DNA of 20,494 bases from positions 1 through 20,494 of the forward strand of contig JBDRGF010000139.1 of NCBI GenBank assembly GCA_043818055.1, written 5' to 3'. The notes under the pieces were generated by a model that was given only the letters and a program-made list of their open reading frames with translations, was not told the DNA's origin and made no database searches. The stretch is from Pseudomonadota bacterium (GTDB taxonomy: Bacteria > UBA10199 > 2-02-FULL-44-16 > JBDRGF01). How positions within the stretch are numbered: position 1 is the first letter of the stretch; every line of letters starts with the position of its first letter. Shown one piece after another: positions 1-20,494 of this stretch. Both the position numbers and the translations under genes were made by a program.

Positions 1-29
1 AAAAAGCCCTCTTAGCAGCAAATGATCCC

Positions 30-58
30 TTGCTTAACCTCAAGTTCGATAATATGCT
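30..58 (+). promoter_or_regulatory. Putative sigma70 promoter giving a leaderless rlpA transcript
   Basis: TTGCTT (30-35), 17-bp spacer, TATGCT (53-58). The ATG at 65 lies 7 nt downstream and has no Shine-Dalgarno. Confidence 0.35.
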
Positions 59-64
59 TTTCCC

Positions 65-493
65 ATGCATAGGAAACTCTTCAGTTTCTTCATCTGCTTT
101 TTAGCATTTACCATCGTTATGCTTTCCGCTTGCAGTCACTATCAACCGAAGTTCAAACATATACGAAAAATTGAGCATCATCATCCCAAAAAACGATCCA
201 AAATTATCCAAACAGGAATGGCATCGTGGTACGGCCCTGGTTTTGCGGGAAGAAAGACAGCAAACGGGGAAAGATTTAATCCGATGGACATGACAGCCGC
301 ACACAAAACGCTCCCTTTCAACACGATGGTAAAGGTCATCAATCTGGATAATAAAAAAGCCGTCATCGTGCGCATCAACGACCGCGGACCATTTATCAAA
401 AACAGAATTATCGACCTCTCCAAAAAAGCTGCCATAGACATCGGCATGATCCCGACTGGAACAGCAAAGGTAGCTATCGCTATGGTGGAATAG
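65..493 (+). CDS. rlpA: Septal ring lytic transglycosylase RlpA family lipoprotein (DPBB domain only)
   Basis: Lipobox LSAC; motifs GMASWYG, TANGERF, TAAHKTLPF, VRINDRGPF, RIIDLS. Confidence 0.93.
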   Translation: MHRKLFSFFICFLAFTIVMLSACSHYQPKFKHIRKIEHHHPKKRSKIIQTGMASWYGPGFAGRKTANGERFNPMDMTAAHKTLPFNTMVKVINLDNKKAVIVRINDRGPFIKNRIIDLSKKAAIDIGMIPTGTAKVAIAMVE

Positions 494-583
494 CCAGTTT
501 TCCCACTATAAATTCCCCAAAACCCCGTTAAAAATAAGCTGCAAAAAATATTTTGCCAATGAGGCAACCTTTTTCATGTTTCT

Positions 584-591
584 GCCGATAA
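584..591 (+). promoter_or_regulatory. Possible sigma28/FliA -10 element
   Basis: Exact GCCGATAA 32 nt upstream of the ATG at 624. The -35 position (about GCAAC, 564-568) is a weak match. Confidence 0.35.
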
Positions 592-623
592 TATATATGT
601 AGGGGGAATCTTGTTTAAACTAT

Positions 624-3506
624 ATGATAAATAAAAACACAGTAAAATCAGATAGATACATATCCATCCTAGATGAGTTTTATCGTATAGCCGGGGCAAA
701 AGGGATGATCAGGTACCGCCCCAACCTCAAAAAAATGTCCCTTTCTACCGATTACGAGAGACGCTATCAAAGAGAAAATTCCCTCTTCACTGAATTAAAA
801 AGCGACGTGGAGATTCAAATAGACGGTTGTGTGCTGGAAAAGAACAAGGGTGAATGTAAAAAATGGAATAGCAGATTGCTCTTTTTTAAAGATAACAAAA
901 TCGATTTAAAAGAGTTTCTCACCCTCAGAGGCCTCGACAGAAATAATAAAATTCTCGAAAACTATCTCAAACACTGGACAAAGGATGGAGAGAGCATCAC
1001 ACCCTTTCCACTTCTTGAAAAATTTGGAAGAAAGATCTTTGATTCACTCATAAATAAATCTGGAAGATATGGTCTAATTATCTTTCTTGAAGTCAACTCC
1101 CTTCATAGTTCAATCAAAAGCAAAAAAGAGCTTATAAAAATTTGGAATATTTTGATCAAATTGCATCGTTTTTACTTTCTCAAAGGACATGGTCGTAATC
1201 AAAAAAGAGAATATCGCGATCATGTAAATATCAAGCGCTGGAATTTTTTTAAACTGCAATCACGTGTCATTCAGAAATTTGGGATTCGATGGTTTATTAA
1301 AATGGCACATATGCACAAAGCATGGACCTATGATTACCTAACAAAATTTCCATTGTTGCTCGTAAAACGTGGACCTGAGAAATTTATCAACATTCTCAAT
1401 AAAGAAAAGGAATTCGCAATAATTTCAAATGTTCCTAACCAGCTCATATTAAGATTCATCAATAAATCCAACGCACATCATTTCAAAGGCGGCTGGACCG
1501 AGATCTATTCCATTCTCGACAATCTTAAAAACCGAATTCATAGTTCATCGGAATTGCTTTTACTTTATAAACGGCTCTCATCAGTCAAACCTAATAAAAT
1601 AGCACTACTTGATCTTTTTATGCCATTCTTCCTATGGCACGCGAAAGGAAAATCGAATCCGGAATTGATAAGTTCCGCTTCACAATTCACCGATGCAATC
1701 CTAAGAAAGCTTCCTCACACAAAACAACGTGACGCATTTAAAATTATTTTAAAAATCTTTCATAATCGGGGAGCGCTTGGATCACTCAATCAAGTAAAAA
1801 CAGTATCCACAACACTCGCATCTACATTAAACTCATTCCAAAAAGGATCATCGTTAGACATTTTGAAAAAGCTCGTTGGGATCTGTTTCACACTTAACAA
1901 ATCAAAGCCTACATCATTGCTGTTACCCATGGTAAAACTTACAAATCGAATCTCCTCCTACACAAAATCAGATCGGCTCCAATTTAATATTTCTGGCATA
2001 ATAGCCAAACTTCACGAGATTGGCTGCATACAATCGCTACCTGATCTGGAAAGAATCTCAAATTTCGTCGCAAAAATAATCGTAGATTTCAGGATTACCA
2101 TTCCCCACTTCTTCGTAGACAAATTTTGGAGTAGTATCGGCATGTATCTGCTCCCTACAATTCGAACGGGGCCTCATTCACTCAGCATCGTTCTGCAAAC
2201 CATGTTAAAATTGAACCGCGGACTCGGAAAAAGATCAAAATTTTTCTTTTACAAAATATTTCCAAAAATCTTTCTTCAATTTCCAACACCTGAAAAGCTC
2301 CAACAGTTTGCTCAGCAGCTACTTAAACTTGACAGAAGGCTAAGATTGCCATTTCTCTTTTTTCTCCTTAAAAGAACAAAATCAAAGATTGACATCTTTC
2401 GATTGATGAATGACTTCAAAGCAAAACAGCGAATTCTTATTAGAATATCTGATCTCCTGGGAAGAAAAAACAACATCCGGCTACATACTAAAGTTAATAT
2501 CATTCAAAACAGTTACTATCTTTTCCGATATTTCTTCAATTCGTTCTATCTTCCGAGCAAGCAGGAGTTAAAGAATTTATACATCGTGTTGAATTATCGA
2601 CCACTGAAACCAGCACGACTCGCTTTCTTAAGATTCATCCGCGATCATGGAAACGGCAATTTAAATCTATTTTACTTGATCTATCTCAAAAAAAATTATC
2701 TCGCAATTCGAAGAAAGCACCTCCAAGACAGTTGGATCGACAAGAGCACAGATATACTCATCTTCACACATGATCAACAAATAGAGGGTCATTCCCCATT
2801 TAACGGCAGGAAAATTAGAAATTCATTAAAACTATATGGCGCAACCAATAAGAATTTTCTGGGCAATAATCTTACAGGCGCAAAATCGAAACAAAAAATC
2901 TTAAGTCACATTCGAAGTGCACAGGGAAAACTTTTGATCTACTTCTCCGGACATGGTGCACGAAAAGTTCTCGGCCTCACAAAATCACGAGAAGCCGTGG
3001 AGAGTAAAGGCAGATGCACAGATAATAGCTGTATTTCCTTTAAAGAGCTGGGAGACGCCCTGATCGCCAGAGGTAATCTCCACAAAGTAAAAATTGTGCT
3101 TTATAGCTGTTATTCAAATGACTTTGAGAGAAACTTGAGGCGATATCTAACATCCAAAGGAATAATGAGACAACCTATGATCGTTACTGCTGCCAATCGT
3201 GACTCCATTGCCAAAGCTATCTTTAGTGCACCCTATAAGTTTTTAAAAATGATTCCGATTGTTGGCCCCCTGATGTCACAGGCGTTTATCGCGGGTAATA
3301 TCTCGCAAACCTTAAAAGAGTTATATATGGAAAGAAAACGAAGGGGCACATTTCGTAACATCCGCCAACAAAAATCCGGACTCAGGACGCTCGATTTCCT
3401 CGCTGTCTTTAAGAGTTCTATAATGAAATTATTGCACAACAACGGCACGATCTCCGTCTCCCACTTCTTCCCCGGCAAGGGTTGGCGAACGGTGTATATT
3501 CGATAG
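624..3506 (+). CDS. Large Lys/Leu-rich hypothetical protein with C-terminal caspase-like (clan CD) cysteine peptidase domain
   Basis: 960-aa ORF. The C-terminus has LLIYFSGHG and KIVLYSCYS, the His-Gly and Cys dyad after hydrophobic strands, followed by IVTAA. The N-terminal ~700 aa are unrecognised. Confidence 0.65.
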   Translation: MINKNTVKSDRYISILDEFYRIAGAKGMIRYRPNLKKMSLSTDYERRYQRENSLFTELKSDVEIQIDGCVLEKNKGECKKWNSRLLFFKDNKIDLKEFLTLRGLDRNNKILENYLKHWTKDGESITPFPLLEKFGRKIFDSLINKSGRYGLIIFLEVNSLHSSIKSKKELIKIWNILIKLHRFYFLKGHGRNQKREYRDHVNIKRWNFFKLQSRVIQKFGIRWFIKMAHMHKAWTYDYLTKFPLLLVKRGPEKFINILNKEKEFAIISNVPNQLILRFINKSNAHHFKGGWTEIYSILDNLKNRIHSSSELLLLYKRLSSVKPNKIALLDLFMPFFLWHAKGKSNPELISSASQFTDAILRKLPHTKQRDAFKIILKIFHNRGALGSLNQVKTVSTTLASTLNSFQKGSSLDILKKLVGICFTLNKSKPTSLLLPMVKLTNRISSYTKSDRLQFNISGIIAKLHEIGCIQSLPDLERISNFVAKIIVDFRITIPHFFVDKFWSSIGMYLLPTIRTGPHSLSIVLQTMLKLNRGLGKRSKFFFYKIFPKIFLQFPTPEKLQQFAQQLLKLDRRLRLPFLFFLLKRTKSKIDIFRLMNDFKAKQRILIRISDLLGRKNNIRLHTKVNIIQNSYYLFRYFFNSFYLPSKQELKNLYIVLNYRPLKPARLAFLRFIRDHGNGNLNLFYLIYLKKNYLAIRRKHLQDSWIDKSTDILIFTHDQQIEGHSPFNGRKIRNSLKLYGATNKNFLGNNLTGAKSKQKILSHIRSAQGKLLIYFSGHGARKVLGLTKSREAVESKGRCTDNSCISFKELGDALIARGNLHKVKIVLYSCYSNDFERNLRRYLTSKGIMRQPMIVTAANRDSIAKAIFSAPYKFLKMIPIVGPLMSQAFIAGNISQTLKELYMERKRRGTFRNIRQQKSGLRTLDFLAVFKSSIMKLLHNNGTISVSHFFPGKGWRTVYIR

Positions 3507-3558
3507 ATAAATAACCTTCATGCGTTTGCTACACACAACCACCATTGACGCTATCCAC

Positions 3559-3675
3559 AAACTCAGCGAAACCCCATCAAATTATGCAGTTTTCGCTGAG
3601 TTTATTGTTATACCCAGCGAAAATATGGTTAGAAGTTGACTTTTCGCTGAGTTTATCGTTATACTCAGCGAAAAT
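3559..3675. repeat. Tandem imperfect palindromes with 51-bp period (probable operators)
   Basis: TTTTCGCTGAGTTTATYGTTATACYCAGCGAAAAT at 3590-3624 and 3641-3675 (33/35 identical), plus a half site CTCAGCGAAA at 3562-3571, exactly one period upstream. Confidence 0.85.
3636..3665 (+). promoter_or_regulatory. Putative sigma70 promoter of the ATPase gene, overlapped by the last palindrome
   Basis: TTGACT (3636-3641), 18-bp spacer, TATACT (3660-3665); SD AAGGAGG at 3693-3699. Confidence 0.55.
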
Positions 3676-3708
3676 TGACGTATTTAGATCTAAAGGAGGC
3701 TTTGATAT

Positions 3709-5166
3709 ATGGATCAGATTATAGGGAGAAGAGAGGAATTAAAAACTTTGGAGAACATATACAGCTCAAATGAAGCTGAACTTTTAGCCATATATGGAAG
3801 AAGACGGGTTGGTAAAACCTTTTTAATTAACAAATTCTTCAGAGATAAGGGTGTCTATTTTGAGCTTACCGGGACAAAAGATGCCAAAGCACATGAACAG
3901 CTCATCAATTTCACTGCCGAGCTATCTCGCGTATTTCTACACGGAGAAAAGCGTGCAGCCCCTGCCAATTGGACAGAAGCATTTACATGTTTGAGAAATG
4001 AAATCGAAAAAATAGAGGAAAAAAGAAAAATCATACTATTCTTTGACGAACTTCCATGGTTAGCCTCCCAAAAATCAGGATTTCTTCAGGCCTTAGAGCA
4101 CTTCTGGAACAGATATATCTCCAGAGACAAGAGAATCATCACGATTATATGCGGATCGGCAGCATCATGGATGATCAAAAATATCATACATAGCAAAGGA
4201 GGTCTTCACAACAGAGTCACTAAAAAAATACGACTCCTCCCCTTCACATTGTCCGAAACCGAAGAGTTCCTAAATTCACGCAATATCAATTTGGATAGAA
4301 AACAAATTACAGAAATTTATATGGCTACCGGAGGCGTTGCGCAATATCTTAGATATATTGAGCGGGGAAAGTCGGCCACTCAAGTAATAAATGATATATG
4401 CTTTAACAGAAACGGGGAACTTTTTGATGAATTCGATAAACTCTATCGATCACTATTCGGCAGCTATGAAAATCATATTAATATAATAAAAGCCCTATCG
4501 AAAAAAAACTCAGGCTTAACAAAAGACGAATTATTAAAAGAAGTCAATTTAAAATCGGGAGGAACATCGAGCAAAACAATAAAAGAGCTGGAAGAAGCAG
4601 GCTTCATTGCATATATCCCCACTTTTGAAAAAAAGAAAGTGAGCGGACGATATAGGCTAATTGATGAATACTCACTTTTTTATTTAACATGGATAGTGGA
4701 AGCTCCAAATTCAAGCCTTGAAGGAGTCGATAAAGACTATTGGATAAAAAAACGAACAACCAGAAAATGGAGCACCTGGTCTGGCTACGCCTTCGAAAAT
4801 ATCTGTTTCAAACACATAACCAAAATCAAAGCAGCACTTGGAATATCAGGAGTGAGTACTTTAGAATCAAGTTGGTCTTACACACCCCCAAATCAGAGTA
4901 AAACAAAAGGTGCGCAGATCGACATGATAATTGATCGGGAAGATAATTGTATTAATCTATGTGAGATGAAATATTACAACTCAGAATTTACCATAGATAA
5001 AGGGTATGCAGAAAAACTAATGAACAAAAAAAACACCTTTAAAGAAAAAACAAATACCCGAAAGACTCTCTTCACTACCATGATCAGCACATATGGCACA
5101 AAAAAAAATGAACACTATCTCTCGGCTGTGGAGAATCAATTAATAATCGACGATCTTTTTGAATAA
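3709..5166 (+). CDS. AAA ATPase (archaeal-ATPase/ATPase_2-like) with winged helix and C-terminal PD-(D/E)XK-like domain
   Basis: IIGRREEL start, Walker A GRRRVGKT, Walker B FFDELPW, CGS sensor, TGGVAQYL, and C-terminal GAQIDMIID...LCEMKY. Confidence 0.88.
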   Translation: MDQIIGRREELKTLENIYSSNEAELLAIYGRRRVGKTFLINKFFRDKGVYFELTGTKDAKAHEQLINFTAELSRVFLHGEKRAAPANWTEAFTCLRNEIEKIEEKRKIILFFDELPWLASQKSGFLQALEHFWNRYISRDKRIITIICGSAASWMIKNIIHSKGGLHNRVTKKIRLLPFTLSETEEFLNSRNINLDRKQITEIYMATGGVAQYLRYIERGKSATQVINDICFNRNGELFDEFDKLYRSLFGSYENHINIIKALSKKNSGLTKDELLKEVNLKSGGTSSKTIKELEEAGFIAYIPTFEKKKVSGRYRLIDEYSLFYLTWIVEAPNSSLEGVDKDYWIKKRTTRKWSTWSGYAFENICFKHITKIKAALGISGVSTLESSWSYTPPNQSKTKGAQIDMIIDREDNCINLCEMKYYNSEFTIDKGYAEKLMNKKNTFKEKTNTRKTLFTTMISTYGTKKNEHYLSAVENQLIIDDLFE

Positions 5167-5195
5167 TGAAATAGTATAACAACAACGGCACGATC
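5163..5195 (+). repeat. Diverged copy of a segment near the 3' end of the protease gene (3420-3452)
   Basis: 28/33 nt identical and ungapped, including a 17-bp exact match ACAACAACGGCACGATC. Confidence 0.65.
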
Positions 5196-5221
5196 ACTGT
5201 GCGCAACCCAAACACCACATC

Positions 5222-5305
5222 ATCGACCTCTCCAAAAAAAACGCCATAGACATCGGCATGATTGGCACTGGTACGGCTAAAGTAGCTATTGCTGTGGTGG
5301 ATTAA
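5222..5305 (+). pseudogene. rlpA: Orphan 3' end of an rlpA allele (copy of 410-493)
   Basis: Encodes IDLSKKNAIDIGMIGTGTAKVAIAVVD* versus IDLSKKAAIDIGMIPTGTAKVAIAMVE*; 69/84 nt identical, ungapped. Confidence 0.9.
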
Positions 5306-5314
5306 ATCATTATT

Positions 5315-6004
5315 TTAATCTTTTTTCGGAAATGTCCAGAGGTAGGCGTCTTTGGCAACTCCGGCATCTGTCGCCTGCTGCCTTAGCTTTTCGGCCTCTC
5401 CACGGGTAAGATTTGAACCTATCACTACGGAATAATACTCACTATCGCCATACGGCTCATAAACTTGAGCATTAAAATCTTTGAATTTCTTGTTGATCAC
5501 GCGCGCCGCCCAGCCGGCATCTTCCGGCAATTTGAAAGAACCGGCTATAACAAACCAGACGTTGTTGGGAGATTGAAACGTAAACCCTCGCCACACTTGC
5601 TGTGAAATACTCTCCTGCGGCATGGAAAATTGCTTGAGCGCCCTCTCTCCCTCATCCGAATTTTGAGCATACGCATCCGTGATAGAAAAAATTGCCGAAA
5701 CAGGGTTGGCCATCGGCGGTTCAGGAAGGTTGAGTGCTTCACCATTCGCAGAATTAATGAACGCGGCTACGACAAACGGCGCCAGAATGCCAAGCTCCAC
5801 TAGCCTCTTGGGACGAGATTCGTCATGAATCGCTGCCCAGATGCCGCCTATGAACATCGCAGACACCCCTCTTAACAGAGCTCCGAGCAAAACCATCGCG
5901 GTCATCCCGAGCAATATTGTTTTGTGATCCGCTATGGCAAGCGTCGCACCGAAAGGAACAATGCCGCCGAGCGCCCCATATAAAAATTTTCTCGAGAATT
6001 TCAT
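5315..6004 (-). CDS. Membrane protein with C-terminal SPOR-like peptidoglycan-binding domain
   Basis: N-terminal hydrophobic helices; C-terminal WFVIAGSF...A...YYSVVIG...TRGEAEKLR pattern; purine-rich RBS upstream. Confidence 0.7.
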   Translation of the reverse strand: MKFSRKFLYGALGGIVPFGATLAIADHKTILLGMTAMVLLGALLRGVSAMFIGGIWAAIHDESRPKRLVELGILAPFVVAAFINSANGEALNLPEPPMANPVSAIFSITDAYAQNSDEGERALKQFSMPQESISQQVWRGFTFQSPNNVWFVIAGSFKLPEDAGWAARVINKKFKDFNAQVYEPYGDSEYYSVVIGSNLTRGEAEKLRQQATDAGVAKDAYLWTFPKKD

Positions 6005-6021
6005 ATAACCCCCCTAAAAGC

Positions 6022-6082
6022 AGTCGCTGGTGACTGGTCGCTAGTCGCTGGTAGATCCGCTAGAGACTAGCGACTAGCGACC
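6022..6082. repeat. Inverted heptamer-repeat hairpin (AGTCGCT / TAGCGAC units)
   Basis: GGTCGCTAGTCGCTGGT (6036-6052) matches the reverse complement of ACTAGCGACTAGCGACC (6066-6082) at 16/17. Confidence 0.8.
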
Positions 6083-6087
6083 GATTT

Positions 6088-6522
6088 TTAATTCTTTGGA
6101 AATGCCTTTCCCTCTTCCTGTGCAGCTGAGGGCAGCGAGTTGTGCCATTGAACTATCCGCCATTTGCTATTTAAATTCTCAAGCACGCATGTCACCCTGC
6201 CGGGAATATTCAAACTCTTTCCATCAACCTTTGCAACAACTACAAAGTCAGCAGCCACCCACGAGACCTTTTCGAAAACCGAGACCGATATCCACTGCCA
6301 TTCCCATTTGAGCTCCTCGGATTGTTCAAAGTCGCGCTGCAGCTGTTTTCGAATTTCATTAGGGCCAATACGCTTCTCATCCGAACCGGTGCCTAAGAAT
6401 ACTATATCATGCTCCGGCGCAAAGAGCCCCATGATACCATCGATGTCCTTGTACATGTAATACTGATTAAACTGGTTTAAAACCTCCATCACAGCTGATT
6501 CAGTCTTAGTGTCGGCTTTCAT
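6088..6522 (-). CDS. SnoaL-like / NTF2 family protein
   Basis: DIDGIMGLFA, IVFLGT...RIG, GRVTCVL...WRIVQWHNS pattern; SD AAGGAG upstream. Confidence 0.85.
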   Translation of the reverse strand: MKADTKTESAVMEVLNQFNQYYMYKDIDGIMGLFAPEHDIVFLGTGSDEKRIGPNEIRKQLQRDFEQSEELKWEWQWISVSVFEKVSWVAADFVVVAKVDGKSLNIPGRVTCVLENLNSKWRIVQWHNSLPSAAQEEGKAFPKN

Positions 6523-6703
6523 AAAACACTCCTTTTTTATAAGGCTTTTGTTAACAACTTTTTACAGTAAGAATCAATATTAATCTAGTGCTTCGTCAAT
6601 TTAATTTTCACCAGTGGAGATATGATAATATTAAATTGTTTCGAGAGCTTGTGCCCTTCCTGACTATAAATAATTTAATAGATGAGGTGCTAGCTTAAAA
6701 AAC

Positions 6704-6733
6704 TTGATTATCTCTCTCCATCATATATAGAAT
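6704..6733 (+). promoter_or_regulatory. Putative sigma70 promoter upstream of the tRNA-Ser array
   Basis: TTGATT (6704-6709), 18-bp spacer, TAGAAT (6728-6733), just before the first tRNA fragment at 6747. Confidence 0.45.
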
Positions 6734-6746
6734 CCCTTGCTTTATC

Positions 6747-6791
6747 GGAAGGATGCCGGAGTGGTTGCGGGTCCCCGAAGGGGAAAAACCG
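6747..6791 (+). pseudogene. tRNA-Ser 5' fragment A with hairpin at the anticodon region
   Basis: GGAAGGATGCCGGAGTGGTTG, then TCCCCGAAGGGGA, then AAAACCG; homologous to the 5' half of 7405-7495. Confidence 0.7.
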
Positions 6792-6820
6792 TGAGAGCTA
6801 TTTGAAAATTTGTTGCAATC

Positions 6821-6962
6821 GGAGAGGTGCCGGAGTGGTTGCACCACGGGCATAGAAAGCTGTAACGACTAGCGACGATTAAAACCGCCGCCAGCATAAC
6901 ATCTTTCTAAACGGCTGCGGTCTCGTCAGCCAGAGGCTGATCCGCCTTAGGCGGAAAAACCG
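6821..6962 (+). pseudogene. tRNA-Ser 5' fragment B with insertions in the D loop and anticodon loop
   Basis: First 21 nt are identical to the intact tRNA. A ~68-nt insert (6842-6909) follows, then GCGGTCTCG, two 15-nt palindromes (6926-6955) and AAAACCG. Confidence 0.8.
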
Positions 6963-6993
6963 TGAGAGCTATTTGACAATTGAGCAATCGGGT

Positions 6994-7111
6994 GGAGGGA
7001 TGCCGGAGCGGTTGAACGGGGCGGTCTCGAAAACCGCTGTCCCGCTTTGCGGGACCCAGGGTTCGCCCTGTCATACGACAGGGCGCCCTGTTGAATAACA
7101 GGGCGAATCCC
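6994..7111 (+). pseudogene. tRNA-Ser(CGA) copy C with a 40-nt double-hairpin insertion in the T loop, lacking the 3' acceptor strand
   Basis: Complete D, anticodon (CGA) and variable arms; GGGTTCG, insert 7066-7105, AATCCC; no acceptor 3' strand or CCA follows. Confidence 0.88.
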
Positions 7112-7122
7112 GGACAAATTAT

Positions 7123-7389
7123 ATGTACTACGTTTATATATTACACTTAGCGAACAACCAATTATACACAGGTTTTACGAGCGATTTAAAAAGAAGGATT
7201 AAAGAGCACGAAGGGGGAAAAGTTGAATCAACGAAACATAAAAGACCGTTAAAGCTGCTTCACTACGAAGCTTATCTCCTGGAGAGCGATGCGCGAAGAA
7301 GAGAAAAATATTTGAAAGGAAGTGAAGGTAAAAATTCATTGAGAAAACAGATTCGGGATATTTTGTTGAGCTTAAATAAAGAACTTTGA
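7123..7389 (+). CDS. Small stand-alone GIY-YIG nuclease family protein
   Basis: YYVYIL...LYTGFT...RRIKEH...ARRREKYLK, 88 aa. Confidence 0.92.
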   Translation: MYYVYILHLANNQLYTGFTSDLKRRIKEHEGGKVESTKHKRPLKLLHYEAYLLESDARRREKYLKGSEGKNSLRKQIRDILLSLNKEL

Positions 7390-7404
7390 CATTTCATTTC
7401 AATC

Positions 7405-7495
7405 GGAGAGGTGCCGGAGTGGTTGAACGGGGCGGTCTCGAAAACCGTTGTCCACTTTTAGTGGACCCAGGGTTCGAATCCCTGCCTCTCCGCCA
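7405..7495 (+). tRNA. tRNA-Ser (anticodon CGA), intact, CCA encoded
   Basis: Acceptor GGAGAGG/CCTCTCC plus GCCA; anticodon loop CT-CGA-AA; long variable arm GTCCACT-TTT-AGTGGAC; T arm CAGGG-TTCGAAT-CCCTG. Confidence 0.97.
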
Positions 7496-7533
7496 AAATA
7501 AATTTTCCCATGAAATGGGGAGATTTGTTTTGG
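7493..7533 (+). other. Long hairpin immediately after the tRNA (terminator or processing structure)
   Basis: CCAAAATAAATTTTCCCAT-GAA-ATGGGGAGATTTGTTTTGG forms a 19-bp stem with G-U pairs. Confidence 0.6.
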
Positions 7534-7550
7534 AGAATCGGCAGGGATGA

Positions 7551-7757
7551 AATCATCCTTCGAAGAAGGCTGATGTGGAACTGAGCGGCAACATCAACCT
7601 GTTTGTTCCCGGTGACAAGAGGGTCTTAGACGATATGCAAACAGTAGATGGTATTAAAATTGTCAACAACATCCAGCTCTATCTCGATCTTTACAAATAT
7701 CCGGCGCGTGGACGAGAGCAGGCAGAACACTTAAGGGAGCAGGTGATTCAGACATGA
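7551..7757 (+). pseudogene. C-terminal fragment of a type IV toxin-antitoxin AbiEi-like antitoxin/regulator
   Basis: GNINLFVP...IVNNIQLYLDL...RGREQAEHL matches my recollection of the AbiEi_2-type C-terminus. An in-frame stop at 7548-7550 removes the N-terminus. Confidence 0.6.
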
Positions 7758-8929
7758 AGAAAAAAACCGGCAAAAAACCTGTTAAAGCGAGCTCCTCTGC
7801 AGATGGCTTATTTAAGCGGATTGTCACTATTTTAGAACAGGCCAGGGCCAATGTTGTCCGGTCAGTCAACAGCAATATGGTAACGGCCTATTGGCTTATT
7901 GGCCAAGAAATTGTTCAGGAGCTTCAAAAAGGACAGGAACGGGCGGAGTATGGTGAACGGATCATTAGCAATTTATCTGATCGTCTGAATAGACGGTATG
8001 GCAAGGGTTTTTCGACCACCAATCTTTGGTACTTTAGACAATTTTACATAACCTTCAAGAATCGAAAGCCTGAAATTCTCCACCCAGTGGGTGGAGAATC
8101 TGAAACCCATAAAAAACTCCGCCCAATGGGTGGAGTTTCGCTTACAGGATTTCACCCTAACCTTTCTTGGACGCACTATCGTGCGCTGATGCGTGTTGAA
8201 AATACATCCGCCCGAAATTTTTATGAAGAAGAAGCGGTACGCTGTGGTTGGGACAAAAGAACTCTGGAACGACAGATTTCGACTCTTTTTTATGAACGAT
8301 TACTGAAAAGCCAAGACAAAAAGGGAATGCTTAAAGAAGTGGTCTCCAAAAATGACTCCCTCCAACCTATTGATGTACTGAAAAACCCCTATATCCTCGA
8401 ATTTCTCAATCTGCCAAATGATCCGAAACTGCGTGAATCAAAATTAGAGGAAGCCCTCATCGCAAACTTAAGACAGTTCCTTTTGGAATTGGGAAAAGGT
8501 TTTTCGTTTGTTGCCCGACAAAAACATATCCGCATTGGCAGCAAAGATTTTTTCGTGGACTTGGTTTTCTACAATTATCTCCTCAAATGCTTTGTGCTGA
8601 TTGATCTTAAGGTTGGCGATCTGACTCATCAAGACATTGGACAAATGGACGGTTACGTTCGGCTCTTCGAGGAGCAATGCAAAACTCCCGAAGACAATCC
8701 AACTATCGGGCTTATTCTCTGTTCCGACAAAGACGATGCGATTGCGCATTATTCTGTTTTAAAGGAAAGCCGGAAGTTATTTGCCTCACGATATAAACTG
8801 GTTTTACCCGATGAGGAAGAGTTGCGCAAAGAGATCGAAAGAGAACGCCGGCTCATTGAGAACGCCTTTGAGCCTGTTACGAAAAAATCTCTTTCTTCGG
8901 GCAAAGTTGGGAGAAAAAAGAAAAAGTAA
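7754..8929 (+). CDS. DUF1016/YhcG family PD-(D/E)XK nuclease-domain protein
   Basis: YWLIGQEIV, RAEYG, GKGFS..NL, LSWTHY, KNPYILEFL, FLLELGKGFSFVARQ, VDLVFYN, LIDLK, GQMDGYV, PTIGLILC. Confidence 0.93.
   Translation: MKKKTGKKPVKASSSADGLFKRIVTILEQARANVVRSVNSNMVTAYWLIGQEIVQELQKGQERAEYGERIISNLSDRLNRRYGKGFSTTNLWYFRQFYITFKNRKPEILHPVGGESETHKKLRPMGGVSLTGFHPNLSWTHYRALMRVENTSARNFYEEEAVRCGWDKRTLERQISTLFYERLLKSQDKKGMLKEVVSKNDSLQPIDVLKNPYILEFLNLPNDPKLRESKLEEALIANLRQFLLELGKGFSFVARQKHIRIGSKDFFVDLVFYNYLLKCFVLIDLKVGDLTHQDIGQMDGYVRLFEEQCKTPEDNPTIGLILCSDKDDAIAHYSVLKESRKLFASRYKLVLPDEEELRKEIERERRLIENAFEPVTKKSLSSGKVGRKKKK
8075..8138. repeat. Two in-frame 25-bp palindromes (39-bp period) inside the DUF1016 gene
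   Basis: ATTCTCCACCCA-G-TGGGTGGAGAAT (8075-8099, perfect arms) and AAACTCCGCCCA-A-TGGGTGGAGTTT (8114-8138, 11/12). Confidence 0.9.
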
Positions 8930-8955
8930 ATTTGCCAGCTCGGATCTGGCGAATT
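8929..8955. repeat. Solo DUF1016-type palindrome just after the stop codon
   Basis: AATTTGCCAG-CTCGGAT-CTGGCGAATT (arms 9/10); translates as ICQLGSGEL from 8930. Confidence 0.6.
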
Positions 8956-9028
8956 GTGGAGGGGGTTGGGAAGTTGTTAAGAAAGATGGGGGTAAATGAG
9001 CACTGATTCGACTCTTATAATCTTGACG

Positions 9029-9088
9029 CTCTACGGCTTGACCAAAGAAGAAATTGAAATTGTGGAAGGGAGGACTCAAGGTGACTGA
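9029..9088 (+). pseudogene. Extreme C-terminal remnant of a type IIG (Eco57I/TaqI-like) restriction-modification enzyme
   Basis: Translates LYGLTKEEIEIVEGRTQGD*, the typical LYGLTxEEIxIVEG terminus. Confidence 0.7.
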
Positions 9089-9971
9089 CAGACTTAATCC
9101 ACATTCCAGACCACATTTCTTCAAGTACGTTACTTATGATGGCGCCATCAACATCTTGCGGAATATTGCTATCAAGTGGAGTTCTCCTCTCACTTTCAAT
9201 GATCCCTTTGATATTCTCGTCAGGCCAAATATCGGATTCACTGAAGAGGAATTTAAAAAGCATTCCGAACAACGAATCTTAGACGAAATTAATTCAGAAA
9301 ATACGCCTACCCACAACGAAGAACTTATTACAAAAATAAGATCGGCTTCTTCACATTTTACCGAAGGAGATTTGAAAAGCATGTTAAAGCCACGAATTGA
9401 CACACTAACAGAACAGGCGTTTTTGATATTTGCAGAATATCAGAAACAATGGCTTGAATTTGCTAAAAACATTCGCGTTCTTTGTCTTTCCGAAGTTCAT
9501 GACAACTTGCTTATGTGGGCACATTATGCCAAAAATCATACAGGGGCGGTCATACAACTCAAATGCTTGCCGGACTCAGATACTGCTCCAACCAGCAGGG
9601 CTATTAGGGTCGAATATCAGGACGCATTTCCTTCCGTAGCCACGCCAGAGGAATGGACCAACGAAATATTGAATATTAAAACGCTCAATCGCAATGAGGT
9701 TTTCTTAAGATTCATGGCTACAAAAAGCACGCATTGGGCGTATGAGAAAGAATGGCGCTGCCTCGATCAAAAGAGACCAACCGACAATGGCGATCATGAA
9801 ATTTGTGCAATACATCCCGAGGAAATCGAAGCTGTTTACCTTGGTTGTCGAATGCCAGAAGAAAGTAAGCAAGTCATTAGGGGTTTGTTGCAAGGCAAAC
9901 TGAGTCACGTCAAAATTTATGAGGCGAAACAGCATTCAGAACGTTATCAATTAGTATTTGACCCGTTGTAG
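9081..9971 (+). CDS. DUF2971 domain-containing protein
   Basis: FFKY, SSPLTFNDPFD, CLSE..DNLLMWAHYA.NHTG, KS..WAYEKEWR. GTG at 9081 preferred because GGAGG lies at 9069-9073. Confidence 0.85.
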   Translation: MTDRLNPHSRPHFFKYVTYDGAINILRNIAIKWSSPLTFNDPFDILVRPNIGFTEEEFKKHSEQRILDEINSENTPTHNEELITKIRSASSHFTEGDLKSMLKPRIDTLTEQAFLIFAEYQKQWLEFAKNIRVLCLSEVHDNLLMWAHYAKNHTGAVIQLKCLPDSDTAPTSRAIRVEYQDAFPSVATPEEWTNEILNIKTLNRNEVFLRFMATKSTHWAYEKEWRCLDQKRPTDNGDHEICAIHPEEIEAVYLGCRMPEESKQVIRGLLQGKLSHVKIYEAKQHSERYQLVFDPL

Positions 9972-10023
9972 GTCAGTCGCTGAGTGGACAAGTTATTTTT
10001 GTTGTATAATTAGGAGGATAAAT

Positions 10024-10734
10024 ATGGGAGACATAATAAATACAAATACTTTTGAAATCAGATATAAGCCAAACCCAAAAGCACTCGATTATCGGGGCGC
10101 ATGGGCTGAAGTAATATCTGAGCACCTCCAGTTACCACGCTGGCGAATATTGGAAAATCGGTTGGATGTTTATAATGAACAGACGGGTGAGCGAGCTTTT
10201 GTTGGTTTTAGAAACGCAGGCTACGTCGTTCACAATTCTCAAACCGACAATTATTTCGCAGATAAAATCATCAAATTTGTGAAATTTCTAGTGACACTAA
10301 ATGGTTTTGAAAAAGAGCCTTTTATAGAGAGAATAGGCGTCCGTTCTATATATTGTAAAAAGTACAAGGAGTCTTTTGAAAAACTCAAAAACCTGTATCT
10401 TGAACGTTACATGAATTTAACTGATGCTGCCAAAAAACTATTGGATGCGACCATTTTGGACATAGGTGGTCATGTGAACTTTGCCGACAAGCATGGCAAT
10501 TTCAACACAATGAGTGGGCCTATGGAGCAAAAGCAAATGAACCAGTTTTTTGATCAAGAATATATAGGCGATTTGCCCGATATTGGATTGTTTTTTGATA
10601 TTGACTATTGGCTCACTCCAAAAAAACAAATGGGGCCCGGCGATATATCAAGTCATATCAATGATTTTTCGGAGGCTGCTAGAGAACGATTCGAGCAGAT
10701 GGCTTCTCATATTATGGAAGTTAAAAATGGCTAA
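10024..10734 (+). CDS. Hypothetical protein, TIGR04255-like
   Basis: SD AGGAGG before ATG 10024; FEIRY, IERIGVRSI and LFFDIDY resemble TIGR04255 family motifs. Confidence 0.55.
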   Translation: MGDIINTNTFEIRYKPNPKALDYRGAWAEVISEHLQLPRWRILENRLDVYNEQTGERAFVGFRNAGYVVHNSQTDNYFADKIIKFVKFLVTLNGFEKEPFIERIGVRSIYCKKYKESFEKLKNLYLERYMNLTDAAKKLLDATILDIGGHVNFADKHGNFNTMSGPMEQKQMNQFFDQEYIGDLPDIGLFFDIDYWLTPKKQMGPGDISSHINDFSEAARERFEQMASHIMEVKNG

Positions 10735-11179
10735 AAAAAGGAAGAAACAAAAAAACGTAGTACCAATAAAGAGTGCTTTTCGCGAGGAAACAAGTAGTAA
10801 CCCCGCTGTTCATCCTAATGCAACCCTTGCTCCGGGTGATGCTCTTCATTCCACCGCAGATAATAGCTGGCTTTCAACTGATTCAACTAACGCACCTATA
10901 CTCGGTGAGGAAGATCAAAATGAAAACACCTATGTTGAAAGCTATGCTGGACTTTTGGATAAACATATCTTGAGCAAGGGTGAATCGGTTTTATTTTTTA
11001 TTGCGATTGCCGTTATCGGGTATGTCTTTATCCAGGATAATGGTGCCGGTGCATTAAAAGATTGGAGTGGGCTTTTCTGGACTCTCAAAAAAGTGGGCGT
11101 AATTTTTGCCTGTTTTGTTGGGGCTCAGATTTTACAGAAGATTTATAAGTCCTGCGTTTCAAAGTGGAAAGCAAAATAG
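10727..11179 (+). CDS. Hypothetical protein with disordered N-terminus and two C-terminal TM helices
   Basis: ATG 10727 overlaps the upstream stop; hydrophobic segments VLFFIAIAVIGYVFI and VGVIFACFVGAQIL. Confidence 0.7.
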   Translation: MAKKRKKQKNVVPIKSAFREETSSNPAVHPNATLAPGDALHSTADNSWLSTDSTNAPILGEEDQNENTYVESYAGLLDKHILSKGESVLFFIAIAVIGYVFIQDNGAGALKDWSGLFWTLKKVGVIFACFVGAQILQKIYKSCVSKWKAK

Positions 11180-11204
11180 AGACAGTAACGTTATAAACCA
11201 AGGC

Positions 11205-11229
11205 AACTTCCGAGGATACCTCGGTAGTT
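11205..11229. repeat. Solo RhuM-type 25-bp palindrome
   Basis: AACTTCCGAG-GATAC-CTCGGTAGTT (arms 9/10); translates as ATSEDTSVVRK from 11203. Confidence 0.65.
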
Positions 11230-11297
11230 CGTAAGAGCTGGCTGGAAAAAATTAACCCCTGAGAATTGCACAGCTTATTCAAAACTTAGGAATAAAT

Positions 11298-11675
11298 ATG
11301 CTCCTCCACCTTCAATGCACAAAAAAGGTTCTTAAAATCGTCGGTGAGACCAAGGATGGGCCAGTCCCACTCAAGCCAACATTGCTTTCATGGCATGTAA
11401 ACGAGTTTCGAGTTGCCAGGCGAAAATTGTTGCTCTTTACCCATGACCTAACTTTTTATTCCGTATTCTGGTATCCCGCAACCAAACCGCATATCATGAA
11501 CATGAAAAATGTGTTGGCTTCCGAGCTTATGGATTCACTGATGGCCGCTGGTTTCACAGCAGATCAGGTCGAAGAATATTTCACTGGTTTTGACCATGCC
11601 ATTTTCACTCCAACCAGTTCACGGCAGGTTTTGGGTGTAAGGAGCTCCTCTATTTTCCATCTTCTATTCTCCTAA
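11298..11675 (+). pseudogene. DUF6933-like protein, probably truncated at about 11640
   Basis: LQCTKKVL, WHVN.F.V.RRKLLLFTHD.T.Y, TSSRQVLG, after which the frame runs into a low-complexity repeat arm. Confidence 0.6.
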
Positions 11676-11746
11676 TTTCTGAAGTTTCATGCCGTATTAT
11701 GGGCAAAAAGTCGGGAAAATAGAAAATGGAGAATTGAAAATAGAGG
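11647..11746. repeat. Inverted heptamer-repeat element (CTATTTT / AAAATAG units)
   Basis: Left arm CCT-CTATTTT-CCATCTT-CTATTCT; right arm AAAATAG-AAAATGG-AGAATTG-AAAATAG-AGG; outer 11 bp perfectly complementary. Confidence 0.8.
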
Positions 11747-11844
11747 CAAAGAAAATTTGTTAAGCTGCGAGTTTGGGAATGAAAATGAGGCCTTGTGTTT
11801 CCAAAATCTTGGTTCTATACACAGCGTCCACGATGGCCTGCTAA

Positions 11845-12041
11845 AAGAGAAAATATTGGTACGTGACGAGGAAAGATGGGGGAAAAATAACTTTGCCTGT
11901 GTTCAATGTGGTATGCGCCCACCTAGTGTTGAATTACATATAGACCACATAAAGCCTTGGAGCAAAGGTGGAAAAACAGAAATGAAAAATCTACAAACGC
12001 TTTGCTCAAAATGCAATATTGGCAAAAGTGATTTAGAATAG
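11845..12041 (+). pseudogene. HNH endonuclease domain, probably a 5'-truncated fragment (start approximate)
   Basis: CVQCG...LHIDHIKPWSKGG.T...NLQTLCSKCN.GKS; no convincing start codon or RBS. Confidence 0.75.
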
Positions 12042-12050
12042 CTGTTAAAA

Positions 12051-12104
12051 TTAGAGAGAAAATCAGTTGTCGAGAAATTCTCGGTAACTGCCAGCAACGC
12101 CAAA
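12051..12104 (+). repeat. Solo RhuM-type palindrome with flanking RhuM-like codons
   Basis: AGTTGTCGAG-AAATT-CTCGGTAACT (12065-12089, arms 8/10); translates LERKSVVEKFSVTASNAK. Confidence 0.7.
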
Positions 12105-12220
12105 CAATTTGGAAAGCTGCATAAACCCATTTTCTGTTGCTTTTTAGAACGTTAGAGCTAACAACATCGTAGATTATTATTTGCCGTGGTTAATGAACGA
12201 CAAAATTGAGGCACAAAATT

Positions 12221-13240
12221 ATGAAAAAGTTACCTGACAATCAAATTGCTTTTTATCAATCACCCGATGGTTCGGTGAATATTGAGGTTTTGTTTGCCGA
12301 GGAAAATATCTGGCTTTCTCAAAAAAAAATGGCGGAACTTTTTGACACAACACCTCAAAACATAACCCAGCATCTCAAAAATATCTATACAAATAGCGAG
12401 GTTAATCAAATGTCAACTTGTAAGGAATTCTTACAAGTTCAAACAGAAGGGGAAAGAGAAGTCAAAAGAAACACGTCTCTTTATTCGTTGGAGGCCATTA
12501 TTGCTGTTGGCTATAGGGTCAACTCCGAGAGAGGCGCTCAATTTCGGCAATGGGCAACGGAAATTCTTAAAAATTATATCCATAAAGGCTATGCGTTGGA
12601 CATCAACAGATTCAAATACGGTTCACGCTTCAGCGCCAGGTATTTTGACGAACTTTACGAAGAGATCAAAGACATCCGCTCCAGCGAGCGTATGCTCTAT
12701 CAAAAAATCACCGATATTTATGCCACAGCCATAGACTATTCACCCAAGACGTACGAGAGTAAACAATTTTTTGCGACAGTTCAAAACAAACTTCATTTTG
12801 CCATTACTGGGAAAACAGCTGCGGAAATTATTCAAGAACGCGTGAGTAGTAAAAAAGATAAAATGGGACTCACATCATGGAGAAGATCGCCGAACGGTAA
12901 AATTATGCCCAGTGATGTAGTTATTGCCAAGAACTATTTGGATAAAAATGAACTTACTGAACTCAATAGAATCGTGAACATGTATTTGGATTATGCCGAA
13001 ATGCAAGCTGCTCGCGGCAGGATAATGGCCATGAAAGACTGGATAGAAAAACTCAATGCCTTTTTGAAATTTAGTGAACACGATATTTTGACAAATGCAG
13101 GCAAGATCAATCATGAAGTAGCAGAAACACTTGCATTAGGAGAATATGGAAAATATCGGGTAATACAGGACAAAAACTATGTTTCCGACTTTGACCGCGA
13201 GGTGAAAAAATTATTTACATCTGCAAAGAAAAAAGAATGA
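12221..13240 (+). CDS. Virulence RhuM family protein (putative DNA-binding)
   Basis: IWLSQKKMAELF, NITQHLKNIY, YSLEAIIAVGYRVNS, QFRQWAT, DIRSSER, FFATVQNKLHFA, MGLTSW, AKNYL. Contains the in-frame palindrome at 12415-12439. Confidence 0.93.
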   Translation: MKKLPDNQIAFYQSPDGSVNIEVLFAEENIWLSQKKMAELFDTTPQNITQHLKNIYTNSEVNQMSTCKEFLQVQTEGEREVKRNTSLYSLEAIIAVGYRVNSERGAQFRQWATEILKNYIHKGYALDINRFKYGSRFSARYFDELYEEIKDIRSSERMLYQKITDIYATAIDYSPKTYESKQFFATVQNKLHFAITGKTAAEIIQERVSSKKDKMGLTSWRRSPNGKIMPSDVVIAKNYLDKNELTELNRIVNMYLDYAEMQAARGRIMAMKDWIEKLNAFLKFSEHDILTNAGKINHEVAETLALGEYGKYRVIQDKNYVSDFDREVKKLFTSAKKKE

Positions 13241-13311
13241 CGATCAAACTGACTCCCGACATCAAAGTAAAACCGAAAAAGGATGACCTCGAAACAGCAA
13301 TGAAGTTTTTG

Positions 13312-13342
13312 GCTGATAACTGACGGCTGATAGCTGACAGCT
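13312..13342. repeat. Tandem heptamer repeat between convergent genes
   Basis: GCTGATA-ACTGACG-GCTGATA-GCTGACA-GCT. Confidence 0.75.
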
Positions 13343-14894
13343 ATCCCCCCACCACCTTCATCTCCAAAATCCTGTCCACCCTGAAGGTGCGTTGTTCTTT
13401 GCGATTATGACAATAGGCGCTGATCCCAATGAATGGTTTTTCAAGATAGAACATCTTGCCAACCTTGATCGGTTCGATCAGGCGCTTTGATTTTTCATCC
13501 TTCGATTTGAGATATACGATTTCGACCCTCTTCTTCTCATCGATGCATTTGAGCAAAACCTTTAGCTTCTCTTCGATCGGCAGCTCCCTCTCAGAAATAT
13601 TATATTGATGCTCCGTCACAAATTTCACGACGCGCCAATCGACCCAGATGTGGGATTTCTGGAGCTCCCGCTTCAAGACAATCCCCTCGAGCGTCCGGCA
13701 GCGACTCAACGCAACATACATCTGACCTGTTGCGAAAGTCCCCTTGCCCACATCTATCACCACATGATCGAAGGTCTTTCCCTGGCTCTTATGGATCGTG
13801 ATTGCCCACGCGAGTTTGAGCGGATATTGCATAAAGCTCCCGACGCTTTCAGTCGCAACAACCTTCTTCTTGTTATCGTACTGATAGCGATACATCTCCC
13901 ATGTGAAGGGCTCTATCTCTTCGATCGATCCATCAGGAAACTTCACACTGACGCCATCCTGTTCAAGGGATGAGATCGTGCCGATCGTGCCATTCACCCA
14001 ACGACCCAACCTGTCGTTATTGAGGAGCATCACCTGCGCCCCCTTTTTCAATTTCAGCCCCACCTCCGTCGGAAGCGCCTTGGTATCGAAATCACCAACG
14101 ACATCACCATAAAAAGTACGGCCCCTCGAGGGAAGCTGCGACAATTTTTCTACGTTTATTTCAAAGGCACGTCGGTTCACGGCGGTCAGATATATGTATT
14201 GCCCGTGAGGTTCAAAGTTGGGGTCAAACCGGCTGTTGAATGCCGATATAACATCTTTCGTTATCGAATTATTACGAACGGCGTTGAGCATGTGAATGAA
14301 GTTCGAGTCGCTCTGCCTGTAAACCTTTTCAAGCTCGATATATTCGAGCGAGACATCTGCAAAGACATGCGAGTCAAAAAAATAGGGACTTTTGTAATGG
14401 TCGGAAAAGAGCTCCTTTTCATGCCAGGTGACTACCGGCGGAAGCTGATAGAGATCCCCGACCAGCAGCAGTTGAACGCCGCCAAAGGCCATCGACCTTT
14501 TGGCACGAATGGTTCGCAAAAAGGTATCGATACAGTCCATAAGATCAGCCCTCACCATCGAGACCTCGTCGATCACAATCGTATCGATGCTCTGGTAGAG
14601 CTTTTCCCTCTTCTTCTTTTTCGCGTTGTTGGCATTTCTTATAGCCTGCTCAGGCGTGATATCGGGCTTGAAACCGAAAAATGAATGGATCGTCTGACCA
14701 CCCACATTCACAGCCGCCACACCTGTGGGAGCCAAAACGACTATCTTTTTTTTCGTCTTGGAGCGGAAATATTCAAGAAATGTGGATTTGCCGGTACCTG
14801 CCCTGCCAGCCACCAGAAGAGATTCTGTGCTATTTTCGGCAAGATCATAGGCCTTTTTGAACTCGTTATTGATTTCGATATGCTTTAAATCCAT
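13341..14894 (-). CDS. Pif1-family (SF1B) DNA helicase with C-terminal WYL domain
   Basis: GRAGTGKS, APTGVAA, IDEVSM, GDLYQLPPV, YRQ, QYPLKLAWAITIHKSQG, YVALSR; tail IVY...RLIEP...AYCHNRKEQRTFRVDRI. Confidence 0.92.
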   Translation of the reverse strand: MDLKHIEINNEFKKAYDLAENSTESLLVAGRAGTGKSTFLEYFRSKTKKKIVVLAPTGVAAVNVGGQTIHSFFGFKPDITPEQAIRNANNAKKKKREKLYQSIDTIVIDEVSMVRADLMDCIDTFLRTIRAKRSMAFGGVQLLLVGDLYQLPPVVTWHEKELFSDHYKSPYFFDSHVFADVSLEYIELEKVYRQSDSNFIHMLNAVRNNSITKDVISAFNSRFDPNFEPHGQYIYLTAVNRRAFEINVEKLSQLPSRGRTFYGDVVGDFDTKALPTEVGLKLKKGAQVMLLNNDRLGRWVNGTIGTISSLEQDGVSVKFPDGSIEEIEPFTWEMYRYQYDNKKKVVATESVGSFMQYPLKLAWAITIHKSQGKTFDHVVIDVGKGTFATGQMYVALSRCRTLEGIVLKRELQKSHIWVDWRVVKFVTEHQYNISERELPIEEKLKVLLKCIDEKKRVEIVYLKSKDEKSKRLIEPIKVGKMFYLEKPFIGISAYCHNRKEQRTFRVDRILEMKVVGG

Positions 14895-15029
14895 AAAACT
14901 AAAAGCTCCATTCCATGGGGTGCGGCGAGGCTAACCATAATATAGGGGGAATTAAAAGAAGATTTTTAAAAATTTCTCTTTGAATAATTGCAAATTGGTA
15001 GTAAAGTCCATCCCGGAAAGGAGGAAAAT

Positions 15030-15233
15030 ATGGCTACTACAAAGAAAAAAGTTTTAACGAAAAAAGCTTTCGGCGGTTACACGATCAATTTCAATGGCTG
15101 CAAAGATCCGATCGAGAAGATTTTTGGCAACAAGCCGATCGGCCCTTCAGAGATGACAAAGAAGATTTGGGCCTATGTGAAGACAAATAAGCTGTCGAAC
15201 AGTGCACCGAAATGCAAAGGAAAGTGTAAGTAA
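15030..15233 (+). CDS. Small basic protein resembling the N-terminal half of a SWIB/MDM2 domain
   Basis: SD AAGGAGG; IFGNKPIGPSEMTKKIWAYVKTNKL. Confidence 0.65.
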   Translation: MATTKKKVLTKKAFGGYTINFNGCKDPIEKIFGNKPIGPSEMTKKIWAYVKTNKLSNSAPKCKGKCK

Positions 15234-15252
15234 GTAGGATATTTTTTAATTT

Positions 15253-15282
15253 AGGGGCGGGATACTAACCCGCCCTTTTTTA
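15253..15282 (+). terminator. Rho-independent terminator
   Basis: GGGCGGG-ATACTAA-CCCGCCC followed by a T run. Confidence 0.85.
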
Positions 15283-15297
15283 TTTGTTTGAATTCCC

Positions 15298-16344
15298 TCA
15301 AGATCTCTTTCCAAAAAGATTGATCGCGAGCGTCACATCATAAACATCTCTCAATCCCCACACTATTTCATCCGGAGGAAGATACCGCTCGGCGATCCTT
15401 GTGCCATAAGATTGTGCATTCTTTCTTACAGCAAGCAAGAAGGAATGCCTATCAGAAGGATATGGATCGATACAGGGTGAGCGATTTACTAATACAGTCG
15501 ATGCAATAATTGGCGCATTTAGTATTCTGGAAGCCTTCGCCATCGAGGCAGTTGCATAGCGGCTAATAGCATTAAAAGGTTTCGTCCTTCTAAAGTAATG
15601 AGTGAGATTGAGCACATAATCAATTGGGTCGTCCTTTCCAAGCTGAAACCCTCTGACCATGCCGCATGCACCTGTTTTCAGCAGCTCGCCACAGTAGGAT
15701 ACAAATACCGATGGCGGTCCATCCAATTGCCGCCTTCCCTCCAAAGATGCAACAGGTCGATCGTTATCATCCGCCCTTCTTGGCATCACAATCGGCAATG
15801 GATTTCTCTCTTTAAGAAACTTCATATATACAGGCACCTGATGTCCATCCCCATCGACGCCGACAAAAAAACCTCGCATGCCTTGTAAAACAAGCTTTTT
15901 AGAAAGATTACAAATCGAACCACTGCTAGTGATTAACCTCATAGCGGCACTTGCAGCATCCAATTCTGGTTTTTCATCTGAAAGATCACACCAGAAGAGC
16001 CCCGCTGGAAATGCAAGCCATGCCGGTGTATTTTTTGATTCGACGAGCATCCTGAGCGCTCCCTCGATGATGCTGAGACCGCACTCGTTGACATGCTGAT
16101 CATAAGTCTGAAGCAAAGGCCTGTATCTGAAATCCTCATCTTCACTCACTATAACAGCCCCAACATCAAACTGTCTCCATATCTTTGATGGTTGAGATCC
16201 TAGTTTTGTATCTTTATACCTCTCACTCTGAGACAGAGGTCTCTGGTCAAAGCCATCTTCTCCTGCACTGTGATTTATCCCCAACACATTACTTACACCC
16301 AAATGCGTTTTTATGTTTGTTCCTATTGGTCTTGTCATAATCAC
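15298..16344 (-). CDS. Hypothetical protein, weak resemblance to the carbon-nitrogen hydrolase fold
   Basis: 348-aa ORF co-oriented downstream of the aminotransferase; LAFPAG, VGVDG and VSYCGE motifs. Confidence 0.55.
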   Translation of the reverse strand: MIMTRPIGTNIKTHLGVSNVLGINHSAGEDGFDQRPLSQSERYKDTKLGSQPSKIWRQFDVGAVIVSEDEDFRYRPLLQTYDQHVNECGLSIIEGALRMLVESKNTPAWLAFPAGLFWCDLSDEKPELDAASAAMRLITSSGSICNLSKKLVLQGMRGFFVGVDGDGHQVPVYMKFLKERNPLPIVMPRRADDNDRPVASLEGRRQLDGPPSVFVSYCGELLKTGACGMVRGFQLGKDDPIDYVLNLTHYFRRTKPFNAISRYATASMAKASRILNAPIIASTVLVNRSPCIDPYPSDRHSFLLAVRKNAQSYGTRIAERYLPPDEIVWGLRDVYDVTLAINLFGKRS

Positions 16345-16383
16345 ACCTTTTTTTGCAGTAATTTGAAAATTTGGTGATATTAC

Positions 16384-17448
16384 TTATCTTCTCTTCCTTA
16401 AATATCTTCCAATCCTCTCCAGCCCCTCTTTGATTTTTTCCAGATCTAGCGCGTAGGAGAAACGAACCCTGTCCGGGGCACCGAACCATTCGCCGGGATA
16501 TGTTATCACCTTATGTTTGTGAAACATATCAAACACGAACTTGTTCGCATCCTTGATCTTAGGCAGAACATAAAAAGCTCCCTCTGGCTTCCAAAGATCG
16601 AGGCCAAGATCTTTCATCCCATCATAAATAGTATCCCTTCTCTTCCTCCAGATCTTCACCTGATCGGATACGAACTTTCCCGGAGCCTTTAAGGCATGCA
16701 GTGCCACCTGCTGGGAGAGTATGCCGGTGTTCATGGAGGTATGAGTCTTCAGCTCGACAACTTTTTTTACAATTTCAAGATCGCTCGAGAAAAGATAGCC
16801 GACCCTCAGCCCACACATCGCAAAGGTCTTTGAAAATGAGTTCACCGTCACAACTTTATCGCCGGACAAAAAATAATTTTTCCTCTCATAGATCAAGTCC
16901 TTATAAACTTCATCTGAAATCAAAGTGACACCAAGCTTCTGAGTGACCCTTTCAATTTCCTTCAATGCATCGATATCCTGAATCCTTCCCGTAGGATTGC
17001 AGGGCGAATTGATCAGCACAGCCTTCACCCCCCTCACCTTCTTTTTGAAATCCGCCACATCAATTTTACCTTCGTGCGTTTTCACAAATACAGGAACGAG
17101 GTGATTCATCTCTATCAAAGGTTTGTATGAATAATAGTAGGGGGTATGAATAAGGATCTTATCGCCCGGCTTCGCTACGACCCTGAAGGTCAAGTCGAGA
17201 GCCTCAGAGGCGCCGTTAGCAATGACGTAGTGATCCCCCGTAAAGGAGTCGTGATGTTTGGCCAACGCCTCGCGAAGTTTAACCTCTCCTTGTATCAAAC
17301 CATATTTGAATGTCCTCATCGTCGGAAGAGACTCGAACACCTCCTTCGGCGGAGGCAGGTCGGGCTGACCCGAGCCGAATGAGATAACTCCATCACCATC
17401 AACGCCAATAAAAATAGCGGGGGATAATTTATTCTGATTCTTTTTCAT
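16384..17448 (-). CDS. PLP-dependent aminotransferase class I/II
   Basis: GQPD, NGASEAL, INSPCNPTG, SDEVY, NSFSKTFAMCGLRVGY, PEGAFY, RFSY. Confidence 0.93.
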   Translation of the reverse strand: MKKNQNKLSPAIFIGVDGDGVISFGSGQPDLPPPKEVFESLPTMRTFKYGLIQGEVKLREALAKHHDSFTGDHYVIANGASEALDLTFRVVAKPGDKILIHTPYYYSYKPLIEMNHLVPVFVKTHEGKIDVADFKKKVRGVKAVLINSPCNPTGRIQDIDALKEIERVTQKLGVTLISDEVYKDLIYERKNYFLSGDKVVTVNSFSKTFAMCGLRVGYLFSSDLEIVKKVVELKTHTSMNTGILSQQVALHALKAPGKFVSDQVKIWRKRRDTIYDGMKDLGLDLWKPEGAFYVLPKIKDANKFVFDMFHKHKVITYPGEWFGAPDRVRFSYALDLEKIKEGLERIGRYLRKRR

Positions 17449-17489
17449 ATAAAGATGTTTTACCCTAATTTTCCCTAGGCTGCAAAAAC

Positions 17490-17523
17490 AAAAAAGCCCC
17501 TATTATGAAATAGGAGCTTTTTT
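17490..17523 (-). terminator. Rho-independent terminator (possibly bidirectional) after the CsgG-like gene
   Basis: AAAAAAGCCCCTATT-ATGA-AATAGGAGCTTTTTT. Confidence 0.75.
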
Positions 17524-17547
17524 CATCGTCCCTATATGGCTATTTTT

Positions 17548-18528
17548 TTATTGCTGCCTCACTATATCGCCCTTGCTAAAACCTCCACCTGATAATGTCG
17601 TAGCGATCGCAAACTTTGGCGTCACTTTTGTAACCTGCACCTGGCCTGCCAGAGTCTCCTCGACGCCCAAAGAGAGCCCAGTGTCTGGATCTACAAGCTC
17701 CGCACCAGCTTTATAGATGGTATATGTATCTCCAATTTTCACACCTGCGCCAGCCCCCGCATTGATATACACCTGAGATCCACCTTTGATAACCTTTCCC
17801 TCCCATGGAACATTCTCCATGGTATCAACTATCCACTGCACACATTTATCGAGCGCGCCTGAAAATGTTTTAGCAAGCGTTGAACGGAAATTAGCACCAC
17901 CGATGCCTGCCGCTCCACCGCCAAATCCTCCGCCGGCAAGCCCCAAAGATGCTTGAGTTTTGCTGCACTCCTTCGAGCCTTTAATTTCGAGCGTTGTCGT
18001 ATCATACCACCTCACAATTACCCTGACCTTATTCGTGCTAACTCCCAAACCACCCAATCCCAAACCTCCACCTCCGGCAGCTCCACCTATCCCACCAAAG
18101 GATGAGCCCTTTCCTGCGCCGGCGAGCATTCCGACAAATAACGCCTGTGCCGCAGCGGCCTTACCTGTCTGCGCTCCGCTTCCCCTGGATAGGCCTGCCT
18201 GCTTTGCAGCCTGCTCCTTCTCTGCAAAGCGGGAGAGTGTCAGATTGCGAGTGTTCCTGTCCCTCTCTACAACGATAAACTTTCCGGTGTTCACAAGCTT
18301 GTCGACAAGCATGTCGCCAAGGTTGACAGCGACATCAGGCCCCATGCTCACATTCTCCATTTTGAAATCGGCAACGGCGACAACTTTTTTAAGCTCCGTA
18401 AGTCCGGCTTCATCCGCCTTTTTACCTTTAGATGATTTTCCCTTCTTTTTGGCATTTGCATCTATTGAAACAAGAGAGAGACAAAGAATGATCGATAGAG
18501 AAATGACCAACATCTTTTTTAACTTCAT
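17548..18528 (-). CDS. Exported CsgG/HfaB family protein with FlgT-like C-terminal beta domain
   Basis: Signal peptide; VAVADF, LVDKLVNTGKFIVVER, Gly-rich hairpins, PWEGKVI, VYINAG...GVKIGD, LVDPDTG.SLG. ATG 18528 has a GGAGG SD. Confidence 0.8.
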   Translation of the reverse strand: MKLKKMLVISLSIILCLSLVSIDANAKKKGKSSKGKKADEAGLTELKKVVAVADFKMENVSMGPDVAVNLGDMLVDKLVNTGKFIVVERDRNTRNLTLSRFAEKEQAAKQAGLSRGSGAQTGKAAAAQALFVGMLAGAGKGSSFGGIGGAAGGGGLGLGGLGVSTNKVRVIVRWYDTTTLEIKGSKECSKTQASLGLAGGGFGGGAAGIGGANFRSTLAKTFSGALDKCVQWIVDTMENVPWEGKVIKGGSQVYINAGAGAGVKIGDTYTIYKAGAELVDPDTGLSLGVEETLAGQVQVTKVTPKFAIATTLSGGGFSKGDIVRQQ

Positions 18529-18646
18529 AATAATTCCTCCTGTGTGATTTTGGCCATCGTATTTCGTATCTCCATAATCGTCAACCATAATTGAGGAGTT
18601 ATGCCTGGACAAAATGATATCCCTATTATAAATCAGTTGCTGGGAA

Positions 18647-18670
18647 GGGCGGTTCGTGAACCGCCCCTAC
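18647..18670 (-). repeat. GTAG-family REP-like palindrome
   Basis: Minus strand reads GTAG-GGGCGGTTC-AC-GAACCGCCC. Confidence 0.7.
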
Positions 18671-18697
18671 GTTAAAATTTTTGAGAGGGGGAATACT

Positions 18698-19378
18698 ATG
18701 AAGAGATTTATAATTTTTTGTTTCGCGGTGCTATTGTCAGCAGCCTTTGTCGGTTTTGGCTGCGGTGGGAAGAGCTACAAGGCGGGTGGCGTGAAGTACA
18801 AAGTCAAAAAGGATAAGATCGTGGAGAGAAGCTACGGCAAGAGCAGAGATGCGAAATATTTCTACAAGCAGCCGCATGTGAAGAAGAACGGCAACATCTA
18901 TGTCATGGGCTCTGTCGATGTGCCCGGCGATTCATCCCCTGCCCGCTGTACGATGGCGGCCGATCTGCAGGCGAGGGTGGAACTTGCAGGTGAACTCAGC
19001 ACCCGACTTGAAAATCAGCTACAATATGCATCCGAGGGTTTTTCGATCGATGCCTCGAGCTTAAAACAGATAGCCTCACAATCGACGAAGATAGAATTTT
19101 TGCAGGGCGTTTATATAGACGAGCGCTTCTGGGAGAAGCGGCTGGTTCAAAGCGGCCCTGATACTTATATCAAATACACATGTTACAGCCGCGTCGTCAT
19201 GCCTCTCGATAAATTCCAGCAGCAGACCGACAGGCTCTTGAAGAATCATGAGAAAAAGGGTGAGTTCACACCTGAATTCCAAAAGGCGGTAGATGCGCAG
19301 TGGAATAATTTCTTCAAGCCGGTCGAAGTGGATGACAACACCGAATATGCGATCGAGTATCTGGAAAATATTCAGTAA
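18698..19378 (+). CDS. Lipoprotein, LPP20-like
   Basis: MKR plus hydrophobic stretch plus FGC lipobox; ADLQARVELA and LQGVYIDERFWEK pattern. Confidence 0.7.
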   Translation: MKRFIIFCFAVLLSAAFVGFGCGGKSYKAGGVKYKVKKDKIVERSYGKSRDAKYFYKQPHVKKNGNIYVMGSVDVPGDSSPARCTMAADLQARVELAGELSTRLENQLQYASEGFSIDASSLKQIASQSTKIEFLQGVYIDERFWEKRLVQSGPDTYIKYTCYSRVVMPLDKFQQQTDRLLKNHEKKGEFTPEFQKAVDAQWNNFFKPVEVDDNTEYAIEYLENIQ

Positions 19379-19412
19379 GTGTTTAAGTGTAGAAGTGTAG
19401 GAGTGTTTAAGT
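19377..19412. repeat. Tandem octamer repeat
   Basis: AAGTGTTT-AAGTGTAG-AAGTGTAG-GAGTGTTT-AAGT. Confidence 0.7.
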
Positions 19413-19428
19413 TATTGAAGGAGAGAGT

Positions 19429-20319
19429 ATGAAGAAGATCCTTTGTGTAACCTTATTTATCTTTCTTATAATTCCACTTAACGGATGGGCCAGGAAAGCT
19501 CCCAAGTGGACGGGGAAGGTGCATTGGGAGGATGGTGGGTATCATTATTTTGTAGGCGTATCGACCAAGTCTATGACTGAGGAATTGGGAAGAAGGGAAG
19601 CGCTCGACAATGCGACAGCAGAGGCTATTCAGTCCCTCTTTGGCATCTCCGGAAAGATGGATCTGACAAGCTTTTCCACCCTACAGAAGATTCAGGTGTC
19701 GCAGGATGTCTTTGTATCATCGGATGAAGTAAACCTTAAAGCAGAATCTGTAGATATCTATGTCGAAAAGATAAAGGATAGTGGAGAGACAAAATATAAC
19801 GTCTATCGCTCCATAAAGGTAAACGAGAGAGATGCCGATAAGGAATTGGCACGTCTCAAAGAGCTTGCCGTCAAGAAAAAGAGTGTGGAGGGAAAAGTTT
19901 TGAGCCCATCCAAAGATTTAGTCGCCGTATCTGTGGAAGGTGAAAGCCTTATTCAAAACGATGATGAACCCGACGCAAAGGCAAAAGCGATAAAGATCGG
20001 TATAAGGCGCAGCTGCGAAAAGCTTATGGCTCACTGGTTCTATCCTGGGACGCTACAGAAAAATTATCCGCGCCTCAACAGCACCATATATGAAAAATGT
20101 TCCTCCTTCTCCAAAAACTACGAAGTGTTGGGCGGATACAGGGAGGATAATCTTTATAAGATCATGATGACGGTCTATCTCAATTCCGGCGATATTCGCA
20201 GGAAACTTATGAATATAGGACTCTTTAGGGAGAGAACTCCAAAGATCGGGCTGTCCTCCCCGACAAAGGTAAAGGAGACTGAATCAATTGATGAAACAAA
20301 TAAATCGGGAGGTGAATAA
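19429..20319 (+). CDS. Exported protein with LPP20-like N-terminal and FlgT-N-like C-terminal regions
   Basis: Signal peptide, APKW...YFVGVS...REALDNA; second region VSVEGES...AKAKAIK...R; SD AAGGAG. Confidence 0.6.
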   Translation: MKKILCVTLFIFLIIPLNGWARKAPKWTGKVHWEDGGYHYFVGVSTKSMTEELGRREALDNATAEAIQSLFGISGKMDLTSFSTLQKIQVSQDVFVSSDEVNLKAESVDIYVEKIKDSGETKYNVYRSIKVNERDADKELARLKELAVKKKSVEGKVLSPSKDLVAVSVEGESLIQNDDEPDAKAKAIKIGIRRSCEKLMAHWFYPGTLQKNYPRLNSTIYEKCSSFSKNYEVLGGYREDNLYKIMMTVYLNSGDIRRKLMNIGLFRERTPKIGLSSPTKVKETESIDETNKSGGE

Positions 20320-20494
20320 TGAAAAGAATCGCCCTGTTGTTAGTTTGCTTTTTATTTTTTGGAATCATCATCGATGCGTCGGCATCTGTGGTTACTATTG
20401 AAGGGAAATCGGTAATCATACCGGACAAGCCTGAGAGGACAAAGGAATTATCTCTGCAGGCTGCTTTGAAAAAGGCCATGGAGACCTATGTCGT
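20319..20494 (+). CDS. Exported protein, FlgT N-terminal-like (partial, runs off the window)
   Basis: TAATG overlap with the previous gene, SD GGAGG; MKRIALLLVCFLFFGIIIDASASVVTIEGKSVI...SLQAALKKAME. Confidence 0.65.
   Translation, partial: MKRIALLLVCFLFFGIIIDASASVVTIEGKSVIIPDKPERTKELSLQAALKKAMETYV

Follow-up and report, generated by a model that had tools for sequence, protein, structure and literature searches.

The serine tRNA array described here contains what is probably a selfish cassette of about 400 bp, in which a minimal GIY-YIG nuclease would nick DNA near its own double hairpin and host recombination would place the cassette in a tRNA gene. We assign this reading a probability of roughly 0.6, and consider it highly likely that the array holds a mobile nuclease-hairpin cassette of some mechanism. 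The array lies in a 20,494-nucleotide stretch of DNA from a Pseudomonadota bacterium, and this whole stretch is referred to as the window. The broken tRNA copies that precede the working tRNA gene in this array are plugged by DNA hairpins and are not merely cut off.

The array ends in an intact tRNA-Ser(CGA) gene (7405..7495, + strand), which was found by both ARAGORN and Rfam and is the sole intact tRNA of the window; none of the other tRNAs in the assembly, 45 in all, is a Ser(CGA) gene. At the gathering threshold, the Rfam scan of the window returned nothing beyond this gene. Three 5' pieces of tRNA-Ser lie upstream on the same strand, and their starts agree with the start of the tRNA as the initial annotation had proposed, at 17/20 positions for copy A (6747), 20/20 for copy B (6821) and 17/20 for copy C (6994; 62/72 over 6994-7065). 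Copy A (6747..6792, + strand) is collapsed, with a single hairpin at the anticodon loop (6774-6783) and then the 3' strand of the anticodon stem. Copy B (6821..6963, + strand) consists of the first 21 nt of the tRNA, a 67-nt insert in the D arm (6842-6908), a D-stem/anticodon piece, a type-2 double hairpin that plugs the anticodon loop (6926..6955, no strand), and the 3' strand of the anticodon stem. Copy C (6994..7111, + strand) carries 72 nt of a different tRNA-Ser(CGA) allele up to the CG of the T loop (7065), followed by two 20-nt hairpins and by 6 more tRNA nucleotides that close the T stem. The two hairpins form a strand-symmetric type-1 double hairpin of 40 nt with a CG at each junction, which plugs the T loop (7066..7105, no strand). 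This region folds as DNA with z scores of -4.6 and -5.4 on the two strands; copy A and the insert of copy B folded no better than their shuffles. The nuclease gene (7123..7389, + strand) is the only open reading frame of at least 60 aa in 6747-7495, and the spacing noted earlier was reproduced: its ATG lies 12 nt beyond 7111, where the tRNA sequence of copy C ends, and its stop is followed by the intact tRNA after 15 nt. The exit of copy A (6784..6820, + strand) reads KNRESYLK in one frame, likely the remnant of a deleted GIY-YIG gene, and continues into a spacer; the exit of copy B (6956..6993, + strand) reads KNRESYLT, a weaker likeness, and has 24 nt in common with the exit of A (6782-6805 and 6953-6976 are identical). 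Positions 6801-6820, just before copy B, match 7385-7404, the nuclease stop and the spacer before the intact tRNA, at 15/20.

A possible weak sigma-70 promoter for the tRNA locus (6704..6733, + strand) had been suggested. Its position 13 nt before copy A is plausible, but it has only 9/12 consensus bases, and a scan of the window found 2 promoter-like sites where 2.5 were expected by chance. Just before this promoter region lies an AT-rich, MITE-like repeat of about 110 nt (6584-6693), of which some 15 near-full copies occur elsewhere in the genome, and further upstream an inverted repeat of 7-nt units (6029-6082) sits between a SPOR-domain gene and a SnoaL-like gene. On the other side, a terminator-like 34-nt inverted repeat (7478-7548) has the 3' end of the tRNA as its left arm, and similar hairpins stand behind other tRNA-Ser genes of the genome. 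Behind the tRNA, the region 7575-13240 carries a YhcG/DUF1016 nuclease gene, with two palindromic 24-nt repeats inside it (8073-8135), together with DUF2971, DUF6933, HNH and RhuM-family genes.

The array is not an artefact of assembly, which is ruled out for the A-B and C-gene junctions by matching public contigs. Contigs with 0 differences cross A-B in four studies (X1, 6489-6924; X2, 6663-6936; X3, 6625-6819; X4, 6767-6922) and run from copy C into the gene in two (X1, 7050-7294; X6, 7100-7314). One matching run may be the source sample. Among the matches listed, no piece bridges the B-C or the gene-tRNA junction, and runs X7-X12 share few or no words with the window. Public reads and contigs contained no empty allele and no excised or circular form of this strain; the joints found in the search for an empty allele were tRNAs of other organisms.

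The 88-aa product of the nuclease gene matches the Pfam GIY-YIG family over residues 1-71 (E 5e-15, 56 bits against a cut-off of 22.6), and Pfam found no DNA-binding domain beyond this 71-residue match; NCBIfam gave only a weak match to TIGR01453. Residues Y5, Y15, G17, R25, H29 and E61 are invariant across 80 sequences. We take these tyrosine, tyrosine-glycine, arginine, histidine and glutamate positions to be the catalytic residues of the GIY-YIG family, and judged by the alignment the expected catalytic positions are intact. The predicted structure (pLDDT 95.5) is one domain with short terminal helices, and its fold matches come in the order UPF0213 protein 1zg2, then HIGLE and Slx1, ahead of I-TevI and UvrC. 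The match to 1zg2 (E 5e-5) is the only one with an E-value below 0.001, and 1zg2 is also the best match by sequence (E 6e-8). By both domain match and modelled fold, the protein is thus assigned to the Slx1-like branch of the GIY-YIG superfamily. Slx1 enzymes cut branched DNA.

We collected homologous loci from the best 80 of 121 genome matches and the best 80 of 329 metagenome matches, and reduced them to 145 at 90% protein identity; metagenome loci were fetched with close-clade patterns, so that this clade is oversampled by design. It comprised 74 loci, of which 17 with short flanks were dropped and 57 were counted. Among these best matches, an intact tRNA on the same strand lies within 150 nt of the gene at 53/57 loci (41 downstream, 14 upstream, 0 on the opposite strand), and a type-1 hairpin is present at 51/57. 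We counted 104 type-1 motifs in 24,484 proximal bases and none in 38,912 distal bases. At distant loci with full flanks (n = 63, after 8 were dropped), a tRNA was found at 30 and a type-1 hairpin at 5; these 63 include three clade members (L133, L157 and L161), which fall inside the clade on the tree and in the doublet, junction and partial-copy counts. If the broken copies belong to the element, then tRNA fragments should be enriched beside its homologues, and this is what we observe: partial copies, defined as an exact 12-mer outside intact genes, accompany 38/56 clade loci, against 11/27 distant loci and 9/45 tRNAs of this genome. In a quick maximum-likelihood tree (82 columns, 79 of 142 forks open), the window protein falls inside a clade of 78 rows with an SH-aLRT of 99. 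Type-1 hairpins accompany 71/78 rows of this clade and 2/67 rows outside it, and type-2 hairpins, the kind found in copy B, cluster on another branch (10/14 rows). One hairpin family is paired with one protein clade. The 69 labelled clade rows cover 22 tRNA isotypes, with at least 33 isotype changes on the tree, where shuffled labels gave a mean of 51.5 and a minimum of 47; target isotypes are therefore inherited for a while, and switched often. In three relatives of the same class (L196, L197 and L190), as read by eye, a GIY-YIG gene of a more distant branch, with hairpins, lies between the end of an smpB-like gene and the start of an apparent tmRNA.

The anatomy of the plug is uniform across the clade. 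All 34 strict type-1 doublets (33 of 77 loci) are 40 nt long, with the loops TCATnCGA and then TCGnATGA and a CG at each junction, and they read the same on both strands; GTTCG forms the left junction of 26/34. An apparent signal in the orientation of the doublets was dropped because a doublet is its own reverse complement. Of 29 doublets with a partner tRNA, 24 sit in the T loop, 4 in the anticodon loop and 1 elsewhere, and the fragment matches the neighbouring tRNA better than any other isotype in 25/29. At 11 of the 23 loci with longer fragments, the fragment is identical to the neighbouring tRNA, so that local duplication fits these cases as well as import. The hairpin stems covary: in doublets picked by loop and CG spacing alone, with no stem criterion, 308 of 310 stem cells are Watson-Crick, each of the two stems occurs in 13 distinct versions, and most positions show several pair types. 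Column shuffles, a control that ignores relatedness, reached at most 224 Watson-Crick cells of 310. Perfect stems would also be expected from a fold-back copying mechanism. The unit occurs in two mirror layouts, either as plugged 5' copy, gene and intact tRNA, as here, or as intact tRNA, gene and plugged 3' copy, and this layout recurs at many tRNA isotypes. The tRNA remainder that faces the gene measures 4-7 nt in 25/26 upstream cases; in 10 downstream cases it comes to 0-5 exact nt, and 9-53 nt lie between the plug and the start of the gene. On the far side, identity ends 0-5 nt from the 5' end of the tRNA in 7 of 9 full-length exact copies and reaches at least 27 nt into the flank in the other 2, a count from which the mapped junction of L174 is excluded. 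The symmetry of the layouts would follow if either strand could be cut within a few bases of the hairpin and homology were confined to the tRNA.

These observations bear on a comparison with SegB, a GIY-YIG homing nuclease of phages. A nuclease of this kind would act on a chromosome without the cassette, cutting its intact tRNA gene in the T or anticodon loop; repair would copy the cassette in, and the plug would do no more than protect one copy. The plug does split the T-loop motif that SegB is described as recognising (PMC2330249), and tandem units at loci L006 and L007 recall the tandem amplification of tRNA and segB reported for that enzyme (PMC13096335). Against this, the protein is without a DNA-binding domain beyond its nuclease match and its fold is nearer to Slx1 than to I-TevI, an intact and unprotected tRNA stands beside the gene at the same 53/57 loci, and the sequence of the hairpin loops tracks the protein clade, which would be needless for a mere blocker. 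We therefore consider SegB-like homing unlikely, and favour nicking near the cassette's own hairpin.

The initial annotation had pictured an element that repeatedly copies the resident tRNA, with A and B as collapsed older units. The first part is not supported as stated. Copy C differs from the resident tRNA at 10 of 72 positions and copy B carries a hairpin of another family, one associated with another branch of GIY-YIG nucleases. Six of the 10 differences form three compensatory pairs in the variable arm, one further difference turns a G-T pair into G-C, and copy C scores 56 and 55 against the tRNA-Ser(CGA) genes of loci L101 and L084 but 52 against its own neighbour. By this pattern of substitutions, copy C derives from a different working tRNA-Ser(CGA) allele and not from a decayed resident gene. 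The second part of the picture gains from the exits of A and B. The exit of A, KNRESYLK, resembles the nuclease helix RRREKYLK and scores 17.0 bits on the family PSSM, a value attained by 2/60,000 random genome windows and 0/20,000 shuffles in a post hoc test whose first three codons overlap tRNA-derived bases. The exit of B, KNRESYLT, scores 7.3 bits, attained by 74/60,000 windows. A and B thus likely keep a nuclease remnant of six codons, which supports their reading as older, collapsed units. The insert of copy B resembles a motif before tRNA-Ser in the relative locus L086 (E 0.007). There (G002:C37), tandem 143-nt repeats stand ahead of tRNA-Ser(CGA), and each contains the remains of a GIY-YIG C-terminus, along with a hairpin and a motif that resembles the 67-nt insert; decayed nuclease pieces were read by eye at both L085 and L086. 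Given the foreign allele in C, the other-branch hairpin in B and the nuclease remnants, the array looks as though several cassettes had arrived one after another, and not like a set of guides.

The distribution of the cassette is patchy, with an empty site in a congener. At the tRNA-Ser(CGA) loci of relatives, an upstream partial copy was found at 0/15, and 1/15 has a distant GIY-YIG gene within 600 nt. Of 93 genomes of the class, 20 have a nuclease match at E 1e-20 or better, and by our own reading the clade gene occurs with a type-1 doublet only in G007, G064 and this genome. G007 carries a plugged tRNA-Gln(CTG), the nuclease gene and an intact tRNA. Its congener G004 gave no nuclease match and, with matching flanks on either side, has a single tRNA-Gln(CTG); this is one comparison, in which the two tRNA-Gln genes themselves differ. 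The search for an empty site matching G064 gave no clear orthologous pair. Together with the tRNA link of the homologues and their partial copies, the empty orthologous site supports the earlier proposal of a tRNA-targeting nuclease element that has no integrase. Among the named hosts of the clade are Cloacimonadota, Lentisphaerota and several Patescibacteria. The search for a phage or plasmid vector found no close relative: viral contigs held no relative by clade alignment, 0 doublets and two 24-residue matches, the phage set no close relative (best 43%), and the plasmid set no close relative of the nuclease.

Within this genome, plugged 5' copies without a gene occur in the upstream 250 nt of tRNA-Glu(CTC) (C68) and tRNA-Gln(CTG) (C79), and these are scars of the same kind. 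Both hairpin types are also found inside other repeat loops of the genome; type-2 hairpins plug larger palindromic repeats at C49:7386, C63:2883, C73:7648 and 11304, and C122:12652, which are REP-like. In addition, six tRNA genes (C2, C9, C22, C33, C149 and C162) are followed after about 130-190 nt by a copy of their own 3' end. Four of these repeats clearly share a motif, and those at tRNA-Met and tRNA-His are in tandem; they are a different tRNA-linked repeat from the plugged cassette.

The gene-less copies and the hairpins in other loops would suit a second explanation, in which what moves is the hairpin pair, as a 40-nt MITE mobilised in trans, the host duplicates tRNAs as a rescue, and the nuclease gene is carried along and stays close to its substrate. 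Against this, the gene starts at the distance from the plug given above, and the tRNA ends 4-7 nt past the plug in 25/26 upstream cases; gene, plug and duplication were gained together in G007 relative to G004, and a nuclease-like remnant persists in A and B. We regard hairpin-only mobility as quite improbable.

That the fragments act as decoys or guides had also been raised, in the form of a host-kept nuclease-RNA module whose co-transcribed fragments serve the nuclease or oppose tRNA-cutting enemies. All parts are co-oriented behind one possible promoter, covarying stems suit RNA as well as DNA, and pieces of A-B occur in the RNA-library run X4. This run, however, covers 26/30 bins of the window at similar low depth, and such thin coverage of the whole window points to no specific transcript. 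Across loci the fragments range from about 10 to 75 nt, break in different loops and often carry extra plugs, and the locus is absent at 15/15 orthologous tRNAs of relatives. SsnA, a small GIY-YIG nuclease compared below, is described as inactive on RNA (PMC11893778). Since fragment length and break point vary and the conserved part is a strand-symmetric hairpin that may precede or follow the gene, little speaks for decoys or guides, and we judge the RNA module very improbable. Ordinary att-site debris of integrase-driven islands beside a chance nuclease gene is a largely refuted reading and much the least probable, for despite island-type cargo behind the tRNA (YhcG/DUF1016, DUF2971, HNH, RhuM), what lies upstream of the tRNA are 5' pieces, each of them hairpin-plugged, the unit has no integrase (none of the family among the 19 window proteins scanned, two further ORFs lying outside the scan), and the layout recurs with the protein clade at 22 isotypes.

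We therefore return to the nuclease-hairpin cassette and the route by which it would move. In single-stranded or extruded DNA, the double hairpin and the short tRNA stem left beside it would form a branched structure. The Slx1-like enzyme would bind this structure and, since the plug has the same sequence on both strands, nick either of them at a distance of a few bases from the hairpin. The tRNA sequence flanking the gene would then serve as homology arms with the same-isotype tRNA gene of a recipient, and the product would be a plugged copy, the nuclease gene and a working tRNA, so that one functional tRNA is kept. Because the nuclease gene adjoins the intact tRNA, the cut site is not readable from the layout alone. 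The 40-nt plug by itself may enter other DNA loops, and the landing of a lone plug would explain the switches to new isotypes. Later arrivals would stack ahead of the working tRNA while older units lose their gene; A and B would be such relics, and C with its gene the latest arrival.

Several known systems resemble the cassette. In the Ssn system, a lone GIY-YIG domain cuts single-stranded DNA beside a cognate hairpin (Chenal et al. 2025, PMC11893778). SsnA with its NTS/SRM repeats (cd10448) is, like the protein described here, a single-domain GIY-YIG nuclease of about 90 aa encoded next to a cognate DNA hairpin, further copies of which are dispersed in the genome; a mobile origin is proposed by the authors, who draw a comparison with REP/IS200, and the main text contains 0 occurrences of 'tRNA' (PMC11893778). 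The hairpin here differs in being an inverted doublet in a tRNA loop, accompanied by a partial tRNA duplication, and the SRM motif was found within 300 nt at 0/77 clade loci and nowhere in window positions 6600-7700. SegB of phages T4 and T6 is likewise encoded among tRNA genes, with a T-loop motif, any isotype as target and tandem tRNA-nuclease repeats, but is described as a free-standing phage cutter of double-stranded DNA with a C-terminal NUMOD3 binding part (PMC2330249, PMC13096335). Here we find the tRNA adjacency with neither a C-terminal DNA-binding module nor phage encoding; instead, a bare Slx1-like domain encoded on bacterial chromosomes is accompanied by a hairpin of its own and by a tRNA copy that is plugged. 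By analogy, the cassette may work like Ssn/NTS and SegB, yet it would belong to neither, in the case of Ssn through the missing SRM motif. Stand-alone Slx1-like/UPF0213 proteins (PDB 1zg2, 1ywl) are alike in sequence and fold, and the accessible text of PMC1564403 describes no link of theirs to tRNA genes or hairpin repeats. A unit with no recombinase gene also sets the cassette apart from integrase-driven tRNA islands, and the pairing of recombinase and displaced tRNA end is not found here. REP/REPIN-RAYT and IS200/IS605 elements combine inverted pairs of short hairpins, dispersed copies and one gene for a cognate single-strand enzyme, without terminal inverted repeats. The cassette shares the inverted hairpin pairs, the dispersed copies, the single cognate enzyme gene and the lack of terminal inverted repeats, but their enzyme is an HUH (Y1) tyrosine transposase that joins DNA itself, where the cassette has a GIY-YIG nuclease and carries a tRNA repair copy. 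We found no description of such a cassette in the full-text literature, a search that left most subscription papers outside, and the minimal nuclease-hairpin element is apparently undescribed so far.

Tentatively, and at less than even odds, the cassette may represent a new class of mobile element without transposase, integrase or reverse transcriptase, in which an 88-aa GIY-YIG enzyme would recognise a clade-specific branched single-stranded DNA signal, mobilise a 40-nt doublet into DNA loops, and spread its gene across phyla through tRNA homology arms, swapping tRNA alleles on the way. If the cassette is what we propose, it would give a job to the abundant tiny 'hypothetical' GIY-YIG genes of uncultured bacteria, and would account for the tRNA relics with hairpin plugs and for the short palindromic repeats that such genomes contain. 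It would mean that an element of about 400 bp spreads without a joining enzyme of its own, and would carry the Ssn idea of a small nuclease with a cognate hairpin over to another clade, one that has a defined candidate substrate. Such enzymes could be compact sequence- and structure-specific nucleases for single-stranded DNA, and the foreign allele in copy C hints at a route by which tRNA genes are exchanged between species.

Follow-up and report, generated by a model that had tools for sequence, protein, structure and literature searches.

Micro-hairpins in truncated tRNA-Ser copies are likely carried or handled by a neighbouring small GIY-YIG-type nuclease

Introduction

Among the unexplained features in the genomes of uncultured bacteria, small GIY-YIG genes and GC-rich palindromes rank with the most frequent. 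Free-standing GIY-YIG homing endonucleases are known, for example SegB from the tRNA gene cluster of phage T4; in fungal mitochondria, mobile endonuclease ORFs bring along a piece that replaces part of the host gene. Endonucleases of these two kinds bind DNA through a separate domain and cleave the duplex, those of the Seg type being about 200 aa or longer. Among the GIY-YIG clades, cd10448 corresponds to Ssn and cd10456 to UPF0213, and Slx1-like proteins stand separately.

The Ssn nucleases are paired with flanking hairpin repeats and cut single-stranded DNA only (Chenal et al. 2025, PMC11893778). In Neisseria, SsnA recognizes its NTS hairpin solely in single-stranded form and cuts a few bases upstream, and the authors of that report remark that the gene-plus-repeat layout resembles a mobile element (PMC11893778). 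The paper never uses the word "tRNA".

Other short palindromes have been described as dispersed or mobile. They include REP and BIME sequences, among them REPs inserted in palindromes (Di Nocera et al. 2013, PMC3733652), REPIN elements (Bertels and Rainey 2011, PMC3116915), SDR5 repeats, which insert precisely between the third and fourth bases of HIP1 (PMC4390886), and the hairpin and double-hairpin elements of mitochondria (Erpenbeck et al. 2009, PMC2800124). Here we describe a locus in which a small GIY-YIG gene and GC-rich palindromes are tied together at base resolution by truncated tRNA gene copies.

Results

The window is a 20,494-nt stretch, contig JBDRGF010000139.1 of a Pseudomonadota assembly (GCA_043818055.1). 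The locus consists of three truncated 5′ copies of tRNA-Ser (A, B and C), followed by a gene for an 88-aa GIY-YIG protein and an intact tRNA-Ser(CGA), as follows.

6747..6791, plus strand: pseudo-tRNA-Ser copy A (sequence, alignment)
6792..6820, plus strand: tail behind copy A (TGAGAGCTATTTGA...CAATC), repeated behind copy B
6821..6962, plus strand: pseudo-tRNA-Ser copy B (sequence, alignment)
6926..6955, plus strand: 30-nt double hairpin in the anticodon loop of copy B, at G35/A36 (sequence, fold, genome scans)
6994..7111, plus strand: pseudo-tRNA-Ser copy C (sequence, alignment)
7066..7105, plus strand: two-hairpin T-loop module at TTCG^AATCC, 18 nt per hairpin, with loops ATAC and GAAT and a CG behind each hairpin (sequence, fold)
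7123..7389, plus strand: GIY-YIG nuclease gene, 88 aa, single domain (ORF; Pfam PF01541)
7405..7495, plus strand: intact tRNA-Ser(CGA), free of hairpins (aragorn; Rfam, 56.2 bits)

The 5′ end of the tRNA contributes about 21 nt to copy A, with 14 of 14 nt matching at tRNA positions 8-21; CGGG, the hairpin TCCCCGAAGGGGA (6772-6784) and AAAACCG come next, and there is no variable arm. Copy B carries tRNA positions 1-21 at 6821-6841, a 66-nt non-hairpin insert in the D-loop region (6842-6907), and an anticodon stem-loop that contains the double hairpin, and it ends at AAAACCG. The stretch 6816-6841 matches 7400-7425, in the region of the intact tRNA, at all 26 nt. Copy C runs from the acceptor 5′ strand to the T-loop, where it holds the two-hairpin module, and tRNA homology stops behind AATCCC; over 7001-7042 it shares 40 of 42 nt with 7412-7453 of the intact gene. 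Its variable arm reads CCCGC/GCGGG as opposed to CCAC/GTGG, a compensatory difference, so copy C is not a fresh duplicate of the intact tRNA-Ser, which a genome-wide aragorn search identified as the only tRNA-Ser(CGA) in the assembly.

If the interrupted copies were working tRNA genes whose inserts are removed from the RNA in the manner of introns, the location of the inserts in loops would be accounted for, and removing the 30-mer from one cross-phylum locus (L052) does yield a complete tRNA-Ser(GGA). In the window, all three copies are missing the 3′ acceptor strand and A and B the T-arm as well, neither aragorn nor the Rfam tRNA model calls a tRNA in copies A-C even at E 0.5, and an intact tRNA-Ser(CGA) adjoins them. 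We give this explanation hardly any credence.

The tails behind copies A and B are nearly the same (6782-6810 and 6953-6981, 28 of 29 nt identical), and a three-way alignment with 7362-7429 has TTTGA.A.TT and CAATCGG in common. The homology is not strong; it is suggestive of a likely match to the last codons of a GIY-YIG ORF and the spacer before the tRNA, and the tail behind copy A would then be a remnant of a cassette minus its ORF. The locus is a decayed tandem array, in whose unit a partial tRNA, bearing a hairpin close to its end, is followed by a GIY-YIG ORF where present and by the next tRNA copy; the ORF survives in the last unit only. The 88-aa protein matches PF01541 over residues 1-71 (E 5e-15), with no second domain, and matched no NCBIfam family. 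Its nearest solved structures are the UPF0213 proteins 1zg2 and 1ywl, followed by SLX1. The genome has three GIY-YIG genes in all.

An earlier note on this DNA held that the hairpins are placed precisely in tRNA loops, and for two of the three this is exact. The double hairpin (TCAGCC-AGA-GGCTGA followed by TCCGCC-TTA-GGCGGA) lies between GCGGTCTCG and AAAACCG, two stretches that follow each other directly in the intact tRNA-Ser(CGA) and in copy C, and removal of the double hairpin gives back the anticodon loop of tRNA-Ser(CGA) to the base, with no target duplication. Removal of 7066-7105 likewise restores the T-loop, between GGGTTCG and AATCCC. The two stems of this module are perfect over 9 bp, as the note had it, provided that the shared CG dinucleotides count towards them; because the module is bordered by CG on either side, the position of the insert is ambiguous by 2 nt. 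In copy A, the hairpin is present as described and its site is only roughly equivalent, with removal leaving the loop inexactly restored.

Folded as DNA, the 30-mer at 6926-6955 reaches -11.3 kcal/mol (z -4.9; 1 of 200 shuffles as good) and the 42-mer at 7064-7105 reaches -17.5 kcal/mol (z -7.3; 0 of 200). The 13-mer of copy A (z -1.6; 30 of 200) is not significant alone. The genome has 385 perfect hairpins with stems of at least 9 bp and loops of 3-5 nt, compared with 48-65 in three dinucleotide shuffles, and given this excess over shuffles two adjoining ones are not due to chance. Contigs from metagenome runs split off exactly at 6925/6926 and at 6957-6959.

The geometry of the T-loop module recurs at TTCG^A on three tRNA types: Ser in the window, Asp in one relative (G016) and Gln in another (G007). 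In G016 it sits in a 3′ fragment of tRNA-Asp with loops ATGC and GAAT and with different, fully complementary stems, and in G007 it is found with its loops on a 5′ copy of tRNA-Gln, before a GIY-YIG gene 69% identical to that of the window. In the window, the sequence of the second hairpin is CGCCCTGTT-GAAT-AACAGGGCG; G016 has CGCCATGCC-GAAT-GGCATGGCG, and G007 has CGCCCCGCT-GA[nested hairpin]GAAT-AGCGGGGCG. Across the three hosts, the loops are retained and both sides of the stems vary in a compensatory fashion. The module is rare: among 93 genomes in the class, only 2 matched its pattern.

The 30-nt double hairpin is far more widespread. It recurs at 10 places in its own genome, where 13 copies enter the comparison of insertion sites below, and identical or nearly identical copies occupy 127 places in 16 of 41 relatives, two of which have 52 and 36. 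A scan of species genomes across phyla gave at least 121 stretches with the double hairpin, in many phyla. The window hairpins thus belong to families of tiny palindromic elements that recur elsewhere, as the earlier note had supposed, and are not unique to this locus. Copies occur in intergenic spacers, in the loops of other repeats, between heptamer repeats and in viral contigs, and some interrupt sequences whose uninterrupted form also exists. Ten viral-contig stretches contain the element, none of them with a tRNA or GIY-YIG gene within 400 nt. In one relative, many copies were seen at contig ends. Searches with the sequence strings of the element retrieved nothing from the literature covered, which excluded subscription journals.

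The breadth of this distribution bears on two explanations. The note's suggestion of repair scars, if read as palindromes arising locally by fold-back synthesis or by repair of hairpin-capped breaks after nuclease cuts, would suit the perfect stems and the CG dinucleotides common to the unit borders. It does not hold up against a 30-mer that is the same in many phyla, since local scars would not share sequence, and no insert sequence derives from its own flanks; we regard it as very improbable. The hairpins might instead be immobile and selected in place, for example by disabling or insulating the displaced tRNA copy, stopping read-through or marking sites of RNA processing ahead of the nuclease gene. 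Compensatory changes in stems whose loops are kept would be expected of such a role, hairpins often lie just before a GIY-YIG start, and contigs from an RNA library cover parts of 6500-6960, where DNA carry-over is possible. We nevertheless consider selection in place improbable, as one and the same 30-mer turns up in widely differing surroundings and at up to 52 places in one genome, no run of T follows the window hairpins, and it is implausible that many phyla converged on an identical 24-base core.

We compared the insertion sites of the 30-mer. Among the 120 cross-phylum copies listed, the flanks have an oriented consensus, Y-Y^R-A, with Y at -2 in 114 and A at +2 in 100. The preference for TCG^AA that had been proposed is not borne out: G precedes the junction in only 14 of these 120 copies, and in the own genome, which has 8,951 TCGAA sites, the window copy is alone among 13 in using one. 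tRNA homology crosses the junction at 14 of the 121 cross-phylum loci listed and at 17 of the roughly 150 loci of all kinds examined. Insertion into tRNA loops as a general statement needs qualification: the window inserts are in loops, the carriers are truncated pseudo-copies, presumably produced by a nuclease cassette, and 6 of 17 mapped insertions in a tRNA context fall in the D-stem, at 12|13. The orientation of the element flips with the tRNA site, and its flanks thereby stay alike.

Copies are also nested in the loops of other repeat families of which empty forms are abundant. Flanks that pair strongly surround 8 of the 13 own-genome copies, compared with 3% of random positions. Across phyla, perfect flanking stems of at least 5 bp were found at 15 of the 120 copies listed (8.7 expected by permutation), and an energy measure gave 12 of these 120 against 1.3%, a real but minor subset. 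The idea that the element always sits in a hairpin loop was rejected as a general rule for this reason.

These sites could also be those of independent, non-autonomous ssDNA mini-transposons, of the REPIN or miniature IS200/IS605 kind, moved in trans by a Y1 (RAYT-like) transposase. Dead tRNA copies and palindromes would then be neutral places that expose Y-Y^R-A in single-stranded loops, and the GIY-YIG gene would be a neighbour only through a shared tRNA habitat. An exact junction in copy B with no duplication, two terminal hairpins per element, oriented flanks, nesting in other repeats, the REPs inside palindromes on record (PMC3733652), and PF01797 genes in 35 of 41 relatives and in the own genome all fit this proposal. 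It is harder to reconcile with the surroundings of the transposase genes: no double hairpin adjoins a PF01797 match in G000, G010 or G026, and the nearest such genes, in G010, are 1.8 and 3.2 kb off, which is not above chance. The element has no GTAG/CGTC tag of known REP families. The homologous T-loop module in the same position before a 69%-identical nuclease, on another tRNA, points to joint inheritance, and adjacency to GIY-YIG genes far exceeds expectation (see below). We consider mini-transposition possible, if rather doubtful. As a separate observation, GTAG- and TGTC-tagged repeat families do exist elsewhere in the own genome.

A non-random link between the hairpins and small GIY-YIG genes, as the earlier note had proposed, was seen in the relatives. 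With 127 double-hairpin places and 105 GIY-YIG matches, 5 places lie within 200 nt of such a gene where about 0.09 would be expected by simple arithmetic, or roughly 50 times expectation. In the cross-phylum set, a motif search located a GIY-YIG start behind the double hairpin at L072 and L091 (2 of the 121 listed, against 0.11 expected), and two more, at L037 and L109, were recognized by eye. The hairpin is mostly upstream of the nuclease and on the same strand, often 9-30 nt before its start; it is inverted in G028 and lies downstream at G000:C3. Some counts speak against a cognate pair. No GIY-YIG gene adjoins 122 of the 127 places, the relatives with 52 and 36 places, where the element is most abundant, show no more than 5 and 6 GIY-YIG matches, and the same 30-mer adjoins nucleases only about 40% identical to one another, which is awkward for tight pairing. 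Two other candidate partners were discarded: neither DUF559 genes nor Y1 transposase genes showed adjacency in relatives, and an own-genome DUF559 gene flanked on both sides is a single case.

The arrangement of copy C, that is, a partial 5′ tRNA with a hairpin, a small GIY-YIG ORF and an intact tRNA of the same identity, is found likewise at L164, L173, L174, L176, L177 and L180. In relatives, this order occurs on tRNA-Gln, Met, Asn and Ser, as follows.

G007: tRNA-Gln 1-55, two hairpins at TTCG^AATCC, GIY-YIG gene (69% identical), intact tRNA-Gln
G001: tRNA-Ser(TGA) 1-35, double hairpin at CTTG^AAAAC, GIY-YIG gene, intact tRNA
G028 and G010: tRNA-Asn-like 1-12, double hairpin at AGCT^CAGTGG, GIY-YIG gene
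G011, G040 (two tandem units) and G016: tRNA-Met 1-19, insert of about 100 nt, 20-31, GIY-YIG gene, intact tRNA-Met

Selection by score alone gave 16 GIY-YIG loci, and at 8 of them aragorn places a tRNA no more than about 120 nt away. Literature searches combining GIY-YIG with tRNA, hairpins or CPR, outside subscription journals, returned no description of the cassette, nor did the literature searched describe a gene between a truncated and an intact tRNA copy with hairpin-plugged relics. The SRM search motif of the Ssn system (HGTCWY..YYVSBRH..WNVSBRG..RNCYNB) has 39 matches in the own genome and 5-9 in shuffles; in its published form, none lies within 1.5 kb of the three GIY-YIG genes.

Direct traces of movement were sought in public runs and in congeners. 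Four public runs contained no empty-site allele and no deletion of 6926-6955 or 7066-7105 at the level of contigs, which drop rare variants. The congener comparison gave no clean pair of filled and empty sites and no readable boundary of a single element. At one site, repeats that include a variant of the element form a cluster about 200 nt long and fill an intergenic spot where the genes of the sister genome abut, and in another the element stands between a stop codon and a terminator where the sister genome has 23 unrelated bases; in the remaining cases synteny stopped at the cluster or there was no match. Exact contigs of a metatranscriptome run spanned 6500-6737 and 6767-6922, with none in 6992-7400 and with DNA carry-over possible.

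Discussion

We are highly confident of the descriptive part of this account: the array, the cassette unit in relatives, the recurring T-loop module, and a 30-mer present in many phyla with Y-Y^R-A flanks. The uninterrupted sequence is exactly known, so the dead tRNA copies are a natural record of where hairpins have gone. Our best reading is that the hairpins are modules of a selfish cassette nested in tRNA genes, kin in kind to the Ssn nuclease/SRM pairs; how they move is what we infer. The hairpins are likely carried or handled by the small GIY-YIG-type nuclease. We place at about even chances the fuller statement that the micro-hairpins are copies of dispersed families lodged in dead 5′ copies of tRNA-Ser, probably as ssDNA handles of the nuclease cassette, and not independent hits on TCG^AA. 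That hairpin and nuclease form a cognate pair is plausible, at somewhat less than even chances.

By analogy with SsnA, the 88-aa nuclease would recognize hairpins of the window type on single strands and nick close to them. tRNA genes, like other palindromes, may fold when single-stranded and expose A/T-rich loop apexes, which would make them preferred substrates. Repair copying from a filled donor could then spread the hairpin, and sometimes the ORF too, into exposed sites; next to a functional tRNA gene there would remain a displaced copy with its plug. GIY-YIG enzymes cleave DNA by hydrolysis and, to our knowledge, do not join strands, so spread is assumed to need host repair. Such a copying mechanism is only a tentative proposal for the source of the spread. 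In its boldest and quite speculative form, the 30-nt double hairpin would be among the smallest mobile DNAs known, present in many phyla, entering Y-Y^R-A in folded ssDNA with one orientation and no target duplication and driven by tRNA-nesting, bare-domain GIY-YIG nucleases, a new class of selfish element with the tRNA cloverleaf as its landing pad. Recognition of the hairpins as ssDNA by the nuclease, if true, would explain partial tRNA-gene duplicates in many phyla and define a 30-base element that has crossed phylum boundaries. Arrays of this sort break assemblies and risk being mis-annotated as tRNA fragments or tiny ORFs.

The known systems each share some of these features. Like SDR5-type repeats, the window elements look mobile, are about 20-30 nt long, have exact, sequence-specific insertion points and are nested. 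SDR5-type repeats are restricted to cyanobacteria, and we know of no nuclease cassette or tRNA link for them. As in SegB and the fungal mitochondrial ORFs, a GIY-YIG gene stands in or among tRNA or host genes, with a displaced partial copy of the target beside the working one. Those elements are not known to have hairpin modules, and in contrast to their enzymes the window protein is a bare 88-aa catalytic domain. The oriented flanks and the lack of duplication in copy B recall the IS200/IS605 type, but the target is degenerate and a transposase link was not found in the genomes compared.

REP, BIME and REPIN sequences are likewise short, extragenic palindromes with many copies and doublets, nested in the loops of "target" palindromes of which empty copies are abundant. 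The window units differ in having no GTAG/CGTC, in being only 15 nt long, in a double-hairpin core that is the same across phyla, and in lying inside tRNA-derived sequence. The mitochondrial elements are also small single or tandem double hairpins with conserved stems and variable loops, inserted, in their case, into intergenic regions and rRNA genes; they are organellar and unrelated in sequence, and the accessible text of PMC2800124 does not describe tRNA-loop targeting or a nuclease cassette.

The closest comparison is with Ssn. Both systems combine a single-domain GIY-YIG protein of about 90 aa (88 aa here) with GC-rich hairpin repeats, which adjoin the gene and are also scattered, numbering tens to hundreds. 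They differ in that the window hairpins do not fit the published SRM search motif and that the window gene stands between truncated and intact tRNA copies. If the window nuclease recognises its hairpins as ssDNA, the Ssn idea of site-specific single-strand nucleases would gain new specificities.

Anatomy of the nuclease–tRNA locus

Small hairpin insertions recur in the genomes examined, with an oriented flank consensus and without target duplication, and are enriched beside GIY-YIG and tRNA genes. The window, which makes up all of contig C139 in an assembly of 2.93 Mb (166 contigs, completeness 93.6%), contains the locus delineated below. Its single tRNA, called by aragorn and by Rfam, is the sole one of its anticodon in the assembly, as determined by genome-wide aragorn, and three partial 5′ copies of it (A, B and C) stand upstream of the GIY-YIG ORF. 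All three lack the 3′ acceptor strand, and no tRNA was called for any of them, even at E 0.5.

Features of the locus
6747–6791: copy A, 14/14 nt matching the intact gene (positions 8–21); homology stops at AAAACCG
6772–6784: 13-nt hairpin in copy A
6821–6962: copy B, first 26 nt identical, 5 of them upstream; homology stops at AAAACCG
6842–6907: 66-nt non-hairpin insert in copy B
6926–6955: 30-nt double hairpin in copy B
6994–7111: copy C, 40/42 nt matching over 7001–7042; homology stops at AATCCC
7066–7105: two-hairpin module in copy C (T-loop module)
7123–7389: GIY-YIG ORF, 88 codons, directly upstream of the tRNA (Pfam PF01541, E 5e-15)
7405–7495: intact tRNA-Ser(CGA)

The ORF product is a bare GIY-YIG domain whose nearest solved structures are those of the UPF0213 proteins 1zg2 and 1ywl, followed by SLX1. 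According to the earlier note, removal of the hairpins restores intact tRNA loops, and for copies B and C this is exact to the base. Removing 6926–6955 joins GCGGTCTCG to AAAACCG, which recreates the anticodon stem-loop that the intact gene and copy C share, and removing 7066–7105 joins GGGTTCG to AATCCC. Two 6-bp hairpins form when the 30-mer is folded (−11.3 kcal/mol, z −4.9), and two long ones when the T-loop insert is (−17.5 kcal/mol, z −7.3). The position of the 13-mer in copy A, which the note had called equivalent, is only approximately so, because its removal does not exactly restore the loop; folded alone, this hairpin is not significant (z −1.6). Across the genome of the window (G000), perfect hairpins with stems of at least 9 bp number 385, vs. 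48–65 in shuffled sequences.

In the variable arm, copy C and the intact gene are separated by compensatory changes; the copy was formerly a working allele, of a descent different from that of the intact gene. The stretches that follow copies A and B (TGAGAGCTATTTGA..CAATCGG) are 28/29 identical and align, over a short homology, with the last ORF codons and the spacer before the tRNA. On the basis of this alignment, copies A and B are likely to be older units from which the ORF has since been deleted.

Several other observations concern the surroundings of the locus. Directly upstream of copy A is a 108-nt repeat (6585–6692) with imperfect terminal inverted repeats that start with CTAG. It resembles a miniature inverted-repeat element, with at least 6 more copies in G000 at 87–92% identity (that on contig C104 is a tandem dimer), and some metagenome-run contigs have a 105-nt "goes back" joint there. 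Just 3′ of the tRNA, ~180 nt (7571–7756) are 84–89% identical in DNA to G010 and G018, relatives from other families, with no match in neighbouring DNA; the next gene downstream (7754–8929) encodes a YhcG/DUF1016 PDDEXK nuclease, and the ~180-nt stretch may be a further mobile piece on this side of the tRNA. In one metatranscriptome run, exact contigs extended over the upstream repeat and copies A and B (6500–6960), and the part that holds copy C and the nuclease gene (6992–7400) had none; DNA carry-over is possible. The tRNA-Ser anticodons called by aragorn in G000 are GCT, GGA and CGA; the absence of TGA may be a gap in the 93.6% complete assembly.

Related cassettes and the T-loop module

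The closest nuclease homologues in relatives have the same layout as the window: a partial tRNA with a hairpin, a small GIY-YIG ORF, and an intact tRNA. In G007 (protein 69% identical), positions 1–55 of tRNA-Gln (55/55 vs. the intact gene) are followed by two hairpins at TTCG^AATCC, 8 further tRNA bases, the ORF and, directly after its stop, the intact tRNA-Gln. In G001, positions 1–35 of tRNA-Ser(TGA) lead into the double hairpin (at CTTG^AAAAC, a loop position identical to that in copy B), the ORF and the intact tRNA. The 5′ piece in G028 and G010 is tRNA-Asn-like and 12 bases long; the double hairpin (at AGCT^CAGTGG) and the ORF come next, followed in G028 by an intact tRNA-Asn. The order in G011, G016 and G040 is tRNA-Met positions 1–19, a ~100-nt insert, positions 20–31, ORF and intact tRNA-Met, with two such units in tandem in G040. 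A tRNA lay within ~120 nt at 8/16 GIY-YIG loci chosen by score alone, a figure that leaves out three double-hairpin loci chosen for that hairpin.

Two GIY-YIG genes have other settings. A second one in G000 (contig C31, ~27385–28070; L163:886–1570, minus strand; PF01541, E 1.9e-21) stands after a tRNA-like 3′ end with a group I intron before it (RF00028, 85 bits); aragorn overlooked this intron-bearing tRNA gene, and its intron does not include the nuclease gene. In G011 (contig C58, L173:140–918) the gene adjoins the 5′ side of an RNase P RNA gene (RF00010, 236 bits), so that the neighbours of small GIY-YIG genes include structured RNA genes besides those for tRNAs.

The T-loop module pattern (GTTCG-N7-ATRC-N7-CG-N7-GAAT-N7-CGA) was found in 2/93 genomes of the class, those of the window and of G016. 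The G016 module lies in a tRNA-Asp 3′ fragment, 110 nt behind an intact tRNA-Asp and without an ORF, and the G007 module has an additional hairpin nested in its second loop. Between modules the loops (ATRC, GAAT) and three CG dinucleotides are conserved, and several stem positions differ with pairing still perfect. Inheritance as a unit is supported by these conserved loops and CGs, by the compensated stems, and by the host tRNAs being Ser, Asp or Gln; comparison of the modules thus speaks for a structured, T-loop-specific unit that travels with the cassette lineage.

A dispersed double-hairpin family

The suggestion that the hairpins belong to recurrent small palindromic families was borne out in G000, in relatives and in many phyla. 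G000 has 5 exact matches to the first half of the 30-mer and has the double hairpin at ~14 places with up to 5 substitutions (10 with up to 2 mismatches). Most G000 copies are inserted at the apex of palindromic repeats of other kinds, which are themselves abundant in empty form: GGGCAGGTTT^AAAACCTGCCC (48 uninterrupted copies), CCTTCCCCCGTC^AAGGGGGAAGG (30), and a TGTC-tagged, SRM-like hairpin. Strongly pairing flanks (E ≤ −6) were seen at 8/13 G000 copies, compared with 3% at random positions and 25% when flank pairs were permuted.

Among 41 genomes, 16 carried the element (up to 2 mismatches) at 127 distinct places, 52 in G010 and 36 in G026; a reversed-pattern control gave 0 matches. A cross-phylum scan for the exact pattern, with one genome per species, identified at least 121 stretches; by record title, the matches listed include Patescibacteria, Ignavibacteria, Bacteroidota, Gamma- and Deltaproteobacteria, Omnitrophota, Verrucomicrobiota, Elusimicrobia, Planctomycetia and Binatia. 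The element is also present in 10 stretches of viral contigs, all of them free of tRNAs and GIY-YIG genes for 400 nt around it. In Ignavibacteria and some viral contigs (L053, L071, L103, L184, L191, L192 and others), the double hairpin lies amid tandem ACTTTCN-type heptamers whose direction is unchanged from one side to the other.

Insertion target

The element was common to contigs of many organisms in four public metagenome runs. Their sequences part at 6925/6926 (left) and at 6957–6959 (right), which fixes the left border and indicates that two A's follow the element in most copies. In copy B these A's belong to the tRNA, since restoration is exact, and are therefore target sequence as opposed to element. 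Among the matches listed, 120 cross-phylum copies have a pyrimidine at −2 (114) and −1 (98), a purine at +1 (108) and A at +2 (100). The proposed preference for TCG^AA did not hold: G000 has 8,951 TCGAA sites, the window's copy is the only one of 13 in that genome at such a site, and G occupies −1 in 14 of the 120. Flanks pair strongly in 12 of these 120, vs. 1.3% of permuted pairs; a parent hairpin is a frequent, not obligatory, context.

Among the matches listed, 10/123 cross-phylum occurrences have an intact tRNA no more than 120 nt away. When flanks were joined in silico and placed on predicted tRNAs, tRNA homology crossed the junction at 17 of ~150 loci (14 of the 17 among 121 listed cross-phylum loci): 5 in the anticodon loop, 3 in the T-loop, 2 in the D-loop, 6 in the D-stem between bases 12 and 13, and 1, a doubtful 14-nt match, in a stem. 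Beyond the 10 occurrences with an intact tRNA nearby, there is one locus (L052, an Ignavibacteriaceae record) where the double hairpin occupies the D-loop of a tRNA-Ser(GGA) that is complete once the element is removed; aragorn calls this tRNA without the 30 nt. In the element's own orientation the flanks at tRNA sites are constant (TTG^AA, TTC^GA, CTG^AG and similar), the element being antisense at most of the D-stem 12|13 sites and sense at anticodon-loop sites and the majority of T-loop sites. As A/T is concentrated in the loops of a tRNA gene, a loop preference is inseparable here from the Y-Y^R-A preference.

Association with nuclease genes

The tie to GIY-YIG genes stood as adjacency: at 5 of the 127 places, one of the 105 GIY-YIG matches in the 41 genomes is no more than 200 nt away (G000 C139 and C3, G010 C21, G001 C23, G028 C67). 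The expectation is ~0.09 by our own arithmetic, such neighbourhoods being ~0.07% of the 93 Mb searched; related genomes are not independent. Yet element counts did not follow GIY-YIG gene counts, and 122 of the 127 places lie away from these genes. A GIY-YIG N-terminal motif was present within 120 nt at 2/121 listed cross-phylum loci, vs. 0.11 expected, and two further neighbours (L037, L109) were found by eye. No association with Y1 transposase genes was seen in relatives, or with DUF559 genes in 20 relatives. One DUF559 (Vsr-like endonuclease) gene in G000 (C73:10678–11333, L159) has a double hairpin on either side, both nested in a CCTTCCCCC-type palindrome.

We infer that the hairpins may be single-stranded-DNA handles of the GIY-YIG nucleases. 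The preferred sites would be presented by tRNA genes and palindromes folded as single strands, and a nick followed by copying from a filled donor would spread the hairpins and, less often, the ORF, leaving a dead, plugged tRNA copy next to a working one. Alternatively, and as the main rival, the hairpins could be a mini-transposon in their own right, mobilized by a Y1 transposase. Such an element would account equally well for clean, oriented insertions, although it leaves unexplained the common T-loop module before related nucleases on different tRNAs, and we consider it somewhat less likely. Neither the contigs of the four metagenome runs nor congener comparisons gave evidence of present-day movement.

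Comparison with known systems

In the non-subscription literature searched, neither the tRNA-nested cassette nor the 30-mer was found described. Elements of 21–27 nt with exact insertion points were reportedly described by Elhai et al. in 2008. REPs inserted inside target palindromes have been described (Di Nocera et al. 2013, PMC3733652). Ssn proteins, single-domain GIY-YIG proteins of the cd10448 clade, were shown to cut only single-stranded DNA beside a cognate hairpin repeat, NTS/SRM, which flanks their gene and also has copies scattered across the genome (Chenal et al. 2025, PMC11893778). The systems differ in that the SRM motif is not beside any of the three G000 GIY-YIG genes, and tRNAs are not mentioned in PMC11893778. 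They are alike in that the SRM motif is enriched in G000, with 39 occurrences vs. 5–9 in shuffled sequences.

Follow-up and report, generated by a model that had tools for sequence, protein, structure and literature searches.

The window, by which we mean the whole stretch of 20,494 nucleotides analysed, contains a DUF1016/YhcG gene positioned just downstream of a tRNA-Ser gene (Table 1). An island of candidate defence genes begins after this tRNA gene, and neighbouring genes match the PADLOC candidates PDC-S27, S31, S05 and S68. Neither an integrase nor a RAYT gene was found in the window. In a synteny check, the nearest genomes belonged only to the same order and the island was not conserved among them, so that no empty site could be defined for the window. 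In the accessible portion of Milman et al. (2023), DUF1016 and RhuM genes are described as enriched beside the targets of programmed inversion.

The encoded protein is composed of an N-terminal helical domain, a disordered linker, a further helical domain and a PD-(D/E)XK nuclease core. Its DUF1016_N (PF17761) match spans residues 23–182 (E = 1.6e-43; 148.5 bits vs a cut-off of 32.8), and YhcG_C (PF06250) is matched at E = 1.7e-55 (187.6 bits vs a cut-off of 32.5). The PADLOC protein models for PDC-S02, a candidate class and not a validated defence system, match residues 13–372 (E = 5.7e-142). Within the predicted nuclease motif, D269 and K286 are invariant and D284 is at least 90% conserved among 72 aligned homologues. 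YhcG was placed in the PD-(D/E)XK superfamily by Kosinski et al. (2005; PMC1189080), where, in the accessible part of the text, its nuclease activity is a prediction. In the AlphaFold2 model (mean pLDDT 80.2), linker residues 101–138, which hold both of the palindromic units described below, are disordered and of low confidence (pLDDT about 50). A fold search returned matches to the nuclease part only, which resembles NucS/EndoMS and Hjc, with no match of the N-terminal domain to any known DNA-binding fold; a sequence search against solved structures gave no match for the protein.

Table 1. Positions in the window of the DUF1016/YhcG gene, its palindromic units and associated features
Feature	Position	Strand	Remarks
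tRNA-Ser(CGA)	7405..7495	+	ARAGORN and Rfam tRNA; just upstream of the YhcG gene
DUF1016/YhcG gene	7754..8929	+	391 aa; PF17761 and PF06250 both above cut-offs
Codons of residues 87–96 (S87, T89, W92 onward)	8012..8041	+	Start of helix 88–100, predicted DNA-reading element
Linker unit 1	8075..8099		Perfect 12-1-12 palindrome, ATTCTCCACCCA G TGGGTGGAGAAT; encodes ILHPVGGE(S)
Linker unit 2	8114..8138		11/12 pairs plus one G-T, AAACTCCGCCCA A TGGGTGGAGTTT; encodes KLRPMGGV(S)
Predicted nuclease motif D269 ... D284-L-K286, codons	8558..8611	+	Conserved among homologues
Solo 25-nt palindrome	8930..8954		10 Watson-Crick pairs plus 1 G-T of 12

The linker codons contain two palindromes that both lie in codon phase 0, spaced by 39 nt (13 codons) and located upstream of the LSWTHY motif. 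The preliminary description had reported these two in-frame units, with the peptides ILHPVGGES and KLRPMGGVS, and a direct reading of the sequence agrees with it. The covariation that it claimed for the outer arms is likewise visible in the two units themselves, whose outer triplets differ in a compensated manner (ATT/AAT in unit 1 vs AAA/TTT in unit 2). The core pattern common to both has 2 matches in the window, compared with 0.02 expected from shuffles. Low-depth Logan contigs of sequencing runs break at 8099–8114, and no joint at a palindrome was seen in them; as palindromes break such assemblies anyway, these breaks are no evidence of rearrangement.

The homologous loci comprised 80 from named genomes (many phyla, one archaeon), 80 from metagenomes, 7 from relatives and 80 from viral contigs. 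In 74 of 84 genes, the linker preceding the (L/I)(S/P)W..H motif holds the highest-scoring 25-nt odd palindrome of the entire gene, compared with 18% by chance (binomial p 9e-45). Of these 74 palindromes, 72 share phase 0, and the centre of 51 is exactly 12 nt upstream of the motif. By comparison, 10 of 12 pairs were reached at only 3 of 71,865 positions in the remainder of the 84 genes. Linkers with at least 9 of 12 pairs, almost all of them in one codon phase, are present in 156 of 165 distinct homologues and those with at least 10 of 12 in 130 (many phyla). In the viral-contig set, 49 of 64 further proteins have at least 9 of 12 pairs. The unit consensus is ATT-N4-AC-N-CA-N-TG-N-GT-N4-AAT, in which A1, A8, C11 and their partners are the conserved bases, and a gene carries 1 to 3 units, often with a 39-nt period. 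Both units of the window conform to the family definition, being 25-nt odd palindromes in phase 0 at the linker position with A1, A8, C11 and their partners. The source genome harbors five DUF1016 paralogues, each with a different palindrome at the same spot, and palindromes of 10/12 and 11/12 also survive there in C133, a decayed pseudogene copy. A scan of the viral contigs with IPW-type paralogues found no relatives. The linker palindrome is not described in the papers covered by our literature search on DUF1016, YhcG, PDC-S02 and COG4804. RhuM genes were observed to contain an analogous in-frame palindrome.

Several observations indicate that the symmetry is maintained in the DNA. The units contain 10.6 pairs on average, vs 5.4 after synonymous recoding of each unit's peptide under the codon usage of its gene, a difference with p<0.05 in 77 of 77 genes; a repeat driven by the peptide is rejected on this comparison. 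The variable residues of the unit are related through shared bases, with NCA giving T/A/S/P, NTG giving L/V/M and NAA giving E/K/Q. All four Watson-Crick types occur at pairs 4/22, 5/21, 6/20, 7/19 and 10/16, and cells changed on both sides number 333, compared with 96 in shuffles (131 distinct units). The covariation score reaches 0.549 vs 0.128 in shuffled units (a value attained by none of 500 shuffles, with a maximum of 0.123 in slid controls), in a set of units that was preselected, here and for the residue–base coupling below, for at least 9 pairs, so that the percentage paired is inflated. Furthermore, comparison of units within one gene reveals 50 compensated double changes over 264 positions, indicating that symmetry is preserved unit by unit, irrespective of whether a single protein reads all of them. 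With linkers palindromic in 156 of 165 homologues, an excess of pairs over recoding and covarying arms, the survey upholds the earlier proposal that symmetry is selected at the DNA level.

Both window units fold as an 11-bp stem in RNA (–17.9 and –17.1 kcal/mol; z –4.0 and –5.7), and a role in the transcript, through ribosome pausing between domains, mRNA stability or protein–RNA binding, was weighed. The fixed codon phase is in line with such a role, as is a weak hint from a metatranscriptome contig that ends at 8962, 8 nt past the post-stop copy. However, the 219 mismatches in 154 distinct units comprise 47 G-T, 56 A-C and 116 others, and the lack of an excess of G-T over A-C argues against an mRNA hairpin, since known structured RNAs favor G-U. 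In addition, solo copies lie in DNA without the gene (E. coli strain S2) and at insertion borders, as described below, and Rfam covariance models run over 6000–13500 at E up to 1 returned the tRNA region and weak unrelated matches only, with no family match to the palindromes. An RNA-level function is thus highly improbable.

Specific relationships between the protein and its palindrome are also found. When protein columns are compared with palindrome bases, the mutual information is highest where helix 88–100 begins; in the alignment, the residues at columns 87, 89 and 92 vary in step with bases 7, 6 and 5 of the palindrome, respectively. Arg89 is accompanied by G6 in 33 of 33 cases and Ala89 by C6 in 18 of 18; Arg92 and Lys92 occur with G5 in 68 of 70 and 22 of 23 cases, while Trp92 and Tyr92 occur with T5 in 14 of 14 and 25 of 26; and Asp87 occurs with G7 in 55 of 63. 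Pairing of Arg or Lys with G, and of Asp with a G:C pair, is common in protein–DNA contacts. On a FastTree phylogeny built without columns 83–139, the phylogenetically independent pairs all point in the same direction, with 19 for residue 89 (p about 8e-6), 10 for residue 92 (p about 0.004) and 11 for residue 87 (p about 0.002). The viral set served as a hold-out, the coupling rules having been fixed on the first set. In this hold-out, G6 is found in 14 of 14 proteins with Arg89 vs 3 of 22 without it, and T5 accompanies an aromatic residue 92 in 10 of 10, whereas a basic residue 92 is accompanied by G5 in only 11 of 19. When residue 7 of the unit is Ser, its codon is TCN in 12 of 12 cases with Arg89 and AGY in 18 of 18 without Arg89, a sorting that indicates coupling to the base and not to the encoded amino acid; on the tree, the independent pairs behind this test number only 2 when supported branches are counted and 8 with all branches included. 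Among genes with several units, the residue-89 rule fits 37 of 41 units and the residue-92 rule 33 of 41, with 8 of 41 breaking it, and E. coli K-12 YhcG possesses Arg92, yet carries G5 in only 1 of its 3 units. Like the compensated differences between units of one gene, this speaks against a simple picture of one protein for one site. Part of the coupling could also come from co-inheritance of a short block comprising the helix and the linker, to which the tree is blind because it omits the helix and linker columns. In the window protein, S87, T89 and W92 fit both units, which share the core CTC that goes with W92. The tracking of bases 7, 6 and 5 by residues 87, 89 and 92 thus provides indirect support, at the level of sequence, for the earlier suggestion that the palindrome may be the binding site of the encoded protein.

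The symmetry might instead be a matter of structure only, in the form of a DNA hairpin or cruciform, or as the product of template switching (quasi-palindrome correction), with the encoded protein being no specific reader of an element that other machinery could use. Such a palindrome gives no reason for residues 87, 89 and 92 to track bases 7, 6 and 5 in independent lineages and in the hold-out, or for Ser codons to be sorted by residue 89, and it leaves unexplained both the conserved A1, A8 and C11 with their partners and the near absence of comparable palindromes elsewhere in the genes (3 of 71,865 positions). It accommodates the arms that covary freely at positions 4–7 and 10, the 50 compensated changes between units of one gene and the palindromes of 10/12 and 11/12 kept by the decayed pseudogene. 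The innermost pair 12/14 (A-T 107, G-C 15, A-C 15 and G-T 14) is weaker, as expected of a hairpin loop, and the palindromes at rearrangement borders in E. coli, described below, are of a kind that fragile DNA structures alone could cause. On balance, we consider this explanation unlikely.

In addition to the linker units, a solo palindrome follows the gene, its first base lying directly after the TAA stop. It had been described as a 9-7-9 arrangement; when rescored, the length of 25 nt holds and the element is an odd palindrome with the pairing given in Table 1. Its assignment to the same kind as the linker units stands in part. The length, the phase and the ATT/AAT ends are shared with the linker units, and A1/T25 and A8/T18 of the family definition are present, but the element lacks C9/G17 and the inner C11-A12/T14-G15 of the family (CA-N-TG), having T11-C12/G14-A15 in their place, and it falls outside the W92 reading rule. 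Its core, TGC, is of the type that is paired with Arg92 proteins and not with W92. Two post-stop palindromes occur in the orthologue of genome G032, whose DNA is 73% identical; one of the two is 19/25 identical to that of the window, while the post-stop flanks of the two genes give no meaningful alignment outside the palindrome. No copies beyond that of the window and one in the G032 orthologue came up in a genome-wide search.

Taken by itself, this element might have no relation to the linker units and be a chance hairpin or an ordinary terminator of transcription. On the plus strand, which is the strand of the gene, terminator scoring found no site; on the minus strand, a 5-bp stem with a T-rich tail gives a weak terminator-like score. 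The missing C9 and inner CA-N-TG would also fit an unrelated element, as would the scarcity of such copies in general, since only 14 of 167 genes have a palindrome that reaches 10/12 in the 200 nt that follow the stop, about 6 of them unit-like. However, 10 of 12 pairs arise at 3 of 71,865 coding positions, the element agrees with the linker units in length, phase and ends, its counterpart in G032 is 19/25 identical although the flanks are unalignable, and a perfect solo copy is located 16 nt past the stop of E. coli K-12 yhcG. A terminator or chance origin is therefore quite unlikely, and the post-stop palindrome is probably a border copy or a foreign-type copy outside the reading rule of this protein.

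Flanking solo copies of the linker unit, which the preliminary description led one to expect beside other DUF1016 genes, occur beside some of the surveyed genes, though just a few per cent have one. Under a strict definition, 9 solo copies are present in 8 of 243 loci, compared with 0 in shuffled flanks. At one locus (L059), a linker stretch of about 50 nt that terminates at the palindrome is repeated upstream of the gene; a second (L019) contains an orphan N-module with two units just before its end; and a third (L038) carries a perfect copy of foreign type, situated about 40 nt upstream of the start codon. The yhcG gene of E. coli K-12 contains three units with a 39-nt period in addition to the solo copy past its stop, and a further solo copy lies 15 nt past the gltD stop. 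An 8.3-kb segment, gltF–yhcG, is present or absent among E. coli strains and has palindromes exactly at its borders, with two copies flanking it in K-12 and one copy in other strains. Strain S2, which lacks gltF to yhcG, has a single perfect palindrome between gltD and nanQ, and 946 of 5426 E. coli genomes have gltD, one palindrome and nanQ, without yhcG, in an uninterrupted arrangement. In the other E. coli genomes sampled, the left piece stops at the last base of the palindrome, and in BL21(DE3) the yhcG homology stops exactly at the last base of unit 3. The coincidence of palindromes with the segment borders indicates that they mark places of DNA breakage and rejoining. The idea that the unit can expand or move is borne out by the 1 to 3 units per gene, the solo copies and the borders of this segment.

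Taken together, the two units of the window represent a family-wide linker palindrome of YhcG/DUF1016, and, judged from sequence, we favor the reading that they serve as double-stranded DNA docking sites of the encoded nuclease, read by residues 87–92. A symmetric dimer may sit on the dyad, with each subunit reading one 12-bp half-site; a dimer is suggested by the related folds NucS and Hjc, which are dimeric. As the gene itself contains the site, horizontal transfer would move the protein and its address together, and the diversified cores may keep the five paralogues of the source genome private to their own sites. Three roles of docking can be envisaged. The first in our ranking is that docking would mark the carrier DNA as 'self' and restrain the nuclease, in the manner of aba for BstA; the second is that of an intragenic roadblock that would limit the gene's own expression. 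The third is a site of occasional breakage and rejoining, which could be only occasional since an efficiently cut cognate site could not persist inside its own gene, although some form of this role appears to be needed to account for the palindromes at the E. coli cassette borders and beside some genes. The post-stop palindrome of the window would then be a border copy, of a type that the window protein is not expected to read.

A broader reading, which we offer as doubtful though conceivable, is that YhcG-type nucleases and their translated palindromes constitute a self-addressed cassette system, in which each protein would have a private 25-bp site in its own codons, solo copies would be chromosomal docking or entry sites, and segments ending in such a gene would be inserted, excised or swapped there, as with gltF–yhcG of K-12. 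With RhuM genes containing an analogous palindrome, address tags embedded in genes may then represent a general principle, so far undescribed, in the organisation of defence islands and restriction loci.

The nearest experimental precedent for the YhcG palindromes, going by the accessible parts of the report, is BstA of prophage BTP1 with its cognate aba element (Owen et al. 2021, PMC8585504). BstA is a defence protein with a DNA-binding N-terminal domain, and aba overlaps its own gene. The aba element acts as DNA, each BstA variant has its own cognate element, and the role in self-immunity was shown by experiment (PMC8585504). On the favored reading, YhcG likewise has a short cognate DNA element overlapping its gene, so that protein and site would travel together. 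As far as the accessible description of BstA extends, the differences are that aba measures 63 bp, lies at the gene start and has terminal direct repeats, with no translated linker palindrome, and that BstA is no PD-(D/E)XK nuclease; self-immunity for YhcG would hold only by analogy.

In replication initiators such as RepC of pT181 with its origin, and lambda O with ori-lambda, the DNA site of the initiator is likewise inside its own coding sequence, and in the pT181 family the specificities of site and protein differ together between relatives. The embedding of the protein's DNA site in its own gene is the likeness to the favored reading of YhcG. By comparison, the initiator sites are plasmid or phage replication origins, and nothing at YhcG points to replication; the YhcG genes are located in chromosomal islands and restriction loci, and their site is one short, perfect, translated palindrome. 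Homing endonucleases, including I-Ssp6803I (PD-(D/E)XK) and the dimeric I-CreI, recognize long, nearly palindromic sites. They resemble the favored reading of YhcG in a site of about 20–25 bp that would be read symmetrically, in genes that are present or absent and in a putative site left intact at the empty locus, as in E. coli S2. They differ in that the target of a homing gene is split by the gene or missing from it, whereas the YhcG gene keeps a matching palindrome intact within itself (156 of 165).

Integron attC sites are 57–141 bp long, imperfect and recognized by the integrase as folded single strands. With attC and with REP/RAYT elements, the YhcG unit shares conserved outer bases, a variable complementary middle and solo copies at cassette borders, but neither of them is known for coupling of the site to residues of the resident gene, and the window has no integrase or RAYT gene. 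An identity with attC was rejected on account of its length and imperfection and the integrase gene not found in the window. The Rickettsia palindromic elements (Ogata et al. 2000, 2002, cited in PMC4316617) are, as described there in the accessible text, selfish insertions of about 100–150 nt in many unrelated genes of one genus. On that description, they have in common with YhcG a palindromic DNA translated in frame within protein-coding genes, and differ in that the YhcG unit is 25 nt long, occupies one codon position in one family across phyla and is coupled to the protein's own residues. An origin as a Rickettsia palindromic element was rejected for the length of 25 nt and the fixed position within one family across phyla. 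A chance palindrome, a peptide-driven repeat, an insertion of the Rickettsia type and an integron attC site are all set aside.

The predicted nucleases of the uncharacterised YhcG/DUF1016 family are very widespread in bacteria, archaea and phages, and E. coli K-12 has one of their genes. Should the encoded protein indeed read the palindrome as its site, the family would gain its first testable DNA target, together with a simple rule by which residues read bases and a reason for the many paralogues that do not cross-react. The design found in RhuM genes and the palindromes at present/absent borders, as seen across the 5426 E. coli genomes, bear on how genes of defence islands are gained and lost. 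Furthermore, if the palindrome is such a site, selection at the DNA level would be shown to determine which amino acids make up a segment of a protein, and to do so across deep evolutionary time.

An in-frame 25-nt palindrome is present not only in the DUF1016/YhcG linker of the window but also in its RhuM gene, where it coincides with the initial residues of the RhuM domain as defined by Pfam. Among genomes of the same class, the best palindrome of the whole gene is located at the start of the RhuM domain in 15 of the 16 full-length RhuM genes. The palindromes at this position are always in phase 2 and end in A(A/G)(C/T)T, and their cores co-vary. Solo palindromes of the RhuM type are also found in the window (see table), and the stretch in which all of these lie, linked to tRNA-Ser, consists of a series of PADLOC candidate defence genes.

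Features of the window, with palindrome symmetry as paired positions out of 12
Feature	Position	Paired	Context
Candidate defence island	3709-15000		PDC-S27 ATPase, GIY-YIG, PDC-S02, PDC-S31 (DUF2971), DUF6933, HNH, PDC-S05 (RhuM), PIF1-WYL helicase
Repeated stretch, ~110 nt	6585-6693
Repeated stretch, 33 nt	6926-6958
Small ORF MSTDSTLIILTLYGLTKEEIEIVEGRTQGD	8996-9088		right after the solo palindrome that follows the DUF1016 stop
RhuM-type solo palindrome	11205-11229	10/12	intergenic, between neighbouring island genes
RhuM-type solo palindrome	12065-12089	10/12	intergenic, between neighbouring island genes
RhuM gene	12206-13240
In-frame 25-nt palindrome	12415-12439	11/12	inside the RhuM gene
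Palindrome similar to the AGGGGCGGGTTT-N-AAACCCGCCCCT type	15255-15275

In Escherichia coli K-12 (NC_000913.3, 3358000-3372000), two YhcG-type solo palindromes flank an 8.3-kb segment comprising gltF-yhcADEF-yhcG, and an empty site with one palindrome is found in 946 of 5426 E. coli genomes. The yhcG gene of BL21(DE3) ends abruptly, exactly where the third palindromic unit ends. Decayed and orphan copies are also observed in the genome of the window. Contig C133 carries a DUF1016 pseudogene related to the window gene, which contains stop codons and retains two palindromes (11/12 and 10/12) around 3136 and 3210, and on contig C58 orphan unit-like palindromes occur with no gene context around 12415, 1.2 kb from the DUF1016 paralogue of that contig.

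Repeats of other kinds were observed as well. The palindrome AGGGGCGGGTTT-N-AAACCCGCCCCT, with more than 30 copies across the same genome, is probably a terminator or REP-like element. Just upstream of tRNA-Ser, two further stretches may represent small mobile or repeat elements; the longer one has further copies, 85-92% identical, on six or more additional contigs of this genome, and many related genomes contain the 33-nt stretch at identities of up to 97%.

The C-terminal motif of the small ORF is shared with the orthologous locus of genome G032, whose DUF1016 gene is 73% identical in DNA to that of the window, and there it lies behind a protein fragment. Judged from its translation alone, this fragment resembles the N-terminal part of a type I restriction subunit. 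The small ORF is probably what remains of a restriction-modification gene adjoining the DUF1016 gene.

Follow-up and report, generated by a model that had tools for sequence, protein, structure and literature searches.

A conserved palindrome within rhuM genes is probably a DNA site of the encoded winged-helix protein

Why does a rhuM-family gene carry a perfect 25-bp palindrome inside its coding sequence, and what are the two related palindromes that stand alone upstream from it? The window, which is the whole stretch of 20,494 nucleotides analyzed here (contig JBDRGF010000139.1 of a Pseudomonadota bacterium), contains this gene on the + strand at positions 12221 to 13240 (339 amino acids). 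The ATG at 12221 was taken as the start codon because homologues begin with MKK. The product belongs to the PF13310 family (347 bits for a cut-off of 33.7), matches the PADLOC models of the candidate defence gene PDC-S05 with an E-value of 1e-141, and is 81 to 90% identical to homologues in the 119 matches listed. Residues 1 to 64 matched no Pfam family at E ≤ 10, no NCBIfam model matched the protein, and no solved structure was related to it by sequence. According to one preprint, in E. coli B a single PDC-S05 gene encoding a RhuM domain reduced T7 and T5 plating about 1000-fold, and activity against T4 is also reported (10.1101/2024.09.26.614923). By analogy with that PDC-S05 representative, the rhuM gene of the window is a candidate anti-phage gene. 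Our literature search on RhuM, PDC-S05, and DUF1016 returned no description of a palindrome in RhuM genes. In the available portions of a paper on inversions (PMC9881135) and of a Wolbachia preprint, RhuM appears merely as a neighbor or an annotation.

The preliminary description placed three palindromes with 10-bp arms and 5-nt centers in this region, and all three were located where it had placed them. Site A (12415 to 12439), AACTTGTAAG-GAATT-CTTACAAGTT, forms all ten arm pairs. It occupies nucleotides 195 to 219 of rhuM, from position 3 of codon 65 to position 3 of codon 73, is translated in the RhuM frame as STCKEFLQVQ, and encodes the first strand of the wing. Site B (12065 to 12089), AGTTGTCGAG-AAATT-CTCGGTAACT, lies 156 nt upstream from the rhuM ATG; eight of its arm pairs are Watson-Crick, and the two others (arm positions 5 and 6) are G.T and T.G. 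Site C (11205 to 11229), AACTTCCGAG-GATAC-CTCGGTAGTT, forms nine of the ten pairs, with T.T at arm position 5. The solo copies had been said to follow gene stops by about 25 nt: site C starts 25 nt past the stop codon of the open reading frame at 10583 to 11179 and site B starts 23 nt past that of an HNH reading frame (11757 to 12041), a DUF6933 fragment and the HNH frame being located between them. The AG-N5-CT core described as fixed is common to the three sites but not to the family, since G-C occupies arm position 10 in 89 of the 136 distinct sites. For B and C, the shared codon phase is purely nominal, given the stop codons in their vicinity.

Folding of the sites as single-stranded DNA gave −8.0 (A), −6.9 (B), and −7.8 kcal/mol (C). 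For the + strand, none of 200 shuffled sequences was as stable as A, B, or C (z of −3.5 to −5.4). A scan of the window for arms pairing at nine or more of the ten positions gave 24 overlapping matches, in comparison to a mean of 4.7 and a maximum of 11 in 30 Markov simulations. In the 2.93-Mb genome, the motif CGAG-N5-CTCGGTA occurs twice, at B and C, and the core of site A, GTAAG-N5-CTTAC, occurs once. Judging from the folding, the motif count in the genome, and the window scan, chance does not account for the three palindromes. The B/C motif, with just two occurrences, was rejected as a REP-like extragenic repeat. An intrinsic terminator was also rejected, as no terminator-like site was found between positions 11000 and 12600. 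No sigma-70-like promoter was found on the + strand between B and rhuM. The sole Rfam match in the window was a tRNA (7405 to 7492), with no family for the palindromes.

The in-gene palindrome is conserved among RhuM genes. At the homologous codons, at least 8 of the 10 arm pairs were present in 83 of 84 sites of a first set and in 229 of 244 genes of an enlarged set (141 perfect, 72 with nine pairs, and 16 with eight). Ten of the 15 exceptions had a palindrome with 9 or 10 pairs in another codon phase. The five remaining loci were degenerate (5 or 6 pairs in the gene), and each harbored an intact cognate copy 400 to 459 nt upstream. In one of them (L230), this copy is located 237 nt upstream from the ATG, in an intergenic region of 372 nt. 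The position of the palindrome can thus change. The inner arms displayed 35 different sequences, and the palindrome was kept across phyla. Among 136 distinct 31-mers, 90.5% of the cells were paired versus 60.6 ± 0.9% after shuffling, and double-sided changes numbered 498 versus 175 ± 19. The covariation score was 0.831 versus 0.281, slid controls ranging from 0.05 to 0.18. Given the peptide, synonymous codons also favored pairing, with 9.20 pairs observed versus 6.24 resampled (56 unique segments). Arm covariation beyond amino-acid constraint, as had been proposed, was thus recovered. These results strongly support the conclusion that the palindrome in the gene is a genuine, functional element at the level of DNA.

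The sequence of the arms follows residues of the predicted DNA-reading elements. The AlphaFold model places a predicted recognition helix at residues 45 to 57 (codons at 12353 to 12391, + strand) and a predicted wing β-hairpin at residues 67 to 88 (12419 to 12484, + strand; strands 67–76 and 79–88), and an MI matrix and residue-base tables relate their residues to the arms. Arm positions 7 to 10 follow residues 46 and 50, positions 4 to 6 follow residues 45 and 49, and positions 1 to 3 follow the wing type. The fraction of base entropy explained was 0.79–0.90 for residue 50 with positions 8–10, 0.58–0.68 for residue 46 with positions 7–9, 0.42–0.82 for residues 45 and 49 with positions 4–6, and 0.66–0.94 for wing residues 76, 79, 81, and 83 with positions 1–3. 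Further highly variable columns (18, 57, 64, 82, and 86) mostly explained 0.1–0.3, and at most 0.39. The MI of the outer arm with residues 76 and 79 amounted to 0.97 of the outer-arm entropy. The inner arm was 91% explained by residues 46 and 50, encoded about 45 nt away, and 11% by the adjoining outer arm; ten inner-arm classes were found with more than one outer class. Among 163 unique combinations, GG accompanied E at residue 50 in 55 of 56 cases, CA accompanied R in 14 of 14, AG accompanied L, Q, M, or I in 70 of 71, and all five cases of Y had GA or AA. Residues 45, 46, 49, and 50 of the RhuM of the window are P, Q, T, and Q, and its wing is of the EGxRE type. The helix-turn-helix motif DTTPQNITQ was paired with the TGTAAG inner arm in 16 of 16 cases, and the rhuM gene of the window carries both. 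Site A, of the TGTAAG class, is likely the cognate site of the resident protein, and each RhuM of the genome has exactly one cognate site, inside its own gene.

Could these associations reflect the encoded peptide or the proximity of helix and site? The peptide SVVKDFLTTA is encoded by GTCAAG..CTTGAC in genes with a ..SLH helix and by GTCAAA..TTTGAC in genes with a ..SYH helix. Likewise, AVIRKFRITA is associated with ATCCGG and ..NEH or with ATTCGA and ..NYH. Because identical peptides carry different arms according to the helix type, it is the DNA, rather than the peptide, that is followed. Co-change was assessed on a tree built from an alignment devoid of the trait columns. GG and E changed 23 and 22 times, with supported independent pairs in the same direction by 4.2 to 0 (p = 0.125), and the pairs were 5.5 to 0 for AG with L, Q, M, or I (p of about 0.03), p-values that are weak because supported independent pairs were few (5 to 7). 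No association was detected on the tree for control residues 57 and 64 or between the inner and outer arms. Co-inheritance adds to the raw association since the helix and the site lie less than 100 nt apart, although linkage alone does not account for the association of helix and arms. As the palindrome changes in step with the DNA-reading helix, RhuM likely binds its own gene.

The AlphaFold monomer contains helices at residues 34–40 and 45–57 with a turn between them, followed by the hairpin, with a pLDDT of 83–90 for residues 31–70; the quality of the full model is modest (mean pLDDT of 62 and pTM of 0.36). The nearest fold is that of DdrC from Deinococcus radiodurans, a dimeric winged helix-turn-helix (wHTH) protein (7qvb_A, Z of 8.2 with 187 residues aligned; N-domain, 8u1j_A, Z of 6.9, 96/98), and the matches also included a DNA-bound Par DNA-binding domain (Z of 5.6). 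By the titles of its entries, DdrC combines an N-terminal winged helix and a helical domain, forms a homodimer, and binds DNA; it is 10–12% identical to RhuM, the link between the two being the fold match. We know of no cognate palindrome for DdrC. The homodimer prediction for RhuM scored 0.73, in comparison to 0.03 for the best control. The same mark was attained by 20 of 30 proteins whose solved structure is a pair of one chain and by 1 of 23 whose solved structure is a single chain. Separate runs shared at least 87% of the contacts, with a partner pLDDT of at least 75. The predicted interface (residues 109–161) leaves the helix and the wing free. RhuM is accordingly predicted, from these models, to bind as a symmetric homodimer.

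In our reading, the in-gene palindrome is probably a conserved double-stranded DNA element that most likely serves as RhuM's own binding site, contacted by the N-terminal wHTH of the predicted symmetric dimer. We regard B and C as orphans belonging to another class. Among the three roles proposed in the preliminary description, a self-operator is the best fit to arms that follow helix and wing residues. The N-terminal wHTH would bind the palindrome in the coding sequence of its own gene, and binding would likely keep the protein on this gene or repress it, a site located 195 nt within a gene being an unusual place for a repressor. The genes lacZ (lac O2) and galE (gal OI) likewise contain internal palindromic sites that are bound by dimeric or tetrameric helix-turn-helix regulators. 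These sites differ from the RhuM palindrome in being located in a target gene rather than in the sequence of the regulator's own DNA-binding domain, and they are not known to diversify with their reader into dozens of specificity classes.

A closer likeness is that of BstA and its anti-BstA element, aba. According to Owen et al. 2021 (PMC8585504), BstA is a defence system of one gene whose product has a DNA-binding domain at its N terminus, and a short cognate element in the DNA, aba, overlaps this gene. The element acts as DNA, also in trans, confers self-immunity on the carrier, and forms cognate pairs with BstA. By analogy, RhuM binding would mark the carrier DNA as self. The rhuM element also overlaps its own gene, but the two systems differ in other respects. 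The aba element, as described there, comprises 63 bp (29 bp upstream and the first 34 bp of the gene) with direct CCCGCC terminal repeats and no palindrome (PMC8585504). The putative RhuM site is a 25-bp inverted repeat at codons 65–73, within the sequence encoding the DNA-binding domain, and has a residue-to-base code. BstA has a KilA-N-like domain, and neither this domain nor direct repeats were found for RhuM, in keeping with the Pfam result for residues 1 to 64.

Sites B and C both belong to the CGAG class, which we take to be read by helices of the CSxDN[IV]SLH type. Site B has AGTT..AACT outer arms (DGK-wing type) and site C has AACT..AGTT outer arms (EGxR-wing type). To judge by their class, neither is cognate to the resident TGTAAG-type RhuM, whose protein is not expected to read them. 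No gene for a cognate CGAG-class reader was found in the genome (93.6% complete). The solo peptides had been regarded as resembling natural RhuM variants, in agreement with the best in-gene matches, which were L094 for B (21 of 25 nt; peptide SVTEDFSVTA) and L054/L052 for C (23 of 25 nt; ATSEDFSVVQ). Homology around the solos is restricted to islands of 30–60 nt. The 20-nt flanks of B matched those of L094 at 13/20 and 12–14/20 positions (background means of 9.5 and 7.2), and farther flanks were at background. Those of C were at background versus L054/L052 (at most 11/20 and at most 10/20). When the window was searched for remnants of RhuM at the protein level, the B fragment was the best non-self match (E of 0.62) and C scored −0.9 bits. 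The two solos are most likely remains of, or copies from, other rhuM alleles at the same defence island. The idea that solo copies come from longer rhuM pseudogenes that have decayed uniformly, which the preliminary description had set against a functional site, did not apply to C and applied weakly to B. A 24/25-nt match of the start of site B to the YhcG gene of genome G029 was attributed to chance or convergence, because both arms match RhuM sites only. The island of the window had no counterpart in 40 relatives of the same order or class, and public sequencing runs (low-depth contigs of this organism together with many foreign RhuM alleles) provided no contig that joined across B, C, or A in an informative manner.

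There is a substantial possibility, somewhat short of an even chance, that B and C represent inert remnants, now devoid of function, of two older rhuM alleles that were overwritten at this island, the in-gene site being possibly still an operator. The weak homology of B over about 20 nt on both sides, the lack of a CGAG-class reader in the genome, the GATAC loop of C, which is unlike in-gene loops, and graded, palindrome-bearing RhuM pseudogene fragments at loci L021, L038, L014, and L057 are consistent with this explanation. However, uniform decay would not leave 23 of 25 nt of C between two flanks at background. Both solos also keep all the strongly constrained arm positions (1–4 and 7–10), and their mismatches are located where live CGAG-class genes are also unpaired: the GT/GT arm asymmetry of B is present in the live gene L059 and the TC/GT combination of C in live genes. 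Finally, orphans reduced to the palindrome were found in 56 viral contexts, beyond what chance or precise deletion would produce.

Exact CGAG-class 25-mers were detected at no fewer than 120 viral loci. The 80 loci with flanks comprised 56 distinct orphan contexts and about 18 located inside RhuM-type genes. In the TGTAAG class, orphans made up 66 of the 69 distinct contexts. Five viral records with an orphan each contained one copy and no RhuM N-domain at E ≤ 1. The many orphans in phage genomes suggest a decoy role against CGAG-type RhuM, and B and C possibly still act, for example as such decoys. A broader proposal, which we put forward tentatively and regard as less probable than inert leftovers, is that each RhuM allele reads one 25-bp password by a helix-and-wing code, that the password is written into the gene as a mark of self, and that phages and islands take up bare passwords as decoys that switch the defence off. 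This process would drive the emergence of dozens of specificity classes, B and C being two passwords for CGAG-type RhuM. If RhuM binds its own palindrome, the family would offer a natural library of reader-site pairs, with at least 35 inner-arm classes and a near one-to-one residue-to-base code, a direct test ground for the rules of winged-helix recognition, and a mechanism for the widespread defence candidate PDC-S05. In that case, the many viral orphans would represent a novel form of counter-defence or self mark consisting of DNA only, for which BstA-aba is so far the single comparable case.

An explanation that dispenses with reading by RhuM is that the palindrome is a nucleic-acid structure, an mRNA hairpin or a DNA hairpin or cruciform, steering replication, translation, or the stability of the RNA. 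Covariation across the ten pairs, the predicted hairpins of −7 to −8 kcal/mol with the z values given above, and the tolerance for many arm sequences would all be expected of such a structure. We nevertheless consider it unlikely. Transition mismatches showed no strand bias (G.T plus T.G, 21; A.C plus C.A, 24; p = 0.77), whereas an RNA hairpin of the sense strand would favor G.U. Mismatches are located at mid-arm positions 4–6, where they would be most harmful to a hairpin, and hardly any at positions 1–3 or 7–10. A fully symmetric center, with one unpaired base, was present in 31 of 56 orphans, which are free of coding constraint, versus 3 of 12 sites in genes, as would be expected for a duplex contacted by a dimer rather than for a hairpin loop. 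Folding provides no reason for the arms to follow helix residues 45, 46, 49, and 50, and there was no Rfam match.

Less probable still is a recombination or attachment site of the attC, dif, or core type, the solos marking the boundaries of cassettes acquired by site-specific insertion. The location of B and C, 23–25 nt past gene stops and flanking a foreign two-gene fragment, fits the attC-like cassette boundary suggested earlier. Relics ending at the edge of a palindrome (L057_1570, L041_68, and L006_3809) and the recurrence of non-cognate solos 270–350 nt upstream from the in-gene site (in the window and at L021, L041/L057, L238, and L240/241) are compatible with this origin. Integron attC sites are indeed imperfect palindromes that follow cassette genes and vary in sequence with pairing kept, but they are longer, are folded as a single strand, and are recognized by the IntI integrase with a strand bias. 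The RhuM palindrome is 25 bp long, with no integrase and no strand bias, and none of the 19 open reading frames of the window encodes an integrase or another site-specific recombinase. Among 203 allele pairs with a strong breakpoint, 149 had it at nucleotides 240–299 of the gene and one at 210–239, not at the palindrome. Sites at one locus differ and have no common core. Upstream from the rhuM gene of the window, homology with its relatives stops about 41 nt short of the ATG rather than at B, and no RhuM-type palindrome was present within 4 kb of an intact DUF6933 copy on contig C99. Orphans in viral contigs occur singly and show no enrichment toward the ends (of 53, 14 were located within 10% of an end; KS p = 0.67). 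The third role considered earlier, a donor for segment swapping, is not supported because specificity also depends on corresponding changes in the helix, encoded about 45 nt upstream and thus beyond the reach of a solo palindrome. A prophage att site was rejected as the identity of the palindrome.

YhcG (PDC-S02), a second family represented in the window, has an in-gene palindrome of the same kind. Because of this likeness, the principle of an in-gene palindrome may be general for island-borne defence genes. A viral scan for YhcG relatives returned two loci.

The palindrome within the rhuM gene of the window (site A, 12415-12439) and the two solo palindromes located upstream from the gene (B, 12065-12089; C, 11205-11229) had exactly the positions and sequences given in the preliminary description. 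In these sites, 10-bp arms flank a 5-nt centre, with pairing at 10 and 9 of the 10 arm positions of A and C, respectively. The arms of B form eight Watson-Crick pairs and two G.T pairs. Both solo copies follow gene stops, at 25 nt (C) and 23 nt (B). All three folded far better than shuffled sequences (z-scores of −5.4, −4.8, and −3.5), and none of 200 shuffles was as good (plus strand). The motif CGAG-N5-CTCGGTA, common to B and C, has no other occurrence in the whole genome.

RhuM genes were retrieved with their DNA from 80 genomes (many phyla), 80 metagenome contigs, and 80 viral contigs, and the site was scored over the codons corresponding to residues 65-73 (a gap-free alignment was impossible for 3 of 247 N-termini). 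At least eight of the ten pairs were present in 83 of the 84 sites of a first set and in 229 of the 244 sites of the whole set (141 perfect, 72 with nine pairs, and 16 with eight). In ten of the 15 low scorers, a palindrome with 9-10 of 10 pairs was displaced by a few bases into a different codon phase (loci L111, L112, L113, L116, L123, L124, L155, L194, L195, and L238); the other five had a decayed 3' arm. The shifted palindromes, e.g. GAAAAATCGG-AAATT-CCGATTTTTC, accompany helices of the KSRSTINEH type. Since ten RhuM genes hold shifted-phase copies, the palindrome is not bound to one reading frame. The arms were diverse (124 distinct sites, 35 inner-arm sequences), and the encoded residues varied according to complementarity (K-L, E-S, R-R, A-A), not protein chemistry. 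For all 136 distinct 31-mers, none being dropped, pairing cells amounted to 90.5% (60.6 ± 0.9 after shuffling), cells changed on both sides numbered 498 (175 ± 19 after shuffling), and the covariation score was 0.831, versus 0.281 after shuffling and 0.05-0.18 with a slid partner. At fixed peptide, codon choice favored pairing (9.20 pairs versus 6.24 upon synonymous resampling of 56 unique segments). Thus, the proposed covariation of the arms extends beyond amino-acid constraint, and these comparisons indicate that the in-gene palindrome is under selection at the DNA level. In the class with a QHGAK wing and GGT.. outer arms (e.g. L170, L132, and L146; alignment A3), the symmetry was two bases longer per side (GTGGTT...AACCAC, 12-bp arms).

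In the AlphaFold model of RhuM, the N-domain (pLDDT of 70-90 for residues 30-110; whole-protein mean of 62) comprises three strands, a helix (34-40), a turn, a second helix (45-57), and a β-hairpin (67-88) whose first strand is encoded by the palindrome. The nearest fold was that of DdrC, a winged-helix DNA binder (Z of 8.2 for 187 aligned residues; Z of 6.9 with 96 of 98 residues aligned for the DdrC N-domain), which was also ranked first by Foldseek (E of 4e-4). Z was 5.6 for a DNA-bound plasmid Par DNA-binding domain. For two full-length RhuM copies, the dimer score was 0.73 (best control, 0.03), a mark attained by 20 of 30 proteins whose solved structure is a pair of one chain and by 1 of 23 solved single chains. 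Prediction runs agreed for at least 87% of the contacts, with a partner pLDDT of at least 75. The predicted interface (residues 109-161) leaves the helix and the wing free. The prediction supports dimerisation, as a symmetric homodimer.

The palindrome arms appear to follow this predicted reading head. Base entropy was analyzed in 211 unique sequences, leaving aside the palindrome-encoded residues and numbering arm positions from the outer to the inner end. The fraction explained was 0.79-0.90 for positions 8-10 by residue 50, 0.58-0.68 for positions 7-9 by residue 46, 0.42-0.82 for positions 4-6 by residues 45 and 49, and 0.66-0.94 for positions 1-3 by wing residues 76, 79, 81, and 83. Other highly variable columns (18, 57, 64, 82, and 86) mostly explained 0.1-0.3, with a maximum of 0.39. 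One helical turn separates the members of the pairs 45/49 and 46/50. Across 163 unique combinations, the mapping of residue 50 onto bases was nearly deterministic: E accompanied GG (55/56), R CA (14/14), L, Q, M, or I AG (70/71), K CC, CA, or AC (16/16), and Y GA or AA (5/5). The association concerns the base pair and not the amino acid, since the mapping persisted at identical palindrome-encoded peptide: SVVKDFLTTA was found with GTCAAG..CTTGAC and a ..SLH helix or with GTCAAA..TTTGAC and a ..SYH helix, and AVIRKFRITA with ATCCGG and ..NEH or ATTCGA and ..NYH. In a tree from which the trait columns had been excluded, each of the paired traits changed about 20 times. Supported branches provided a small number of pairs (5-7), and changes there always had the same direction (4.2 to 0 for GG/E; 5.5 to 0 for AG/LQMI, p ~0.03); three controls showed no association. 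Ten inner classes were combined with two to four outer classes. Linkage alone does not account for the match, since the inner arm (7-10) was 91% explained by residues 46 and 50, about 45 nt away, versus 11% by the adjoining outer arm.

The sequence data also indicate that the palindrome acts as a DNA duplex. An RNA hairpin is unlikely because transition-type mismatches had no sense-strand bias (21 G.T+T.G versus 24 A.C+C.A, p = 0.77) and because mismatches clustered at arm positions 4-6, sparing positions 1-3 and 7-10, a pattern opposite to the tolerance expected from hairpin stability. The palindromes had no Rfam family match and no terminator-like tail.

In genes, the CGAG class, to which B and C belong, accompanies CSxDN[IV]SLH-type helices; the resident RhuM combines TGTAAG with TTPQNITQH, and no CGAG-type helix motif is encoded in the assembled genome (93.6% complete). 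C shared 23 of 25 nt with live sites, and its flanks were at background (at most 11 and 10 of 20, the maxima over 243 genes); C is thus not a uniformly decayed rhuM pseudogene. B matched a live site at 21 of 25 nt, and its flanks were weakly homologous over about 20 nt per side (13 and 12-14 of 20, versus means of 9.5 and 7.2). The only arm mismatches of B and C are at positions 5-6, as are 15 of the 16 mismatches of live CGAG genes (16 distinct sites), and both mismatch combinations are present exactly in live genes. At other loci, similar solos were mostly non-cognate and located 270-350 nt upstream from the in-gene site; graded RhuM pseudogene fragments were also present. B and C are thus orphan sites, most likely derived from other rhuM alleles. 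The 5' half and loop of B (12058-12082) also matched, at 24 of 25 nt, a segment encoding GKSVVEKLS of a yhcG gene in another genome (L095, G029 contig C23); this gene has no matching 3' arm at that place.

The suggestion that the palindrome is a recombination site was not borne out. A strong breakpoint was present in 203 allele pairs and fell within nt 240-299 of rhuM, where its highly conserved part starts, in 149 of them and within nt 210-239 in one, the palindrome occupying nt 195-219; an intact DUF6933 gene copy on contig C99 of the genome has no RhuM-type palindromes around it. The end of the upstream homology between the window RhuM and its closest relatives lies about 41 nt 5' of the ATG and does not coincide with B, and no recombinase was found in the 19 ORFs scanned in the window.

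GTAAG-N5-CTTAC, the core of the resident class, is unique in the genome and lies inside rhuM itself; the class core of a second RhuM (contig C19) likewise occurs once, in its own gene. Each of five viral loci in which the in-gene site has decayed to 5-6 pairs has an intact same-class palindrome 400-459 nt upstream, which in L230 lies within a 372-nt intergenic region, 237 nt 5' of the ATG. A cis-acting protein-binding site fits these observations, since the site can exit the coding sequence and remains beside the gene. Autoregulation alone is a possible function of such a site.

The exact CGAG-class 25-mer pattern was found at no fewer than 120 viral loci. Among 80 matches with flanks, about 18 were in RhuM-type genes, and 56 distinct contexts were outside; for the resident class, orphans represented 66 of 69 distinct contexts. 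We estimate that a pattern with 19 fixed and four two-fold positions would occur by chance far less than once in such a collection. Five viral records with orphans (three rated complete) carried one copy each, with no RhuM N-domain at E ≤ 1 and no reversed-pattern control match. Orphans were not enriched at contig ends. The centre was fully symmetric in 31 of 56 orphans, which are free of coding constraint, versus 3 of 12 sites in genes. Open frames of 150 codons or more contained 34 CGAG orphans (loci L289-L368): 25 were in the RhuM phase, an excess, 8 in a second phase, and one in the phase in which TAG would be read.

In a preprint, a single PDC-S05 (RhuM-domain) gene in E. coli B is reported to have lowered phage plating about 1000-fold for T7 and T5 and to have been broadly active, against T7, T5, and T4 (10.1101/2024.09.26.614923). 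Because of this breadth, the activity is probably independent of a cognate site in the phage. BstA, also a single-gene defence, is inactivated by a cognate DNA element that overlaps the bstA gene (PMC8585504), and the RhuM palindrome likewise lies within rhuM. The breadth of PDC-S05 activity and the BstA precedent suggest, by analogy, that the palindrome could be a self site of RhuM. In this reading, RhuM would be retained or repressed at its own gene by the site, the carrier DNA would be marked as self, and the phage and island orphans would be copies of this mark. Recognition by RhuM of a phage site as its target is another possible role.

The window corresponds to one contig (C139) of the draft genome (2.93 Mb, 166 contigs) and carries rhuM (12221-13240; PF13310, 347 bits; PDC-S05, E of 1e-141) in a run of single-gene defence candidates, 5' of which is a tRNA gene (7405-7492). 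The run comprises genes for YhcG/DUF1016 (7754-8929, PADLOC PDC-S02) and DUF2971 (9054-9971, PDC-S31), two ORFs without family, a truncated DUF6933 gene (11298-11675, PDC-S63; profile positions 1-111 of 157), a 94-aa HNH ORF (11757-12041), rhuM and, last, a convergent PIF1-WYL helicase gene. The DUF6933-HNH pair was found again on contig C99 (17091-17923, L096), with 83% and 76% DNA identity, respectively, and a full-length DUF6933 of 169 aa. The break in the window copy coincides with the start of a repeat of about 100 bp (11646-11746), which is located between this fragment and the HNH ORF. Several related genomes contain many matches to the repeat, with 73-86% identity: there were seven such places in G033, nine in G038, and additional ones in G002, G006, and G016, for some on both strands. 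Rfam finds no family for this stretch, and 11681-11841 is identical to an RNA-library contig; the repeat could represent either a small mobile element or an RNA gene.

The yhcG gene also holds two in-frame 10-5-10 palindromes in the linker 3' of the DUF1016_N domain: ATTCTCCACC-CAGTG-GGTGGAGAAT (8075-8099, 10/10 pairs) and AAACTCCGCC-CAATG-GGTGGAGTTT (8114-8138, 9/10 pairs). Among relatives of the same taxonomic class, 19 of 29 YhcG genes carried, 225-363 nt upstream from the YhcG_C domain, a palindrome with quite different arms in which nine or all ten positions paired. Over the whole genome (2.93 Mb), 10-5-10 palindromes numbered 50 with perfect arms and 262 with nine or more pairs, versus 2 and 52 in a 1.5-Mb Markov simulation, and several look YhcG-type (e.g. 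on contigs C14, C123, and C138).
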